A DNA stretch of 64,000 nt. It comes from Dimorphilus gyrociliatus. Its lineage: Eukaryota > Animalia > Annelida. Position numbers and translations under genes: made by a program. The DNA lies in the NCBI GenBank assembly GCA_904063045.1, contig CAJFCJ010000019.1:124001-188000 (forward strand), given 5' to 3'. Below the pieces are notes generated by a model. The model worked only from the letters and a program-made list of their open reading frames with translations. It ran no database searches and had not been told where the DNA came from. Positions 1 to 64,000 of the stretch are shown here, in pieces. Numbering within the stretch: position 1 is the stretch's first letter; each line of letters begins with the position of its first letter.

Positions 1-264
1 TTGCTGTGTATTCTACTTATAATATAAAGCTCCCCCTTCTAATGTGTTTTTTTGAGAGTACTTAAATTTAGTTATAAGCGATATTTGCACGTTATATCTG
101 ATACTGATAATTTATACATATATATATATATAGTTCACTTTGTTATTCCTATTTCATATACATGCCGAAGAAATCAAAAAAAAGTGAAAGAAAATATTCT
201 ACTTTGCCTTTTTGTTCTGGTTTTTTTTTATAAAAGAAAACATTTACCATTTTCATTTTCATAG

Positions 265-402
265 AGAAAATTGATATATGGCATTAAGTTACGGACGAGT
301 GATGGAGATAGCGTCTACTTTATGAACAACTGTCTCCATCTATTGGATTATGGTTCGGAAAGAGTAAAGTATAAAGCGACAGACGTAGGTGATTTACATT
401 AA
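265..402 (+). CDS. Probable terminal coding exon of an unidentified gene entering from the left of the window
   Basis: Pyrimidine-rich acceptor ttttcattttcatag ending at 264, followed by an open phase-0 frame of 45 codons (RKLIYGIKLRTSDGDSVYFMNNCLHLLDYGSERVKYKATDVGDLH*) with higher GC than its flanks. Family not recognised. Confidence 0.4.
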   Translation, partial: RKLIYGIKLRTSDGDSVYFMNNCLHLLDYGSERVKYKATDVGDLH

Positions 403-735
403 GAGAGAATTCCTAGCGAGACGAACAAAGTTTTAACGTTGAAAGGTTTATCCGAAGATTTGCTAATTTTCACCTATACTTAATGAAATTTGAAAAGAGC
501 TGCCTATGTTTATTTGTTTGTTTTTAAAGAGAAGAGAAATAGATAAAATAGAATAAAACTAACGGAAAAAAGGGCAGAGGAAAAAGGACAAGAGGAAAAC
601 AGCTGCTTTATCCGCCGTAAAAAGTTACAGAAGAAAGAAACGAAAGGAAAGGAAGACAAAGAGAAGAAAATGATAGAATAATTTGATAGAGAATTTTTTA
701 ACTTTGAAGTTGAGCTAATCAATTCATTGGGTAAA

Positions 736-2163
736 ATGAACTCTACTGACCTTGTCAACAATGATGCTGGAGGTTCTAATAGTGAGAGGAATCCATGTGT
801 CTATTTCGAATTTTTCGTTGGTACGATACTTATTGGGAGCCTCTGTCTATTAGGAATAATTGGCAATTCCGCTGCTTTCGTTATATTCAATCGCCATAAA
901 ACTGAAACTACAACTTTGTTTCTATTAAAGGCTTTGGCAATTTCTGATTCGTTTCTCTTATTGGCATCAATCATTATTTATGTGCTTAAGCCAATTCATC
1001 TATGGAATGGATCATTAGAAGGGTTTTACAACAACTTTGAACATGTACAGAAATTCGTTTGGCCAGCGTCCATGATGTGCCATACTACAACAATCATGCT
1101 AACAGTTCTGGTCACATTTAACAGGTATAGTTTCTTTACCAGGCCACATAAAAGCTATATTATAAATTCTATATTAAATATATAAGGATTTACTTTTATT
1201 AAAGACAATAAACTGTTACAAAGCGTATTTATAAGAAACTGTATATGTCTTTAATGTATATTTAATATTCATAGCTGAAATGTATAATTAAATAGCCCTC
1301 TTTCCAAACAACAAAGCCTTAACGGTTTCTCTTTATTCTCCTCCTACTTCTTTATCTAATAATTTGTTTCTATTCTTAACAGGTACATTGCCGTTTGTAA
1401 GCCCTGGCAGCCTCTAAGCAATCAACACACAAACCGGTGTACTTATACGGAAGTCTTTGCTGTAGTTGTCTTCGCTTTTCTTTTCAACGTACCGAGATAC
1501 TTTGAACACCATGTAATCGATAAAAAAATATCGAATGACACCAATCGAACGTCAACTAATATAAATCTAGGAGACAATAAGATATATCAATTGGTTTACT
1601 CTAACATCCTCTACTTTCCTGTTATGTACATTGTACCCTTAATCAGTTTGGCTTATCTAAACATAAAACTAATACGGACCATAAAAACTCTTAATGAGAA
1701 GAGGCAAGTTTTAACCGGACATAAAATGAGCAACGATGATCAAATAACAAACGTTATTATAGCTGTCGTTTTTATCTTTATTATCTGCCAAACTCCCGCC
1801 CTTATCAACCAAGTTCTGTGGTTAATCTTCTCGCAGGAGGATCGACAATGTGGTCGATTTCATTTTTATTATACTCGACTTAGTGACGTCTTGGTTGTTA
1901 CTAATTCGGGAGTTAATTTTATTATATATTGCTTATTTGGTAAAAGTTTTCGGCGTCTATTCTTTCAAACTGTATGTCCTGGTCGATCTTATGGAACTCA
2001 CAAAGTTCAACTTCGGGCTTGTGGAGCAACAGAGGAAAATGAAGGTTTAACTGTAAAAAGTGCTAATGGAGAACCGGAAGCAGTTGCCCTAAAATCACTG
2101 TTGGTGGAAAGTAGTAAATCGGCTATAGTTCAGGAATTGAATACGGATCATGCTCAAGTTTAG
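736..2163 (+). CDS. Class A peptide GPCR, FMRFamide/sex-peptide-receptor-like, 2 exons (736-1124, 1383-2163), 389 aa
   Basis: Seven hydrophobic segments; TM1 GIIGN; TM2 LAISD; spliced NRYIAVCKPW (DRY variant) across a GT-AG intron 1125-1382; TM6 FIICQTP; TM7 NSGVNFIIY. Exon lengths sum to 1170 nt, in frame. Confidence 0.9.
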
Positions 2164-4014
2164 CAAACAACTAATTAATTAACAACTCTCAAACAATTCC
2201 CAATACAAAAAAGTGGCAAAATTGAATACATTCTCTTCTTTTGCTGTATCAATACCAAAGAAAAAAAGAATATCTCCATCCTTCTTTACTGTAATAATTG
2301 TACAAATATGCATATTTCAACTTGTATACGTTGGTATGTATAATACGCTTGCGTAAACTTATAATAGAAAATTGCCTACTTAATAATTTGTTACTTTATT
2401 CTAAAATTAGGCCTACTAGACATATCAATTTAATGGCAAATATTCAATATGCATAAGTAATAAAAACATCTATACGTATGTGGGTGTGTGAATTTGAATG
2501 TTTGCTCATGAATGGAGTTGTAGAGGTGGAAAGTGACACAGTTTGATATATATATATATATATATTTATACAGTACAAAGTATATACTAATATATATATA
2601 TACATATTTTTAAAATGGAAAAGAAGAGATATATTTGTATAAAGAGAAATTATCCAATTTCTTCCTTTCTTCGTTTCTTTCTTTTTTTTTATCCAATTTT
2701 ATTCATTTTGAATTAACCCGCATTTAGGCTGTAAAGACACGTTAAATCATTATATCGAGTTTTTTTTTCTATAGTAGAATCTTCTATTTTTCTACCTATT
2801 GATCTACGATTATTTCATTTTTTTAAGCTCTATTCTTCGCAATAAAGGGTAGACTTTCCTTCCGCTACCTTTTTGTACTGCCTTTTTTCTTGTTCTTTCA
2901 TAACATCTCCACTAAAAGAGTTATCACTCAAACAGGACTTAAATGGTAACCATTACGGTGTAGACTAAAGATGGCCAACTCCTATTACAATTATTCCAAC
3001 TAGAGACCGAATAATTACCAGAGTAACGCTTTATTGAGTTCTAAATGTAGTAAATAAGGAAAATTATACTACTTTCCTTTACAAGTTAGTTGGAAATGCT
3101 CTACTTAGTGTAAAAAAAAACTTGACTAAATGGAAGAAATCGGTAAACAGAGTTTTTTCCAGCATGGAAGGAGACGCCCTGTACCGACAAACTCATTAAT
3201 CAATCGAAAAAAACGCAAAACTCGTCGACAAACACTGCCAACGCAGCGGTATAACTCAATATAAAGTTACAACGTTTCCGCTGCCTGTATAAAGCGACGG
3301 AACAAGACAATCTACCTTATATCAACAAAATAATATCTCAATCATACAAATTATAGACGGTTGAGTAAGTTTAGTGATAGAATGGATGTAGAGAAGAAAA
3401 CGAATGCTAATAAAGTAAAAGACGAAATAGGAGGAAAGAGAGAAAAAGAAAGGAAGAAAGAGAATAAGACGATGATCATGATGATGAGAGGATAAAAAAG
3501 TGTAAAATAAGCCGATATATTTTATTATAACGAATATAAAGGATTAGAGGAAATGCATTGGTCCTACAAATACTAGTTATTCCTGGCTAAAGAGAATATT
3601 TAAGCTTTTCCCAGATTAAATTACGCTCAAGGATTCTTATCTAGAACAGGGGGAATGTTTTTTCATAGTTGCTTGAGGGGATACTTGTTTTTAAAGTTCA
3701 TCGGATTCTAGAAAACAGAAAGCATTAAATTGATGAAAAAGCGTTACCATGACAAAATGTTTCTTAACCTCTCAGAGTAATCTTATATCACGAATAAAAG
3801 TTGCATGCAACCAAGGCGTTCCAATAGTATCGTTAACATACAGGTGTAGAATAACTAATGAACTTAATTACATATCTAAATAAGTTTTTATGTTATTGGT
3901 ATAGTATCATCTATTTACAAAGATATTTTATATCGAGAATAATTAAAACCATAAAACGAAATGTCAAGGCGAATGTATTACATAAAAAAGAAGATGAAAA
4001 CGACGTAACTTTGC

Positions 4015-6062
4015 CTAATTCTTACTAAAGAATTCTCTGATCGATTTAGTTCCTTTTTTATGCTCAACTTGCGAATCCCTTCGGGCATCTTTCGAAACTG
4101 ATACTTTATTGCAATTATCAACTTCTTCAAGTGAAATATTAGCGGAACTCAATGGTAATTTCCATTCAAATTGTTTTTTTTTCATTTCGGATTTTTCCCC
4201 TCCAATGAGAATGTCTATTATCTCTATTTCATTTTCATCATCATCCGTATCAGATTGACAACGGTTATCTTTACCATTGTTCCGAGAACTCTTACAGCTG
4301 TCCAATGAGAACGATTTCCCTTCAGTATTACTATCATAATCCGTTCTTACTAATTGATTGCCTGTCAAGGGTAAACGTTCATTATTAGAAAGCTGCTTAT
4401 TCTTCCACAGTTTCTCTAGTGGTCCAATTCGTCTCTTTTTGTGACTATTTGACGAAGTGATCATTGAAATGGGTGGTTCCTTGCAACTTTTCTTTTCAAA
4501 AAAGTCTTTAATATCGCTTGTACACTTTCTTTCCTTTGATGCTTCTTTTATCGTCGTCTTTGGAGTTGTATCATAATCAAATCTATTTGATTGGAATTCC
4601 TGCGGAACGAGAAAAGTAGAAATTGATGACGTAATATTGACATCCTCAAATTTCGTGGCGCTTAAGCCAAGTAATACGAGAGGTGGAAACCTACCATGAA
4701 AAGAATATATTATTTAATTTTTTGTTATATCTTATATAGCATTTTTGAGTTAAAGTCAAGATATACTTGCCAACGATCTGAAGTCTGGGAAGACTGATTA
4801 AACTTTAGTAATAAATTGAAAGACCGACTGACAATGGCTTCTTTACAGTATTTCGTTAAGGGCCAGGATCGACTAACATTTTCCAACTTTATCTGCATTT
4901 TGGCGCAGACAACCATCTGCTTTGCCTTGCGTTTATTCTACATGTTCAATAGAACAAGGGAAAGGAGCATGATTAAAAGGGATAAGAGAACAAAAGAACA
5001 AATCTTAAAAAAGAGCAAAGAACAAAGTTAGACTAATGGTAAAAGAGAGGGATAGATGGTTAAAGAGGAAAAAAAAAAAAACGTTTTACTTGAGTAGCGA
5101 TGCGTAAAATTTACCAAAATGGCATTCAGTTTAACTATATTGTTTAACATAGATATTTTATTAAAAAACCTCCATATTTACAGCGTAAAGTGTCCTTTTT
5201 TTTTTTTTAAAGTATATTTCTAAAGAGAAGAAAAACTTCTGTCGCATGTTTGCAGTAATTGGTAAAATGTGCTGTAATAAAATTACGCAGACGCAATTTA
5301 GGTTATGTCAATCACCGACATATATACATATATTAGTATATATATATATATCTAGAATAATATAAGTCGCGATAATCTCTAAGATATAATATACATCAAA
5401 ACGTGCTTAGAAAATTGAGAATCATTCATAGTATTCAAGTAAAGAAGTTATCAAAATTAACCATTAAAAAGAAAAGAAAAGAATAAAATAATACATAAGA
5501 AGGCAAACTAAGCTTTGTTATTAATTGTTTAGAAAAATCAAAATTTTAATAAAAAATTCATTATGCTCTTCCATAAGCTGGTTTTTATTTCAATCTATCG
5601 CGATTGTTCGGGAAAACAATTTCTTTCACAAACGAATATAGATGCTATATAGTCTATATACAGTATATACATATATATATTATATAAATATAGTATATGC
5701 AATTTACTGCACAGTTAAAAAATTATTGTTGGAATGAAATGAAAGAAATTGTTATAAAACTACTATAATATATTCAACTGAAATAGTGTTTTAGCGCTAA
5801 TAACGTCTGTTGTCGATGCCGTTAATTATATATGAGGCAAAATGTTTGTGTTACTAACCTCATTTAAATCTTTATTTAACCGTTCGAGTAGCTCCTCAGC
5901 AAAATTGCTTAACCAATTCTTTATCTATGTTAAGTAGCAAGAAATATAATAATAGGGTTATCAATTATAAAGAATAAGGTTATTGGTCTATAAATATGTA
6001 ATATAGTATAAGTTTGTACAATAAAGTAATATGCATATGTCTATATATATACATATATATTA

Positions 6063-6096
<34 letters not shown>

Positions 6097-7644
6097 TTAG
6101 ACACATGTATATTGATACAAGTATATATATATGAGTAAGGGCCTTTCTTTTATATTTTTATGGCTTCTAGAGAGTACGTTATTGATATTTTTAATGTAAA
6201 GATCTTATATATACTATTAAATAGTATACGCCTAAAAAGATATTAAATCTGCAAAGTTTAAAAAACGTTGGCTAAGTATATATTAATATATTAGTATATA
6301 TATAATATTATAATACTTTAAGTACCGAAGATGCACTCTTTAAAGCTTCTGGCCCTCGAAAATTTCGACTACAAGCGATTGATTTTGAAAGTTGTCGCTC
6401 AGCAACAGGCTCAATGTCTCTTCCTCTGCACAAATCGTATATCCACTGTCTTAAGTCAACAAATTTAGACAAAATAATTAATTACATATGACAAAATGTG
6501 ACTTTTAGTCCCTTTTTTTTTAATATTTCATCCTTTGTGTCTAAAATTTCTTACCCTGTTTTATCATTATATAAATGCTGCAGTTTTTTTAATGAAATGT
6601 TACACAATTCCCCCATTGTAGAAATTTTAAGATCAGAGCAAATTTGGTCACCAAGTTTGCCACCTAAATTTCTTCTGTAGAACAGAATCTACTTGAATAA
6701 AAATCTATTAGATATCTTCTATTTAGTGCTTACATTTGTTTTATATGTATCACGTTGAAAAGTGATTGAACAGAAGATTTTGGAAGTATTGTCTGTTTAT
6801 TTGGTTTATGCAGTCCGCAAGCCAGTTTAGCTAATGTCTACCAATTTACATGATGCAATAAATACAAAAAGAGGAAAATAAATTGGAAAGTCGGTTACTT
6901 TATTATGAGAAATTCCAGCAGAACAACGGAAGCCAGTGTCCTTAAAGATTTCCTGTCTTATTTCTTCCACTATCTTCGCTCCTAGTAATAACTTTAAATT
7001 ATTAATACATGTGTTGTTGCACACTTTTATAAAAGCTTTCACCCCAGAATCCTCAGGAACCGACTCTAAATGGAGATATCGTTAATGAAAGAAAAACCTT
7101 TGAAGTTAAAATTTAATATCAACCTGAGAGGTTCTTGTCCGCTTCTGGATTGTTCAATCCCTCCACAAAGGTATTTTCTAAAAGACTTTCATCAATAGTT
7201 CCGTAATTCTTTAATCTTTCATTAACTAAGGATGTTAAATTTATATATGCTTCATCAACACTAGCCTTCTCCACATTAGGTGTCAGCTTTGTTATAGATT
7301 TAATTACGTCGGCTCCAGCGTCTCTATATCTTTGAATGTTAGCTTTTCCATTGGTCTCTTGAACTCTGGCTATACATAATTCAGGACACAATTCGCACGC
7401 TTCGTCAGCCATCATACCCCTCTTTATGCCAAATTTTCTCGCTTCGTAACTAACGGCTAACACTCTAAAGAAATTACTACTATTGGCATTTTGATGTTAT
7501 AAAAAGAAATGGTGTTTACCCTCCTCCTCTATATAGTCTATACTGAACCACAATACATGGCTTGTTTTCAAATTCAGGATTGAACTTTCTTTCTACTTGT
7601 ACGTAGAAGCAATCCATGTCTATTAAAGCAATAACGTCATCCAT
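4015..7644 (-). CDS. POLH: DNA polymerase eta (Y-family translesion polymerase), about 9 exons
   Basis: MDDVIALIDMDCFYVQVE, CIVVQY, VLAVSYEAR, ASVDEAY, CSAGISHNK/TLAKLACGLHKPNKQT, IRNLGGKLG, LSKSIACSRNF, FPPLVLLGLSATKF, C-terminal PIP-like KSIREFF. Exons approx. 7644-7520, 7464-7124, 7065-6899, 6837-6734, 6675-6557, 6468-6325, 5928-5860, 4937-4771, 4690-4015. Confidence 0.95.
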
Positions 7645-7934
7645 TTGCCTAATCAAGAATTAATTTTCTTTTTACGCGCCAAATTTCTAAATATTTTAAA
7701 TCTTTATTATCGTTCAACTGTAAAATATTAATAGAACCATTTTTGTTTTTACGCTAAAAAACCATTTACGAAGCGTTATTCAATCAAATAAACTATGCAT
7801 TACAATCCGGTGCAAAAATACTTAGGGGTTTAATGATTGATTTTGTTTATTTGAAACTCCGCTGCTAATATCAGCATATTTCGGCGTTTTCTGTTTTTTG
7901 ATACCAGTTTTTATTCGCCTACCAAAGGAATTGA

Positions 7935-7943
7935 TCATGTGAC
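7935..7943. promoter_or_regulatory. M-box/CLEAR-like E-box (TCATGTGAC) in the POLH/MFSD1 bidirectional promoter
   Basis: TCATGTGAC lies 120 bp upstream of the ATG of MFSD1, a lysosomal transporter. It matches the MiT/TFE-family binding consensus. Function is inferred. Confidence 0.5.
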
Positions 7944-8062
7944 GAAGTTTATTTACAACTAGCTGAGATTAAATAATATTAGTTTAGATACTTGAAAGCA
8001 TAATTGATTGAGATAATTCAAGAGTGGGTTTAAGTGGACACGTAAAACAATTATTTACAAAT

Positions 8063-9472
8063 ATGAGTGCTACAGAAGACGAGCAACAGAGATTGCTTCA
8101 ACCAGGAAACAATAGCTCAGACAATCCTGAAATTGTGATTGCATCGGGATGCGGTGCAAGCCTCCCTTGTGATCCTCGTAGAAAATTACATAAATATTTA
8201 GTACTAATTATTATGTGCTTGTTAAGTTTTGGGAGCTACTTTGTTTACGATAATCCAGCAGCTCTACAGGATGTTATGGAGAGGGACTTGAATTTGAACA
8301 ACGAAAAATACATGCTATTTTATGCCTTATATTCTTATCCGAATGTTATCCTCTGCTTCTTCGGTGGTTTCCTAATTGATAGAGTTTTTGGCACAAGACT
8401 CGGAGCAATTATATTCTCTTCATTTGTAACAATTGGGCATTTTTTGTTTGCCGCTGGAGCCCTAGTTAATAAGCCGGGTTTGATGGATTTTGGTCGGTTT
8501 GTGTTCGGAATTGGTGGAGAGTCGTTATGTGTCACTCAAAATACTTATGCTGTTAGCTGGTTTAAAGGGAAAGAATTAAACATGGTTTTTGGGCTGCAAT
8601 TAAGTCTGTCGAGAGTAGGGAGTACAGTTAATATGAATACAATGAAACCTTTATATGATCATCTGGCATCTTTTATGGGAATTGGTCATCATACATTGGG
8701 AATCACACTTTTCATTGCTGGAGTTTTTTGTGTTTTCTCTTTACTCTGTGCCTTTGCAATGGCGTTCTTTGATAAAAGAGCTGAAAGAATATTGAAAAAA
8801 AAAGAAGCGCTGACTGGTGAAACAATTCGCATTTCAGACGTAAAAAACTTCCCATTAGAAGTCTGGCTTTTGAGTGTAATTTGTGTCGCCTACTACGTGA
8901 CAATCTTTCCTTTCGTTGATGTTGGATTATTGTTTTACGAAATGAAATTCGATCAAAGTGCTAAATTGGCATCTTTATGTAATAGTCTGGTTTACATTCT
9001 TTCTGCGGCAATGTCACCTTTCACCGGATTTGCTATAGACAAAACGGGACGTAATGTCTTTTGGGTTATAGCTGGTGTTGTTTTAACTATCATTAGCCAT
9101 GGGCTATTAGCTTTTACGTTCTTTAATCCATTTATTCCTGTCGTACTAATGGGGTTTGCTTATTCTATTGTTGCGAGTGCTTTATGGCCAATGGCTTCCT
9201 ATATCGTTCCTGAATATCAACTCGGAACCGTCTACGGTTTAATGCAAGCTATACAAAATTTGGGATTAGCAACTATAGCTCAAGCTGCGGGGGCAATTGT
9301 TGACACAAAAGGATATTTACTATTGGAAATGTTCTTCCTAGCTTTGTTATGCATTGCACTCATTTTCTCCTTGCTACTATACTTTGTCAACGCTTATAAG
9401 AAAGGAAACTTGAACTTATCAACTGCAAAAAGAAAGCAATTAGCAAAACTTGAAGAGAAAGCCGCACAATAA
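8063..9472 (+). CDS. MFSD1: MFSD1 lysosomal major-facilitator (dipeptide) transporter, intronless CDS, 469 aa
   Basis: CDPRRKLHKYLVLIIMCLLSFGSYFVYDNPAAL, LYSYPNVILCFFGGFLIDR, FGIGGESL, AVSWFKGKELNMVFGLQLS, GLMQAIQNLGLA. N-terminal dileucine signal EQQRLL. First ATG is at 8063. Confidence 0.95.
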   Translation: MSATEDEQQRLLQPGNNSSDNPEIVIASGCGASLPCDPRRKLHKYLVLIIMCLLSFGSYFVYDNPAALQDVMERDLNLNNEKYMLFYALYSYPNVILCFFGGFLIDRVFGTRLGAIIFSSFVTIGHFLFAAGALVNKPGLMDFGRFVFGIGGESLCVTQNTYAVSWFKGKELNMVFGLQLSLSRVGSTVNMNTMKPLYDHLASFMGIGHHTLGITLFIAGVFCVFSLLCAFAMAFFDKRAERILKKKEALTGETIRISDVKNFPLEVWLLSVICVAYYVTIFPFVDVGLLFYEMKFDQSAKLASLCNSLVYILSAAMSPFTGFAIDKTGRNVFWVIAGVVLTIISHGLLAFTFFNPFIPVVLMGFAYSIVASALWPMASYIVPEYQLGTVYGLMQAIQNLGLATIAQAAGAIVDTKGYLLLEMFFLALLCIALIFSLLLYFVNAYKKGNLNLSTAKRKQLAKLEEKAAQ

Positions 9473-9767
9473 TGAAATTATTGACTTTTACCTTATTCGT
9501 TTGACTTCACTCCATTAAAATTCAGTTTAATTTTCAGTCAAACTGTAATATGATACATTCGCTTGGTATAAAATATAGTTTTAAATTAAATATATTTATT
9601 AAATAGTAATTAAAATATATCAATTTTCGAATGTTTCGCGCTATTTTTAATAACCTTCGAGAATTAAACAGGAAGTATCGTAAATCGTGTTCAGAATATC
9701 GATTTCTTCATAATATCGTTCGGATCGATTCACACTTGTCAATTATCGCTCTCCACTACTGTGTACG

Positions 9768-12700
9768 ATGGAAATGCCGGGCAGCGTGACAGAGCGAAAG
9801 CACGATGAGGAGATGCTTGAAAAAGCGGGAAGATTTATTAATAAATGTATGCAATTAGATGCTTCTTATCAGGATTTGGGAGAAAAATTTAAAGCCTATG
9901 GAAACAGTACGTATTCATCAATTAGCCCCAAAACTTCGCTCACACACCTATTTCAAATATAAACCGTTATTAAATTTGTAAACATAAATCGACTGTTTAG
10001 GTGAAATTACGGTCAGCGGTCAGCAAAAGAACGATTACCCAAATCATGAGCAATTTAAAATACCAACTCGCCTTCAATCTCCTGATATGGGAGCAACTTT
10101 ATTCAGTACATCATTTTCTAAGAAAATGGACGATCCATCAAATTACGAACTCAGTGAGGTAGTAAAATGAATGTTAAATATCAAACTAAGAAATGATGAA
10201 TATAAATTATTATTTATTTTTAGCTACGACATGTCCCCTTACCAGCGGAACTACACAAACAACTTTCGGGTACACAATCAATGTATCATATGGGTCTATT
10301 TCCGGAAATAGAACGTGCATGGTTAAGTGTTGATAGCAATCTATTCATTTGGAAATATACTGACAGTTCAGATTTAGCATTTTTCGATACTTTAAAAGAA
10401 GTCATTTTATTAACTCATTTAATGAAACCTAAACCAGGTATATTTAATATCAGTACTCTTCTTTTCATAGCCAATTTATTTCTTGTTTTTCGTATTCAAG
10501 GAATATTTCAAAAGCATATTTCTCATATATTATGTTTGGTGACACCATCTGAAATATCACTTCTCGGTGTTACGTTTTCCCGACCTGTTGCAGGTATGTG
10601 ATAATATCTTTTAAATAAATTAAGATTGAAATAACATAAACGTTACTTCTTAAAGGCCAGGAAATAGAACAGAATAATTATGATGAAATGTTTGTCTTGC
10701 CTGAACCGTTATTTGCACTTAAAACGGAAGGAATACAATTCACCCAAATTACTTCGAGCGACAACGGCCGTATATTTTTAGGAACAGTTTTAAACGAAGT
10801 CTATGAATTCACCTATCAAGTAAACTTTAATATTTTGCAACGTTTATACTTAGCGATGTTCAACTTTAACATTTACTTTTTTACCTATTTAGGCAAAAGA
10901 TGGTTGGTTCTCCAGGAAATGTCAACTAAAGCGTTATTCTATGTCTGTGTTACCATCGTTTATTTTGCCGTCTTTTCTATTTGGATATGGGGATGACGGT
11001 AAGCTTAAATTACCTACGATAATAGCGTCACTTGAGATTGATGAACGTTTCCTAATATTACTTTAGGAAAGGATCCGATCATGAAAATGTGTGTCGACAA
11101 AAGCCGGAATATTTTGTATACATTATCTCAAAAATCAGAAATCAATGTTTTTGATCTGGGCTCGGATGGGAATTATATGAATCATTTGTCCACTTGTAAA
11201 TTAGAGGAACTTGCTAGAAAAGTCAACTATGAATATGGGTATAAATATTAAACTATAAATTTCAATTAACCTGATTAAAATATAATCATTTCATAGAAAC
11301 AACGTTAATAAATCTTTGTTAACGGAAAATTTGAAAAGTATTCACGCATTTGAGGAAAAGGATTCTATAGATGTTCAGCTAATGGCAGTAAATGCTGTAG
11401 GCGTTCGATTCTACTTTAGGATCTACTCAGCGGATTACGGCAGACCAAGTGGTCTCAAATTAATACACGTTCGGCTCCCTCCTAATGCCAGCCAACCAAT
11501 GCAAGTTTCTAAAGTTGTTGATGTTTTATCGTGTGGCCCTGCTCTAACTCTGTTAATCATGAAGAAACACGATAATAGTTATTTATCGTCGCTATCAAAT
11601 GATAATTTTTCATTTAACACTGACTTTCGAGAAAATATGGTATAAAGTATATTTTTTTTTTGGATTCTATTACTAAAAAAAAATTTAATATTTTCCAGGG
11701 TAATAAAGCAATAGAAGTTGAGCCTCTGTCTATTGCTGAAATATCAAATATGTACCTCGAAAGCAAACCAATAACTCTTGCTGATAATCGAAAAAAATGC
11801 GCTTTGCCAACATTGTTAAAGCAGCATTATTCAACACAGAGACAGTTTGTGATAGTAAACACACGGGGAACTTACATATTTTCTCACTATCGACCAGTCG
11901 ATCAACTAAAGCAAATTTTATTGGAAAATAATGGTCCCGAAGGAGATATTGTTCGAGGATTCTTTAGCCTAAATGTATACTCTTAATTTTATACCCTATT
12001 TAGCATCAATTAAATTTACAATTATCCTTTAGCATGCACAAGCTATGAACACTTGTGTACTACTTGCATCGTCACTCCCAAGCATACTTGGCGAAAATCC
12101 GAATGATCAGATGGTAAGTCAATTATGTAATTTAAAAAATGAAGAATAATATACTTCTTGTAGGTCAGCAAATGGGCTGCTGAAGCGTTATTTTTGTATT
12201 CTAACCCTGACAAAGTCTTTCGACCGAAAACAACGGGATATACCGACCCATTGCATTCAACATCATTCGGTCAAAAACGTCAAGATGGTTTACTTGATAA
12301 GTCAGTCGGATATAGTTCGTTCTTGGGAAACGGAACATCTCAACCGAATTTCGTAGCAAGTTCACCTCTCTCGAAACAAATGTTAACTGATCCAGATGAA
12401 CTGTATAGAGACGACACGCATTTAAGTAAACAAATGGCCTTCTACTTCTGTGTGTCTAGAATTTTGTCATCAATATGGGATAGGTTGATGATTTTGAAAG
12501 ATCTTAAAGTCAAACGAACGAGCCTATTCGCCACTGAAAAAATTGAGTTATGGGATAGCAGCTTAAAATCGGAAGATATTGAATGCATTGTTGAATGTCT
12601 GAAATCTGTTTTAAGTTTTATTGATAGAAACGTTTCCACGCGACCAGTCATGTATGGAAGAGATTTGTAAGTAGTTACATCGTATCAAATATTAGTTATC

Positions 12701-15396
12701 AACAAAGAAAAAATTTCTCAAATAGTAATGGAACTCTTATGAAGCAAGATTTAACTCGCTCTTTTCACGAAGAGAAAAAAACACATTTCTTCGGTAAGAG
12801 GATTATCACTTGTGTAGGATAACGTCTTAATTCCTTTGACACACAGATGACAAACCAACGGATGCGTATTCAATTGCAGCTCTTCAACCTTTTATTGTTC
12901 GCTGTTGTGAAGCTTTATCACTTTGGTCCTTAGTATGCCATGATAATTTTCAATCTCTTTTGCTTCATTTTGAAAAAGAAGAGGTACGTAAACTTGATAC
13001 TCAATTAATAACTTGATATTTCAAAGGTTTCCCCTTTATAGGATTTTAAGAATCACCTTCTATCTTTAACGTTCCAATCTTACTGCTTGAGTCAACAGAA
13101 GAGCGTATATAACTTGATCATAAAGGCTATTACTGAAAAATATTTAACCGACAATGCAGCTATTCAAGCAATGAGTGACAAATTACGAACACTTTGTCCG
13201 TCATTGTACAGTTATGAAGATTCTTTATGCACTCAAGCTAATGAATTATTATTTAATGCCAAATACGCTCGAAATGAAATTGAAAAAAACGAATTAACAG
13301 TGCAAGCCTTAGACTTGTTACGAAACGTTGGTAAAACAGTCGATATAGAGTCTGTCAGTGCTCAGCTAGCATCACTAAACCAGTATGAGGCAATGGTTGA
13401 GCTAATACTATTTCTGGTTGAGAAACAAGATCCTCACAATCTTGCCCTCCATTTTTATAATTCCGAAATGCCGATAGGGGACGTTAACGGTCAGAACGCT
13501 TATTCAATGAGGTACATTATTATACATTAAACATAAAGTAATCATTAAAAATATTTCCTTGTTGCGCCTTAATCAGATTATCGTGTTACAAATGCATAAT
13601 GGACACATTGAACCAATTGTGTAGCAGCACGCAAACTAACAAGCAACAACCTCCTTCACCAAACTTCAACGGATCCACTGTTCAGAATGAAGATCCGAAA
13701 TCCGAGGAAATGCTAACAATTTCAGTTAATACAAAAATCACTTTAATGATTTACATTAAATCGACTATTTCTATATTTTCCCATAGGTTGAGAAATTGTA
13801 CAGAACGATATTAAAGTGCAACGATGAATTAATGCATTATACTCTGTATTCTTGGATTATAGACAATAGCATGATGGAAAAACTACTGGATGTAAGGGAT
13901 TTTTGCGATATAATATTTTTTTTACTAATATTTGCTAATCAATAGATTGATTCTCCTTTCCTCGAAAATTTTCTTAAATCTAAAACTATAAAGGAGCCGG
14001 AAAACGTTACTGTTGTTGAGGCTTTAGCCAAATATTACGAAAAACAACAAAACTATTCAATGGCTGCTCGTGTTTTGAGCATTTTAGCTGAGAAAGAAAA
14101 GTATGTTCTAGCTGTTTATACTATTATTTTAATATTTTGTGAAAATATTGACCATATTTTTTTCAGTAAAAATTTAAAGCTAAAAGACAGAGTGTCGTAT
14201 CTTTCCAATGCAAAATTAGCAGCAAAATGCTGTAGAACAATTAAGAGTGACCAATCTCTTGGTCAATTTATTAACGAACTGGAGGATAAACTCGAAGTAG
14301 CAACTCTTCAGTTGCAAAGTCTGTATTATACTTTTTATTAAATATCCTTCATAATTAATTATCTTTCACTTAACAGTTGTTGATTTATTGTATAAAATGA
14401 AAAATTCTAAAAATTATCATCCGAAGATCGATCAAATCTTGGAAATAGCGGATACGCAGCTGCTTGATTTGACGACGGTAATTTCCTCAAAGCACATTAT
14501 TTTAATACCTACTCTATAATAATAATGTTATCATTATATAGCTTTATTCGGATATTGCCGAAAATCTAAATCTAACAGAGTGTAAATTAGCTATCTTTCA
14601 TTGTGCCGGTCATAATAATCAAGCTGAAATAAATAACCTCTGGCAAGAAATGTTTATAAAGGGTAAGAATAAATATATCACATGCAACTTGACTTACTTT
14701 CTCATTCTTAAATATAGAACTAGGAACGCTAAGTAATGAGCCAAGAGAGACGAAAATGGCTGCCTTAAGATATAAGCTACAAGAGCAATGCAGGGTGTAT
14801 GTAAACAGCGATATATTTTTGAATTTAGGTATAATACAACTACCGCTTTATTGGAAATTTTGAACCCAATGTAAATCGAACAATTTTTCACTTTTTGTAG
14901 ACTTTATAATACCAATCTTAGAGGAGTTGTCTGCTGAAAATAACTTTGACGATTGTTACGTCTGTGAAAGCTTGGTTATTCATGTACCAATTTCTCTTTT
15001 GAAAGTATTCGATGTTTACAGTCGCCTTTACGATTCTAAGGTAAATTTTTTATGCTGCTTTTTTCTATAATTTTTTAAAGTAAATGTTGTAACAATAGGA
15101 TTCAAGAATAAAACCAATGAAACTAAGGCTGTCTGTGGCAATTTTATGGATGATTGACTATTTCTTATCATATCCGAACTGCTTGTTGCATCATGAGAGG
15201 TGATTAATCGTTTAAATTAGAATTTGCTATTAATATTTTAGTCATTTCTTTCAGACAAAACTTTGTTATGTGCTGCATTGATACTGCATCTCGCTGTCAA
15301 ATTGAACTTCAAGTTAAAAGGAGTAATCCTGAAGTAGCAACTCTACTGTCGAAGTTTGTGTGTGCTCAGGCTAACTTGGACAAACTTACACAATAA
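9768..15396 (+). CDS. NUP155: Nuclear pore protein Nup155, multi-exon with many 50-70 nt introns
   Basis: [120 protein letters not shown]; ends SKFVCAQANLDKLTQ* at 15396. Confidence 0.95.
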
Positions 15397-16151
15397 TTGA
15401 CCTCATTAATTGACTTATAGTTTTTATTACATCCTATAAAAAGAAAGAAGCAAAAAATAAAAAGATTTCCGATATCATATTGACTATTTTTTAACACTGC
15501 GTATTTTTTTAACTGTGGGAAAGGCATTAAAGTTTTGTAAAGTGGGAAAAAAGACGTATAATTAGGTCATTGTACCATTTCATAAAAACATTTTATCTAG
15601 CTTAGAGCTTAATTTATGTCATTAAACAAAATATTCTTTTTTAATTCTATGCTATACTAGAAAATAAATGACATCGTTCTGTTTCGATTTTCATATAAAA
15701 TTTCAATTTCCTCTACTATATAAATAACTTTAACACAAAAACAAATTTGATAGCAGTATTTAATTTGTCATATTCTTTTTTTATCGCACGTTTCTATCAA
15801 TAAAAGCGTCTATCACTAAATATCCTTTCATTTTATATTATTATTTTACTAATTTTATTATGGCAATTAATGACCATTTTAGATACTTTGGTAATTTTCT
15901 TCCATACTGTTTTTTTATAAAGAAAGGAAGAACACTATAAAAGTCAATTTGAAAATTATATTTCATATATAAATAACTATAAAAGGAAAATTCATAGTTG
16001 AACGACAAAATAGCAGATTTTATTTCCTTCATTCTTTGGAGATTTGGCTACGAGGAAAGAAAGAAAAAACAAAAAGTAAAGCAATGCTTTACATAATCTG
16101 GACGGAAGAACTGTGTTAAACCATTAAATTACGAGAAAAGCTCTTATATCA

Positions 16152-18859
16152 TTAACCGTAGTCTGTCTTCAAAAATAGTTTCTGTTTTATACCTTTCTTC
16201 AGCTTAAGAGCCTAAATAATAAAAAAGATAATATAATCAAATTGAGAATTGCATAATAAAAGAAATTAGAATATCTTACCTCTAATTTTTTAATAATCAA
16301 AGCGTAGTCTTTACGATTTTGGCGATTTTCAACATCTTGATAATAATCGGATATTCCTATATGAATATTTATCTTCTTCAATCGAGGACAATTTTCTATT
16401 AATAAAAACAAAGAAATTAATGATTTTTCTCTAAATCTTTCGGCATTGATATCATCTATTTATAATATAAGTATAGTTATTCATTTAGACAATATCTTTA
16501 AAGGAGAAAAAACAAAGAAATAAAAGAATTTTAACCATGTAAATAAAGAATAGCTTTCGGCGTAATAGGTGTAAACGCAAAATCAATATTTTCTAATTCC
16601 TTAAGGCCAGCATCAACCATAGCTTTTACTGTGTCAGCAGTTATTTCGTTCATATGATCTAATTCTAGCATCGATAAATGCTTTAGATGTCGAGCTAATG
16701 TTTAATAATAGTAATAATAATAAAAGAATTAATATGACATAAATAGCAATTGTTTAGGGAGTTCTTTTTTATCTATTTTGTTTTTATTACCAACCTAAAA
16801 ATTCTAATCCTTTCACATCTACTTCAATACCTCCAATACAAAGAAATCTTAAGTTAGCAAAAGACTTGGCAATCATTTGAACGCACTTATTGTCAACTTT
16901 ATGAGGTTTCTCACTGTAATTGTGTGATTTTTATTATTAGTTATATTCAATAAAATAGCCATTAAAATTAAAATGTACTTCGGAAACATCGGAGGTACAA
17001 CAAGATTTTCCAAGTTCCTACAACCAGCTCCTAAAGCGTATATGGGTTCAGGACCTATCGGATCGCTATCACTAATATAGGTAAACCGACGTAAGTGTCT
17101 AGCGTAACAACTGGCCAACCATAGGCAACTAAAAAGGTTCTTTTGTTTTTAAAAACGAATTTAATTATTATCTTCTCTTCTTACCGTTCTGTAAATAAAT
17201 TACAGCAATTTATGATGCTTAGCGATACAAGATTAGTTTGTGCAGATTTCAGAATTTGTTCCAAACCAACTTCTAGATAACCTCTAGTTGCTTTCTTATA
17301 TTCCTTCTCCGATTGACTACTACGTTTTCTCCTTCCTCTTAAACCTATATTTTTGTTTATTTGTTTTTTTTTTAAAGAAAAAAGATTTTGTTTATTCACT
17401 AATAACTTTCAAAATTACGTATTTTTAATAGAAGTTATTAATAGCCATTTGACATTGACTAGCTTGTATTAAAAATTTGCATAACTACTAATCAAAGCTT
17501 ACCTTCAAACGTTATACTCTGTAATTCGTTACACCATTGTGCCATTCTTATTAGAAACTGTTATAATTGTTTAAAAGCAATTAAAATAATCAAGCTTTTT
17601 GTTAGTAAAAGATAAAAAAGAGACATAAAACAACAAACAACTAATGGCGGGAAAACAAAAAAAAACAGTGAAAAAAGTGAAAGTCATCTAAGTTTGCTTT
17701 TAAAATAAAATAAAAAAAAAAACAAACAAACAACTAATTAAAATAAATGAACAAACCTGAACTGATACGATGGTATTACTTATTGTGACGTTACGCCAAA
17801 GGGACGGATTCTTTGATAATCTATTCCATAATTTGCATACTCTTGCAACAGTACATAATGTTCTTGGATCAAGATAGAGAAAAACTTGAAACCAAATTTG
17901 AGAGATATCTAATAAAGTTAATAGAATAAAAAAGAATTTCCACGAATAATTAATTTCAATATATAAATGTCGTCATTTACCCTGCATTTCCTCTATCTGA
18001 TTGACATTTGGGGCTTTTATCCTACTTATTTCGTTAGAGGGAATGACAGTCGGCCTCGAACGACTATCCCCGCTTCCTGCCTCAAAATGCCTTCCTATTG
18101 AAACATTGTCTTTCTCCGGAACGAGATTTTTCCGGTCAGCAGCTTGGTTCTGATCCATTATTTTTCTAGTTTCGCCATCACTTCTCACCTATTATTAACA
18201 TGTAATTTTACATCTCGTTTATGATTTTGGTATTTATTCTCTAGTCTAGAATACCTGATGGATGACGGCTTGTGAAACTGGTTCTGGTGGTAAAGTTCTT
18301 CTAGATCCTTCTTTTCCTTTATTATCTTTTCTCTTATTTGGATCAGATATTCCTTCTGGAGGTCTATTTAGTATTTGTATTTGAGGTTCGATGGGATATA
18401 AACTATACTGTTGGGTTTCATCAGCAGTTCTTCCCTTTTCTTCATTTCCATTGTTATTAGAATGTTCGATCTAAAAACCTCTAACAAGTCAGTCTAACTG
18501 AAAAAGCAATGATCTGAAAAATTAATACCTCGACCGAAACGGGCCTAGCATATGTAAATGGACCGTTTGGGGCCTCTATTCCCTGAATGCTAGGTGTAGC
18601 GTATTCAAAAATACCGTCGTCAGAGTTCAACAATTGATCCATTTGTCTATTCCAAACTTTCTGATGATTGGTTGCTCTCCTCTGAATATTCTGATCTTTC
18701 CAATTATCTGGATCGTCAACTGCACTTTCATAATTAGTCGTTGGTTTTGTAATAGAAGTATCGTATGGACGGGATAGATTATAGTTTCTGGACGGTTGTT
18801 GATACTGTTGATGAAACTGAGGTTGTTGTTGTTGTTGGTGTAATTGCGGCACATGTTGT

Positions 18860-18903
<44 letters not shown>

Positions 18904-20144
18904 ATAGTGAAGAGGTGGCATAAATAACTGTTGCTGCTGTTGTTGTTGTTCTTGATGGTGTTGTTGCGGTTGTTGCGGTTGTTGCGATTGTTGCGATTGA
19001 TAAGGATAGTAATGAGAAGCTGTGTGATATAAACATATAAATAAGAGTTTTAGAGAGTATAAAAAGAATTAATGAAACATACGATGAGTTTCGTTGGACA
19101 TTAAGTGTGATCCCCTGAGATTGACTTGAGAAGGATTTGTGACTGGACTGTAATGCTTTTTTTCTATCCCGTAAGCAGTATGTTTTTGCGTTATATAATC
19201 AGCGGTATAATTGATAGGAGCCGCCCTGGAAAATTATAGAATATCGCTCTTTTTAAATAAAGGCTATTTACATTTAAGATATATAAACTAACTGTGAATT
19301 TACATAAGCTGGTAAATCATAGGTCTTCCGTGAATTTACAGTAGATTTATGTTGATTAAGGGAAGGTCTGTAAGCTTGACCTGATAATCTATCGTTTAAG
19401 TCTGGAATACTATTTGGTTCTATTGTCGTTGGTTTAACAGATGTGATACTAGGATTCTTTTTCGGTTGATGTAAGTATTTTTCTTCAGTAAATGGCCTAT
19501 GAGGGTTAAGATTATTATAATTCATTTCATTCGGTTCGCTTGTTGCCTGCAGCAAGCTTGCTGATTTAAAGTCGTTAGAGGGTGTTAAACTTTCGCTAAA
19601 AGGTTTCGTTGAATTTTCTGTTCTGCTATTAATTTTAATTAATAAATATTAGTCGATTAATAAAAACATAAATTTCGAATAAAACTTGAATATCGTACTT
19701 ATCGTAAGATCGATTTTTTAGAAGAGCGTCAGTTTCGTCCCATTTTTTCCTATATTCTTTCATTATATCAGCCGAAGTTAGGTTCGAACCAGGTTTAAAT
19801 ATATAACTCCTCTTCAAACCCAATTTACCTACGTTAAAGGTTGATGGAGAACCAATTTTACTATTGCATAGTCTATCGATAGATGAAGATGCCGTATTAT
19901 TTTCATTCTAGATTATTTTGATTTTTTGTTTCACAAGTAATGTTTAATTAATCATTAATAGACATATATAAATACTATAATATACCGTTTCTTGTGACCT
20001 TCTTAATAGATTTGAGTTAGATTTCACATAGTAGGGCATAGAATGCTGCGTTTCAATGTGCTTTTGGAGCAGTTGAATAGTTGCAAACTTTTGAGCACCA
20101 CCACACTTTTGACACGGATATGCTAAGTCTGGCAAACTATTCAT
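16152..20144 (-). CDS. FBXO41: F-box only protein 41 ortholog (N-terminal C2H2 finger, low-complexity middle, F-box plus LRR-like C-terminus)
   Basis: N-terminal YPCQKCGGAQKFATIQLLQKHIETQH; F-box FQVFLYLDPRTLCTVARVCKLW; KEYKKATRGYLEVGLEQILK; LASCYARHLRRFTY..DPIGPEPIYALGAGC; NCPRLKKINIHIGISDYY; ends KLFLKTDYG*. These match the FBXO41 sequence pattern as I recall it. Confidence 0.88.
18856..18903 (-). repeat. Coding CAA/CAG repeat (Q16) inside a Q-rich segment of FBXO41
   Basis: 48 nt of mixed CAA/CAG codons, flanked by further QQxQQ tracts (about 18820-18995). Confidence 0.9.
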
Positions 20145-22121
20145 AGTATCATACCATTCGATTTACGTATCAACTTAGGCTGTGAATAGAATAAAAGAAT
20201 TAATTGAATTGTTTGCTTTTTTAAAATTCAAATAAAAGGATTTACACGAAATGATGACATATTATTTACAAAGTTCATTTTATCTTCTACCAATTAACCC
20301 GAAAAGTGATCTTAGACAGTTAGAACGACAAATATCATCTCTCTTATTCAGTGGATATAAAGAAGAATCAACATTAAATTAAATCCAATAAAAAGGAAAT
20401 TTGTCAAATCGATTACGTGCAAAAAATAGCTGTTGAAAAATAAACTGGTACAATTTCAATAAATAATAAACATCTCCCGCGTCAATAATTCGATAAGAAC
20501 CATGAGAATAATCTTATAAAAAAGCCATTTGAGTTACGAAAAATTATTATATAATAAACTTAAAAGCATTAAAGCATTTAATAAAATTAAATACAGCTAT
20601 CTTTTCAATTATTTTAATGAATTATTGTTAAATTAGTTCAATTGGATAAAGTTATCTTTTGTAATTTTATTTTATTTAAATAAAACGTGTATGACGCATA
20701 TAGAATTGTTTGATTGCCTAAGGAAGTCAGTAAACAAAATATTTACATTAGCTTAGCAAAAAATATACTTCAATAAAATGACAGAAAAAATTTAACAGAT
20801 ACAATCTCTCCACTCACTCTCTCTCTCTCTTTCTCTCTATCTTCTCTTTCATTCCCCATATATATTTAAAAGAGTATACACTATCTCTTCGTCCATTTTA
20901 AGATTATTATGTATTAAATATTAATATTTATATAATAAAGAGAAATTTGAAGATTATATTTAAACTTTTAATTATCTAAAGAGTAAATATAAGACAAAAG
21001 AAAAATGACATAATAAATTATTAATATATTCAATTCTTTGTACTGTTTATTCATCTACTTCTGTTACAGAAATATATGAAGATAAAGCAGTAGTGATTTA
21101 AATAGTATTATATAAAGAAAAAAACACTTATATTTCTATTAGAAGCGTCCCAAATATAGATATTAATTTTTTTCAAAGGGCTTTTTACTAAAGAACAGAA
21201 TATCTAATTGAATAGTTTAATGTGTATTTTCTTTTCTTTTTTTTCGCTGGTTAATACCTAGCTATTATAAAGTAGACGAAGAAAAAGGAGAAGAGGAAAT
21301 AATTATAAAATACCTATATTTAAGCTGTTGAAAAACTTCCTTTATAGGATTATATGACAATAAAAACTTGCTTTTTTTTTCACTACTGAAATATGTGAAA
21401 AATGTTGAAAAAAGTTATTTTTTTAACTCTTTCTTGTTGCTTTATGATAGATTCATTATAAAGTTGTTTTTATGGCATATAAGACATCCGTCACATAAAA
21501 GATTGCTGCGAATTGATGTGGCCTAACTTTAAAGAATACGTTTATTTGTATTATATAAGTCTTACACTTGTTAATAAAGGAAGTACCAAAGGAAAAAATC
21601 TCACATTCTTTGTACGATAGTTACCTATTGTATGATTTAAATCTATTAAGTAAACGTTTGCGAATTTTCACTCTATTATCAAATATGTAATAGTTTAAAT
21701 GGATTTAAAAAGTTAACTTAGCAAACTAATATAATTACAGATTGTGCTATATAGTCTTTAGGATACGCCTTGATATAGACTATTTCTTCATTATTATAAA
21801 TAATAACTCTATTTAGATTGCGAAATGAAATTTTAATAAGATAAAAATATTTCTTATTGTTAAAAAGTAGAATATTTAATGTCTTAACAATGTATAATAA
21901 AATTCATTGTTACTCTTTAAATAATATATAAATGGCTTTCTTTTCAAGAGTAAATTATCAATTTTCTGTTATAGACACTATTTGAATATATGCTTTCGTT
22001 TCCGCCAAATTTCTTATCTCTCATATTCCAAATTACACAGGTGCGTTGTGCAAAGTCCACAAACTAAGAAAAAATTCTATTCCAATCACTCAGATGATAT
22101 CCAGTCAAGGTATTGTGGGTA

Positions 22122-22132
22122 AAAATGGCGGC
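22122..22132. promoter_or_regulatory. YY1-type motif AAAATGGCGGC; candidate promoter/non-coding first exon of FBXO41 and/or ASPP
   Basis: Exact AAAATGGCGGC in an otherwise AT-rich stretch between the divergent FBXO41 and ASPP genes. The FBXO41 ATG exon has a 5'UTR acceptor near 20180 and an in-frame upstream stop, so a non-coding first exon is required upstream. Confidence 0.45.
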
Positions 22133-24327
22133 TGCAATTCAAAACACGCGATAATTTTATTAATTTCGTGAAGCTTTATCAATCGACAATTTTAAATTTG
22201 GCATTTGGCCAATTAAGAATGTATGTATAAGTAAATATTTCCTTAATTGATAGGAATTTTTAAAAGCAGAAAAATTTTCTTTCAATTTGTTCCGCTCGAA
22301 TATCGGGCGATATTAGGGGAGTTTCAATGTATACTGAAAAACAAGCTCTTAAAAACATCAAATCTATTTGTAATAATGATTCATAATGTTTGTAAGGTGT
22401 ATAAATTCAGAGATGGTTATATCAGCTTTAGTGACTAATCAAAAATATTGTATCGTATAGAGTAAAAACATAAGGCACAGGCTAAAATCATTATACTTTT
22501 TTTTTATTCTTGTATTCCCCTTAGGTAGTTGATTGGACTTCTCTATATGTGACTGAAATTGAGTTGTTTCTAATTAACAGTGTTTTCTGCCATCAACATG
22601 AGTTACGGTTTGTATTTCCCATATTTATTTTACGTAAAGATTTTGTAATCAAGTAAAAATTGAACGGATAAAAGCGGTTGTGACATTTGCAACTTCCACG
22701 TAATTTATTTTAATTAAAAAGGTAAATGTGTTCGTTCAGAATGCCTGGAGCTATATTCTTTCACCTTGTATACCATTGATATATTTTCACCTCGGGATAT
22801 GGAATTCAAGGCGATTACAAAGTAGAGTTTAAAGAATTAATAGGTTACATACAATAGTCGTTCACTAGTGTTTACTGTAATGCTACTTGCAGTTTGAACA
22901 GATTTCTTTCTCTAATTCGGAATTGCCCCCATTTAATTACTTCTGTCAGTTTATTGATTTCAAATGTAAACCGATTATCAAAACCTAAAACTATGCTATT
23001 TAAATATATTTTTTATTATTTGTTTTAGATAAATGAATAACACTGAATATGTTATTTTTTGAGATAAGATTTCTTTAGGTGGATGGTTACAATGTAAAAA
23101 AAAAAAAACTGTGATTAAAGAGATAGGAGAAAAATATTTAACTGATTTATTAGTAAAAATTGACCGGCAAATTTATATAAGGAATTCTTAAGTAGCCTTT
23201 GAACTATTTAGTTATGAAAGAAAGACTTCCTTCCTTGTTAGTGGATAAGATCAAAATAGTACAAAGCTATTTTTCCATTTCCCACGCGAAAATTGTAAAA
23301 AACAAGTTTTCTGTATGTTGACTTGTCCAAAATAAGGTTCTATCGAAAGTTTATTCATATCATAACGACTTTCCAGTAATAGGTACATAAAGTAAAAAGG
23401 TTCGATCTTTTTTGGTCCATTCAATGTCAATATATTTTGATTAAGACCCAAATAGAATTTCTAAGCGATATGTGTTCAAGAAAAGTTTATTAGTTAAAGA
23501 AAAAAGGCCAATTTAAGCGCTAAATAATTATAAAGTGGTGTTCATTTAAGCATGTTCACTCTTTTCATTCTGTTCAACTGGAATATTGAGAATATTCAGC
23601 GAAACGATAAAAGATAAAAGTTATTGCCCATTTGCTCTAACAAAGAAGTTTTTCAATTACAATTTAAAGAAGAGGAAATTTCAAAGTTTGGAAAAATCAC
23701 ACCAAAGTAAAAAAGGAATATTTTTAGACTTTTTGAGTGCTTGGTCACGAACATAAAAAGTAAAAATTTTCCAATGAAATAATAACTTAGAGGATAGCAG
23801 CAGCCGTCTAATTTACCAATGAGGTGTATTGATTTGTTGAATCTTTCTTTCCTGAATTTGTAAGGAATCAATACTTATCAAGGGCTGCCTGGTAACTATT
23901 AGGAATTCTCTTTTCCCGAGTATTGAATGGTAGGCTATACGCTTCTAGTTGCGTGAAAGAATAGGGGCACGTGTTCGATGAAAAGCGGCGGGTGCGCTTT
24001 AGAACGACATGTACCTGAGTCGGACACCTGTCGACGCTTTCAGAACGTTGCATGGACGCTGTGAGACAACAGTGAAATCGGGCCGTTTTACTCAATCGTA
24101 CTAAGCTTACCGAATAATTGTCGGTCTTGTTTGATGGATTAACAACTGCTTTCAAGGTGACGGTGTCTGGCAGCATTGTTTAAATTTCGTTTAACTCGTG
24201 CCAACCAAACTGACAAATTAACGCGTTGGGTGTATTTGCGTTGAGGTACGAAAGGTGGACACAACACAAAGATCAACGTATTATTTCCATCATTCTTGAA
24301 CTGTTCGTCTTTCGTGACAATTGTCAG

Positions 24328-24561
24328 ATGGAGAATAGGATAAAGAGAGGTGATTTCGTAATAGCCGTTACTGGCTCTAAAGTATGCAAATGTCGCAATC
24401 GGCCTCCACTGAAGGATATTTCAAATAATTCCACAATCAATTTTGGAGAAAATGTTATTTCTTCAACACCTATTAAGGATATATATGATGACTTACCTTT
24501 TTCAAAATCTATTAAAACAGATAGGAGAAGGTGGAAAGCGGAAGAATACGAAAATGTCGTG
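24328..24561 (+). CDS. Candidate alternative first coding exon of ASPP (78 aa, D-box RPPLKDISN)
   Basis: ATG at 24328, open frame to the phase-0 donor GTG|gtatgt at 24562, compatible with the phase-0 acceptor at 26877. The link to ASPP is inferred. Confidence 0.5.
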
Positions 24562-26876
24562 GTATGTACAAACTTTTTATCTACATAGTTTGTTTCTGTT
24601 AAGTGTCGTTTCGTGTGCAATTAAATACGTGTCAAACTTACGGTACGTTTTAACGGAAAAGTTTCTGTTATCTTTTAAAGTTTCTAATTTAGTTTCCATT
24701 TAACGCATGGTAAATTTCTCCTACGTGAGGTGATTTTAATTGCATTATACGTTGCAACATACTTACTCCTTAACTGTATAAAAGAATATGCTGGGAATGA
24801 AAATTCAATCATTTGTTATAATCTTTTGGTGTAGAAAATTTATTTTTTAATTATAATCTTACTGCGAAACCTTACGACCTTTACATCGTATGTGTTTAGG
24901 TTCCTTATGTCAGTATATACGTAAGGCAAGCGTTTCCCGGGCTCCTCACAGCTTGATCATCAACTTGAAATGCTTGACAGTTTACACGTTCCATTTGTTA
25001 TTAAAACACCGTTTATGGTAAGAGCATTGTGTCAACGTACGTTCAATCGATTTCCGGTGAATAATCGTACGTCTCCCTAAAGATTTTAAATTCGCTGTGT
25101 ATGTAAATGCTGGGGCAATTTTGGGAGTTTTAGTAGGTCAATTAACTTATTGGTAAGATAGTGTCACCCAAAAGGAGCCCCTCAGGTGCGTTGATTGTAA
25201 ACAGCTGCCGCCGCCACCGCCATTCTTTTACCTACGAGCGAATAGAGTGTATGTTTATGCTGTAATCTCGATTTCTGGATTATTTTCATCGGTTAATCCT
25301 ACTTCCGCTGAATAATCATTAATCAATATTCATCCAATTGTCAAAAAATGAGTATAATTGTAATCAACCGCTGAAAGATAATTGGTAAATAGACAAAGCG
25401 TTCAAATCACTGATGAACAGGATTGGAAACGGATGAGAAATACCGGGGATTTTCGTAATTGGGTGAGCAAATAGAATAATAAAAACTCATGATTAATTTA
25501 ATCTTAAAGTATTATTGTCATTTTAAATCAGTGTTTTATTATAAATTAACTGTAGATCAGGTCATACTGTAGTAATTGATCTGTATGTTGCTTATTCTGT
25601 TTCCGTTGGATAGTTCTGACTGAGATTAGTTTAATTATGCTCTTTTTTTAAATATAATTTGTTTGTTACGCCTCTGAATTCTATGCGTATAGCTTGCATA
25701 CTCGCAACACTTGAATAGGTACTTTTTAATTATCTGGTGAAAATACTCTTGAAAATATCAATGCTCCCAAAATGCCAGTAATATCGCCCCATGCCATTCA
25801 TACAAAAAAGGAAGTCGGCAAGGAAAAGAATAAACGAACGGTGGTATGTGACAATTTCAATGAAGGACATTGATTATTCGGACATTTTAGGTTTCGGTCT
25901 GATGCATCTCTTTAGGTTATATGCCACAATTACCTTAAATATGTTTATCATTAATCTGTTAACGGGTAACTTTAATAAGATAAACTGTTTACAACTAACT
26001 GACTTTACCAATGATTTTATCAACCTTCCAAGGATTTTCAAGTAACAATAATACCATTGATATACAGTAAAAACTATTGAGTAGGTATAGATATTTGAAA
26101 AGGAATAAATCGATAATTTGACAGATTCAATCGAAATTCTTATTCATTTTCAGTTAGTTTTGCTAATGGTAGTTCTCTTTTCTATTGGGTTTGTTACATG
26201 TTGTACTTCAGTTACAATTTTAAATATTTATATTAATTGGTTTAAATTTTTGTGGTTTAAATTATACTAGACCTTGTTAAATGACAAGAATATGATTGTC
26301 GACCGCAAATGTGAAAGCTGGTCAGGTATTTTGTTGACTGACTAAGCGGCTTACAGCCCGAATGAACTATTGATTCTGTTCATATTATGTTTATGTTTGT
26401 TCGATTGCACTTGAAAATAGGTGAACCGTCATTTTCTCTACTATAAATAATTTTGTAGTACTATGTTTCTATTTTAATTCTTATTTTTTACATCTTAATT
26501 CTATTGAAGTCTGACAGAATGTGTTTTTTTTAAAAAAAAAGGATAGTGTTTGAACTAAACTAGAAGTGTGAATCGAATATTGCGCATCTATTTTGTTTTC
26601 TCTCCATATTTGCTATATCTTTGAGGTATTGTAGACGAAGATGTCTGTCAATGCTTAGTTTCTGAAAAGGTCACGAATCGTTGATTCTATACATGCCTGA
26701 TTTAAATCACAGAACACTACGGTATATTATTTTCCGCCTGCTTATCTATCCAACACGCACCATATGTTTAGTTTTATTTTTCCTTTGGATAAAAGAAATG
26801 CCGAACTTTAAAAGTCTCGTGATCTTTCCGCTTGATATGAATTTTATAAACAATTTTTAACAATTGTCTTCCGCAG

Positions 26877-29800
26877 ATGGCGCCCGGAACTGCCGTTGAG
26901 ATGTCGTTAAATGAGCTCCAGCAGATGGCTGATAGGCAGGAACAACAAATACAAACTCAACAGCAAATGCTTGTTGCCAAAGAACAAAGACTAAAATACT
27001 TGAGACAACAGGTCAGGAATTGTTTTCAATGCAAATTCAATGAAACACTTTCAGTTCACGCCTGAACTTGCAAAAATGTTACTTTCATCAAGTAAACGAA
27101 CCTTTAAATTCCTCGTGTTGCGTCACACTATTGCGTATGATATTAAAACAGATTACACACAATATAGCTCTTCATATGTGCACGTGTCTTCTTTCTTAGA
27201 TAACTTGACACGCGCTGCTGTATAATTTCCAGAGATATTATCGCATAAAGAAAAAGCGATAGGCATATTCAACTAACGAATTGACTTATTGTTACAGGAA
27301 TACCTTCAAAGAAAGCACCAAAACGAAGATACCGAAAGAAGAAAGCAATTAGAGCGTATAGAAATACAAGAACAGAAGTTAAGCAGGATTCAGGGTTTGA
27401 AAGGAGAACATCTCCAGCGAATAGCAACAAACGATAAATTACGTAAGTAATCAAGAATACGCGTACTCCCAATATTAGCATAAATTAGCTATAATAATAC
27501 GAGCTTAGATCATCTAAAATGAGTAGTGAAACCTTTCTAAAGTATTTTTTCAACTGCTGTAATTCTCGCATCTCTTACTTGCGTTGTTTTTCATCTACAT
27601 TTCGTTAATTAGCAGCTTAGTTGCATGTTAATTATACCCAAACAAACGCAAACATTGTTTATATATCGTCTGTTTTAACATCTGTGGAGTATTGTAATTT
27701 ATGCACAGCGTGCTAGACTTTTTCAGTATAATGGTAAACTGTCGGTGACTTTTTATTTAAAAAGAGCTGCTGATTGTTATCATCTTTGTAAAATGAACTA
27801 TATAAAAGTTTTTTTTCGACTCTCAGCTATTTAAATTAATCCTATTTATATGTTATTCCTTTTAAAAAATGCTTTGTTATTGACATTGCACATCTATTTT
27901 TAGGTGAAGAATTAGAAAGGATGAAATCTATTTTTTCTGCTAAAGAAAAAGAATTGATGGCAGCCGTGGCAAAAGTAGAAGAGATGAGTAAACAGCTTGA
28001 ACAAATACGAAGTCATAACGCTAATGAATATTCATCGGAAATTGAAAAACTAAAACGGGAATTGCATGTAAGTATTCTTCAAGTATCTTCTTGTAGGTCT
28101 TTCCTTGTAACAATTTCCTTTTGTTTTTTTTTTCTCTTTGTATATTGTTCAGTCAGAAATATTCTTGATAGTGTGCTATAACTTCATAAGTCATTTAAAA
28201 AAATGTTGCGAGATTGATAATTTCGGTTTTTTTTTTATAAGTTCGTGCTTCAAAAGTTGTCAAAATCCTATGAAAATAAGTTCTTGTAATAAAGATAATC
28301 GGACGTTGACTTGGTGGCGCTGCCACCATGAAACGTTTGTAGTTATAGACGCATATGACGCCCGGCGTTCGTCTAAGTAACAAATCAAACAATTTATCCG
28401 ATGAGTTTGTTAGGTTTATTCTCTAATGTTGAACATATGGCGTGAATGTTTCTCATGGTGTAAAAAGCTCTGGTGTTCTTAGTGCATATTTACTAAAAAG
28501 GAGTGGATTTGGAAAGTTAACAATTTACTTTTCCTGATATAACTTGAAACAAACATTTACTTTCAAGTCTTTGTAAAGTAAACTAGATTGGATGAGATAA
28601 AGAGAATTTTGTAGCTTTATCCTTTTTTGTTATACTTTGCAAAAAGGAAAGAAAATGGGCTGTAATTCTTCGCAATTACGAGATAAGGTATAAAGTTTCG
28701 TTAAAGAAAGTGTTATAGAAGTATTATTTACGAAAGAGTGCCGTATTCCTGCTATATATGTGAATATATGAAAATGATTTATAACCCGTTAAATTTTCTT
28801 TATGAATTGTATTGGTTCATCGCCTTTCTATTTATTCACAGTTACAAAATAGTTTCTTCTATTTTTAGCGTCTTTTCTTGAATAACATAGCCTTTTATGT
28901 TTACCCAACCTTTTTGTAATCGATGACATTTGTTTAATGGACCATGAGTTGAGAATTTTCTATTTGTACCTCTATAATCTCTTGAAAATTAAATTTAATG
29001 GTTGTGTCATTTTACGACAGTTACGGAACAAACTAAATGAACAAAATAATGCTAAATTAGCCTGCAAACGCAATGAGCTGTCTACTAAGAAGAACGAAAT
29101 GGCTTTTCTAGACCAAAGAATAGAAGAAATGCAGGTAGTTTCAATTTTTTTACTGAAATTACTATATTTACAAAGGATTAATGTGTTTCCACGAATAGGA
29201 GAGATTAAAGAAAAAAAAGGTAGCACAAAATCAAAGGACGAAAGAGCGAGTGAAAAGTCAAACAAACATTGCAGCAGTGGAACCTATTATGAAAAAGATT
29301 GAAAATAACACCAATTTAATTAAAGGCGATGAGAAACATAGTATTCGTCCTACAAAAGTAAAGTCATCATCAACATCGTCTACAATAACAATGTCTAATC
29401 TTAAAACTGACACACCACCTACCGGCCAACAAAGAATGACAAAAACAAGCGTTTCATCTCTGCCACTGACCAATGAAACAGAAAAAAAACATAACGGGTT
29501 TTCACCTAATTCTTCCGCGTATGTGCCAAAGCCATATGCTGGGAAACTTCCACAAAATTCGCCACCACATGCTCTTCAACCGTCTCCAGATTTTGCATCG
29601 CCTAAAACATCTACACCTATAAGCAATGGTAGAATTCCAAAACAACCTCCTCCGACTGCTCCTCGACTTAGGGTGAATCGGGACCGTGAGTTAATTACTG
29701 CAACTAATCAACCCTCCAATAGTGAAACTGCTACGACTGGAAAATTGCTTAGCGACTCAGTCGAACCTCATGGTAGAGACCCGCCATCGCCTGCCTCGAG

Positions 29801-31226
29801 CGGCGCCAGCCAAACTTCAAATCACTCAAATGGCCATGGTAGTCAAACCAGCAATCAAACAAGCTCGTCTGGTTATGTTTCCGAGAGTAAAATTGAAAAA
29901 GATGTAACTTTAACAAATGCGTTGGATGTCCTTAAACAAGCACCGATGACTTCTTCAATCAGTTCTAATAGAAATCGTTTTGCTCCAAGGTCTGTCATAG
30001 CTAATGCCTATATGAACAAGTTGACAGCTTCTACTGCAGCTAATTACAAACAAAACACAGAACGGTTATACAGTGATTTTTATACCATGTTAAAGGAGAA
30101 AAAGTCAGAAAATAGTTCCGAAAGTGAAGAGATTAATGTCTCTGCTCACCTAAATGAGGAGCCAGTGGCTTCTGCTAAATCTGATAATGATACCTCACCC
30201 CAAGAACAATTAGACGGAAATTATAAAGCTACTCGTCGAAGAACGTCCTCGGGGACAGTTTCTCCTAGTGAATGTGAAGAACCTAACGAAGGTGAACCGG
30301 AAATGATAGTCAGCAACTCAAATTTGAGACGTAGACGAAGAGGAAATTTAAAAAGTATTAGAGGATTCGGTACAAAGTCTCGTCGTGTGTCTTTTGATCC
30401 TTTAGCACTTCTTCTCGATGCTTCTTTAGAAGGCGAACTAGAGTTGGTAATGCGATCGGCGAAGGAAGTCCCTGACGTGTCAGCTCCAAACGATGAAGGA
30501 ATAACGGCTCTACACAATGCTATTTGTGCTGGTCATTTAGAAATTGTCGAATTTCTTGTTAAATTTGGAGCTAACGTTAATGCTCCTGATAGTGACGGTT
30601 GGACACCTCTTCATTGTGCTGCTAGCTGTAACAATTTACCGATTGTAAAATTTCTGGTCGAAAACGGGGCTTGTGTATTTGCCACAACGGTTAGTGACCA
30701 AGAAACAGCAGCTGATAAATGTGAACAAGAGGAAGATAACTTTGACGGTTGCAGTAAATATTTATATGGTTGGTATTGAATTTCGTGCTGTCGCCTAAAA
30801 AAACTATTTTTATTTTCCTTTCAAAGATTTACAGGAAAAACTTGGAATAATTAATAACGGTGAGGTTTTTGCTGCTTTTGATTACGATGCTCAGCATGAA
30901 GATGAACTTGATATGAAAGAAGACCAAAAACTAATTGTGATAAGAAAAGGTGATGATCAGGAAAAAGACTGGTGGTGGGTTAAAGATGGCAATAAAAAAG
31001 GATATGTACCTAGGAATTTATTAGCTGTAAGTATTACTATACATTTACTCCTTGTAAAAGGAATTTGTAATTATAACTGATTTATTATCAACCATAGTTA
31101 CATTGCCGTCCCGAACCAAATCGCGAGGCTGGACCTCCTTTTTTATTAGCGTCTTCTGCCCTGCCTGAATATAGGGGCTCACCAACAACTATAGATATTG
31201 GTGACGAAGGTTTATCGAGATGTTGA
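26877..31226 (+). CDS. TP53BP2: ASPP-family protein (apoptosis-stimulating of p53 / PP1 regulator): coiled coil, Pro-rich region, ankyrin repeats, SH3
   Basis: [98 protein letters not shown]3 [23 protein letters not shown]. Exons approx. 26877-27011, 27298-27443, 27904-28067, 29020-29134, 29199-30769, 30827-31026, 31098-31226. It is equally an ortholog of PPP1R13B. Confidence 0.93.
28655..28687 (+). CDS. Candidate internal alternative first exon of ASPP encoding [11 protein letters not shown] (N-myristoylation/palmitoylation signal)
   Basis: aaaATGGGCTGTAATTCTTCGCAATTACGAGATAAG|gtataa. Phase 0, in frame with the next ASPP exon (acceptor near 29019, LRNKLNEQ). Confidence 0.55.
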
Positions 31227-32311
31227 AATCGTTTTTATTGTGAATGCTATAGGAAACTATTGTGTTCAAGATTTAAAGAAGAATAATTTTACATTTGAAT
31301 ATTCTGCAGCGTATTTATATTCGGATATACATTTACATGCGTGCTAGCAACGAATTTGCACAGTTTAATATGTAAGTGTATACTTACTATATACATTATT
31401 TTAATGTATATATGTAAATAAATATAACATACATATCTGCGTTTCTCAAACTGTGAACAAAAATCGTCAACAAAGGTGCTTTGTACAATTTTTTGTTTTA
31501 AAAATATTTTGTCGTTTGATACGAATTATTAAAAGAAAGAGTTATTTCATTATCTTCTGAGACAAATTTATTGAAAATTATGTTTGTTGATTTTATTCCA
31601 ATGTTTAATACGTCTTGTCCCATGTATTTAGTTTGTACGAAAGAAAGCGTTACATGTGTTTCTATTTGCTAATAAATGCACTGCAATTAATCTATTTGAT
31701 AAGTATATATTAAATTATCATTTCCCCGAACAAAGTTATTTGTTTTTCTTATTTGGCTTTTTAATGTTTACAAACGAAATAAGAAATAAGAATAAATAGA
31801 GAAAGTTGAGTATAAATTTGTGGTTTATGTCTCTAGTATTCCTGTATTATCGTTAGACGTATTTAGAAATGGAAATCTGAGAATATTTTTCACTAAGAGT
31901 ACTTAATAAAGAAAAAAGAGAAAGTTGATCTATGACATATATATATTTAAAAAACAGCGGCTTTAGTCAACTTTAGCAAATCTTATTACATTTAGAACTT
32001 CCTAAAAATCAATTCTCTCTTTTATCTTTTATTAGAACGAATATCAGAATAGAATGTATATATATATATGTTGAATCATCAGAAATTCGCCATTTTCTTC
32101 GATAACAAATATTTATCACAACGATTTCTAGTTATTGCGTTATCCCTTGTATCTAAGGGCTGCAGGAAACTAAGTTAAACTGGTTTCAGGATCAGGTGAT
32201 ATTCTATTTTCTTTTATAACCTTAGTCTTTTATATTACAATGTCTCTTAATTTTTAATTAATAGATTGCAAGTAAATTAGTCTTTAATATTAGAGTCACA
32301 CTGATACGAGT

Positions 32312-32798
32312 ATGAGTACTAAGACTGTACAAATTTTTGTTTTATTTTGGTAAGTGAACGATAATGCAGTGATTTTGTGAAATATTCATCCATATTTCTA
32401 TTTTACAGCGGAGTATGAGGTTATCGCCCGAAGTATGAAAGACTTCGGGCGGATATATTAACTACCTTTTCTGCTGATGAACTGGAATTTGTTAGTTAAT
32501 GATACTTAATGAAATATTTTTTTTGAAATTTTTAATTATTCTTAATTGTTTAGTCTTGCGAAGAAACACAAGAAAAGACAGGCTTTTTAGAAGTATCCGT
32601 TAACGGAGTTCTTGTGCATTCGAGGAAGGTCATAATTAATTTACTAATTTTTTAATAATAGCAAAATACAAATTAGTAACAATCTTAAGATAATTTTACA
32701 AAAACGTGTCTTCATCATAGGGAGGCGATGGCTACATAGATTCGGAACAAAAAATGCAAAAAATCTTAAAAGCCATAAGAGAAGCACAGACTCAATAA
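32312..32798 (+). CDS. SELENOW: Selenoprotein W, 4 coding exons (32312-32349, 32409-32490, 32554-32628, 32721-32798), 90 aa with Sec16 (TGA 32416-32418)
   Basis: Spliced product MSTKTVQIFVLFCGVUGYRPKYERLRADILTTFSADELEFSCEETQEKTGFLEVSVNGVLVHSRKGGDGYIDSEQKMQKILKAIREAQTQ*. It has the CxxU redox motif plus the SelW/Rdx hallmarks GY.PKY, TGFLEV.VNG.LVHS.K.GDGYID. All introns are GT-AG and the phases are consistent (273 nt). Confidence 0.95.
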
Positions 32799-32921
32799 AC
32801 TTTACTACTTTTCTAACCGAAAGTGAAAGGTACGAAAAAGTATTTCGTTATTGTTGTAAAAACCTATCCATAACAATTGAGTTGTTTTTTTAAATAACAG
32901 GTTTCTGAAAGATCAGTTTAT

Positions 32922-32993
32922 TGGACGACTATTTATGATGGCTAGAATCTAAATCTTGTTGGTTATAGCGTGATGTTTCTACTTGTTGGTCCA
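32922..32993 (+). promoter_or_regulatory. SECIS element in the SELENOW 3'UTR
   Basis: 5' AUGAU (32935-32939) and 3' UGAU (32971-32974) core. Helix II GGCUAGAAUC/GGUUAUAGCG, apical loop with AAA (32951-32953), lower helix UGGACGAC/GUUGGUCCA. It sits in an exon after a 3'UTR intron at 32830-32900. Confidence 0.85.
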
Positions 32994-33246
32994 TTAAATT
33001 GTGCTTTTACTCCTTTTATCGTTTCGGACATATATTTTATTATTTTCGTTTAAATATGCTATATACTGTTAATTGAAATATCAGCTCTGCTAGTTATCTT
33101 TCTAACCGCTTATCCTAATCATAAATAAAAAATACTTCGAAAACACTTGAAAAATGTCCTAATTTCGATAAGCAAGCAAATGTTATCATCATGTATTGGA
33201 ACCAACTGTTTCTTCGCATAAAAAAGATACTTTCACCCCTTGCATC

Positions 33247-33277
<31 letters not shown>

Positions 33278-33371
33278 TATATATAAGAAACTTAGTATTG
33301 GGATGAATTGAACGTTATTTCTTAAGTATTTATTCAATATAATAACACAGGGTAACACATCGTTGATAATC

Positions 33372-33456
33372 ATGTTGGCTATAACGTTCTTTGCTCTTAT
33401 TGTGTCTGCATCGGCGTTTAGAGAATTGAATGGGTAAGAGAGTATTTTCTTTATAA

Positions 33457-33495
<39 letters not shown>

Positions 33496-34549
33496 TCTCC
33501 AGGCTTTTATATGTAGTTGAATAAAAGTTGCAACACCTGGTAGCCTCTTTTATTCCCTGGATTACGTTGTAATTTTTTCCTAATATATAGACCGATTGTA
33601 TCTAAATTTTGGGATATGATGAACAAAGATCCGAATGGAGATGTATCTGATGATCAAATAACGGAATTCTTCAAGAGATACGAAAGACAAGGTTGTGTCC
33701 TATTTTGTTTTGTATTTTTAAGCTCTTTCTATTTTCGTCTTCTAAATCTTTTCCTAGAACCTAGTCAATACGAATTAGAGGTTGATGAACAAGATTTTAC
33801 ATCGGGAACCAATAATTGGATGAGTGAGTGAAGGAAGTTTCCTTATTATTCTTTATAATTCTGTTTTTCTTCTCCCTAAATAGACGATTTTGAAGTAAAT
33901 GACGAAGTTACCAGAGCTTATTTCCGAGTTTTGAGTTTGGATGCTGCAACGGAATTGTTGATTACTGAACGTGATACTAACATTATTGCAGCTTGGTGCG
34001 ACGAAGAGGGTCGCGGACTCGTTAACGAAGCAGAATGGAAAACAAACTTTCCCGGCGTATGTTGATATTCGCCTTATAAGATAGACAGATAGGCACTTAG
34101 AATATTTTCTTTATTAATAATACTTAACTAAATCCCGTTTAGCTTCTACGAGCTATTTCTTGGGGTGTTATGTTCGTGCGCTACGACGCGAATAAAGACG
34201 AAAAAATCGATAGAGACGAATTCAATACGATTTTTAGAGCTTGGGATTCGAATGGCGATGGTTCAGTTACATTAGACGAATTTACAACCTTCTGGACAAC
34301 TGGTTCTTACGGATCGCAAACTGAAGCCGAAAAAGTACATGGCGCTCTAGATTTTAACAGTGATGGTGTTATAAATCAGGATGATGTTGATACTTTGTAT
34401 TCGCTTATTGACTCGAATTCAGATAATTTATTAGAGTTCGATGAATGGACTACGGTAAAGTGATTTGTTGTAAAAAGGGAAAGAGCATTACAGCAAGTGT
34501 TTATTTATCCATTTTTCAGATCGATATAATTGTTGACGGTTTACCTTGA
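33372..34549 (+). CDS. Secreted multi-EF-hand calcium-binding protein, 6 exons, 247 aa
   Basis: Signal peptide MLAITFFALIVSASA. EF loops DANKDEKIDRDE, DSNGDGSVTLDE, DFNSDGVINQDD, DSNSDNLLEFDE, plus degenerate N-terminal loops. Exons 33372-33433, 33591-33691, 33758-33823, 33884-34056, 34143-34454, 34520-34549 (744 nt, in frame). Confidence 0.85.
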
Positions 34550-34581
34550 AGTGTTTTCCTTGTCAAGTATTCTACGACCGA

Positions 34582-36473
34582 TCAATAAACGAAACGATTC
34601 GTAAAGCTCCAAATCTCTTCGGCTACCGTCAAGCATTTTTGCACTTGCGGTATCTGTGCACCTTTCATAAATTGACCGGCACTTGTTACCTGTATTGCGC
34701 ATCTTTCAATAACAGGCCAATGACCGATTTTCAGTCGTAGTTTTAAGTAACCCCACGAATACGATTTAATTTCCATATGCCAAATACCGTATTTCTCATC
34801 TGGCGACCCAGCAGGACAGGAGTCTAATAATAGAAAGGGTTGCTTCAAGTTCATTATAACACATCTATCGCCATGCATCAACAATCCATTTGACTTAAGG
34901 ATAAATTGATTATTAGGATCGATCTGATAGTAGAAACATTCACGAAGTCTTACATATTTATCGAACACACTCCAGCACATTGTGCTTTTCTGACTTTTAA
35001 TCTCACCAATGTGTAAAACATGAGAATCCGGAATCGGAAGTTGTGGAAAAACATATTTAAGAAACCAATCGAATGGCCTACAGTTCAATTTGTTCCGTAA
35101 ATCGAAACGTTTTCTAATAGTCTCTTTATAATAGCTATCCTTCTCTATTGTATAGTTATAGAATGATACGGAAGCGTAATAAAATTTGGCGAATCTATCC
35201 AACCATACGTCGGCTACTCTATGTAAATTAGTTTGCCATCTAACTTGAAATTGGGAATCTTTATAGGGAACATTACGAAATAAATGTCCAATCCTAGAAC
35301 AAGGAACAATCATCGCTCCTCCTCCACATAGCCAAGTTCGAAAAGATAAGTCGATGTTCTCTCCACCCCAAATGCTCATTCCGGAATCAAAAGAACCAAT
35401 CTTAAAAAAATAATCCTTTCGAACAATAATAGCACAACCGACTAGAACAGGTGTTTCGAAAGCTTGAGCACTACTAAACACAAAGTTTTCGAGGTATTCG
35501 GGTGTCCTTAACCATACGTATCTGAATAAGAGTTTGCTTTTTTAATGGGAATTAAATTCATTAAAGGATAATAATACATTTAAAAATTTTAGCACGTTCA
35601 ATAAATATGCAACGTTTTTCCGTCAATCCTTTTTTTAAACCTTAAACTAACTAGAAAAACTGACTATATACGATACGCCTATTAGCAACTGAAATACCTT
35701 AAATCCCAGGTAAAGGCCCCTTTAAACACGCGTCTAGCATTCGTATATTGCATTGTATCGGAGTCGATAGAATCTATAAACGGCTGCAGGACTAGTTGAT
35801 GATTTGACTGAAGTATATCCAAATGAGGTTCTATCCACCCAACATTCACCTCCGTATGGGCATCCAGAAAGGCGAGAATTTTGCCTCTGGCCATCGTTGC
35901 CCCCTTTAACCTAGCCTTTATCAATCCGAGTCGTTGTGTAGAAATTTGTAATAATTTGACGAGAGTTCGCCTCTGGCCAAGTCTTTGTAATTCCTCCTCT
36001 AAATTTTTAAATAAGCCTATATGCGAACTTTTATCATCTATCAAAATGATTTCTTTCAAGAACCGATCGGGTGTTCGATTTAGAATACTATAGATTGTTC
36101 TTACTAATGTTGACACGGCTTCGTTATAAAAAGGTATTATTATTGATACTGTTATATTATCGTCCATGATCCTATAAGTGCGATTTCGGCAAATTTGCGG
36201 TCGTGTATCTATTATTCTTCTATTCAAGGGCAACAAGTCTCCAGCAGTTAAATTATACCCGTATTCTTGCTCCTTTATTGACCGATCCCTTGTGTGGAAG
36301 ACATATCGTTTATGGTACGAAACAGTTTCCCTGGGAGAAGTTATTGTTGAAATATCTTTGTCATTCAACTTTGGTTGCTTGCCATTTAATAAAAATATTG
36401 TTAAAATATAATAAATTAAAATAAGAGATATTATTGAATATGCTCTCCACTTCCATTTTCGTCGTCCTGTCAT
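34582..36473 (-). CDS. GALNT: Polypeptide N-acetylgalactosaminyltransferase (GT27), 2 exons (36473-35698, 35521-34582)
   Basis: Type II membrane anchor; SIIIPFYNEA; EIILIDDKS; GLIKARL.GA; FLDAHTE (DxH); FTWDLR; WGGENIDLSFRTWLCGG; PCSRIGHLFR; C-terminal ricin-type lectin region. Paralog number cannot be assigned. Confidence 0.93.
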
Positions 36474-37025
36474 ATTCTTAGATTTCCTTTTATGATTGCA
36501 ATCATGAATTTCGATTTAAAGTGTCCATTCCGAAATAAATCTTTTCTTGCTTCGTCGAGCGATCGGCCTAGAATGAATTATTCAGTTCTCAATAACGCGA
36601 ATACAGCGCGCCTTTCTAGAGAAATTACGGCCGAAAGAACGCATTCTGATAGCGAAACCAGTTCTACTTCTTTGTACACAAACTATGAGACCCTTTTATT
36701 AAAAGTTTACCCCGTATTTTCTTTCCCATAATTGGCGAAACATTGGTAATTTTAGAACTTCACAGGGCCTACTCTACGTCCCTCTTTCTTTCACTTGTTC
36801 ACACTATATGTCTACTACAATCACTGTTAAGTCTCCCATTCACAAAACTTTACAAGGAAAACAACACAAACGCCATCTATTGATGAGTTCTTCCTTTTTT
36901 TTTGATTTATCAGAATTAGATGATAATAATTTTGATAATATTTGATTATTTGCCCTTTGGTTTTTTGTCAGGTATATGATTATATATTCAGACGATTCAG
37001 TCCAACTGTGTGCACACAAAGGACA

Positions 37026-39029
37026 ATGAATAGGCTAACAACAACAATTGGCTTACTATCAACAGCTTTAGCTATTTGGTTCGGCCTATTAAGTCCTAAG
37101 ACTCTCAATAGCTTTACACGATTCCAGGACATGAATATAAAATGGGATTCTATGAAATTCAATTTCGAGACTGATGATTCCATTGTCCGATTATCAGGTC
37201 AATTCGGGCGAAATTTAAAGGTATTAGCATCAATAAATCCATGTCCAGACGAGTTATACGACAACGGAGCAAAGAATTGTATAGAATTCACTGGAGAGAG
37301 TAGACTAGAAATCGAACCTCAATTGGATAATTCTGGAAGATGCTATCGCATAAAATGGACACCATTGAACAGTAATTTTATACCCGAAGACTGTATTGAC
37401 ATTAATAAAGCTTATTGGTATGGGGGTGCATCCGTGTATGAACAACACTGGCCAATTAATAAACAGAAACATAGGATGACAGCTTACGTTTCGGGAGATA
37501 TTCTCGCACCGGCCGAACTAAACTATGAATACGGAGGAGTGTTAGAAAGGTATTGGATTTCATCGAAAGGTGCTGGAATTTACGTTCAGCCCGATATACC
37601 TTTGCATGTTGGCTTTAATGACAATTCTAATGGTTTATTGTGCTTGAAATCCTCCTTTGAAGCACCCTATTTGCGCGACTCACAAGCATCTGTCAAGTCT
37701 ATTTTAGACTATACAATATGCTTGAGTGATAATGTGAAAAGTGTTCATAAAGTAATGTCTAAGAAATTCTTTGATAAACCTCAATCAGTGCCAGACGAAA
37801 GAATGTTTAAGAGTCCGGTTTGGTCAACTTGGGCAAAGTATAAAATGAACGTTAATATTAACGACGTCAAAGAGTTAGCGGAAGATATAAATAGATACGA
37901 AATGGCAAATAGTCAGATTGAAATCGATGACAAATTTTCTACATTCTATGGAGAATTCGATTTTGATCCAGTTAAATTTCCAAACGTTTCATCTTTTATA
38001 AATGAAATAAAAAAGTCAATGAATTTCAGAGTAACTGCTTGGATAGTTCCATTTGCAAATAACGACTCGGAAGCATTTAGAGAAGGTGATAGTAAAGGAT
38101 ATTGGGTTAAGAATGTTGGAGGTCGAACGGAAATAGTCAAATGGTGGCAAGGATTTGGTGGTTTATTGGATGTAACTAATCCAGAGGCAACCAAATGGTT
38201 TATAAAACGTTTGGAAAAGTTTAGAAGCCAAAGCAATATAGATTCATTTAAATTCGATGCGGGAGAAGCTAATTACGTTCCACCTAACGCCGTTTTCTAT
38301 AGACAATTAATCAACCCAACATCCTATGCCACGTATTATGCTCAACTTGTTTTCAGTTTTGGCAGTCAAATTGAGACTAGAATCGGATTTCAATCCCAAA
38401 AGTTTGGAATATTTGTTAGAATGTTCGACAAACATTCGAGTTGGGGCTTTGATAATGGCCTCGCTTCTCTTATACCAAACGCCCTTCAATTCGGTATTGT
38501 TGGCTACCCCTTCATCCTGCCAGATATGATCGGGGGTAATGGTTATAGCGGCAATCAGGATGAATGGACTAGTTCAACAAAATTACCTTCAAAAGAATTG
38601 TTCATACGTTGGATGCTATTGACAGCTTGTCTACCTGCCATGCAATTTTCATTCGTTCCTTGGCAATACGACAATGAAACTATAAAGATAGGCAAAGACG
38701 CCATACACTTGCACGAGACTCTAATAACTCCCGCTGTTCTCAGGGCAGCTGCCGAAAGTGTAAGTCACGGTTTCCCCATTATTAGACCTATATGGTGGTT
38801 AGAGCCGAACGAGGATAAAGCTCTTAGAGTAGAGGATCAATTCTTAATTGGTAATGAACTCTTAATAGCCCCAATCATTATGGAAAATAGCCGATATCGA
38901 AACATTTACCTACCGTCAGGTAATTGGCAAGATAAATTAAGAAATGAACTTGTTACAGGAGGAAAAACACTGTTAAATTATTATTTAGATTTACATGAAG
39001 TGGCAATTTTCAGGCGTATTGTGCTTTAA
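37026..39029 (+). CDS. MYORG: MYORG / KIAA1161 GH31 glycosidase (alpha-galactosidase type), single coding exon
   Basis: N-terminal TM; WYGG..EQHWP; GGVLERYWISSKG; PVWSTWAKYK; IEIDDK; KWWQG; FKFDAGE (nucleophile Asp); ILPDMIGGN (acid/base Asp); PAMQFS; PIIRPIWW; DQFLIG. ATG at 37026 follows a 5'UTR acceptor near 36971. Confidence 0.93.
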   Translation: MNRLTTTIGLLSTALAIWFGLLSPKTLNSFTRFQDMNIKWDSMKFNFETDDSIVRLSGQFGRNLKVLASINPCPDELYDNGAKNCIEFTGESRLEIEPQLDNSGRCYRIKWTPLNSNFIPEDCIDINKAYWYGGASVYEQHWPINKQKHRMTAYVSGDILAPAELNYEYGGVLERYWISSKGAGIYVQPDIPLHVGFNDNSNGLLCLKSSFEAPYLRDSQASVKSILDYTICLSDNVKSVHKVMSKKFFDKPQSVPDERMFKSPVWSTWAKYKMNVNINDVKELAEDINRYEMANSQIEIDDKFSTFYGEFDFDPVKFPNVSSFINEIKKSMNFRVTAWIVPFANNDSEAFREGDSKGYWVKNVGGRTEIVKWWQGFGGLLDVTNPEATKWFIKRLEKFRSQSNIDSFKFDAGEANYVPPNAVFYRQLINPTSYATYYAQLVFSFGSQIETRIGFQSQKFGIFVRMFDKHSSWGFDNGLASLIPNALQFGIVGYPFILPDMIGGNGYSGNQDEWTSSTKLPSKELFIRWMLLTACLPAMQFSFVPWQYDNETIKIGKDAIHLHETLITPAVLRAAAESVSHGFPIIRPIWWLEPNEDKALRVEDQFLIGNELLIAPIIMENSRYRNIYLPSGNWQDKLRNELVTGGKTLLNYYLDLHEVAIFRRIVL

Positions 39030-39240
39030 TAGAATACTTAAGTGCCTCGTTTCTATAATAAGATTTCTCTCTATGAATAATTGTCCATTAACTATGGAAA
39101 AATAAGAAATTACTTTCTAGAAAGTTGTTAATCAACCGATTCTTTATCATTTAATAGGGAGAAATTAAAATATTAGATAATTAACGTTTATCGATCTCAT
39201 CTTAATCGTTGACGGTGTCAAATAAATTTCCCAAACTTTT

Positions 39241-40287
39241 CTAATGTCCCTTATATACGGGCGCGCGCTTCTCTCGGAAAGCAGTCAAACCCTCAATTCT
39301 ATCTTTTGTCGGTACTATTAAACCGTAACAGTATTGTTCGATTGAAAGGCCAGTTTGTAAATCTACTTCGCTTCCCTTAGAAATAGCTTGCTTCGCCATT
39401 CTAACAGCTATAGGTCCTTGAGGTAGAATTTCTTTAGCTAATTCAAGAGACCTGTTGTAAGCTGCATCGCCGATTTCGTTCTGCGGCACGCAGTGATTTA
39501 CCAAACCAATTTCTTCGGCCTGTTTTCCATCTAGGACTCTGGCGGTATATATTAACTCTTTTGCCTTGGATACGCCAATTACTCTGGGAAGCTTTTGGGT
39601 TCCGCCACCCCCAGGTATGATTGCCAATTTCGTTTCAACTAAGCCCATTTTAGCTGATGAGGAGGCCACTCGCATATCGCATGATAGAGACATTTCTAAA
39701 CCGCCTCCGAGGGCAGCACCATCTATGGCTGCAATCGTTGGAACAGGTAGATTGTCCATTTCGCTTATTAAAAAGCGTAATTTTGAGACGAAAGGGCCAA
39801 CCTGTTAAATAGTTAAACTTTCTTTTATCTTTGTATTTGTATAGCTTATTAAGAATTGGAATGTTAAAAGAAAGTATTCAAATTTAAATTAAAGATTGCT
39901 AATGAATTATAAATAGATTATATAAAATTAAATAGCTACTGCTAATTGACGATGACTGACCTCTTCGGGAGCCATTTTAGCTCTCTCTTTTAGATCAGCC
40001 CCTGCACAAAATATTCCGGGTATTTCACTTCTTACTATGACAACCCTTATTGCTGTATCATGTTTGACTGTTTCAACAGCATCTTGAAATTGTTTTAGCA
40101 TATTTCGGCTAAAGGCATTTTTAGCCTTTGCTCTTGTCATTCCAAAGACGGCAATACCCTCGTATTCATTGTTTAAATATTTCAAATTGAAGTCATTATC
40201 CTCAAACTTTACGGTATGGCTAAATCTCTTTGGAGAGAATGACCCATTGAGGATTATACGCGATGAATTTCGGAAAAGTCGGAGCAT
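39241..40287 (-). CDS. AUH: Methylglutaconyl-CoA hydratase, mitochondrial (crotonase family), 2 exons (40287-39961, 39800-39241)
   Basis: Mitochondrial-type presequence; KAKNAFS; [10 protein letters not shown]; [27 protein letters not shown]; [22 protein letters not shown]; GPIAVRMAK; [14 protein letters not shown]. Confidence 0.95.
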
Positions 40288-40484
40288 ATCGAAAGTTCAA
40301 TTTACCGGTTACCAGTTTTCTGTTTGCAAAGCAAAATATTCATATATCTTTGGGGCTTAATTAAATATCGTTTCCTGCTTTGGCTTCAATTAATTTCGAA
40401 TCTCAAATATTGAAACTCAGTGTTAAATATACCATTGCATAGAGTTAGCGTTTGAAATTCAAATTGGTAACTTTTTTGGTCATA

Positions 40485-40494
40485 GTCACGTGAC
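40485..40494. promoter_or_regulatory. Perfect palindromic CLEAR/E-box GTCACGTGAC upstream of AUH
   Basis: Exact 10-bp palindrome about 200 bp upstream of the AUH ATG. Confidence 0.5.
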
Positions 40495-40799
40495 CATAAT
40501 TCGGGGTTCATATCTGCGTCAGTTCAAAGACTTGGAAAAGAAGAATGTAAAGAATGCAATAAGCTTAGTTAAATTAGTAAACCTGTTGAACGGAAAAGTA
40601 TGAAAAGACTTATCAATATTATTCGGGCTTGAAAAGAACTGTTTAACTTTGGTGAGAGAGAAGAATTTTAAATTAACTATAGAAATATAAAAATAAAACT
40701 TTTCCTACGAAAAATAGAATAAAAATATATTCAAACAAAAGTTCGAAGACAGTGGAGAGAAAAAAAACTTACGTAAGACACTTTCAATTGCCTAAGAAG

Positions 40800-42989
40800 T
40801 TATTGAGAGTTTTTTGAGTAAAATTTAGATGGAGAAAAACAACTCCTTCTTCGCTTAGGTTCAGGAGGTTTCATGTAATCCTTTTTTAATTCAGAGAATA
40901 TTTTCATTATCGACCTGACCTTTTCACCATCCAACAAACCAAAATCATACATATTTGATAGATGCAGAATGAAATTACGTTGAATGGGTATGAGCTCAAA
41001 TATATTTTTTCTTATTAAATCTTCACAGGCTTGAACCATTGAACTATCGCTTGTATACTTACCTGGCATCATATGCGTATTCCATAACATCATCATTTTC
41101 TTTTCGTCTTCGTTAACATCTGAGAAATCGCTTATCATTTTTTGCATCTTATGTCTTAACCATTGAGGGTCGTTCTCCTCCTCAGAATCAACATCAGCCT
41201 CTTGTTCATCAATTGGACGGCAGGTTGCAGAATGATAATATAATCTATTATGACCAACAACGTCGACTAATCGACGGCAATTATCAACATCCCTATCAAA
41301 AAATTCAGACATTTGATATGGTGGATTGTTGGGTCCAGCGACGAGTAAAGATGTCGTTGGTTTTTTTTTAGTTGGACCAAACCGACTTCGACTTATTCCG
41401 GTATTAGAGTGAATATCAATCACTGAACCTATTTCCAAGTAGGCGTCATAACAATGATTTATAACAACATCAATTTTTGCTCCTTTAGGATTGTCTGTAA
41501 AAGTAAATAGAAATCTTGGATGACATAAACGGAGATGCTTTAATAGGGAGTACATTGACGGACATTTAACATGACACCAAGGACAATTCAAGTTATCTCC
41601 GCTTTCGGTGTGTTGTCTTGTTGAGTCTGTATACATAAATTGATAAAAAATCTTCTTTGATGTCGAAGAATGCAAATGATTATTCAAAGTTGATAGTTTC
41701 TTTTGTTCTTTTATACTAAGTGCTCCATTTAATTTATGTTGTCGGGTAATTGGGGAACTTCTATTTGTCATTTCTGAATCATTTGACCACTGTACTCTGA
41801 AGGAAATTGTAGGTTGATGATTACTCATCTCAAAAGCTTCTATTCGACGACCATCACCAACAGATTGCCAAGAGGCATTTTTTTTTAAAGACTCTGCAAT
41901 TTCTGTTTTGTCTATGTCCACTATGTCTGAATGTTTAGGGTGTTTAAGTAATACTTCATAGTAACCGTCTTCTAAAAGGCAATTTCGTCTATTATTGAAC
42001 ACTTCAAGAGTTGCAAAATAATTGGCCGAGTAAAAGCGATCATCATGATCATCATGATTTTGAACTTGACTTCTCAATCGTCTCTTATCACCAGAATCTA
42101 TAAATTTTTTATAACTTAGATGTTTTATGGAGTAGAATAAAATTTATACACAAACCAGAATATTCACTAGATTCTTCAACAGAACTTCCATCATTTTTTT
42201 TACTACGAACTATGAGCATTAAAGTGAAAGAGTTATTTTTTGTAAACTCCTCCGCAGAAATAGAAATAGCTGATGAAGCATCTTTCTTACACAGAGTGAC
42301 TATCCCTACATCAGAGTTGGTTACTTGATGAAATGATCTATCTGATGTCTAAAATAGGCAAACTTCGTTAAAAAAACAGTCTAATATGTAATTTTAGTCA
42401 TAAACCTTTCTCTTAGAGTTCTTAAGTTTCAGAATTGATATCTTTATTTCTACATCCTTGTTTGATCGTTTCGCTAAAATTAGAATTTTCTTTATTTCAC
42501 TTATAACCATCAATATTCTATACTCACAGCCATCTTTAAAATTTGTAAAGGTTATATTTAAATAATTTTCGTTGACTAATTTTGTGGCTTTGGAAAGTAG
42601 CTGTTTGGTAATTTCTTTTAGCGAACGTCTAGAAGAATAAAAACTTTTTAAACCATAATTTAATTTGATTAATATTGTTATCTTACTTATTTTTAGATCT
42701 TAAACATCTTCCTTTCATGTAGCTTAAAGTTCGATGTAAAAATATAGGCTAAAATTTGTTCAGATATGAATAATTAATTATTGTTTCTTATACTTAAACT
42801 CACATTGTGAAGGTGTCTATTTGCCAGGTAACGATAAATTTGCGTTGGATCTAAATTTATAGGAGCGATAACATAAGATATAGCGAATTACAAGATCTTA
42901 CTTCCGAAGGCTGTCAAGAACAATTCCGTGTCTTCGTTTTGATCTGATTTTTCGATATTTTGACCATTGCTTCTGCGTTTTTGAGGCAT
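40800..42989 (-). CDS. SUZ12: Polycomb PRC2 subunit SUZ12
   Basis: ELFLTAFGNPTQIYRYL, PIFLHRTLSYM, C2H2 finger CPWCHVKCPSMYSLLKHLRLCH, VEFS box NRLYYHSATC..DSEEENDPQWL..DFSDVNEDEKKMMMLWN..RNFILHLSNMYDFGLL. Small 5' exons followed by a 1.3 kb terminal exon (42097-40800). Confidence 0.95.
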
Positions 42990-43032
42990 TATACAACAAG
43001 TTTTTGTGTTTTAATTTAAAAAAGCGGCAAAA

Positions 43033-43139
43033 CCAATTTCGAGCACGCATGCGCTATGCGTACTCAAACATTGAGGATTACCCGTTTCCATCAAATAATT
43101 TTATGTTTTGCTTGTCTCGATCTCAATTCCAATATGGCG
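43033..43139. promoter_or_regulatory. Bidirectional promoter of SUZ12/SLC25A24 with CCAAT, NRF1-like and YY1-like motifs
   Basis: 211 bp between divergent ATGs, containing CCAAT (43033), ACGCATGCGC (43045-43054) and CAATATGGCG (43130-43139). Confidence 0.5.
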
Positions 43140-43200
43140 AAGACGGGGAGTGCGATAATGCATGAATATTTCAAATAAATGAAATTTTGAGGTTTATATA

Positions 43201-45794
43201 ATGCATAAAACTTTTTCTGGTGAACTGAGTAACGAAGACGAAGCACGTATTGCAATACTATTTGATAAACTAGATATAGATGGCGACGGTCGCATAAATA
43301 TAACTGATTTAACGACTGCTTTACATAAATATCAAGGATTTCACGTTCCAGGACAAGTTCAAGTATGTTCTTTTACACCTGTTCCAAGGCTATTGTATTT
43401 ATAGAGTTTCTTTGCAGAGCCCTATAATAATTAAGTAAACTCTTAGCTCAGAAAAGACATTGATTACACAATCTTTAATGTAATGTTTTTTTTTACCAAT
43501 TTATTCAGACTTTTTTCGACTCCTACGACAAAAATAAAGATGGCCATATAGAATTTTGCGATTTTGTTCAGTTTGTCATTGACCATGAAAAAATTTTACG
43601 CCTCTCATTTGGAAAATTAGACCACAACAGAGATGGTAAGAACTATTTAAATTTATAATACATCATAGGTTTTTTTTACGTTAACATATGGGCATTGTTT
43701 GAAATATAGAGATTTTTTTGCTTGAAATATTTAAGTATACAAACTTCATTTTGAAAATATTATTGATTTATAACAAATTATTGAAATATTTCACAATTTT
43801 TGAAGGCCTAATCTTACTATTGCACTCCTTAACCGTAAATATAATACTTAATAGAAAATCAATAGTCTAAAAGTAACATTACTTTCAATATGGCCATTGA
43901 CCTTTATTTAGAACGTAATTTCTCTCAATCGTAAAATTTGATTCACAAAACTGAACTAGGTTGTCTAGAAAGAGAAGAGACAGTGTCCGTTAAATGATAC
44001 ATCAAAAATGAGATGGAATTTTGAACTTTAATTTTTGGAATTTGCTTCAATTTTTGACGCACTTTTGTTATTTTGTTATTAATACTGCGTAGAAAGAAGT
44101 AAATTTTAGTTGAGTCTAATACATTGTTCTAGAAATCATAAAAATAATCATGTAGTGACTCATAAAAGTAAAATTTGTTATTAAATTGATTATCTTGAAC
44201 AATGAATGAATATCATTGGTCAGCAGAAAATAATAACTTTTTATTGCACAATTTTGAGACAAATTCATAACCTTATTATGCTATTATTAATAGAATTCGA
44301 TTAAAAAGCTAAAATTTTTCCACGTGTTGTGAATTATTTATTGAACTTGAATATTATTGTGGTTGTATGACGAAGTATTCATGTGTAAATAGAAAAGAAC
44401 TATATTTACGACAATTTACTATATCAAAACATCAAATCTGTAGCTTACGCATTAACTGCGCAATACATAGTATTTTGAATAATAATGAATGTAATATACA
44501 TTTAAGAGAAGTACAGTGTCATTGTTCGTTACTTTCCCGTTGACGAAAGGTACAAATATTTTCTTATCTGATAGATATTGTTAAGTGCACGACTGGCCGA
44601 TTGTATTTTTGCCTTAATAATTAGTCTTAACTTTATACCTTGCACACTATAATCAGTGGACATCTTTGTAATACAAAGTCGTGTTTTATAGGAGTACTTG
44701 ATTTGGAGGAAGTTGTTCTCGCCTTTCACAGGTTGGGAGTGGACATTTCACGAGGGGAAGCGGAGGCGATGATAAGACAGATGGATCGTGATGAAACGTT
44801 ATTAATATCATATGCTGAATGGCGGGATTTTCTCTTGCTTCATCCGGCTAAAGATATATTTGACCTAGTACACTATTGGCGTCATGCCTCAATTATGGAT
44901 CTTGGTGAAAGTGTCTCTGTCCCTGATGATTTTACGAGGGGCGAAATCGAATCAGGAATGTGGTGGAGACATTTGGTAGCTGGAGCAGCGGCGGGGGGAG
45001 TTTCCCGAACGTGTACTGCACCTTTGGACCGATTAAAAGTTTTTCTTCAAGTGAATAGTCGTATGGGTATTACCGCCGGTTTAAATTATATGCTCAGTGA
45101 AGGTGGATGGCTATCGCTTTGGAGAGGAAATGGAATAAATGTGGTGAAAATTGCTCCTGAAACTGCTATTAAATTCATGGCGTATGAGCAAATAAAGAGG
45201 CTGCTTAAAGATAACAATGATAGAGAGTTAAGAGTATTTGAACGCTTTATGGCAGGATCTGCTGCTGGCGCTATATCCCAATCGGCTATATATCCGTTGG
45301 AGGTTGTTAAAACCAGATTAGCTTTGAGGAAGACAGGACAGTTCAATGGAGTCACAGATTGTGTTAGAGATATCAGATGTCATGGTGGTTTAGTGTCATT
45401 TTATAGGGGTTATATACCGAACCTGATAGGAATAATACCTTATGCTGGAATAGATTTGGCTGTCTACGAGACTTTAAAACGACTGTACATGAGGAAAACA
45501 AGAAATCAAGATCCTGGAATTATTGTTCTGTTGTCATGTGGAATGCTATCTTCAACATGTGGACAATTAGCTTCTTATCCTTTGGCTTTAGTAAGAACTC
45601 GCCTTCAGAGTTATAACACAGATCCAAAGAAAACAAGGACTTTAACACTTATTAGGAGTATTATACAAGAAGCAGGTTTGAAAGGATTGTATGGAGGAAT
45701 TACTCCAAACTTAATGAAAGTTTTACCAGCTGTTGGCATTTCATACGTGGTCTATGAACACGTCAGAAAGTTACTTGGAGTAAAGATGACTTAG
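43201..45794 (+). CDS. SLC25A24: Calcium-binding mitochondrial ATP-Mg/Pi carrier (SCaMC), 3 exons (43201-43362, 43510-43636, 44692-45794)
   Basis: Four N-terminal EF hands (DIDGDGRIN, DKNKDGHIEF, DHNRDGVLD, DRDETLLISY); WWRHLVAGAAAGGVSRTCTAPLDRLK; three carrier signatures PLDRLK, PLEVVKTR, PLALVRTR. Ortholog of the SLC25A23/24/25 group. Confidence 0.93.
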
Positions 45795-46708
45795 GCAATT
45801 TTTATTTTTTTTCCTTGTCATTTTTTCAACTGACGCTAATCCTGCAAATTATCAAACTTTTGCCATAAATCAATGGTGATGATATGTATATTTTGATGTT
45901 TTATGCAAATTTTGCCGGTTAGTGATGTAAATACGATTTCGTATTTTTTTGTTTTGAGATACTTCTTTTCTGACACTTTTCATACAGGGTTATTGAACCT
46001 CAGGTTCCTGTCTAAAAAAAATCAGATTAACAGATTACATTAACCCTCCAAAATATAAAACAGAGCATAAAAGAAGTTGCAAAACTGAGCTAAGAAGGAA
46101 AAGCTTAAAAGGAATACCCTTTAAAAAGCATAATAATTTTAATACACCCTAGGAAATTTGTTTGTTCTTTTTTTATTCTAAGCCTGCAAAATGTAAGAAA
46201 CTTGTGGTATGCATGTTTTATTACGTTATTAATGTATATATCACACTGCTTGATCAACTATTCCTGTAAATAGAATTTCAGTTTGCCTCAAGAAGGAAAT
46301 TTTTTTCAAAATTTATTTTTTTTTGTCTATCTGTAAGAACACTGACACCGAGACTTAACAAATGCTTAGATGATTCAGTAAATTTCAAATATTTATCAGC
46401 AAGCAAGTTTTTTCAAAATATTCTCTTCATTTCCATACCATCTTTCAAAGATAATCCATCAGCATGTGAAATTTGAGTCTATTTACATCGTAACCGGAAA
46501 TGACGGGGAAGGAATATTCAATAATAATTATAAACATAATTGAGAAGTTATGATTATAATATTTTACTTGTCTTTTCTAAATTATACTGATGCAAAATTT
46601 TCAATTGTTCTCTTAAAGCAATCTACTTTTTTCTTATTAGGCTTGTTTGATTTTTCTATTTAGACTATTTATAATTTATAAAAATGGCAAAGTTATAGAT
46701 AAATATAA

Positions 46709-46739
<31 letters not shown>

Positions 46740-47363
46740 ATATAAATCAATCTAGTTTATATTTTCTCAAATTTCTTGCATATTGTTCGTTGGTGAAATA
46801 GAGGGAGAGTTAAAAACTTTTAAGGTGTGTTGTTCTTTTCTTTTTTTTAATACAAAAATAATAGAGTTAAATGAATATGACTAAGACTTGTTGTTGTTGT
46901 TGTAGTTGTTATTAAAAAGCCAATTGAAAATAGAGATAGGACAATCTATCTATAAACGGTTATGAAAAGTTAATATTTGAACTGGTTTCCCTAGTCAAAG
47001 GAAAGTATATTCAGCATGTTTTTAGTACAAGTTACAAAAGTGGTTTTACTCTTTTTTTTGTCAAAAACAAGCTATTGTTAGTTGAGAAAGGTGACTTCTC
47101 AACAATGGTTAAAGAATATCGTTAGTTATCTAATTTAAATATGAAATGTAAAATGAAAAATTTGGTTTCTTTCTCTTAATGATTGAGTAGAACTTTTTAA
47201 AAAATATCTTGTTATAATAATATATTTCCGGTAACGACTAACATTCATTTGGGAATGGAGAAAAGATTGAGTTTCTTTAGTTGCCAAATTCTCTTCTAAA
47301 ATAAGAAAATTGGAAGGAATGGAAAATTGATTATTATACAGGAAATTAAGCAAAATAGGCAAA

Positions 47364-50300
47364 CTAACCGTCGAACTTAATACACTTTGTGCACAAGGTC
47401 CGTAGTAAATTATTTGACGCAAGAAAACGCTTGAATGGCTTCTGAAATTGTGGAGACGCCAGAGAATATAGGATCGGGTTTATGGCACTATTTATTGGCA
47501 GTACAAATATAATCAACCAAGCATGAGTTGTAGCTGAAGGTACCAGTAAAAAAAAAAGGGGAAAAAAAAAAACAAATGAATAACGTTAGGAAAGAAACAT
47601 AGGACGACGTATGCATTTAATGAAAAAAGAAGAAAAGAGCTAGAGGGCAAATCCTAATGAAAGCCTATCAACGAGAAAGTTTAAATATATTTCATATGTA
47701 GATTAACTTTTCAGTATCAAGTAATTTTCACCCTACTTTTACTCCATTAATTGGAGCCTACAGAATACATTAGAGGAGCATATTAACGGACCAGAAAGCT
47801 TTTACAATACGCTTTAAAAATAGAATATCCATAAAATTTCTCTCACAACTACTACTGTTAATTATATTTGGGCATTCCGATGAAAATTTGCACCGTCTTT
47901 GACACTTCAGGTGTAAAATTACTTAATCAAACAATAAATTACCAGAAAAATTACACCAAGTTTTAATAATAGTAGGAAAGTGCTGTTTCTACGGTAAACT
48001 GATAAAAAAAAGCATATTTACTAATATAAATATATATAGAATCTTACCGCCAACTTTTACTTCGCTTAGGCCTAGAATTTTTACTATAAATATAGGCGTC
48101 CAACAGAGGACATTCGTAAATACAATAAGGAAACATCTTGCAGCTAAAGCGGCGTCCTCGTCTTGCCACTTGTTTTCGGCTGATCTTTGCCTAGTTCTTC
48201 GAACGCTTGTGAACATTTTGGCGTATGAAACAGATACGAGGAGAACTGCTGTAACATTTATACCGAGGAAGAGAAAGGCCGAGTACTGCCAACCAGTTCT
48301 CCAAGGTTCATAAATATATAATGGGAGACACATTCCGTTACTTCCATAGAATCCTTCGGGGCCAAATTTCGTTGTAATAGTTACAGGTAATGCGGAGAGG
48401 AAGAGACCAATCAGCCACAGGCATAAAAGAAAAATCCAAGTTTGTTTGGTATTTAAATTTCTTGTTCTAAATGGATTTGAGATAACGCTGTAACGCTCCA
48501 CCGACATGAAGGTTAAAACGAAACCAGAGACCTGTTCATTATAATAATAAATAAATGTCACAATGTGCAATTACCGTAAGAACTTATAACCTAGGCGTTA
48601 TTTTACAAATAGTTGGCTCATTTATTTAATGCATTTGTCTTTTAAACAGGGTGTTACATACCATATAAATAAAATTTTCTATCCCTACTCTTAAGTGGAT
48701 CTTCGAAGCCAAACATGTTATGATATAGGCTTAATTTTTCCGCTTTTCCCTTCACTATGTTGAAGTATATATACGGTATGTACTAATATATATATATATA
48801 CAGTATATTCTAAATTAAAGTTTTTTAACCTCAATAGACTACTTACTTCAATGTCTTTCTATCAAACAACCTCTATAATTATTATGCAAAGAGTAGCTTT
48901 TATATAGAAAATACACATTTATGTATTCACTTACAATTCGTTTATTATTGTTTAAGTAATAAAAGTTGATCGACTTGTCATTTATTATTGAATATTTTCA
49001 TTGATTAACTATTAATATAACAACAAATCCTCCTTTAAAACTCTAATCTGTTGTTATAAATCTCGTCAACATTACACTTAGAAATATATACTCTTTATAC
49101 AGCATTTATCTTCTCTCGTTCTCTTTCTAGAATTTCTCTCTCATTTCTTTTTTTTTACTTATAGTCTGTAATAAAATCATTCTTTTTGATAAATGAACCT
49201 TTCATATATCAAATTTTACCCTGCAACTATTAACCCTATAGAATCATTTTCCTAAATGTATTAAATTCTAGGCATATCGGACTACTATATAGTTTGTTAA
49301 CTATTTATATCTGTATAGTACTTATCTATTAAGAAGGAAATGGAGAAAAGATAAATAATATACATTTATTAAATATTATTTATTATTAAGCATTTTATAA
49401 GTGTAATGGATAGCCTTGACTATTTCAGGCTGGGATTTATGTTTGTTGGTTTGTTTGAAGAAAGATTTCCTTAAACATGTTTAATGTTACATGATGTAAG
49501 ACAACGAATAATAGAATAATAGGAGTGCTTACCATTGCAGAGAGTACAGACAAAGAACCGATAAACTGGCATCCGATACTTCTTTTCCACGTTAGAGAGT
49601 GTTTGTTATATACGCCAGCGAAATGGGCGTCATATATTGCGATCATTAACAGGTAAACGCCCATAATGGAATCGGCAACTTTGTTTTGAGAGAGAGAGAG
49701 AGAGAGAGAGAAAAAAAAGAGAAAAGAAAAAGGGAAAAAAACATAAAAGATTGAGTAAAATATTTCTCTTCTTCTTTTATATCTATAAAAGAATATTCCC
49801 TACCGCATAGATTTATTATAAAAGCGGATGTCTTGTTCTTCTCCGTATTCTTTATCCTTGTTATTAAAACTAGAAGATTAGCAACAACTGTAAATAGGCC
49901 TATCACCCATATGAATACTCTAAGAATAGTATAGCCAAGGAGATGCCTGGTTAGTAAATTTACATTATCAATTAAGAATAATAAATATTTAAGTCTTACG
50001 TTAAACTTGAAATGCCGTCTGACTTTGGAGAGCAATTCGGAACGAAGTAGGCGTATTGACAGTATTTGAACTTCTTGAATGATCTATTTCGAGATATTTT
50101 TAATTATTATATATATTTTATACTGTATATATATATATAACAAACATTCTTTTAAGTTTGCTCATTGGAAACAAGTCAGTCGCAATATTATTAATAATAA
50201 TTCCTTCCAATTCCCTGGAAAAGAAGAGAAATACATAGAAAATCTTCTTAAAGGATAAAAACTATGCAATAGGTTACAAAGTCCTTAATTTCTTTAAAGG

Positions 50301-51196
50301 TGTCAACAATCCACGTCGTATAAATAAATTTTCATTGTAAGACAAATGACTGAAAAGAAGAAACGATTTTATTTTCAAAAGATGATATTTGTTTTTATAT
50401 TTATACTAACAGATCTTCCAGCTTTGTCATATTTGTAAACGTTCCCTCATCAAATTGCCTAATATCATTGTTCTTCAAGTTTCTAAAAGCATTTTGTTTC
50501 CATCTTCTATAAAATGAATAGCATTCAAATGTACAAATTACTTACAAGTCAACCAATTCCTTTAGCGCTAATCCACTTTTAAATGTCTTAATTTGGTTAT
50601 TTTCAAGATTTCTAATACGAAAAAGGTCATTAAAAAAAAACATATAATTAATAATATTTAGAATAAGGAAGGAAATTTAATTTATACAAAACTGACAATG
50701 TTGACAGATGATTTTCATCAGGTAGCATATACGAACCAAAAACTTGTAGTTTATTCCATCGTAGGGACCTAGTAGTGGTTATTTAGTTAGGTTTATAAAA
50801 GCAACCGACTGAGCAAATATTGTTCTTATATAATTAAAGCCGAAAGGAAGGGGAGGAGAAAAGTGCAGAAAGAAGAAGAAGCATTATGATATTATCGACT
50901 ACAACTATATATTGTGAAAATGCGATAGAGAGACGTTAGTAATGTCAGTGGTGTCGGTTCCACTGTGTATGGAAAAGAAAAAAAAATGGAAGGAACAGAG
51001 AAAAGAAAATATTCTAGATTAAGGTGTGAAAGCAGGATAGGAGTATAGATGAGGGAAAGGAACGTCTAGGAAAAGAGAATATAATAAAAAGATAATGAAA
51101 AGAGAAAACTCTTTAAAAAATATCTTTTAAAGCGGAGGTTTTTATATTAGTTACAGTAGAGAGGAAAAATAAGGAATGAAGAGAGAAATGATGCAT

Positions 51197-51246
<50 letters not shown>

Positions 51247-53258
51247 ATACATACATACAAACAAACAACGCACACGCACACACTAACAAACGAACTATGT
51301 TTTATAATAAAGAAACGAAGAGCATGTATTCTTAGTTTTTTCCTACAATATTACTTTATTTAATATATTTTTTCACTATGCTATACGTTCCTTACCAACT
51401 ATTATATGATGTTATTTATCATTTACTATACATTATACACACTATATTCATAAACAAAAAGAAGATAAATTGTAAAATATATACTAACAAGGTTTGCAGT
51501 TTTTTCGGAATGTTAAGCTTAGTAGAAGCATTAAATCTTAGTTGATTATGTTCTATTTGTCTAAAAAAGGTAAGAGAGAAAAAAAACGTAAAATTACATC
51601 ATTATCATCATCAATGTCATCGCTTTTTTATCCTCAAAATAATAAGAAAATGGAATATGTCACTAACAAGTATTCTAAATTTTGAAGTGTTGTAAAAGCA
51701 TCCTGATGTATAAATTTTAAATTATTACCATCAAGATTCCTGAAAGGAGAAGAAAAGGGAGAAAATGAAAAAGGTAATATTCATTTATACATATAAATAT
51801 ATATACTGTATATTTAGTTATAAAAGTATTATATATTTATAAAAACCAAACAAAAAAACCGTTCTATCTCATTAAAAAATACTCAACAGAGAATATAGTT
51901 TTGTAGACCCGGCAAAAGCATACTGATTTATCTTTGTTAAAGAATTTAAAGCCAGATTCCTGTCAAAAAAGAAAAGAAAAGACAAATTATTTTCAATTAA
52001 TATCTGCTATTTAACAATTTACTCCCTATATTTTATAGGAAAAAAGATGCTGATAGACCCTACATGCTTTCTATTATCTAATTTAACACTTCATTGTACA
52101 AAAGGGTATCAAATTAAATAATTCTGCTGGATTGGTGATATACTAACCTAACACTACTGATTATTATATTATAAAAGAGGATGAGGAGGAGTAGGAGGAT
52201 GAGGAAGAAACGTATAAAGAGATAGGAAAGGGATATATTGTATGTACATTCAAACAAATTGATACTTACAAGAACATTAATGAATTGGATGAAAATGAAT
52301 AATCAGGTATCTCTTTAATATTGACTTTTTTCATAACTCTGTAGGAAAGAAAGGAAAACTGACAAACGAACAAGAATAATAAAGAAAGAAAGAGGAAAAG
52401 AAAGAGAAAAACACAGAAAAGGATTAAATTGATTATTTACAATATTTTAAGAGTTTTCATTTTTTCGATGAAGTTTGTTGAAGGTAAAATACTATTCGTT
52501 AATAATTTACTGTTAAAAAAAAAGAAAGGCAATGAATTCCTTGTTTATAACAAAGAGAATGTAAAAAAAAACAGTATTTTAAAGATTAAATATACTGTAT
52601 ACACAGTATATCATAAAATATTATATAATATAATAAAAAATCGAACAGTTTGGTTATATTTTCTAATCCTGTATGGTATAAGTCTCTTAGTTTGACGTTT
52701 CCACAGGTAAGGTGACTTCCCCTGAGACAGGTGCAGTTAACTGGCACTTGACTTAAATCTATAAATTATTATGAAAGAAAAAGGAAAATAGAGAAAAGAT
52801 ATTTGTTTTGTTTGTTTTTTCATAAATTGTTAAATTAGAATTTTAATATAAACTTGGAATGTTGAGAAAGTTTGTATACAAACCGCAAGCTCCTTCATGG
52901 GTCTTATCCATTTGTTTATCCTTATTTTTTAAGTAAAAGTTTTTATAATTTCCGTGCCGATCTTCTACATTCATATTAATAAACGATTTATCAATTTAGG
53001 CCTTTATTAGTAAGAAAAATATATGTATTAATAAGTACTGCAAAGTTCGTCTGACTCGTCCCAGCCATTTTTACAATCTATTTTCTTATTACATATTAAA
53101 CTTTGTTGAATGCATTGATTTGATTCTCCACACTAGAAAGCAAAGATTAATTGTAATTAATTAAAAACTGTATATCAATTATTAACATTGATTTATTACC
53201 CGATGATGTAAGTTATCCTGGCATAAGCTATCTTTTGTTGAATCGACGGCGTAGCGCC
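47364..53258 (-). CDS. Relaxin-family/LGR3-4-type receptor (LDLa + LRR ectodomain + 7TM); 5' end and C-tail not fully resolved
   Basis: LDLa module LCQDNLHHR|[31 protein letters not shown] (exons 53258-53200, 53132-53039), a run of short LRR exons at 50100-52970, [88 protein letters not shown]. The C-tail may continue in an exon at about 47270-47135. Confidence 0.88.
51199..51244. repeat. (AC)23 microsatellite, intronic
   Basis: Perfect AC run in an intron of the LGR/RXFP gene. Several (TA)n and (CT/GA)n tracts also occur, e.g. about 6066-6092, 33463-33487, 49688-49711 and 57248-57270. Confidence 0.95.
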
Positions 53259-56200
53259 CTAGTAGAGAGAGTTAGAAAAGATCACAGATTTTTCAACGAA
53301 ATATCATGATTAGTACAAATAAAAGTCTACTTTTGATTCTGGATTTTTATCAATAAAGGAGAAAATGAAAAGGAAAAAAAAACACTTTTTTTTTCTTTGT
53401 TCATAAATACAAAAATATTATAAAGGTTGACTTTTGAAAATGGTGAAATTCTGCTGTGTAACTGGGGTATATGATACGGTAATGTGTCTAAACCTTAATA
53501 AATGGGAATTAATGTAAGTAGAAGGGTCGGCCTACTGTCGAGGAAATAGTATGATTTAAACCTATTCTAAAAACGTTGAAATGTTGTAGGTTAACAGCTT
53601 TCATTCGTTTTGTGCGATTGTTAATTTTTTACGTTTACCTATATCTTTTCTTTTTAAAAAGAGCAGAAAAAGTGAACGTTCCTAGCATTCATTTCCTAAT
53701 AAGCCGTTTTATGTTAGTTAATAATAACGTTAGGTTTACCCTCTTAGTAAAATAAAACTAAGGGAGTAATGGGGAGTACTATAAAGAGAGAAAAAGGAAA
53801 CGGTTCAAATAGCGTTAGAGTGAGAGAGAGAGAGATAGAGATGTGGGTGGCAGGGTTGGTACGAAGAAGAAGAAGAGAAAAAAGAAAGAAAGAGAGACAC
53901 TAGGATTTAAAGAGACAGTCAGATACGGAAGATTATGGGAAAAAATGAAAATGGTAAGAAGAAGGATTATCCTTTAAAATTAATGAATTCTAGAAATGTG
54001 ACAAATTGTTGAAGAATCGTGCATTTATTGCTTATTTTAGTTAACTTATAGAATATAAAAAGTTAATGGGAGAATTAGATTGGACACCTTCTTTTATTTC
54101 TTCCCTTTTTTTCTTTCATATTGATTGTAAAGATTCTTAGTTGTAAAAAAAAAAAAAGTGATAAATGACATTTATTCTTCTTTAATATAACGGCTGAGTG
54201 GGTATCAATTGTCTATTCCCTCTCTCTAATCAAATTGTTCATATTTAAATAATTTTTTAAATTATCATTAGATATCTAATTTATCATACTAAATTCCATA
54301 ATCCTGCATTAAATATCCAACAGTCAAGTACTTACCTATTGTGAAAAGTATAACTATTACGCATGTCATATTTTCAATCCGACGAATGCTCGACTGAGAG
54401 TATTATGGTTGGAATAGGTGGCGCCTCATTCGATCCCAGAGTTTCCAGCGACTTCTTTAAAAAGTAAAACCTGCTTAATAATACTTTGCATTCATAATAT
54501 TCCTGTCCTCGTTATATCGGTGAATAGAGGGAAAACAAATGCTATTAGCATTCTGCATAACTTACATAGTAAGGTGAGAAGAAGAAGGTTATACAGGTAT
54601 AGACTTTGGGAAAGTATTACAAGATACCTTAGATAAACTTGGTATTGTATTATTTACGCGGAAAAAAGTATACAAATAGACCTACTTAAGCTAATCTGAA
54701 GAAATATTTCTGAGTAACGATGCTAATGTATCCAGATAGGTATCAACCCGAAAGACGTGTACGTTCCTTTCCATTCACACTCTCAGGATATCATGATAAC
54801 AACAATTCTTTTTTTTTTGTTTTTTTTTACATAAGCATATATTAACAAGTAGAATATATAAATAAATAATGAGTTGATATGTATTTTCTTCAAATTCTAT
54901 CATTTTCATGATTTTTCTTGACTTATCACGCTTATTTGTTCGACGTATAAAAAGTCTTTTTTTTATATTTAATGGAAGAACTTTCTATTTCACTTTTTAT
55001 CTATAGAATAAAAAAAACCTCATCTCCCTTCACTCTAGGTGAAAACTGTCTATAAAATGTCTTATCAAAATTTCTATATAGTCTTCTCACATCTTCCAAG
55101 TTAAAAAAAACGACTCTATTCTTTCTTTTCTTCTTTCTTTCTTTTTTTTAAGTATTCTATCTCATACTTATCCCCCATTTCTTTCTTATTTTAAATAATA
55201 TTATTCCGATTTGTGGGATTAACTGATTCATTTCCTTAATATTGATTAAAAAATGGCTTTTCGTGTTTATCCTGAAAGGAAGGAATGAAACGTAAAGCAT
55301 ATCTTAGAAATAATGCCTGTAAGTATCATTTACGATTATGCACTATGAAGTACATCTGGCTCGAAAGGAGAACAATTAAAAGGTTAATGAAACGTTAAAT
55401 ACTCTACTTTTCGTGCCATGGCCGCAGTTCTTCATTTAATAATATTTTCTAGATTTACCTTACAAATGCTTAACAAACTTCCTTTATTTTCCAAGGAAAT
55501 ATACAAGACTTTTCTGAGAAGCGCGCTTATCAGCTTAAATAATTATTTTACTAATTAATGTCCTTTCTATGTGTTATATGCTAAATAATCTGAATTAGGC
55601 CTCTCATTAAACTCTCTCTATCTTTCTCTCTCTGTCTCTGTCTCTCCTACAGAACATTTCCACTAGATGTGTTTACAATAACAAATAATTAGAGAGAACA
55701 TTTTTATCGCCTCTATTATCTAAAGTGATATTAAAATTGGTAAAAATCGAAAAAAGTCTCTACATTAAACCGGAAGTTGGAAGATTTATGCCCTTTATTC
55801 AAACGTAAAACTCACTTTTTACCGCTTAATGAGATTTACAGTATATTTATTATAAATCTTTCCATTGTAAAATGCTGTTCAACGAAAAAGAAAGAAGAGG
55901 AAAAAGATTCTTCATGCATTTATAAAATCATAACATTCTAAATATATGTGTATTTAATCATAATTTGATAATTAAGTATTGTACTGATTAACAAGGGTAT
56001 TATTTTTTTAAAAAAACACAAAAAGGGTACTAATTCATTATACAATAGGTGTCATAGCGCTATAGGATGCTTTATTTTCATCTTCAAAATTCACTCTTCT
56101 AAGCTTCTTAGCGTAATATTTTAAATAAAACATCATTAAGCCATTTAAATTTTCTCGTCTTTGCATCAACTAATTCAGTTAACTTGTAGGTTAACGTTAT

Positions 56201-57152
56201 ATTCGTCAGATGTTTAATCAAACTGTCTAATAGGTGTCGGGTTGGTTTTTATACTTCTATGAGTCCGTTATAGATTCGAGTTAGGAAATAACTGAGAATT
56301 TACTCTGCTAATTAACAAAAGAAAGGAATTTATATCGATATTATCGATGATAAGAATTCTGTTGAAGTGTACCTATAATCGTTTATTCTAATTGTCAAAA
56401 ATTTATTACGGCACTGTACATATCGTAATCTCTAGAGTAAAAACGTCCTAGGCGTCTAGAGTAACCGCATGGGTAACGCCCTTTGCCAATAACGATTCGT
56501 CGGCCTCTCGAGAAGGTGACGCTCAGGGTTATTAGGTTAAAAACGGTCGTAGCTTAACGGAAACAGTCGGGTAGACGGCAGGACTCAACACTTTATTGAA
56601 CGTTTCTCAGCAAGAGACCTCCGAAAGGTTCATCCAACTTAGAAAAGAATATTAGGAAGAGCGAAATAATTTAAAAGCGTTTAGATTTTGATGTCAACCA
56701 AGCCAATTGCATTCATCGACCGTTACTTAGCTCTAAATCCCAACATCATTGGTCTTATAGAGACGCCCTTATTAAACTAAAAAGGTCACAACTAAAAGTT
56801 CACAGGGTTTTGAAATTCAAAAAATTGGAATAATTTCCATCAAGAAACTTTTAATTTGAAAACTCATCACAAGGGAGTATAAAGACAATTTACCCTCTTT
56901 CTCTAGCAGTGTAAAATTCCTACAATTTGAAGATAAGCGTTTATTCTCCTTTGTTACTCTTATACAAACAGAAAAAAAAGAAAAAGAATAGACAAAAGAT
57001 CTTGTCGTAGAAGATGATTTAAGAAAAGTATGAAGAGAAAATATATATTGCAAATAGTTAGGCCTAATTTCTTTCTCTAATCTAGCGGAAGACAAATTTC
57101 TTATCTGGCAAAAGTTCCTAATAGTATCCATTATGTGGGGAAAAACGAACAA

Positions 57153-57161
57153 TCACGTGAC
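57153..57161. promoter_or_regulatory. E-box TCACGTGAC not adjacent to any assigned gene start
   Basis: Same extended E-box as at 40485 and 58745. It lies about 270 bp downstream of the C1orf21-like stop and upstream, on the minus strand, of a GC-richer spliceable region. Confidence 0.35.
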
Positions 57162-57422
57162 CAACTACACGCCGAAGGGGCTATCCATGAAGATGAGTTT
57201 GAGAGATGAACTTGTTCGATGATTTGAGAAAGAGCAAGCAAGCGAGCGAGAGAGAGAGAGAGAGAGAGAGGGCGATAAAAAATAACAGAAGTAAAAAAAA
57301 ATGAAAGTACTATTAGATTATCCGTAGGATTTTACTATAAAGAAAAACTCTATAAAGTGTGTTTTTTAGGCATTTTATGTAATTTAAATTTTTTCCACAT
57401 TAAACATGAATGCCCTAATCGA

Positions 57423-58061
57423 CTATTCTCCAGTATAATCCCGGCCCTATCAAAGAAAAAAAAGAAAAAAGAGGTAAATTAAGGGCGAAAAGATTTTCAC
57501 TTTTTTTTTTCTTTCTTTTTTGGCAAATAAATAAGCCTAGAACTTATTACGTCAGCATATTTTCGTAAACGCGTTTAATCTTTATATAATTTCCTTACCT
57601 GCTCTACTTTTTCGTCGAGCATTCGAAAAAAATCGATCTGGCTACTCGTCATCGCTCTGTTCGTTTTAAACCGATTAAGCCGCTTCGTCTAGCGATACAA
57701 ATAAGCAAAATAGTATGCGAAATAGAAAAAAAACTGACTGTTGCCTCGAAACTGGCTTTTTAAGTATTTCTCCCGTTCTGTCGATCTCAGTATTTACTGT
57801 CCTTTTAGCTGACGATTGTATCTGAGTATCTGTTACAAATATATCAATATTTAAATAATATACAATAGATTTTATATTGTATATTAATAGTGAATATGAA
57901 AAAATAATGCGGACAATACAGCTTAAAGCAGATAGGATCGTATCATTCACATAAAAGATATACGAGTGTATATACATATAACAAATAAAATAAAGATATA
58001 GTTTACCTTGAATAACCTCCTCTCTGCTGTCTTGTTGCGTTTTAGATTGACTACATCCCAT
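57423..58061 (-). CDS. C1orf21: C1orf21-like (DUF4612) small myristoylated protein, 4 exons
   Basis: Starts MGCSQSK (58061-58007). Exon 57688-57599 encodes AMTSSQIDFFRMLDEKVEQ and the last exon 57446-57423 encodes GRDYTGE*, matching the recalled family C-terminus SQQEFFRMLDEKIEKGRDY. The exon 2/3 junction is ambiguous. Confidence 0.8.
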
Positions 58062-58744
58062 TAATTGGCTCAAATTCTTAATTATCATTACTTGCAGGAA
58101 CAATATCTAATGCGAGAAGTTTGGAAGAGCAATTTGCTGTTTTCTTCTAAATTACTTCCGCGAGTATTGCTTTATTATCTGCAATATTCCAAACAGTCGC
58201 CTAGCTATATTCTTTACTATTGTGTTTGCGTACAGCCCAAACAAATAAACATATAAAAATTATATTTATACTGCAACGCTTTAACCTATATTTAAAAGTA
58301 TGCTATGGCATATGTATTTACGCTGTAACATATATATATATATATAATGTTTATATTTATCCAATAATGTGCTCTGGAATCTATACGTTCCATTCACTAT
58401 GAAAAATACTGCAATACATATGCAGTAATTGATTGATAAATTGTGTAATGCTTAAGACTTGGCAAATATATTTAAAAATGAAAACATACGATTAACTCCT
58501 TCCTTCCTGATATCCAAATAAAAATAAGCGCTTAGCTTAATCTGCAAATTGCTGTCGAAAATGGAATCAATTTTATGTTGGAAACCACAAAAAGCAAAAC
58601 GTTAACTTATATATAATGTACGAAAAAGCGTCGACAGGATTTACTTACTTTTAAACGAAGAAACGCCGTCTGGGAAACTGCAAATTTCCCACTAAACAAA
58701 TATCGGTATTACAGGCGCCGCTCTGCATCGCCACTCTTAACGAA

Positions 58745-58753
58745 TCACGTGAC
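58745..58753. promoter_or_regulatory. E-box TCACGTGAC in the C1orf21-like/NMRAL1 divergent promoter
   Basis: About 140 bp upstream of the NMRAL1 ATG, next to an ETS-like TTCCGG. Confidence 0.45.
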
Positions 58754-58890
58754 TTTCCGGTATTTCTCTTTAGGCCTAAACTGCTCTCTTAATGCGCTGT
58801 TGTGATCGAACCGATCAAGTATATTAAAAAACACAGTGAGGATTAGAAGGCCCGCCGCAGTTAGCTGCTATAACAACTCCGACGAAGGTT

Positions 58891-59973
58891 ATGGAAATCG
58901 TTGCTGTTTTCGATTCGTCGTCACCCTTGAGCAAAAGCGTTGCTATAACTTTGCTAAAGAATAACTTTGTCGTTCGATGCCTAACGACAAACCGTGCTGA
59001 ATGCCAAATTTTGGAGCATCATGGAGCTGAATTATACAGTCAAGATCAGATAGACGATTGCTTGAAGGGTGTTCAAGCAGCTTATGTCTCGACGACCTCA
59101 AATTTCGATTCGATAACAAGCGTTCAAGATGAAATCGATCAAGGTCGAACTATAGCTGAAGCTTGTCAACGAGCCAGAGTCGAACACTTGATTTATTCCA
59201 CTCAATTGTCCGTTGCCCAGGTAACCGGAATGACCGTTAGACACATGGATGCTAAGTCGAGAGTGGAAGATCTACTTTTCAAAACTAGTATCCCATTAAC
59301 TAAAGTCATAATACCTCCCTTGTATGAGTATATTCTAGAACCAAGTATGATCCCTACTAGATTATCTGATAACCAGTTCGGATTAGGTAAGGTTTCCGCA
59401 TAGGAAATCCTGCTTTTCTAAACTATTAACAAGATATTCGCATGTTGAACAGAAATACCTATGAGTAATGTACCCTTAGACTTAATCTGTTTACAAGACG
59501 TGGGTTATGTCATTCTTGAAATGATTATACAGCGAAAAGCTTTAGTTAACAAAACCCTTAGTTTGTCTGCCACCAAACTGACAGTCCGTGATCTGGCATC
59601 GATCCTCACCCATAACCTAACAGACTACAAGTTCAAGGATAGTCAAGTAAGTTCTTTACGTTACTCGACAATCTCTTTTATTCTAATCTTAATGATCAAT
59701 CAGTTTTCTTAATCTACAATTGCGTTTCTCCTCCATTTTTTTGCACAGGTTACTGTTGAGCAGTATCAGGAGAGAAGACGTTTCAAAGGAGTCATCGATT
59801 GGAGCTATCAATTCGATTTTTACGTTCGAGTAGATCAGAAAGCATCTATTGAGCTGACCAAACATTTCTATCCTCATATAAAATCCTTCGGCCAATGGGT
59901 AGAAGAGAACAAAGCCGCCATCTATAATACTCTGAATAAACCTATGACACCAGCAATGGATCCTTTTCATTAG
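58891..59973 (+). CDS. NMRAL1: NmrA-like family protein, 3 exons (about 58891-59387, 59452-59646, 59749-59973)
   Basis: SVAITLL..FVVRCLT, GAE, LKGVQAAYVST, EIDQGRTIAEAC..VEHLIYST, HMDAKSRVE, VPLDLICLQDVG, SFGQWVEENK. The NmrA fold pattern is present but the Gly-rich motif is degenerate, so exact orthology is uncertain. Confidence 0.8.
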
Positions 59974-60118
59974 AAAAAAGCATATTAAATATTAATGAAA
60001 GAAATGGAAGAGAATTGTGTCGATTGAAAATAAAATAGGAGTTTTATCTTTTATTCATAATTAAATAAAAAATATGATAAGAAAAATGCAAAATATTTCA
60101 TATTAAAATTAAAATTAG

Positions 60119-61608
60119 TTAGAAAGACATCCTATCACGATTATGATCATTTCTCCCTTTAACGACTCGACCTTTTTCTGAATTATCAGTTTCTATGAAG
60201 CCCTAAAAATGATTGATTGGTAATCAATTAAAAAAAGGTCATTCGAATAAGTGGTAAAGCTTTTTTTTACCTTTACACCAGCACCAACACCATTTAAATC
60301 TAACAGGAAAGTGTCATGGCCATATAATGAATTTAGCTCGTAGTAAGAGACTCCTTGGTTTCCGGCGTCTGTTCAAGGCAGAAAAATATATATATATTTA
60401 TATTAGTCTATAAATCTTGTAGATATGAATGGTTTTTATAATAAAATGATAGGGCTTATTGATTGCATTTCAATACGGAAATTGATTACGAAATGACCAA
60501 CCTTGTAGACAATCTGCCAGCTCTTTTTGCTGCCAACATGGAAAAAGAATGTCAGTTTGAACACCAATAACCATAACTGGTATTTGAATTCTAGCCAACG
60601 CTTTTTTCATAGTTCCGAACGGTTCGGACAGATCAAACAAATCCATTGCTCTGGATATGTATAACAACGAATTTGGGTCTAATTTCGTTGAAAATAATTC
60701 CCCTTGATGATCCAAATAACTTTCAATTTGAAAGTACGGACACAGAGATGGTTTAGCGTTCTCGTCTATTTTTCTACGGTTAAACCTTTGATCCCACTCT
60801 GGTCCACTTCTATAGGTTAATGTTGCTATTTCTCTAGCTAATTTCGTTCCAAGCTTAGGATATTTGTCTGTGTTATAATAACGTCCCTGTTGCCAATTAG
60901 GGTCCGTAACAATGGCCTTCCGTTGCAAGTATCTATTAAGGAAACTGTTACACATTCTCATCATTCAAAATTAATAACAAGGAAACCTCATAGCGATCGA
61001 TGAAGGATGAGATCTCATACACGAAGATATCGAAACCAATCTACCAACGCGTTCTGGATGGAAAGCGGCTGAGGCTAACGACAGCATGCCTCCCAACGAA
61101 GATCCAACAGCAGCGTGCAACTATGAACATTTTATTTATTTACATTTTTTTTTTCACCCTCGTAATACCTTTTCTATTCCCAAATGATCAAGTAGTAAAA
61201 ACTGAGCGTTCACCATATCCTGAATGGTGATAATCGGAAAGGACGTTGCATAATGCTTTAGAAAAGGTTTCAGATTAATAAACAGATAATGTCAAGCAAA
61301 TTATCCTACATCATTCGTTATAGGGTTGATTGATGACGGACCTCTGTACAAAAAAAATAAAAAAACAGGAATAGTGTCAAATTTTGTGTTATAAATATTG
61401 TCAAGTTTATCGAATAATTACGTCGATCCATAGCAAGATCCTATATTATTGGTACAAATAATAAAATATTTATCAGTATCCAACGCGCGTCCTGGACCAA
61501 TGAACTTCTCCCACCAACCCGGCTCTTCGTTATCCTATTTGAGATATAAATGTATATTTTTATATATATTATTAATTATGAATTCTGTTTTCATTTGTTC
61601 CCTTTTCT

Positions 61609-61640
<32 letters not shown>

Positions 61641-62327
61641 TAAATTAAAGAAATAATTTACCGGGTGACTTCTGGCATGCGAACTGGCACTTAAGCCACC
61701 TTGCAATAGGACAGCATTATTCTTCTGTTCATTCAATTCACCGTATGTCTCATAAGCTACTGTAACCTATGTTCAAGATTGATTAGGCATAAGTATGTAT
61801 TTGACTTAGACATGGAAAAAAAAACAAGTATAATTGTTTACCTCTGGGAGAACTCCATCATTTTCACGAACATAAAAAGGTTTTGAGTACTTAAACGTCT
61901 TATAACCGGTTACGACACTTTGATAAGCAGGCTCTACATCGATATTTGTATTTCTAGATTAAAACGAATAAAGAAACATAAAGCATTAGAGTTAATCTAA
62001 AAGACTTCGAAGGACATATCATCGGAAATAAAAAGAAGGGAAAACATATTATATAGATCTATGTGCTCTCTGTAAATGCTAGTCTCAATAATGTCCATAA
62101 TATGATCAATATTTGAGAGAACCAAGATAAATCAAGAAAAGAATAGAATTTAATGTATATAAGAAGTATACTTACAATTGTGCAATGCAGGGAAATTGAG
62201 TTTGATCGATATTTGAAAATAGTTTCGACTGAAAAGCTTGTGGGCTGGGTTCAGCTGTTTGTGAAATAGTCCTTTTTTTCATCCAATTGGACGAAATTTG
62301 AACAAGTAATTTACATCTTCTATTCAT
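60119..62327 (-). CDS. MetX/Cys2-family alpha/beta-hydrolase acyltransferase, most likely serine O-succinyltransferase, mitochondrial, about 10 exons
   Basis: Basic presequence [22 protein letters not shown]; EPAY..GY; [13 protein letters not shown]; [15 protein letters not shown]; [32 protein letters not shown]; [10 protein letters not shown]; GSSLGGM (Ser); [18 protein letters not shown]; GVQTDILFP (Asp); YGHDTFLL (His). All introns are GT-AG. Confidence 0.92.
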
Positions 62328-64000
62328 TCTGCAGTTTATTCTCGTCTCAGCCGATAAAAATGCCTGCTAAATGCTAAAGTTATATTTTACCATGCAGATC
62401 GACCCTATTGTTAACCTCTAAGATTACAGGCTGAACCTTGTGAATGATGATCACGTGCAAATAAACATATATTCCCTAATCAGTTAACTAGAGCAAATTA
62501 TTGCTGAATTAACCATGACCATCGATATTTTTTTTACAGTGAACATTCAACTTTTACAATGCCAAGGGCCAAAGATTATAAAGCAAATTGATAATTTTTA
62601 AAATACTTTGAATTTTATTCTAAACTTAAATAGATTAGTTAGCCACTTTTTCTTTTTTAAGGCTTTTAAACAATTTGATTAGTGCTTTTGCTAGGATGAT
62701 TACACAAAATGCATACAGTATCGCTCAACCATGGAAGGGAGTTAGCATTGAATTGTTTTCAACTTTTTACTTAGGCTTTAAGTTTTTCTTTTAAATATAA
62801 AAGAAACTTTTTTTTTAAATAGATCTCTTATATTTAATTTAAAAAAAGCTATACTTCTTTGCAAAATGCGTAATAAAGCGACCTAATTAAACTTTGTTAA
62901 ATCATTTAATTTTCCTTCCTCTCTATATAGAAACTTCTTCCGTCAGCTATTTTTAAAAGGGAAAAAAATCGTATAAAGAGCGGTTATTTAACCTTTTAAA
63001 TAGAGTTTACTGTTAACTAAGTTGAACAATAACAATTGATTTTTACTACGTGCCATTCAAAGGGCGATTGTATAAAAGATATCCTTGGGCTTTTTTGCAT
63101 TAATAGACTTAAACGTGAACTTAAATAACACAAAAAATTTAAAAAAGATTTTTAAAAAAATACAATATCATCATTACTATTAAGAATTTGTGATATCTTT
63201 TTATTGGAATAATGTAATTGTACGTTTTTTCATCCTCTTCCAAATAAATGTTAAATAGTTGCTTAACAAACTGTTAGCGTGTTTTCCTCTTTTAAATTCC
63301 CTAAGTTATTCGAGTTCGATTTTTTTTTCTTTTTGTTAGCATTTGGCTAGTTTGTACCCATTTTAATGATACTTAAAAATTCCCATCACCACTTTTTCCA
63401 TACTACTATGTACGATTGGCACTACTAATTTCCTAAAAGTAGTAATGCTCGTCGACACTCTGGGGCATCTAGCTATTTGTATAAAACGTTGCTTTTCATT
63501 TATAAGTCACTATTTACTGTATAAAAAAAAGAAACTAGTTAATTTTTTCCAGATAACAGTTTTGCGAGTTTTGTCTTTGCATAATAAATATCCCACGGTT
63601 TAGCACAAAAAACTAAATTCCCAACGATTAGATGTTGGTAGTCATATGATAAACTTTAAAAAATGTTCATATCGATTTAACGCATGCCCGCCTATTATCA
63701 AATCAACACTATCCAACCCATCTCATGCACCACTTATCCAATTCTCTTGATAAAATAGCTATGACATACTTGTTTTTTCCTTCACTTTTACACCACTTCC
63801 ACAGTAAATATTCGATTGAGATAACAATATTGCTACGTCCTTGTTTCTCATTTTAAAATATTCTATTCTGCCTATTTAACCATATTGTAAATATATATAA
63901 ATTCCTTTCTTCCTTCTTTCTATGATACTTTATCAGTCATACTTGTTCTATTAGCAAGAAAAAACTAAATATTTTAGTTTTGTACTATTGATCTTTCTTT

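Follow-up and report, generated by a model that had tools for sequence, protein, structure and literature searches.

A gene of the annelid Dimorphilus gyrociliatus very probably encodes an orthologue of Cys2, the L-serine O-succinyltransferase of MetX group G3c; judging from the residues and relationships of the predicted protein, we put the probability of this assignment at ∼0.85. The gene lies on the minus strand at 62327..60119 of the window (the whole 64 000-nt stretch of DNA that was analyzed), where a three-frame reading of 62400-60050 connects 10 exons, separated by nine GT-AG introns, in one continuous reading frame. This frame runs from the ATG at 62327 to the stop codon at 60119-60121, exactly the ends given in a preliminary description of this DNA. 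We infer the preferences for substrate and acyl donor from the sequence, and the argument for a succinyl donor depends on a single Arg. The gene is made up of the following features, in the order of transcription.

62176..62327, minus strand: exon 1, with the start codon, a basic N-terminal extension (candidate mitochondrial presequence) and a conserved FPC motif at the exon end
61842..61953, minus strand: exon 2, a eukaryote-specific N-terminal segment (14-residue stretch) that aligns to Owenia residues 86-115 and Acropora residues 75-106
61662..61766, minus strand: exon 3, with the start of the AYETYG core and the G-L-S-A turn (12-residue segment); MetX model positions 34-66
61422..61534, minus strand: exon 4, with two 11-residue conserved segments; MetX model positions 72-107 (E-value 2e-17); borders common to Owenia and Acropora
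61310..61343, minus strand: exon 5, a 34-nt micro-exon (11 residues), 100% conserved in a related species; borders common to Owenia and Acropora
61169..61255, minus strand: exon 6; MetX model positions 121-148
60987..61120, minus strand: exon 7, with the nucleophile elbow G-S-S-L-G-G, with Leu right after the catalytic Ser; the exon ends in AG, the first two bases of the Arg codon split by intron 7
60933..60986, minus strand: intron 7 as corrected, 54 nt
60502..60932, minus strand: exon 8 with corrected start, completing the Arg183-equivalent codon AG/A; lid domain with a 12-residue segment, and the catalytic Asp in QTDILFP
60271..60368, minus strand: exon 9, with the catalytic His and the adjoining Asp, YGHDTFL
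60119..60202, minus strand: exon 10, the C-terminal tail and stop codon; aligns to the last Owenia exon, the preceding intron being shared
60050..60055, minus strand: candidate polyadenylation signal AATAAA, read from the sequence, 64 nt past the stop codon

In the initial model the introns measured 222, 75, 127, 78, 54, 48, 42, 133 and 68 nt, and intron 7 ended at 60945/60944 (exon start 60944). This acceptor was rejected, as it would insert four residues relative to the orthologues. The acceptor is the second AG, 12 nt downstream, at 60933/60932 (...ccttaatag/ATACTTG). Across the exon 7/8 junction the orthologues read SIA(L/M)-R-Y-L-Q-R-K, and the downstream acceptor restores SIAM-R-YLQRK, with the codon AG/A that is split over the corrected junction encoding the Arg. 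The shift makes intron 7 54 nt long, sets exon 8 at 60932-60502 and gives a protein of 449 residues rather than 453; after correction the introns span 48-222 nt. Both AGs of this tandem pair of acceptors, 12 nt apart, are present in the window (60932-60946, minus strand), whereas a related species has retained the downstream AG only, its upstream AG having mutated to AT. Use of the upstream acceptor could give a protein variant longer by four residues at the active-site lid, just before the Arg linked to succinyl specificity.

When the exons were scanned separately, exons 3, 4, 6, 7, 8 and 9 matched the NCBIfam MetX models NF001209 and TIGR01392 in collinear order, covering positions 34-66, 72-107, 121-148, 149-192, 195-336 and 340-366 of 381; exon 8 alone reached an E-value of 1.6e-45. 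A Pfam scan of the exons yielded the generic alpha/beta-hydrolase fold only. The catalytic triad is intact, with the Ser in GSSLGG (exon 7), the Asp in QTDILFP (exon 8) and the His in YGHDTFL (exon 9). All three columns are invariant across 69 relatives, and alignments to solved MetX-family structures agree. The intact Ser-Asp-His enzyme of the MetX family proposed in the preliminary description is therefore borne out, and both segments quoted there are present, the 12-residue one in exon 3 and the 14-residue one in exon 8. Among solved structures the best match to exon 8 was PDB 3vvl/3vvm (113.9 bits; E-value 4.9e-32 for 3vvl), which we take to be the serine O-acetyltransferase DcsE; other homoserine acetyltransferases scored at most 86 bits. 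Serine and homoserine enzymes are not told apart by the curated cut-offs of NCBIfam: PRK00175 is passed by every class, and the 500 bits of TIGR01392 are reached by none.

Class assignment was made at the level of individual residues. The marks of serine O-succinyltransferases are given in PMC9506716, which cites Bastard 2017 for them: G-L-S-A/P at X. campestris positions 52-55, a catalytic Ser followed by Leu or Met and not by Tyr (positions 149-150), Arg183 (F. aurantia numbering) and Asp360 (X. campestris numbering). The G3 Arg confers specificity for succinyl-CoA according to a later paper that follows Bastard 2017 (Chembiochem 2026, PMC13683966), and G2 enzymes have a different Arg, two residues past the catalytic Asp (PMC13683966). 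Columns were counted in an alignment of the 69 relatives (49 eukaryote, 8 bacterial GLSP-type and 12 HALTG-type rows) to which the exons had been added singly, each as its own fragment.

All four published marks are present in the window gene. Exon 3 carries the turn motif G-L-S-A, the residues of which occur in the eukaryote clade as G in 46, L in 44, S in 47 and A in 37 of the 49 rows, while the HALTG types read A-L-T-G in 12/12. The nucleophile in exon 7 is Ser-Leu, unlike the Ser-Tyr of G3b. At the column equivalent to Arg183 the window gene has R, as do 48/49 eukaryote rows and seven of the eight bacterial GLSP rows; all 12 HALTG rows have N, S, W or D. The fourth mark, the Asp directly after the catalytic His (GHD) in exon 9, is equivalent to X. 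campestris Asp360 and, being found in homoserine acetyltransferases (HATs) as well, does not discriminate between serine and homoserine enzymes. At the G2 Arg site, two residues after the catalytic Asp, the window gene has Leu. MetX-G1 enzymes are recognized by an H-A-L-T-G motif with a residue other than Arg at the G3 Arg site; here G-G-L-S-A and Arg are found instead.

The relationships of the protein point the same way. An IQ-TREE phylogeny was built from the exon-8 region only (72 rows, 145 columns). In this tree, whose bootstrap was not fully settled, the window gene pairs with a related species (100/99) and the pair falls inside a bilaterian clade (96/96). The bilaterians lie within a eukaryote GLSA-type clade (99/94) that also holds cnidarians (including Acropora digitifera cys2), sponges, Trichoplax, Capsaspora and fungi; the HALTG types and the bacterial GLSP-type clade (100/97) are both separate from it. 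A. digitifera cys2 matches the functionally validated A. loripes Acys2 at each of its first 40 residues. Summed over exons, identity to the window gene is 69% for Owenia, 62% for Acropora, 47% for the bacterial GLSP type and 43-44% for the HALTG type; the best named match to exon 8 is likewise from the annelid Owenia (70.6%). The preliminary description had judged two segments of the protein closer to fungal Cys2 than to the bacterial HALTG-type homoserine transferases, and the four signature features, together with the grouping of exon 8 with the Acropora Cys2 orthologue, uphold that judgment. The phylogeny it had called for was obtained in part: the gene groups with coral cys2 and apart from HALTG types in a tree of exon 8, and the comparison with S. 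pombe Cys2 and with validated bacterial enzymes, including Xanthomonas SST, was by motif only, from the table of the published paper. The outgroup representatives carry only automatic metagenome names.

For the comparison of intron positions, the orthologues from Owenia fusiformis and Acropora digitifera were each mapped to the locus that encodes them, and the window exons were aligned to them one by one. Six of the nine positions (after exons 1, 3, 4, 5, 6 and 9) coincide with those of Owenia, the end of exon 1 aligning with the end of Owenia exon 1, and at least four (after exons 3, 4, 5 and 6) coincide with those of Acropora. The intron after exon 8 lies ∼3 codons from an Owenia intron (residue 419 versus 422) and ∼1 codon from an Acropora intron. 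Neither species has the introns that follow exons 2 and 7, and several ancestral introns within exons 7 and 8 have been lost in the window gene. The gene thus shows intron turnover, with two lineage-specific introns, one of which splits the codon of the succinyl-specificity Arg. The gene was probably already present in the cnidarian-bilaterian ancestor, for which the shared intron positions are independent evidence.

A word search with exon 8 revealed a fragment with 90% identity (P0001) on three short Logan contigs (SRR23372228, SRR23372229 and SRR23372231). These contigs are genomic, come from the related species mentioned above and hold exons 4-10 in unchanged order, the introns being placed as in the window gene. 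Over 978 coding bases the nucleotide identity between the two species is 81%, with dN/dS of 0.026 and dS of ∼2 (near saturation); such a dN/dS value indicates strong purifying selection. The species could also serve as a comparison for other genes of the Dimorphilus gyrociliatus genome.

Since the MetX family is mostly microbial, contamination from bacteria or fungi, or horizontal transfer in the recent past, had to be considered as the source of the gene. Its nine spliceosomal introns, of which six coincide in position with Owenia introns and four or more with Acropora introns, refute this, and we give it next to no credence. The gene nests within the bilaterian clade. Its neighbor is an NmrA-like gene that also has introns, and the contig that holds both is AT-rich and even in composition (G+C of ∼32% across the whole window). 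The shared introns, the bilaterian placement and the selection seen in the related species together indicate an inherited gene under selection, and the earlier view that this is a genuine nuclear gene with about nine spliceosomal introns has held up. It is also very improbable that the enzyme is a homoserine O-acyltransferase (Met2, or MetX-G1, G2 or G3b) acting in methionine synthesis. The best-matching generic NCBIfam models are named homoserine O-acetyltransferase, as are many database entries; however, validated serine enzymes and the orthologues match the same generic models. Moreover, the window gene has GLSA and not HALTG, Ser-Leu and not the Ser-Tyr of G3b, and Leu and not Arg at the G2 site, and the exon-8 tree sets it apart from the HALTG types.

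A further question is the acyl donor. The same orthologue could use acetyl-CoA, as a MetX-family serine O-acetyltransferase feeding an O-acetylserine sulfhydrylase. The match to 3vvl/3vvm, the presumed DcsE structure, favors such a role. So do database names: NCBI names within the clade vary (serine O-acetyl-, O-succinyl- and efuC-like), and several orthologues appear in NCBI or UniProt as ‘serine O-acetyltransferase-like’ or ‘probable serine-O-acetyltransferase cys2’. Against it stand the Arg of the window gene and of 48/49 clade rows, which the literature drawing on Bastard 2017 links to succinyl-CoA, and the measured activity of S. pombe Cys2, which is that of a succinyltransferase (PMC9506716). 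We consider an acetyl donor unlikely and prefer the serine O-succinyltransferase reading.

As a serine O-succinyltransferase, the enzyme would be expected from family knowledge to work by a ping-pong reaction. Succinyl-CoA would acylate the catalytic Ser of GSSLGG, the Arg encoded across intron 7 would hold the succinyl carboxylate, and the narrow G-L-S-A turn would select serine over homoserine. The acyl group would then pass to L-serine to give O-succinyl-L-serine, which a Cys1a-type PLP enzyme would turn, with sulfide, into cysteine, probably in mitochondria.

The coral enzymes are among the closest known systems. An S. pombe cys2 deletion is complemented by A. loripes Cys2, and the coral evidence consists of complementation only (Salazar et al. 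2022, PMC9506716). With A. loripes Acys2 and A. digitifera cys2 (P0352) the window gene shares the 99/94 clade, the 62% exon-summed identity, the four signature features, the intron positions (at least four identical) and an N-terminal extension that is similarly basic and poor in acidic residues. It differs from Acropora Cys2 in the loss of several ancestral introns in exons 7 and 8 and in having Gly before the G-L-S-A turn, versus Thr, Ala or Ser, and from both Acropora and Owenia in the two additional introns (between exons 2 and 3 and between exons 7 and 8). Its likeness to S. pombe Cys2 (Q10341, MetX-G3c) is a motif-level match over 31 listed residues, the motifs being taken from the table of the paper only; the fungal protein, of 504 aa, is the longer of the two and has an insertion following the lid.

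The bacterial MetX-G3a SSTs (Xanthomonas, Frateuria, Halomonas and Stenotrophomonas) resemble the window gene in reaction class, in the Arg and in the Asp after the His, with a catalytic Ser followed by Leu or Met. They differ from it in having GLSP instead of GLSA and no N-terminal extension, and they form a separate clade (47% identity for the representative P0175). The MetX-G1 homoserine O-acetyltransferases (Met2; 6pux, 7ryt, 5w8p and 2b61) share the fold, the Ser-Asp-His triad and the ping-pong chemistry, but read HALTG where the window gene has GLSA, Asn or Ser where it has the Arg, and GHD-A/G where it has GHD-T, at 43-44% identity. In a scan for anchors of validated bacterial SSTs only uncultured gammaproteobacterial MAGs matched. 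Among 80 gammaproteobacterial MAG loci with a GLSP-type, SST-like MetX gene, none had a long ORF bearing a CysK-like PLP-lysine motif within ∼4 kb, which indicates that the two pathway genes are not adjacent in these bacteria.

The N-terminal extension of the predicted protein comprises ∼90 residues, the AYETYG core starting near residue 92; in bacterial relatives this core starts at residues 33-69 and in eukaryote orthologues at 91-199. Among the first 25 residues six are basic (Arg or Lys) and none is acidic (Asp or Glu), the first acidic residue being at position 26, and most orthologues have an N-terminus of like composition, basic and acidic-poor. By its residue composition, the N-terminus looks like a mitochondrial presequence. 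The fungal Cys1a is predicted to be mitochondrial (2026 preprint). No CysK-like PLP-lysine motif, as expected of a Cys1a-type partner, was found within the 64-kb window.

A mitochondrial location, independence from transsulfuration and consumption of sulfide, all put forward in the preliminary description, may be envisaged for the enzyme and its route. More speculatively, and with considerable doubt on our part, the Cys2/Cys1a route might act as a mitochondrial sulfide sink that fixes sulfide or reactive sulfur species onto serine, beyond a back-up supply of cysteine, in this miniature annelid of sulfide-prone marine biofilms and sediments.

Because the exon-8 word search sees only fragments of 81-257 aa, a representative search and a word search with a full-length mollusc relative (P0121) were added, and the distribution of orthologues was taken from the latter. 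Among lophotrochozoans and their relatives, orthologues were found in molluscs, annelids (Owenia and Ridgeia), a brachiopod, nemerteans, a bryozoan and rotifers; among ecdysozoans, in a tardigrade and a priapulid; among deuterostomes, in echinoderms, hemichordates, amphioxus and tunicates; and outside the bilaterians, in cnidarians, sponges and Trichoplax. Many of them are already named ‘serine O-succinyltransferase(-like)’ by NCBI. The statement in the preliminary description that the pathway had been reported in corals and other invertebrates is correct: Salazar et al. 2022 (PMC9506716) reported it throughout the animal phyla, with vertebrates, arthropods and nematodes as the exceptions. The sequence table of that paper has no annelid row, a gap that the window gene and the Owenia and Ridgeia orthologues fill. 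The window gene is an ordinary further example of an enzyme route described in 2022, and it leaves current knowledge of the pathway unchanged. Its value is as a clean annelid example of a pathway to cysteine from serine without transsulfuration, which most textbooks still omit for animals.

A few side observations concern the gene and its surroundings. Only two metatranscriptomes contained sampled words of the stretch, at 5-7% of them. Intron 3 contains a (CT)n/(GA)n dinucleotide run of ∼30 nt (window 61594-61640). The neighboring gene, at window 58891-59973 on the plus strand, is convergent and has at least three exons, the first of which matches the Pfam NmrA-like family (E-value 1e-15). Its stop lies ∼145 nt from the stop of the Cys2-type gene, a distance so short that the 3′ UTRs of the two genes must overlap or almost touch.
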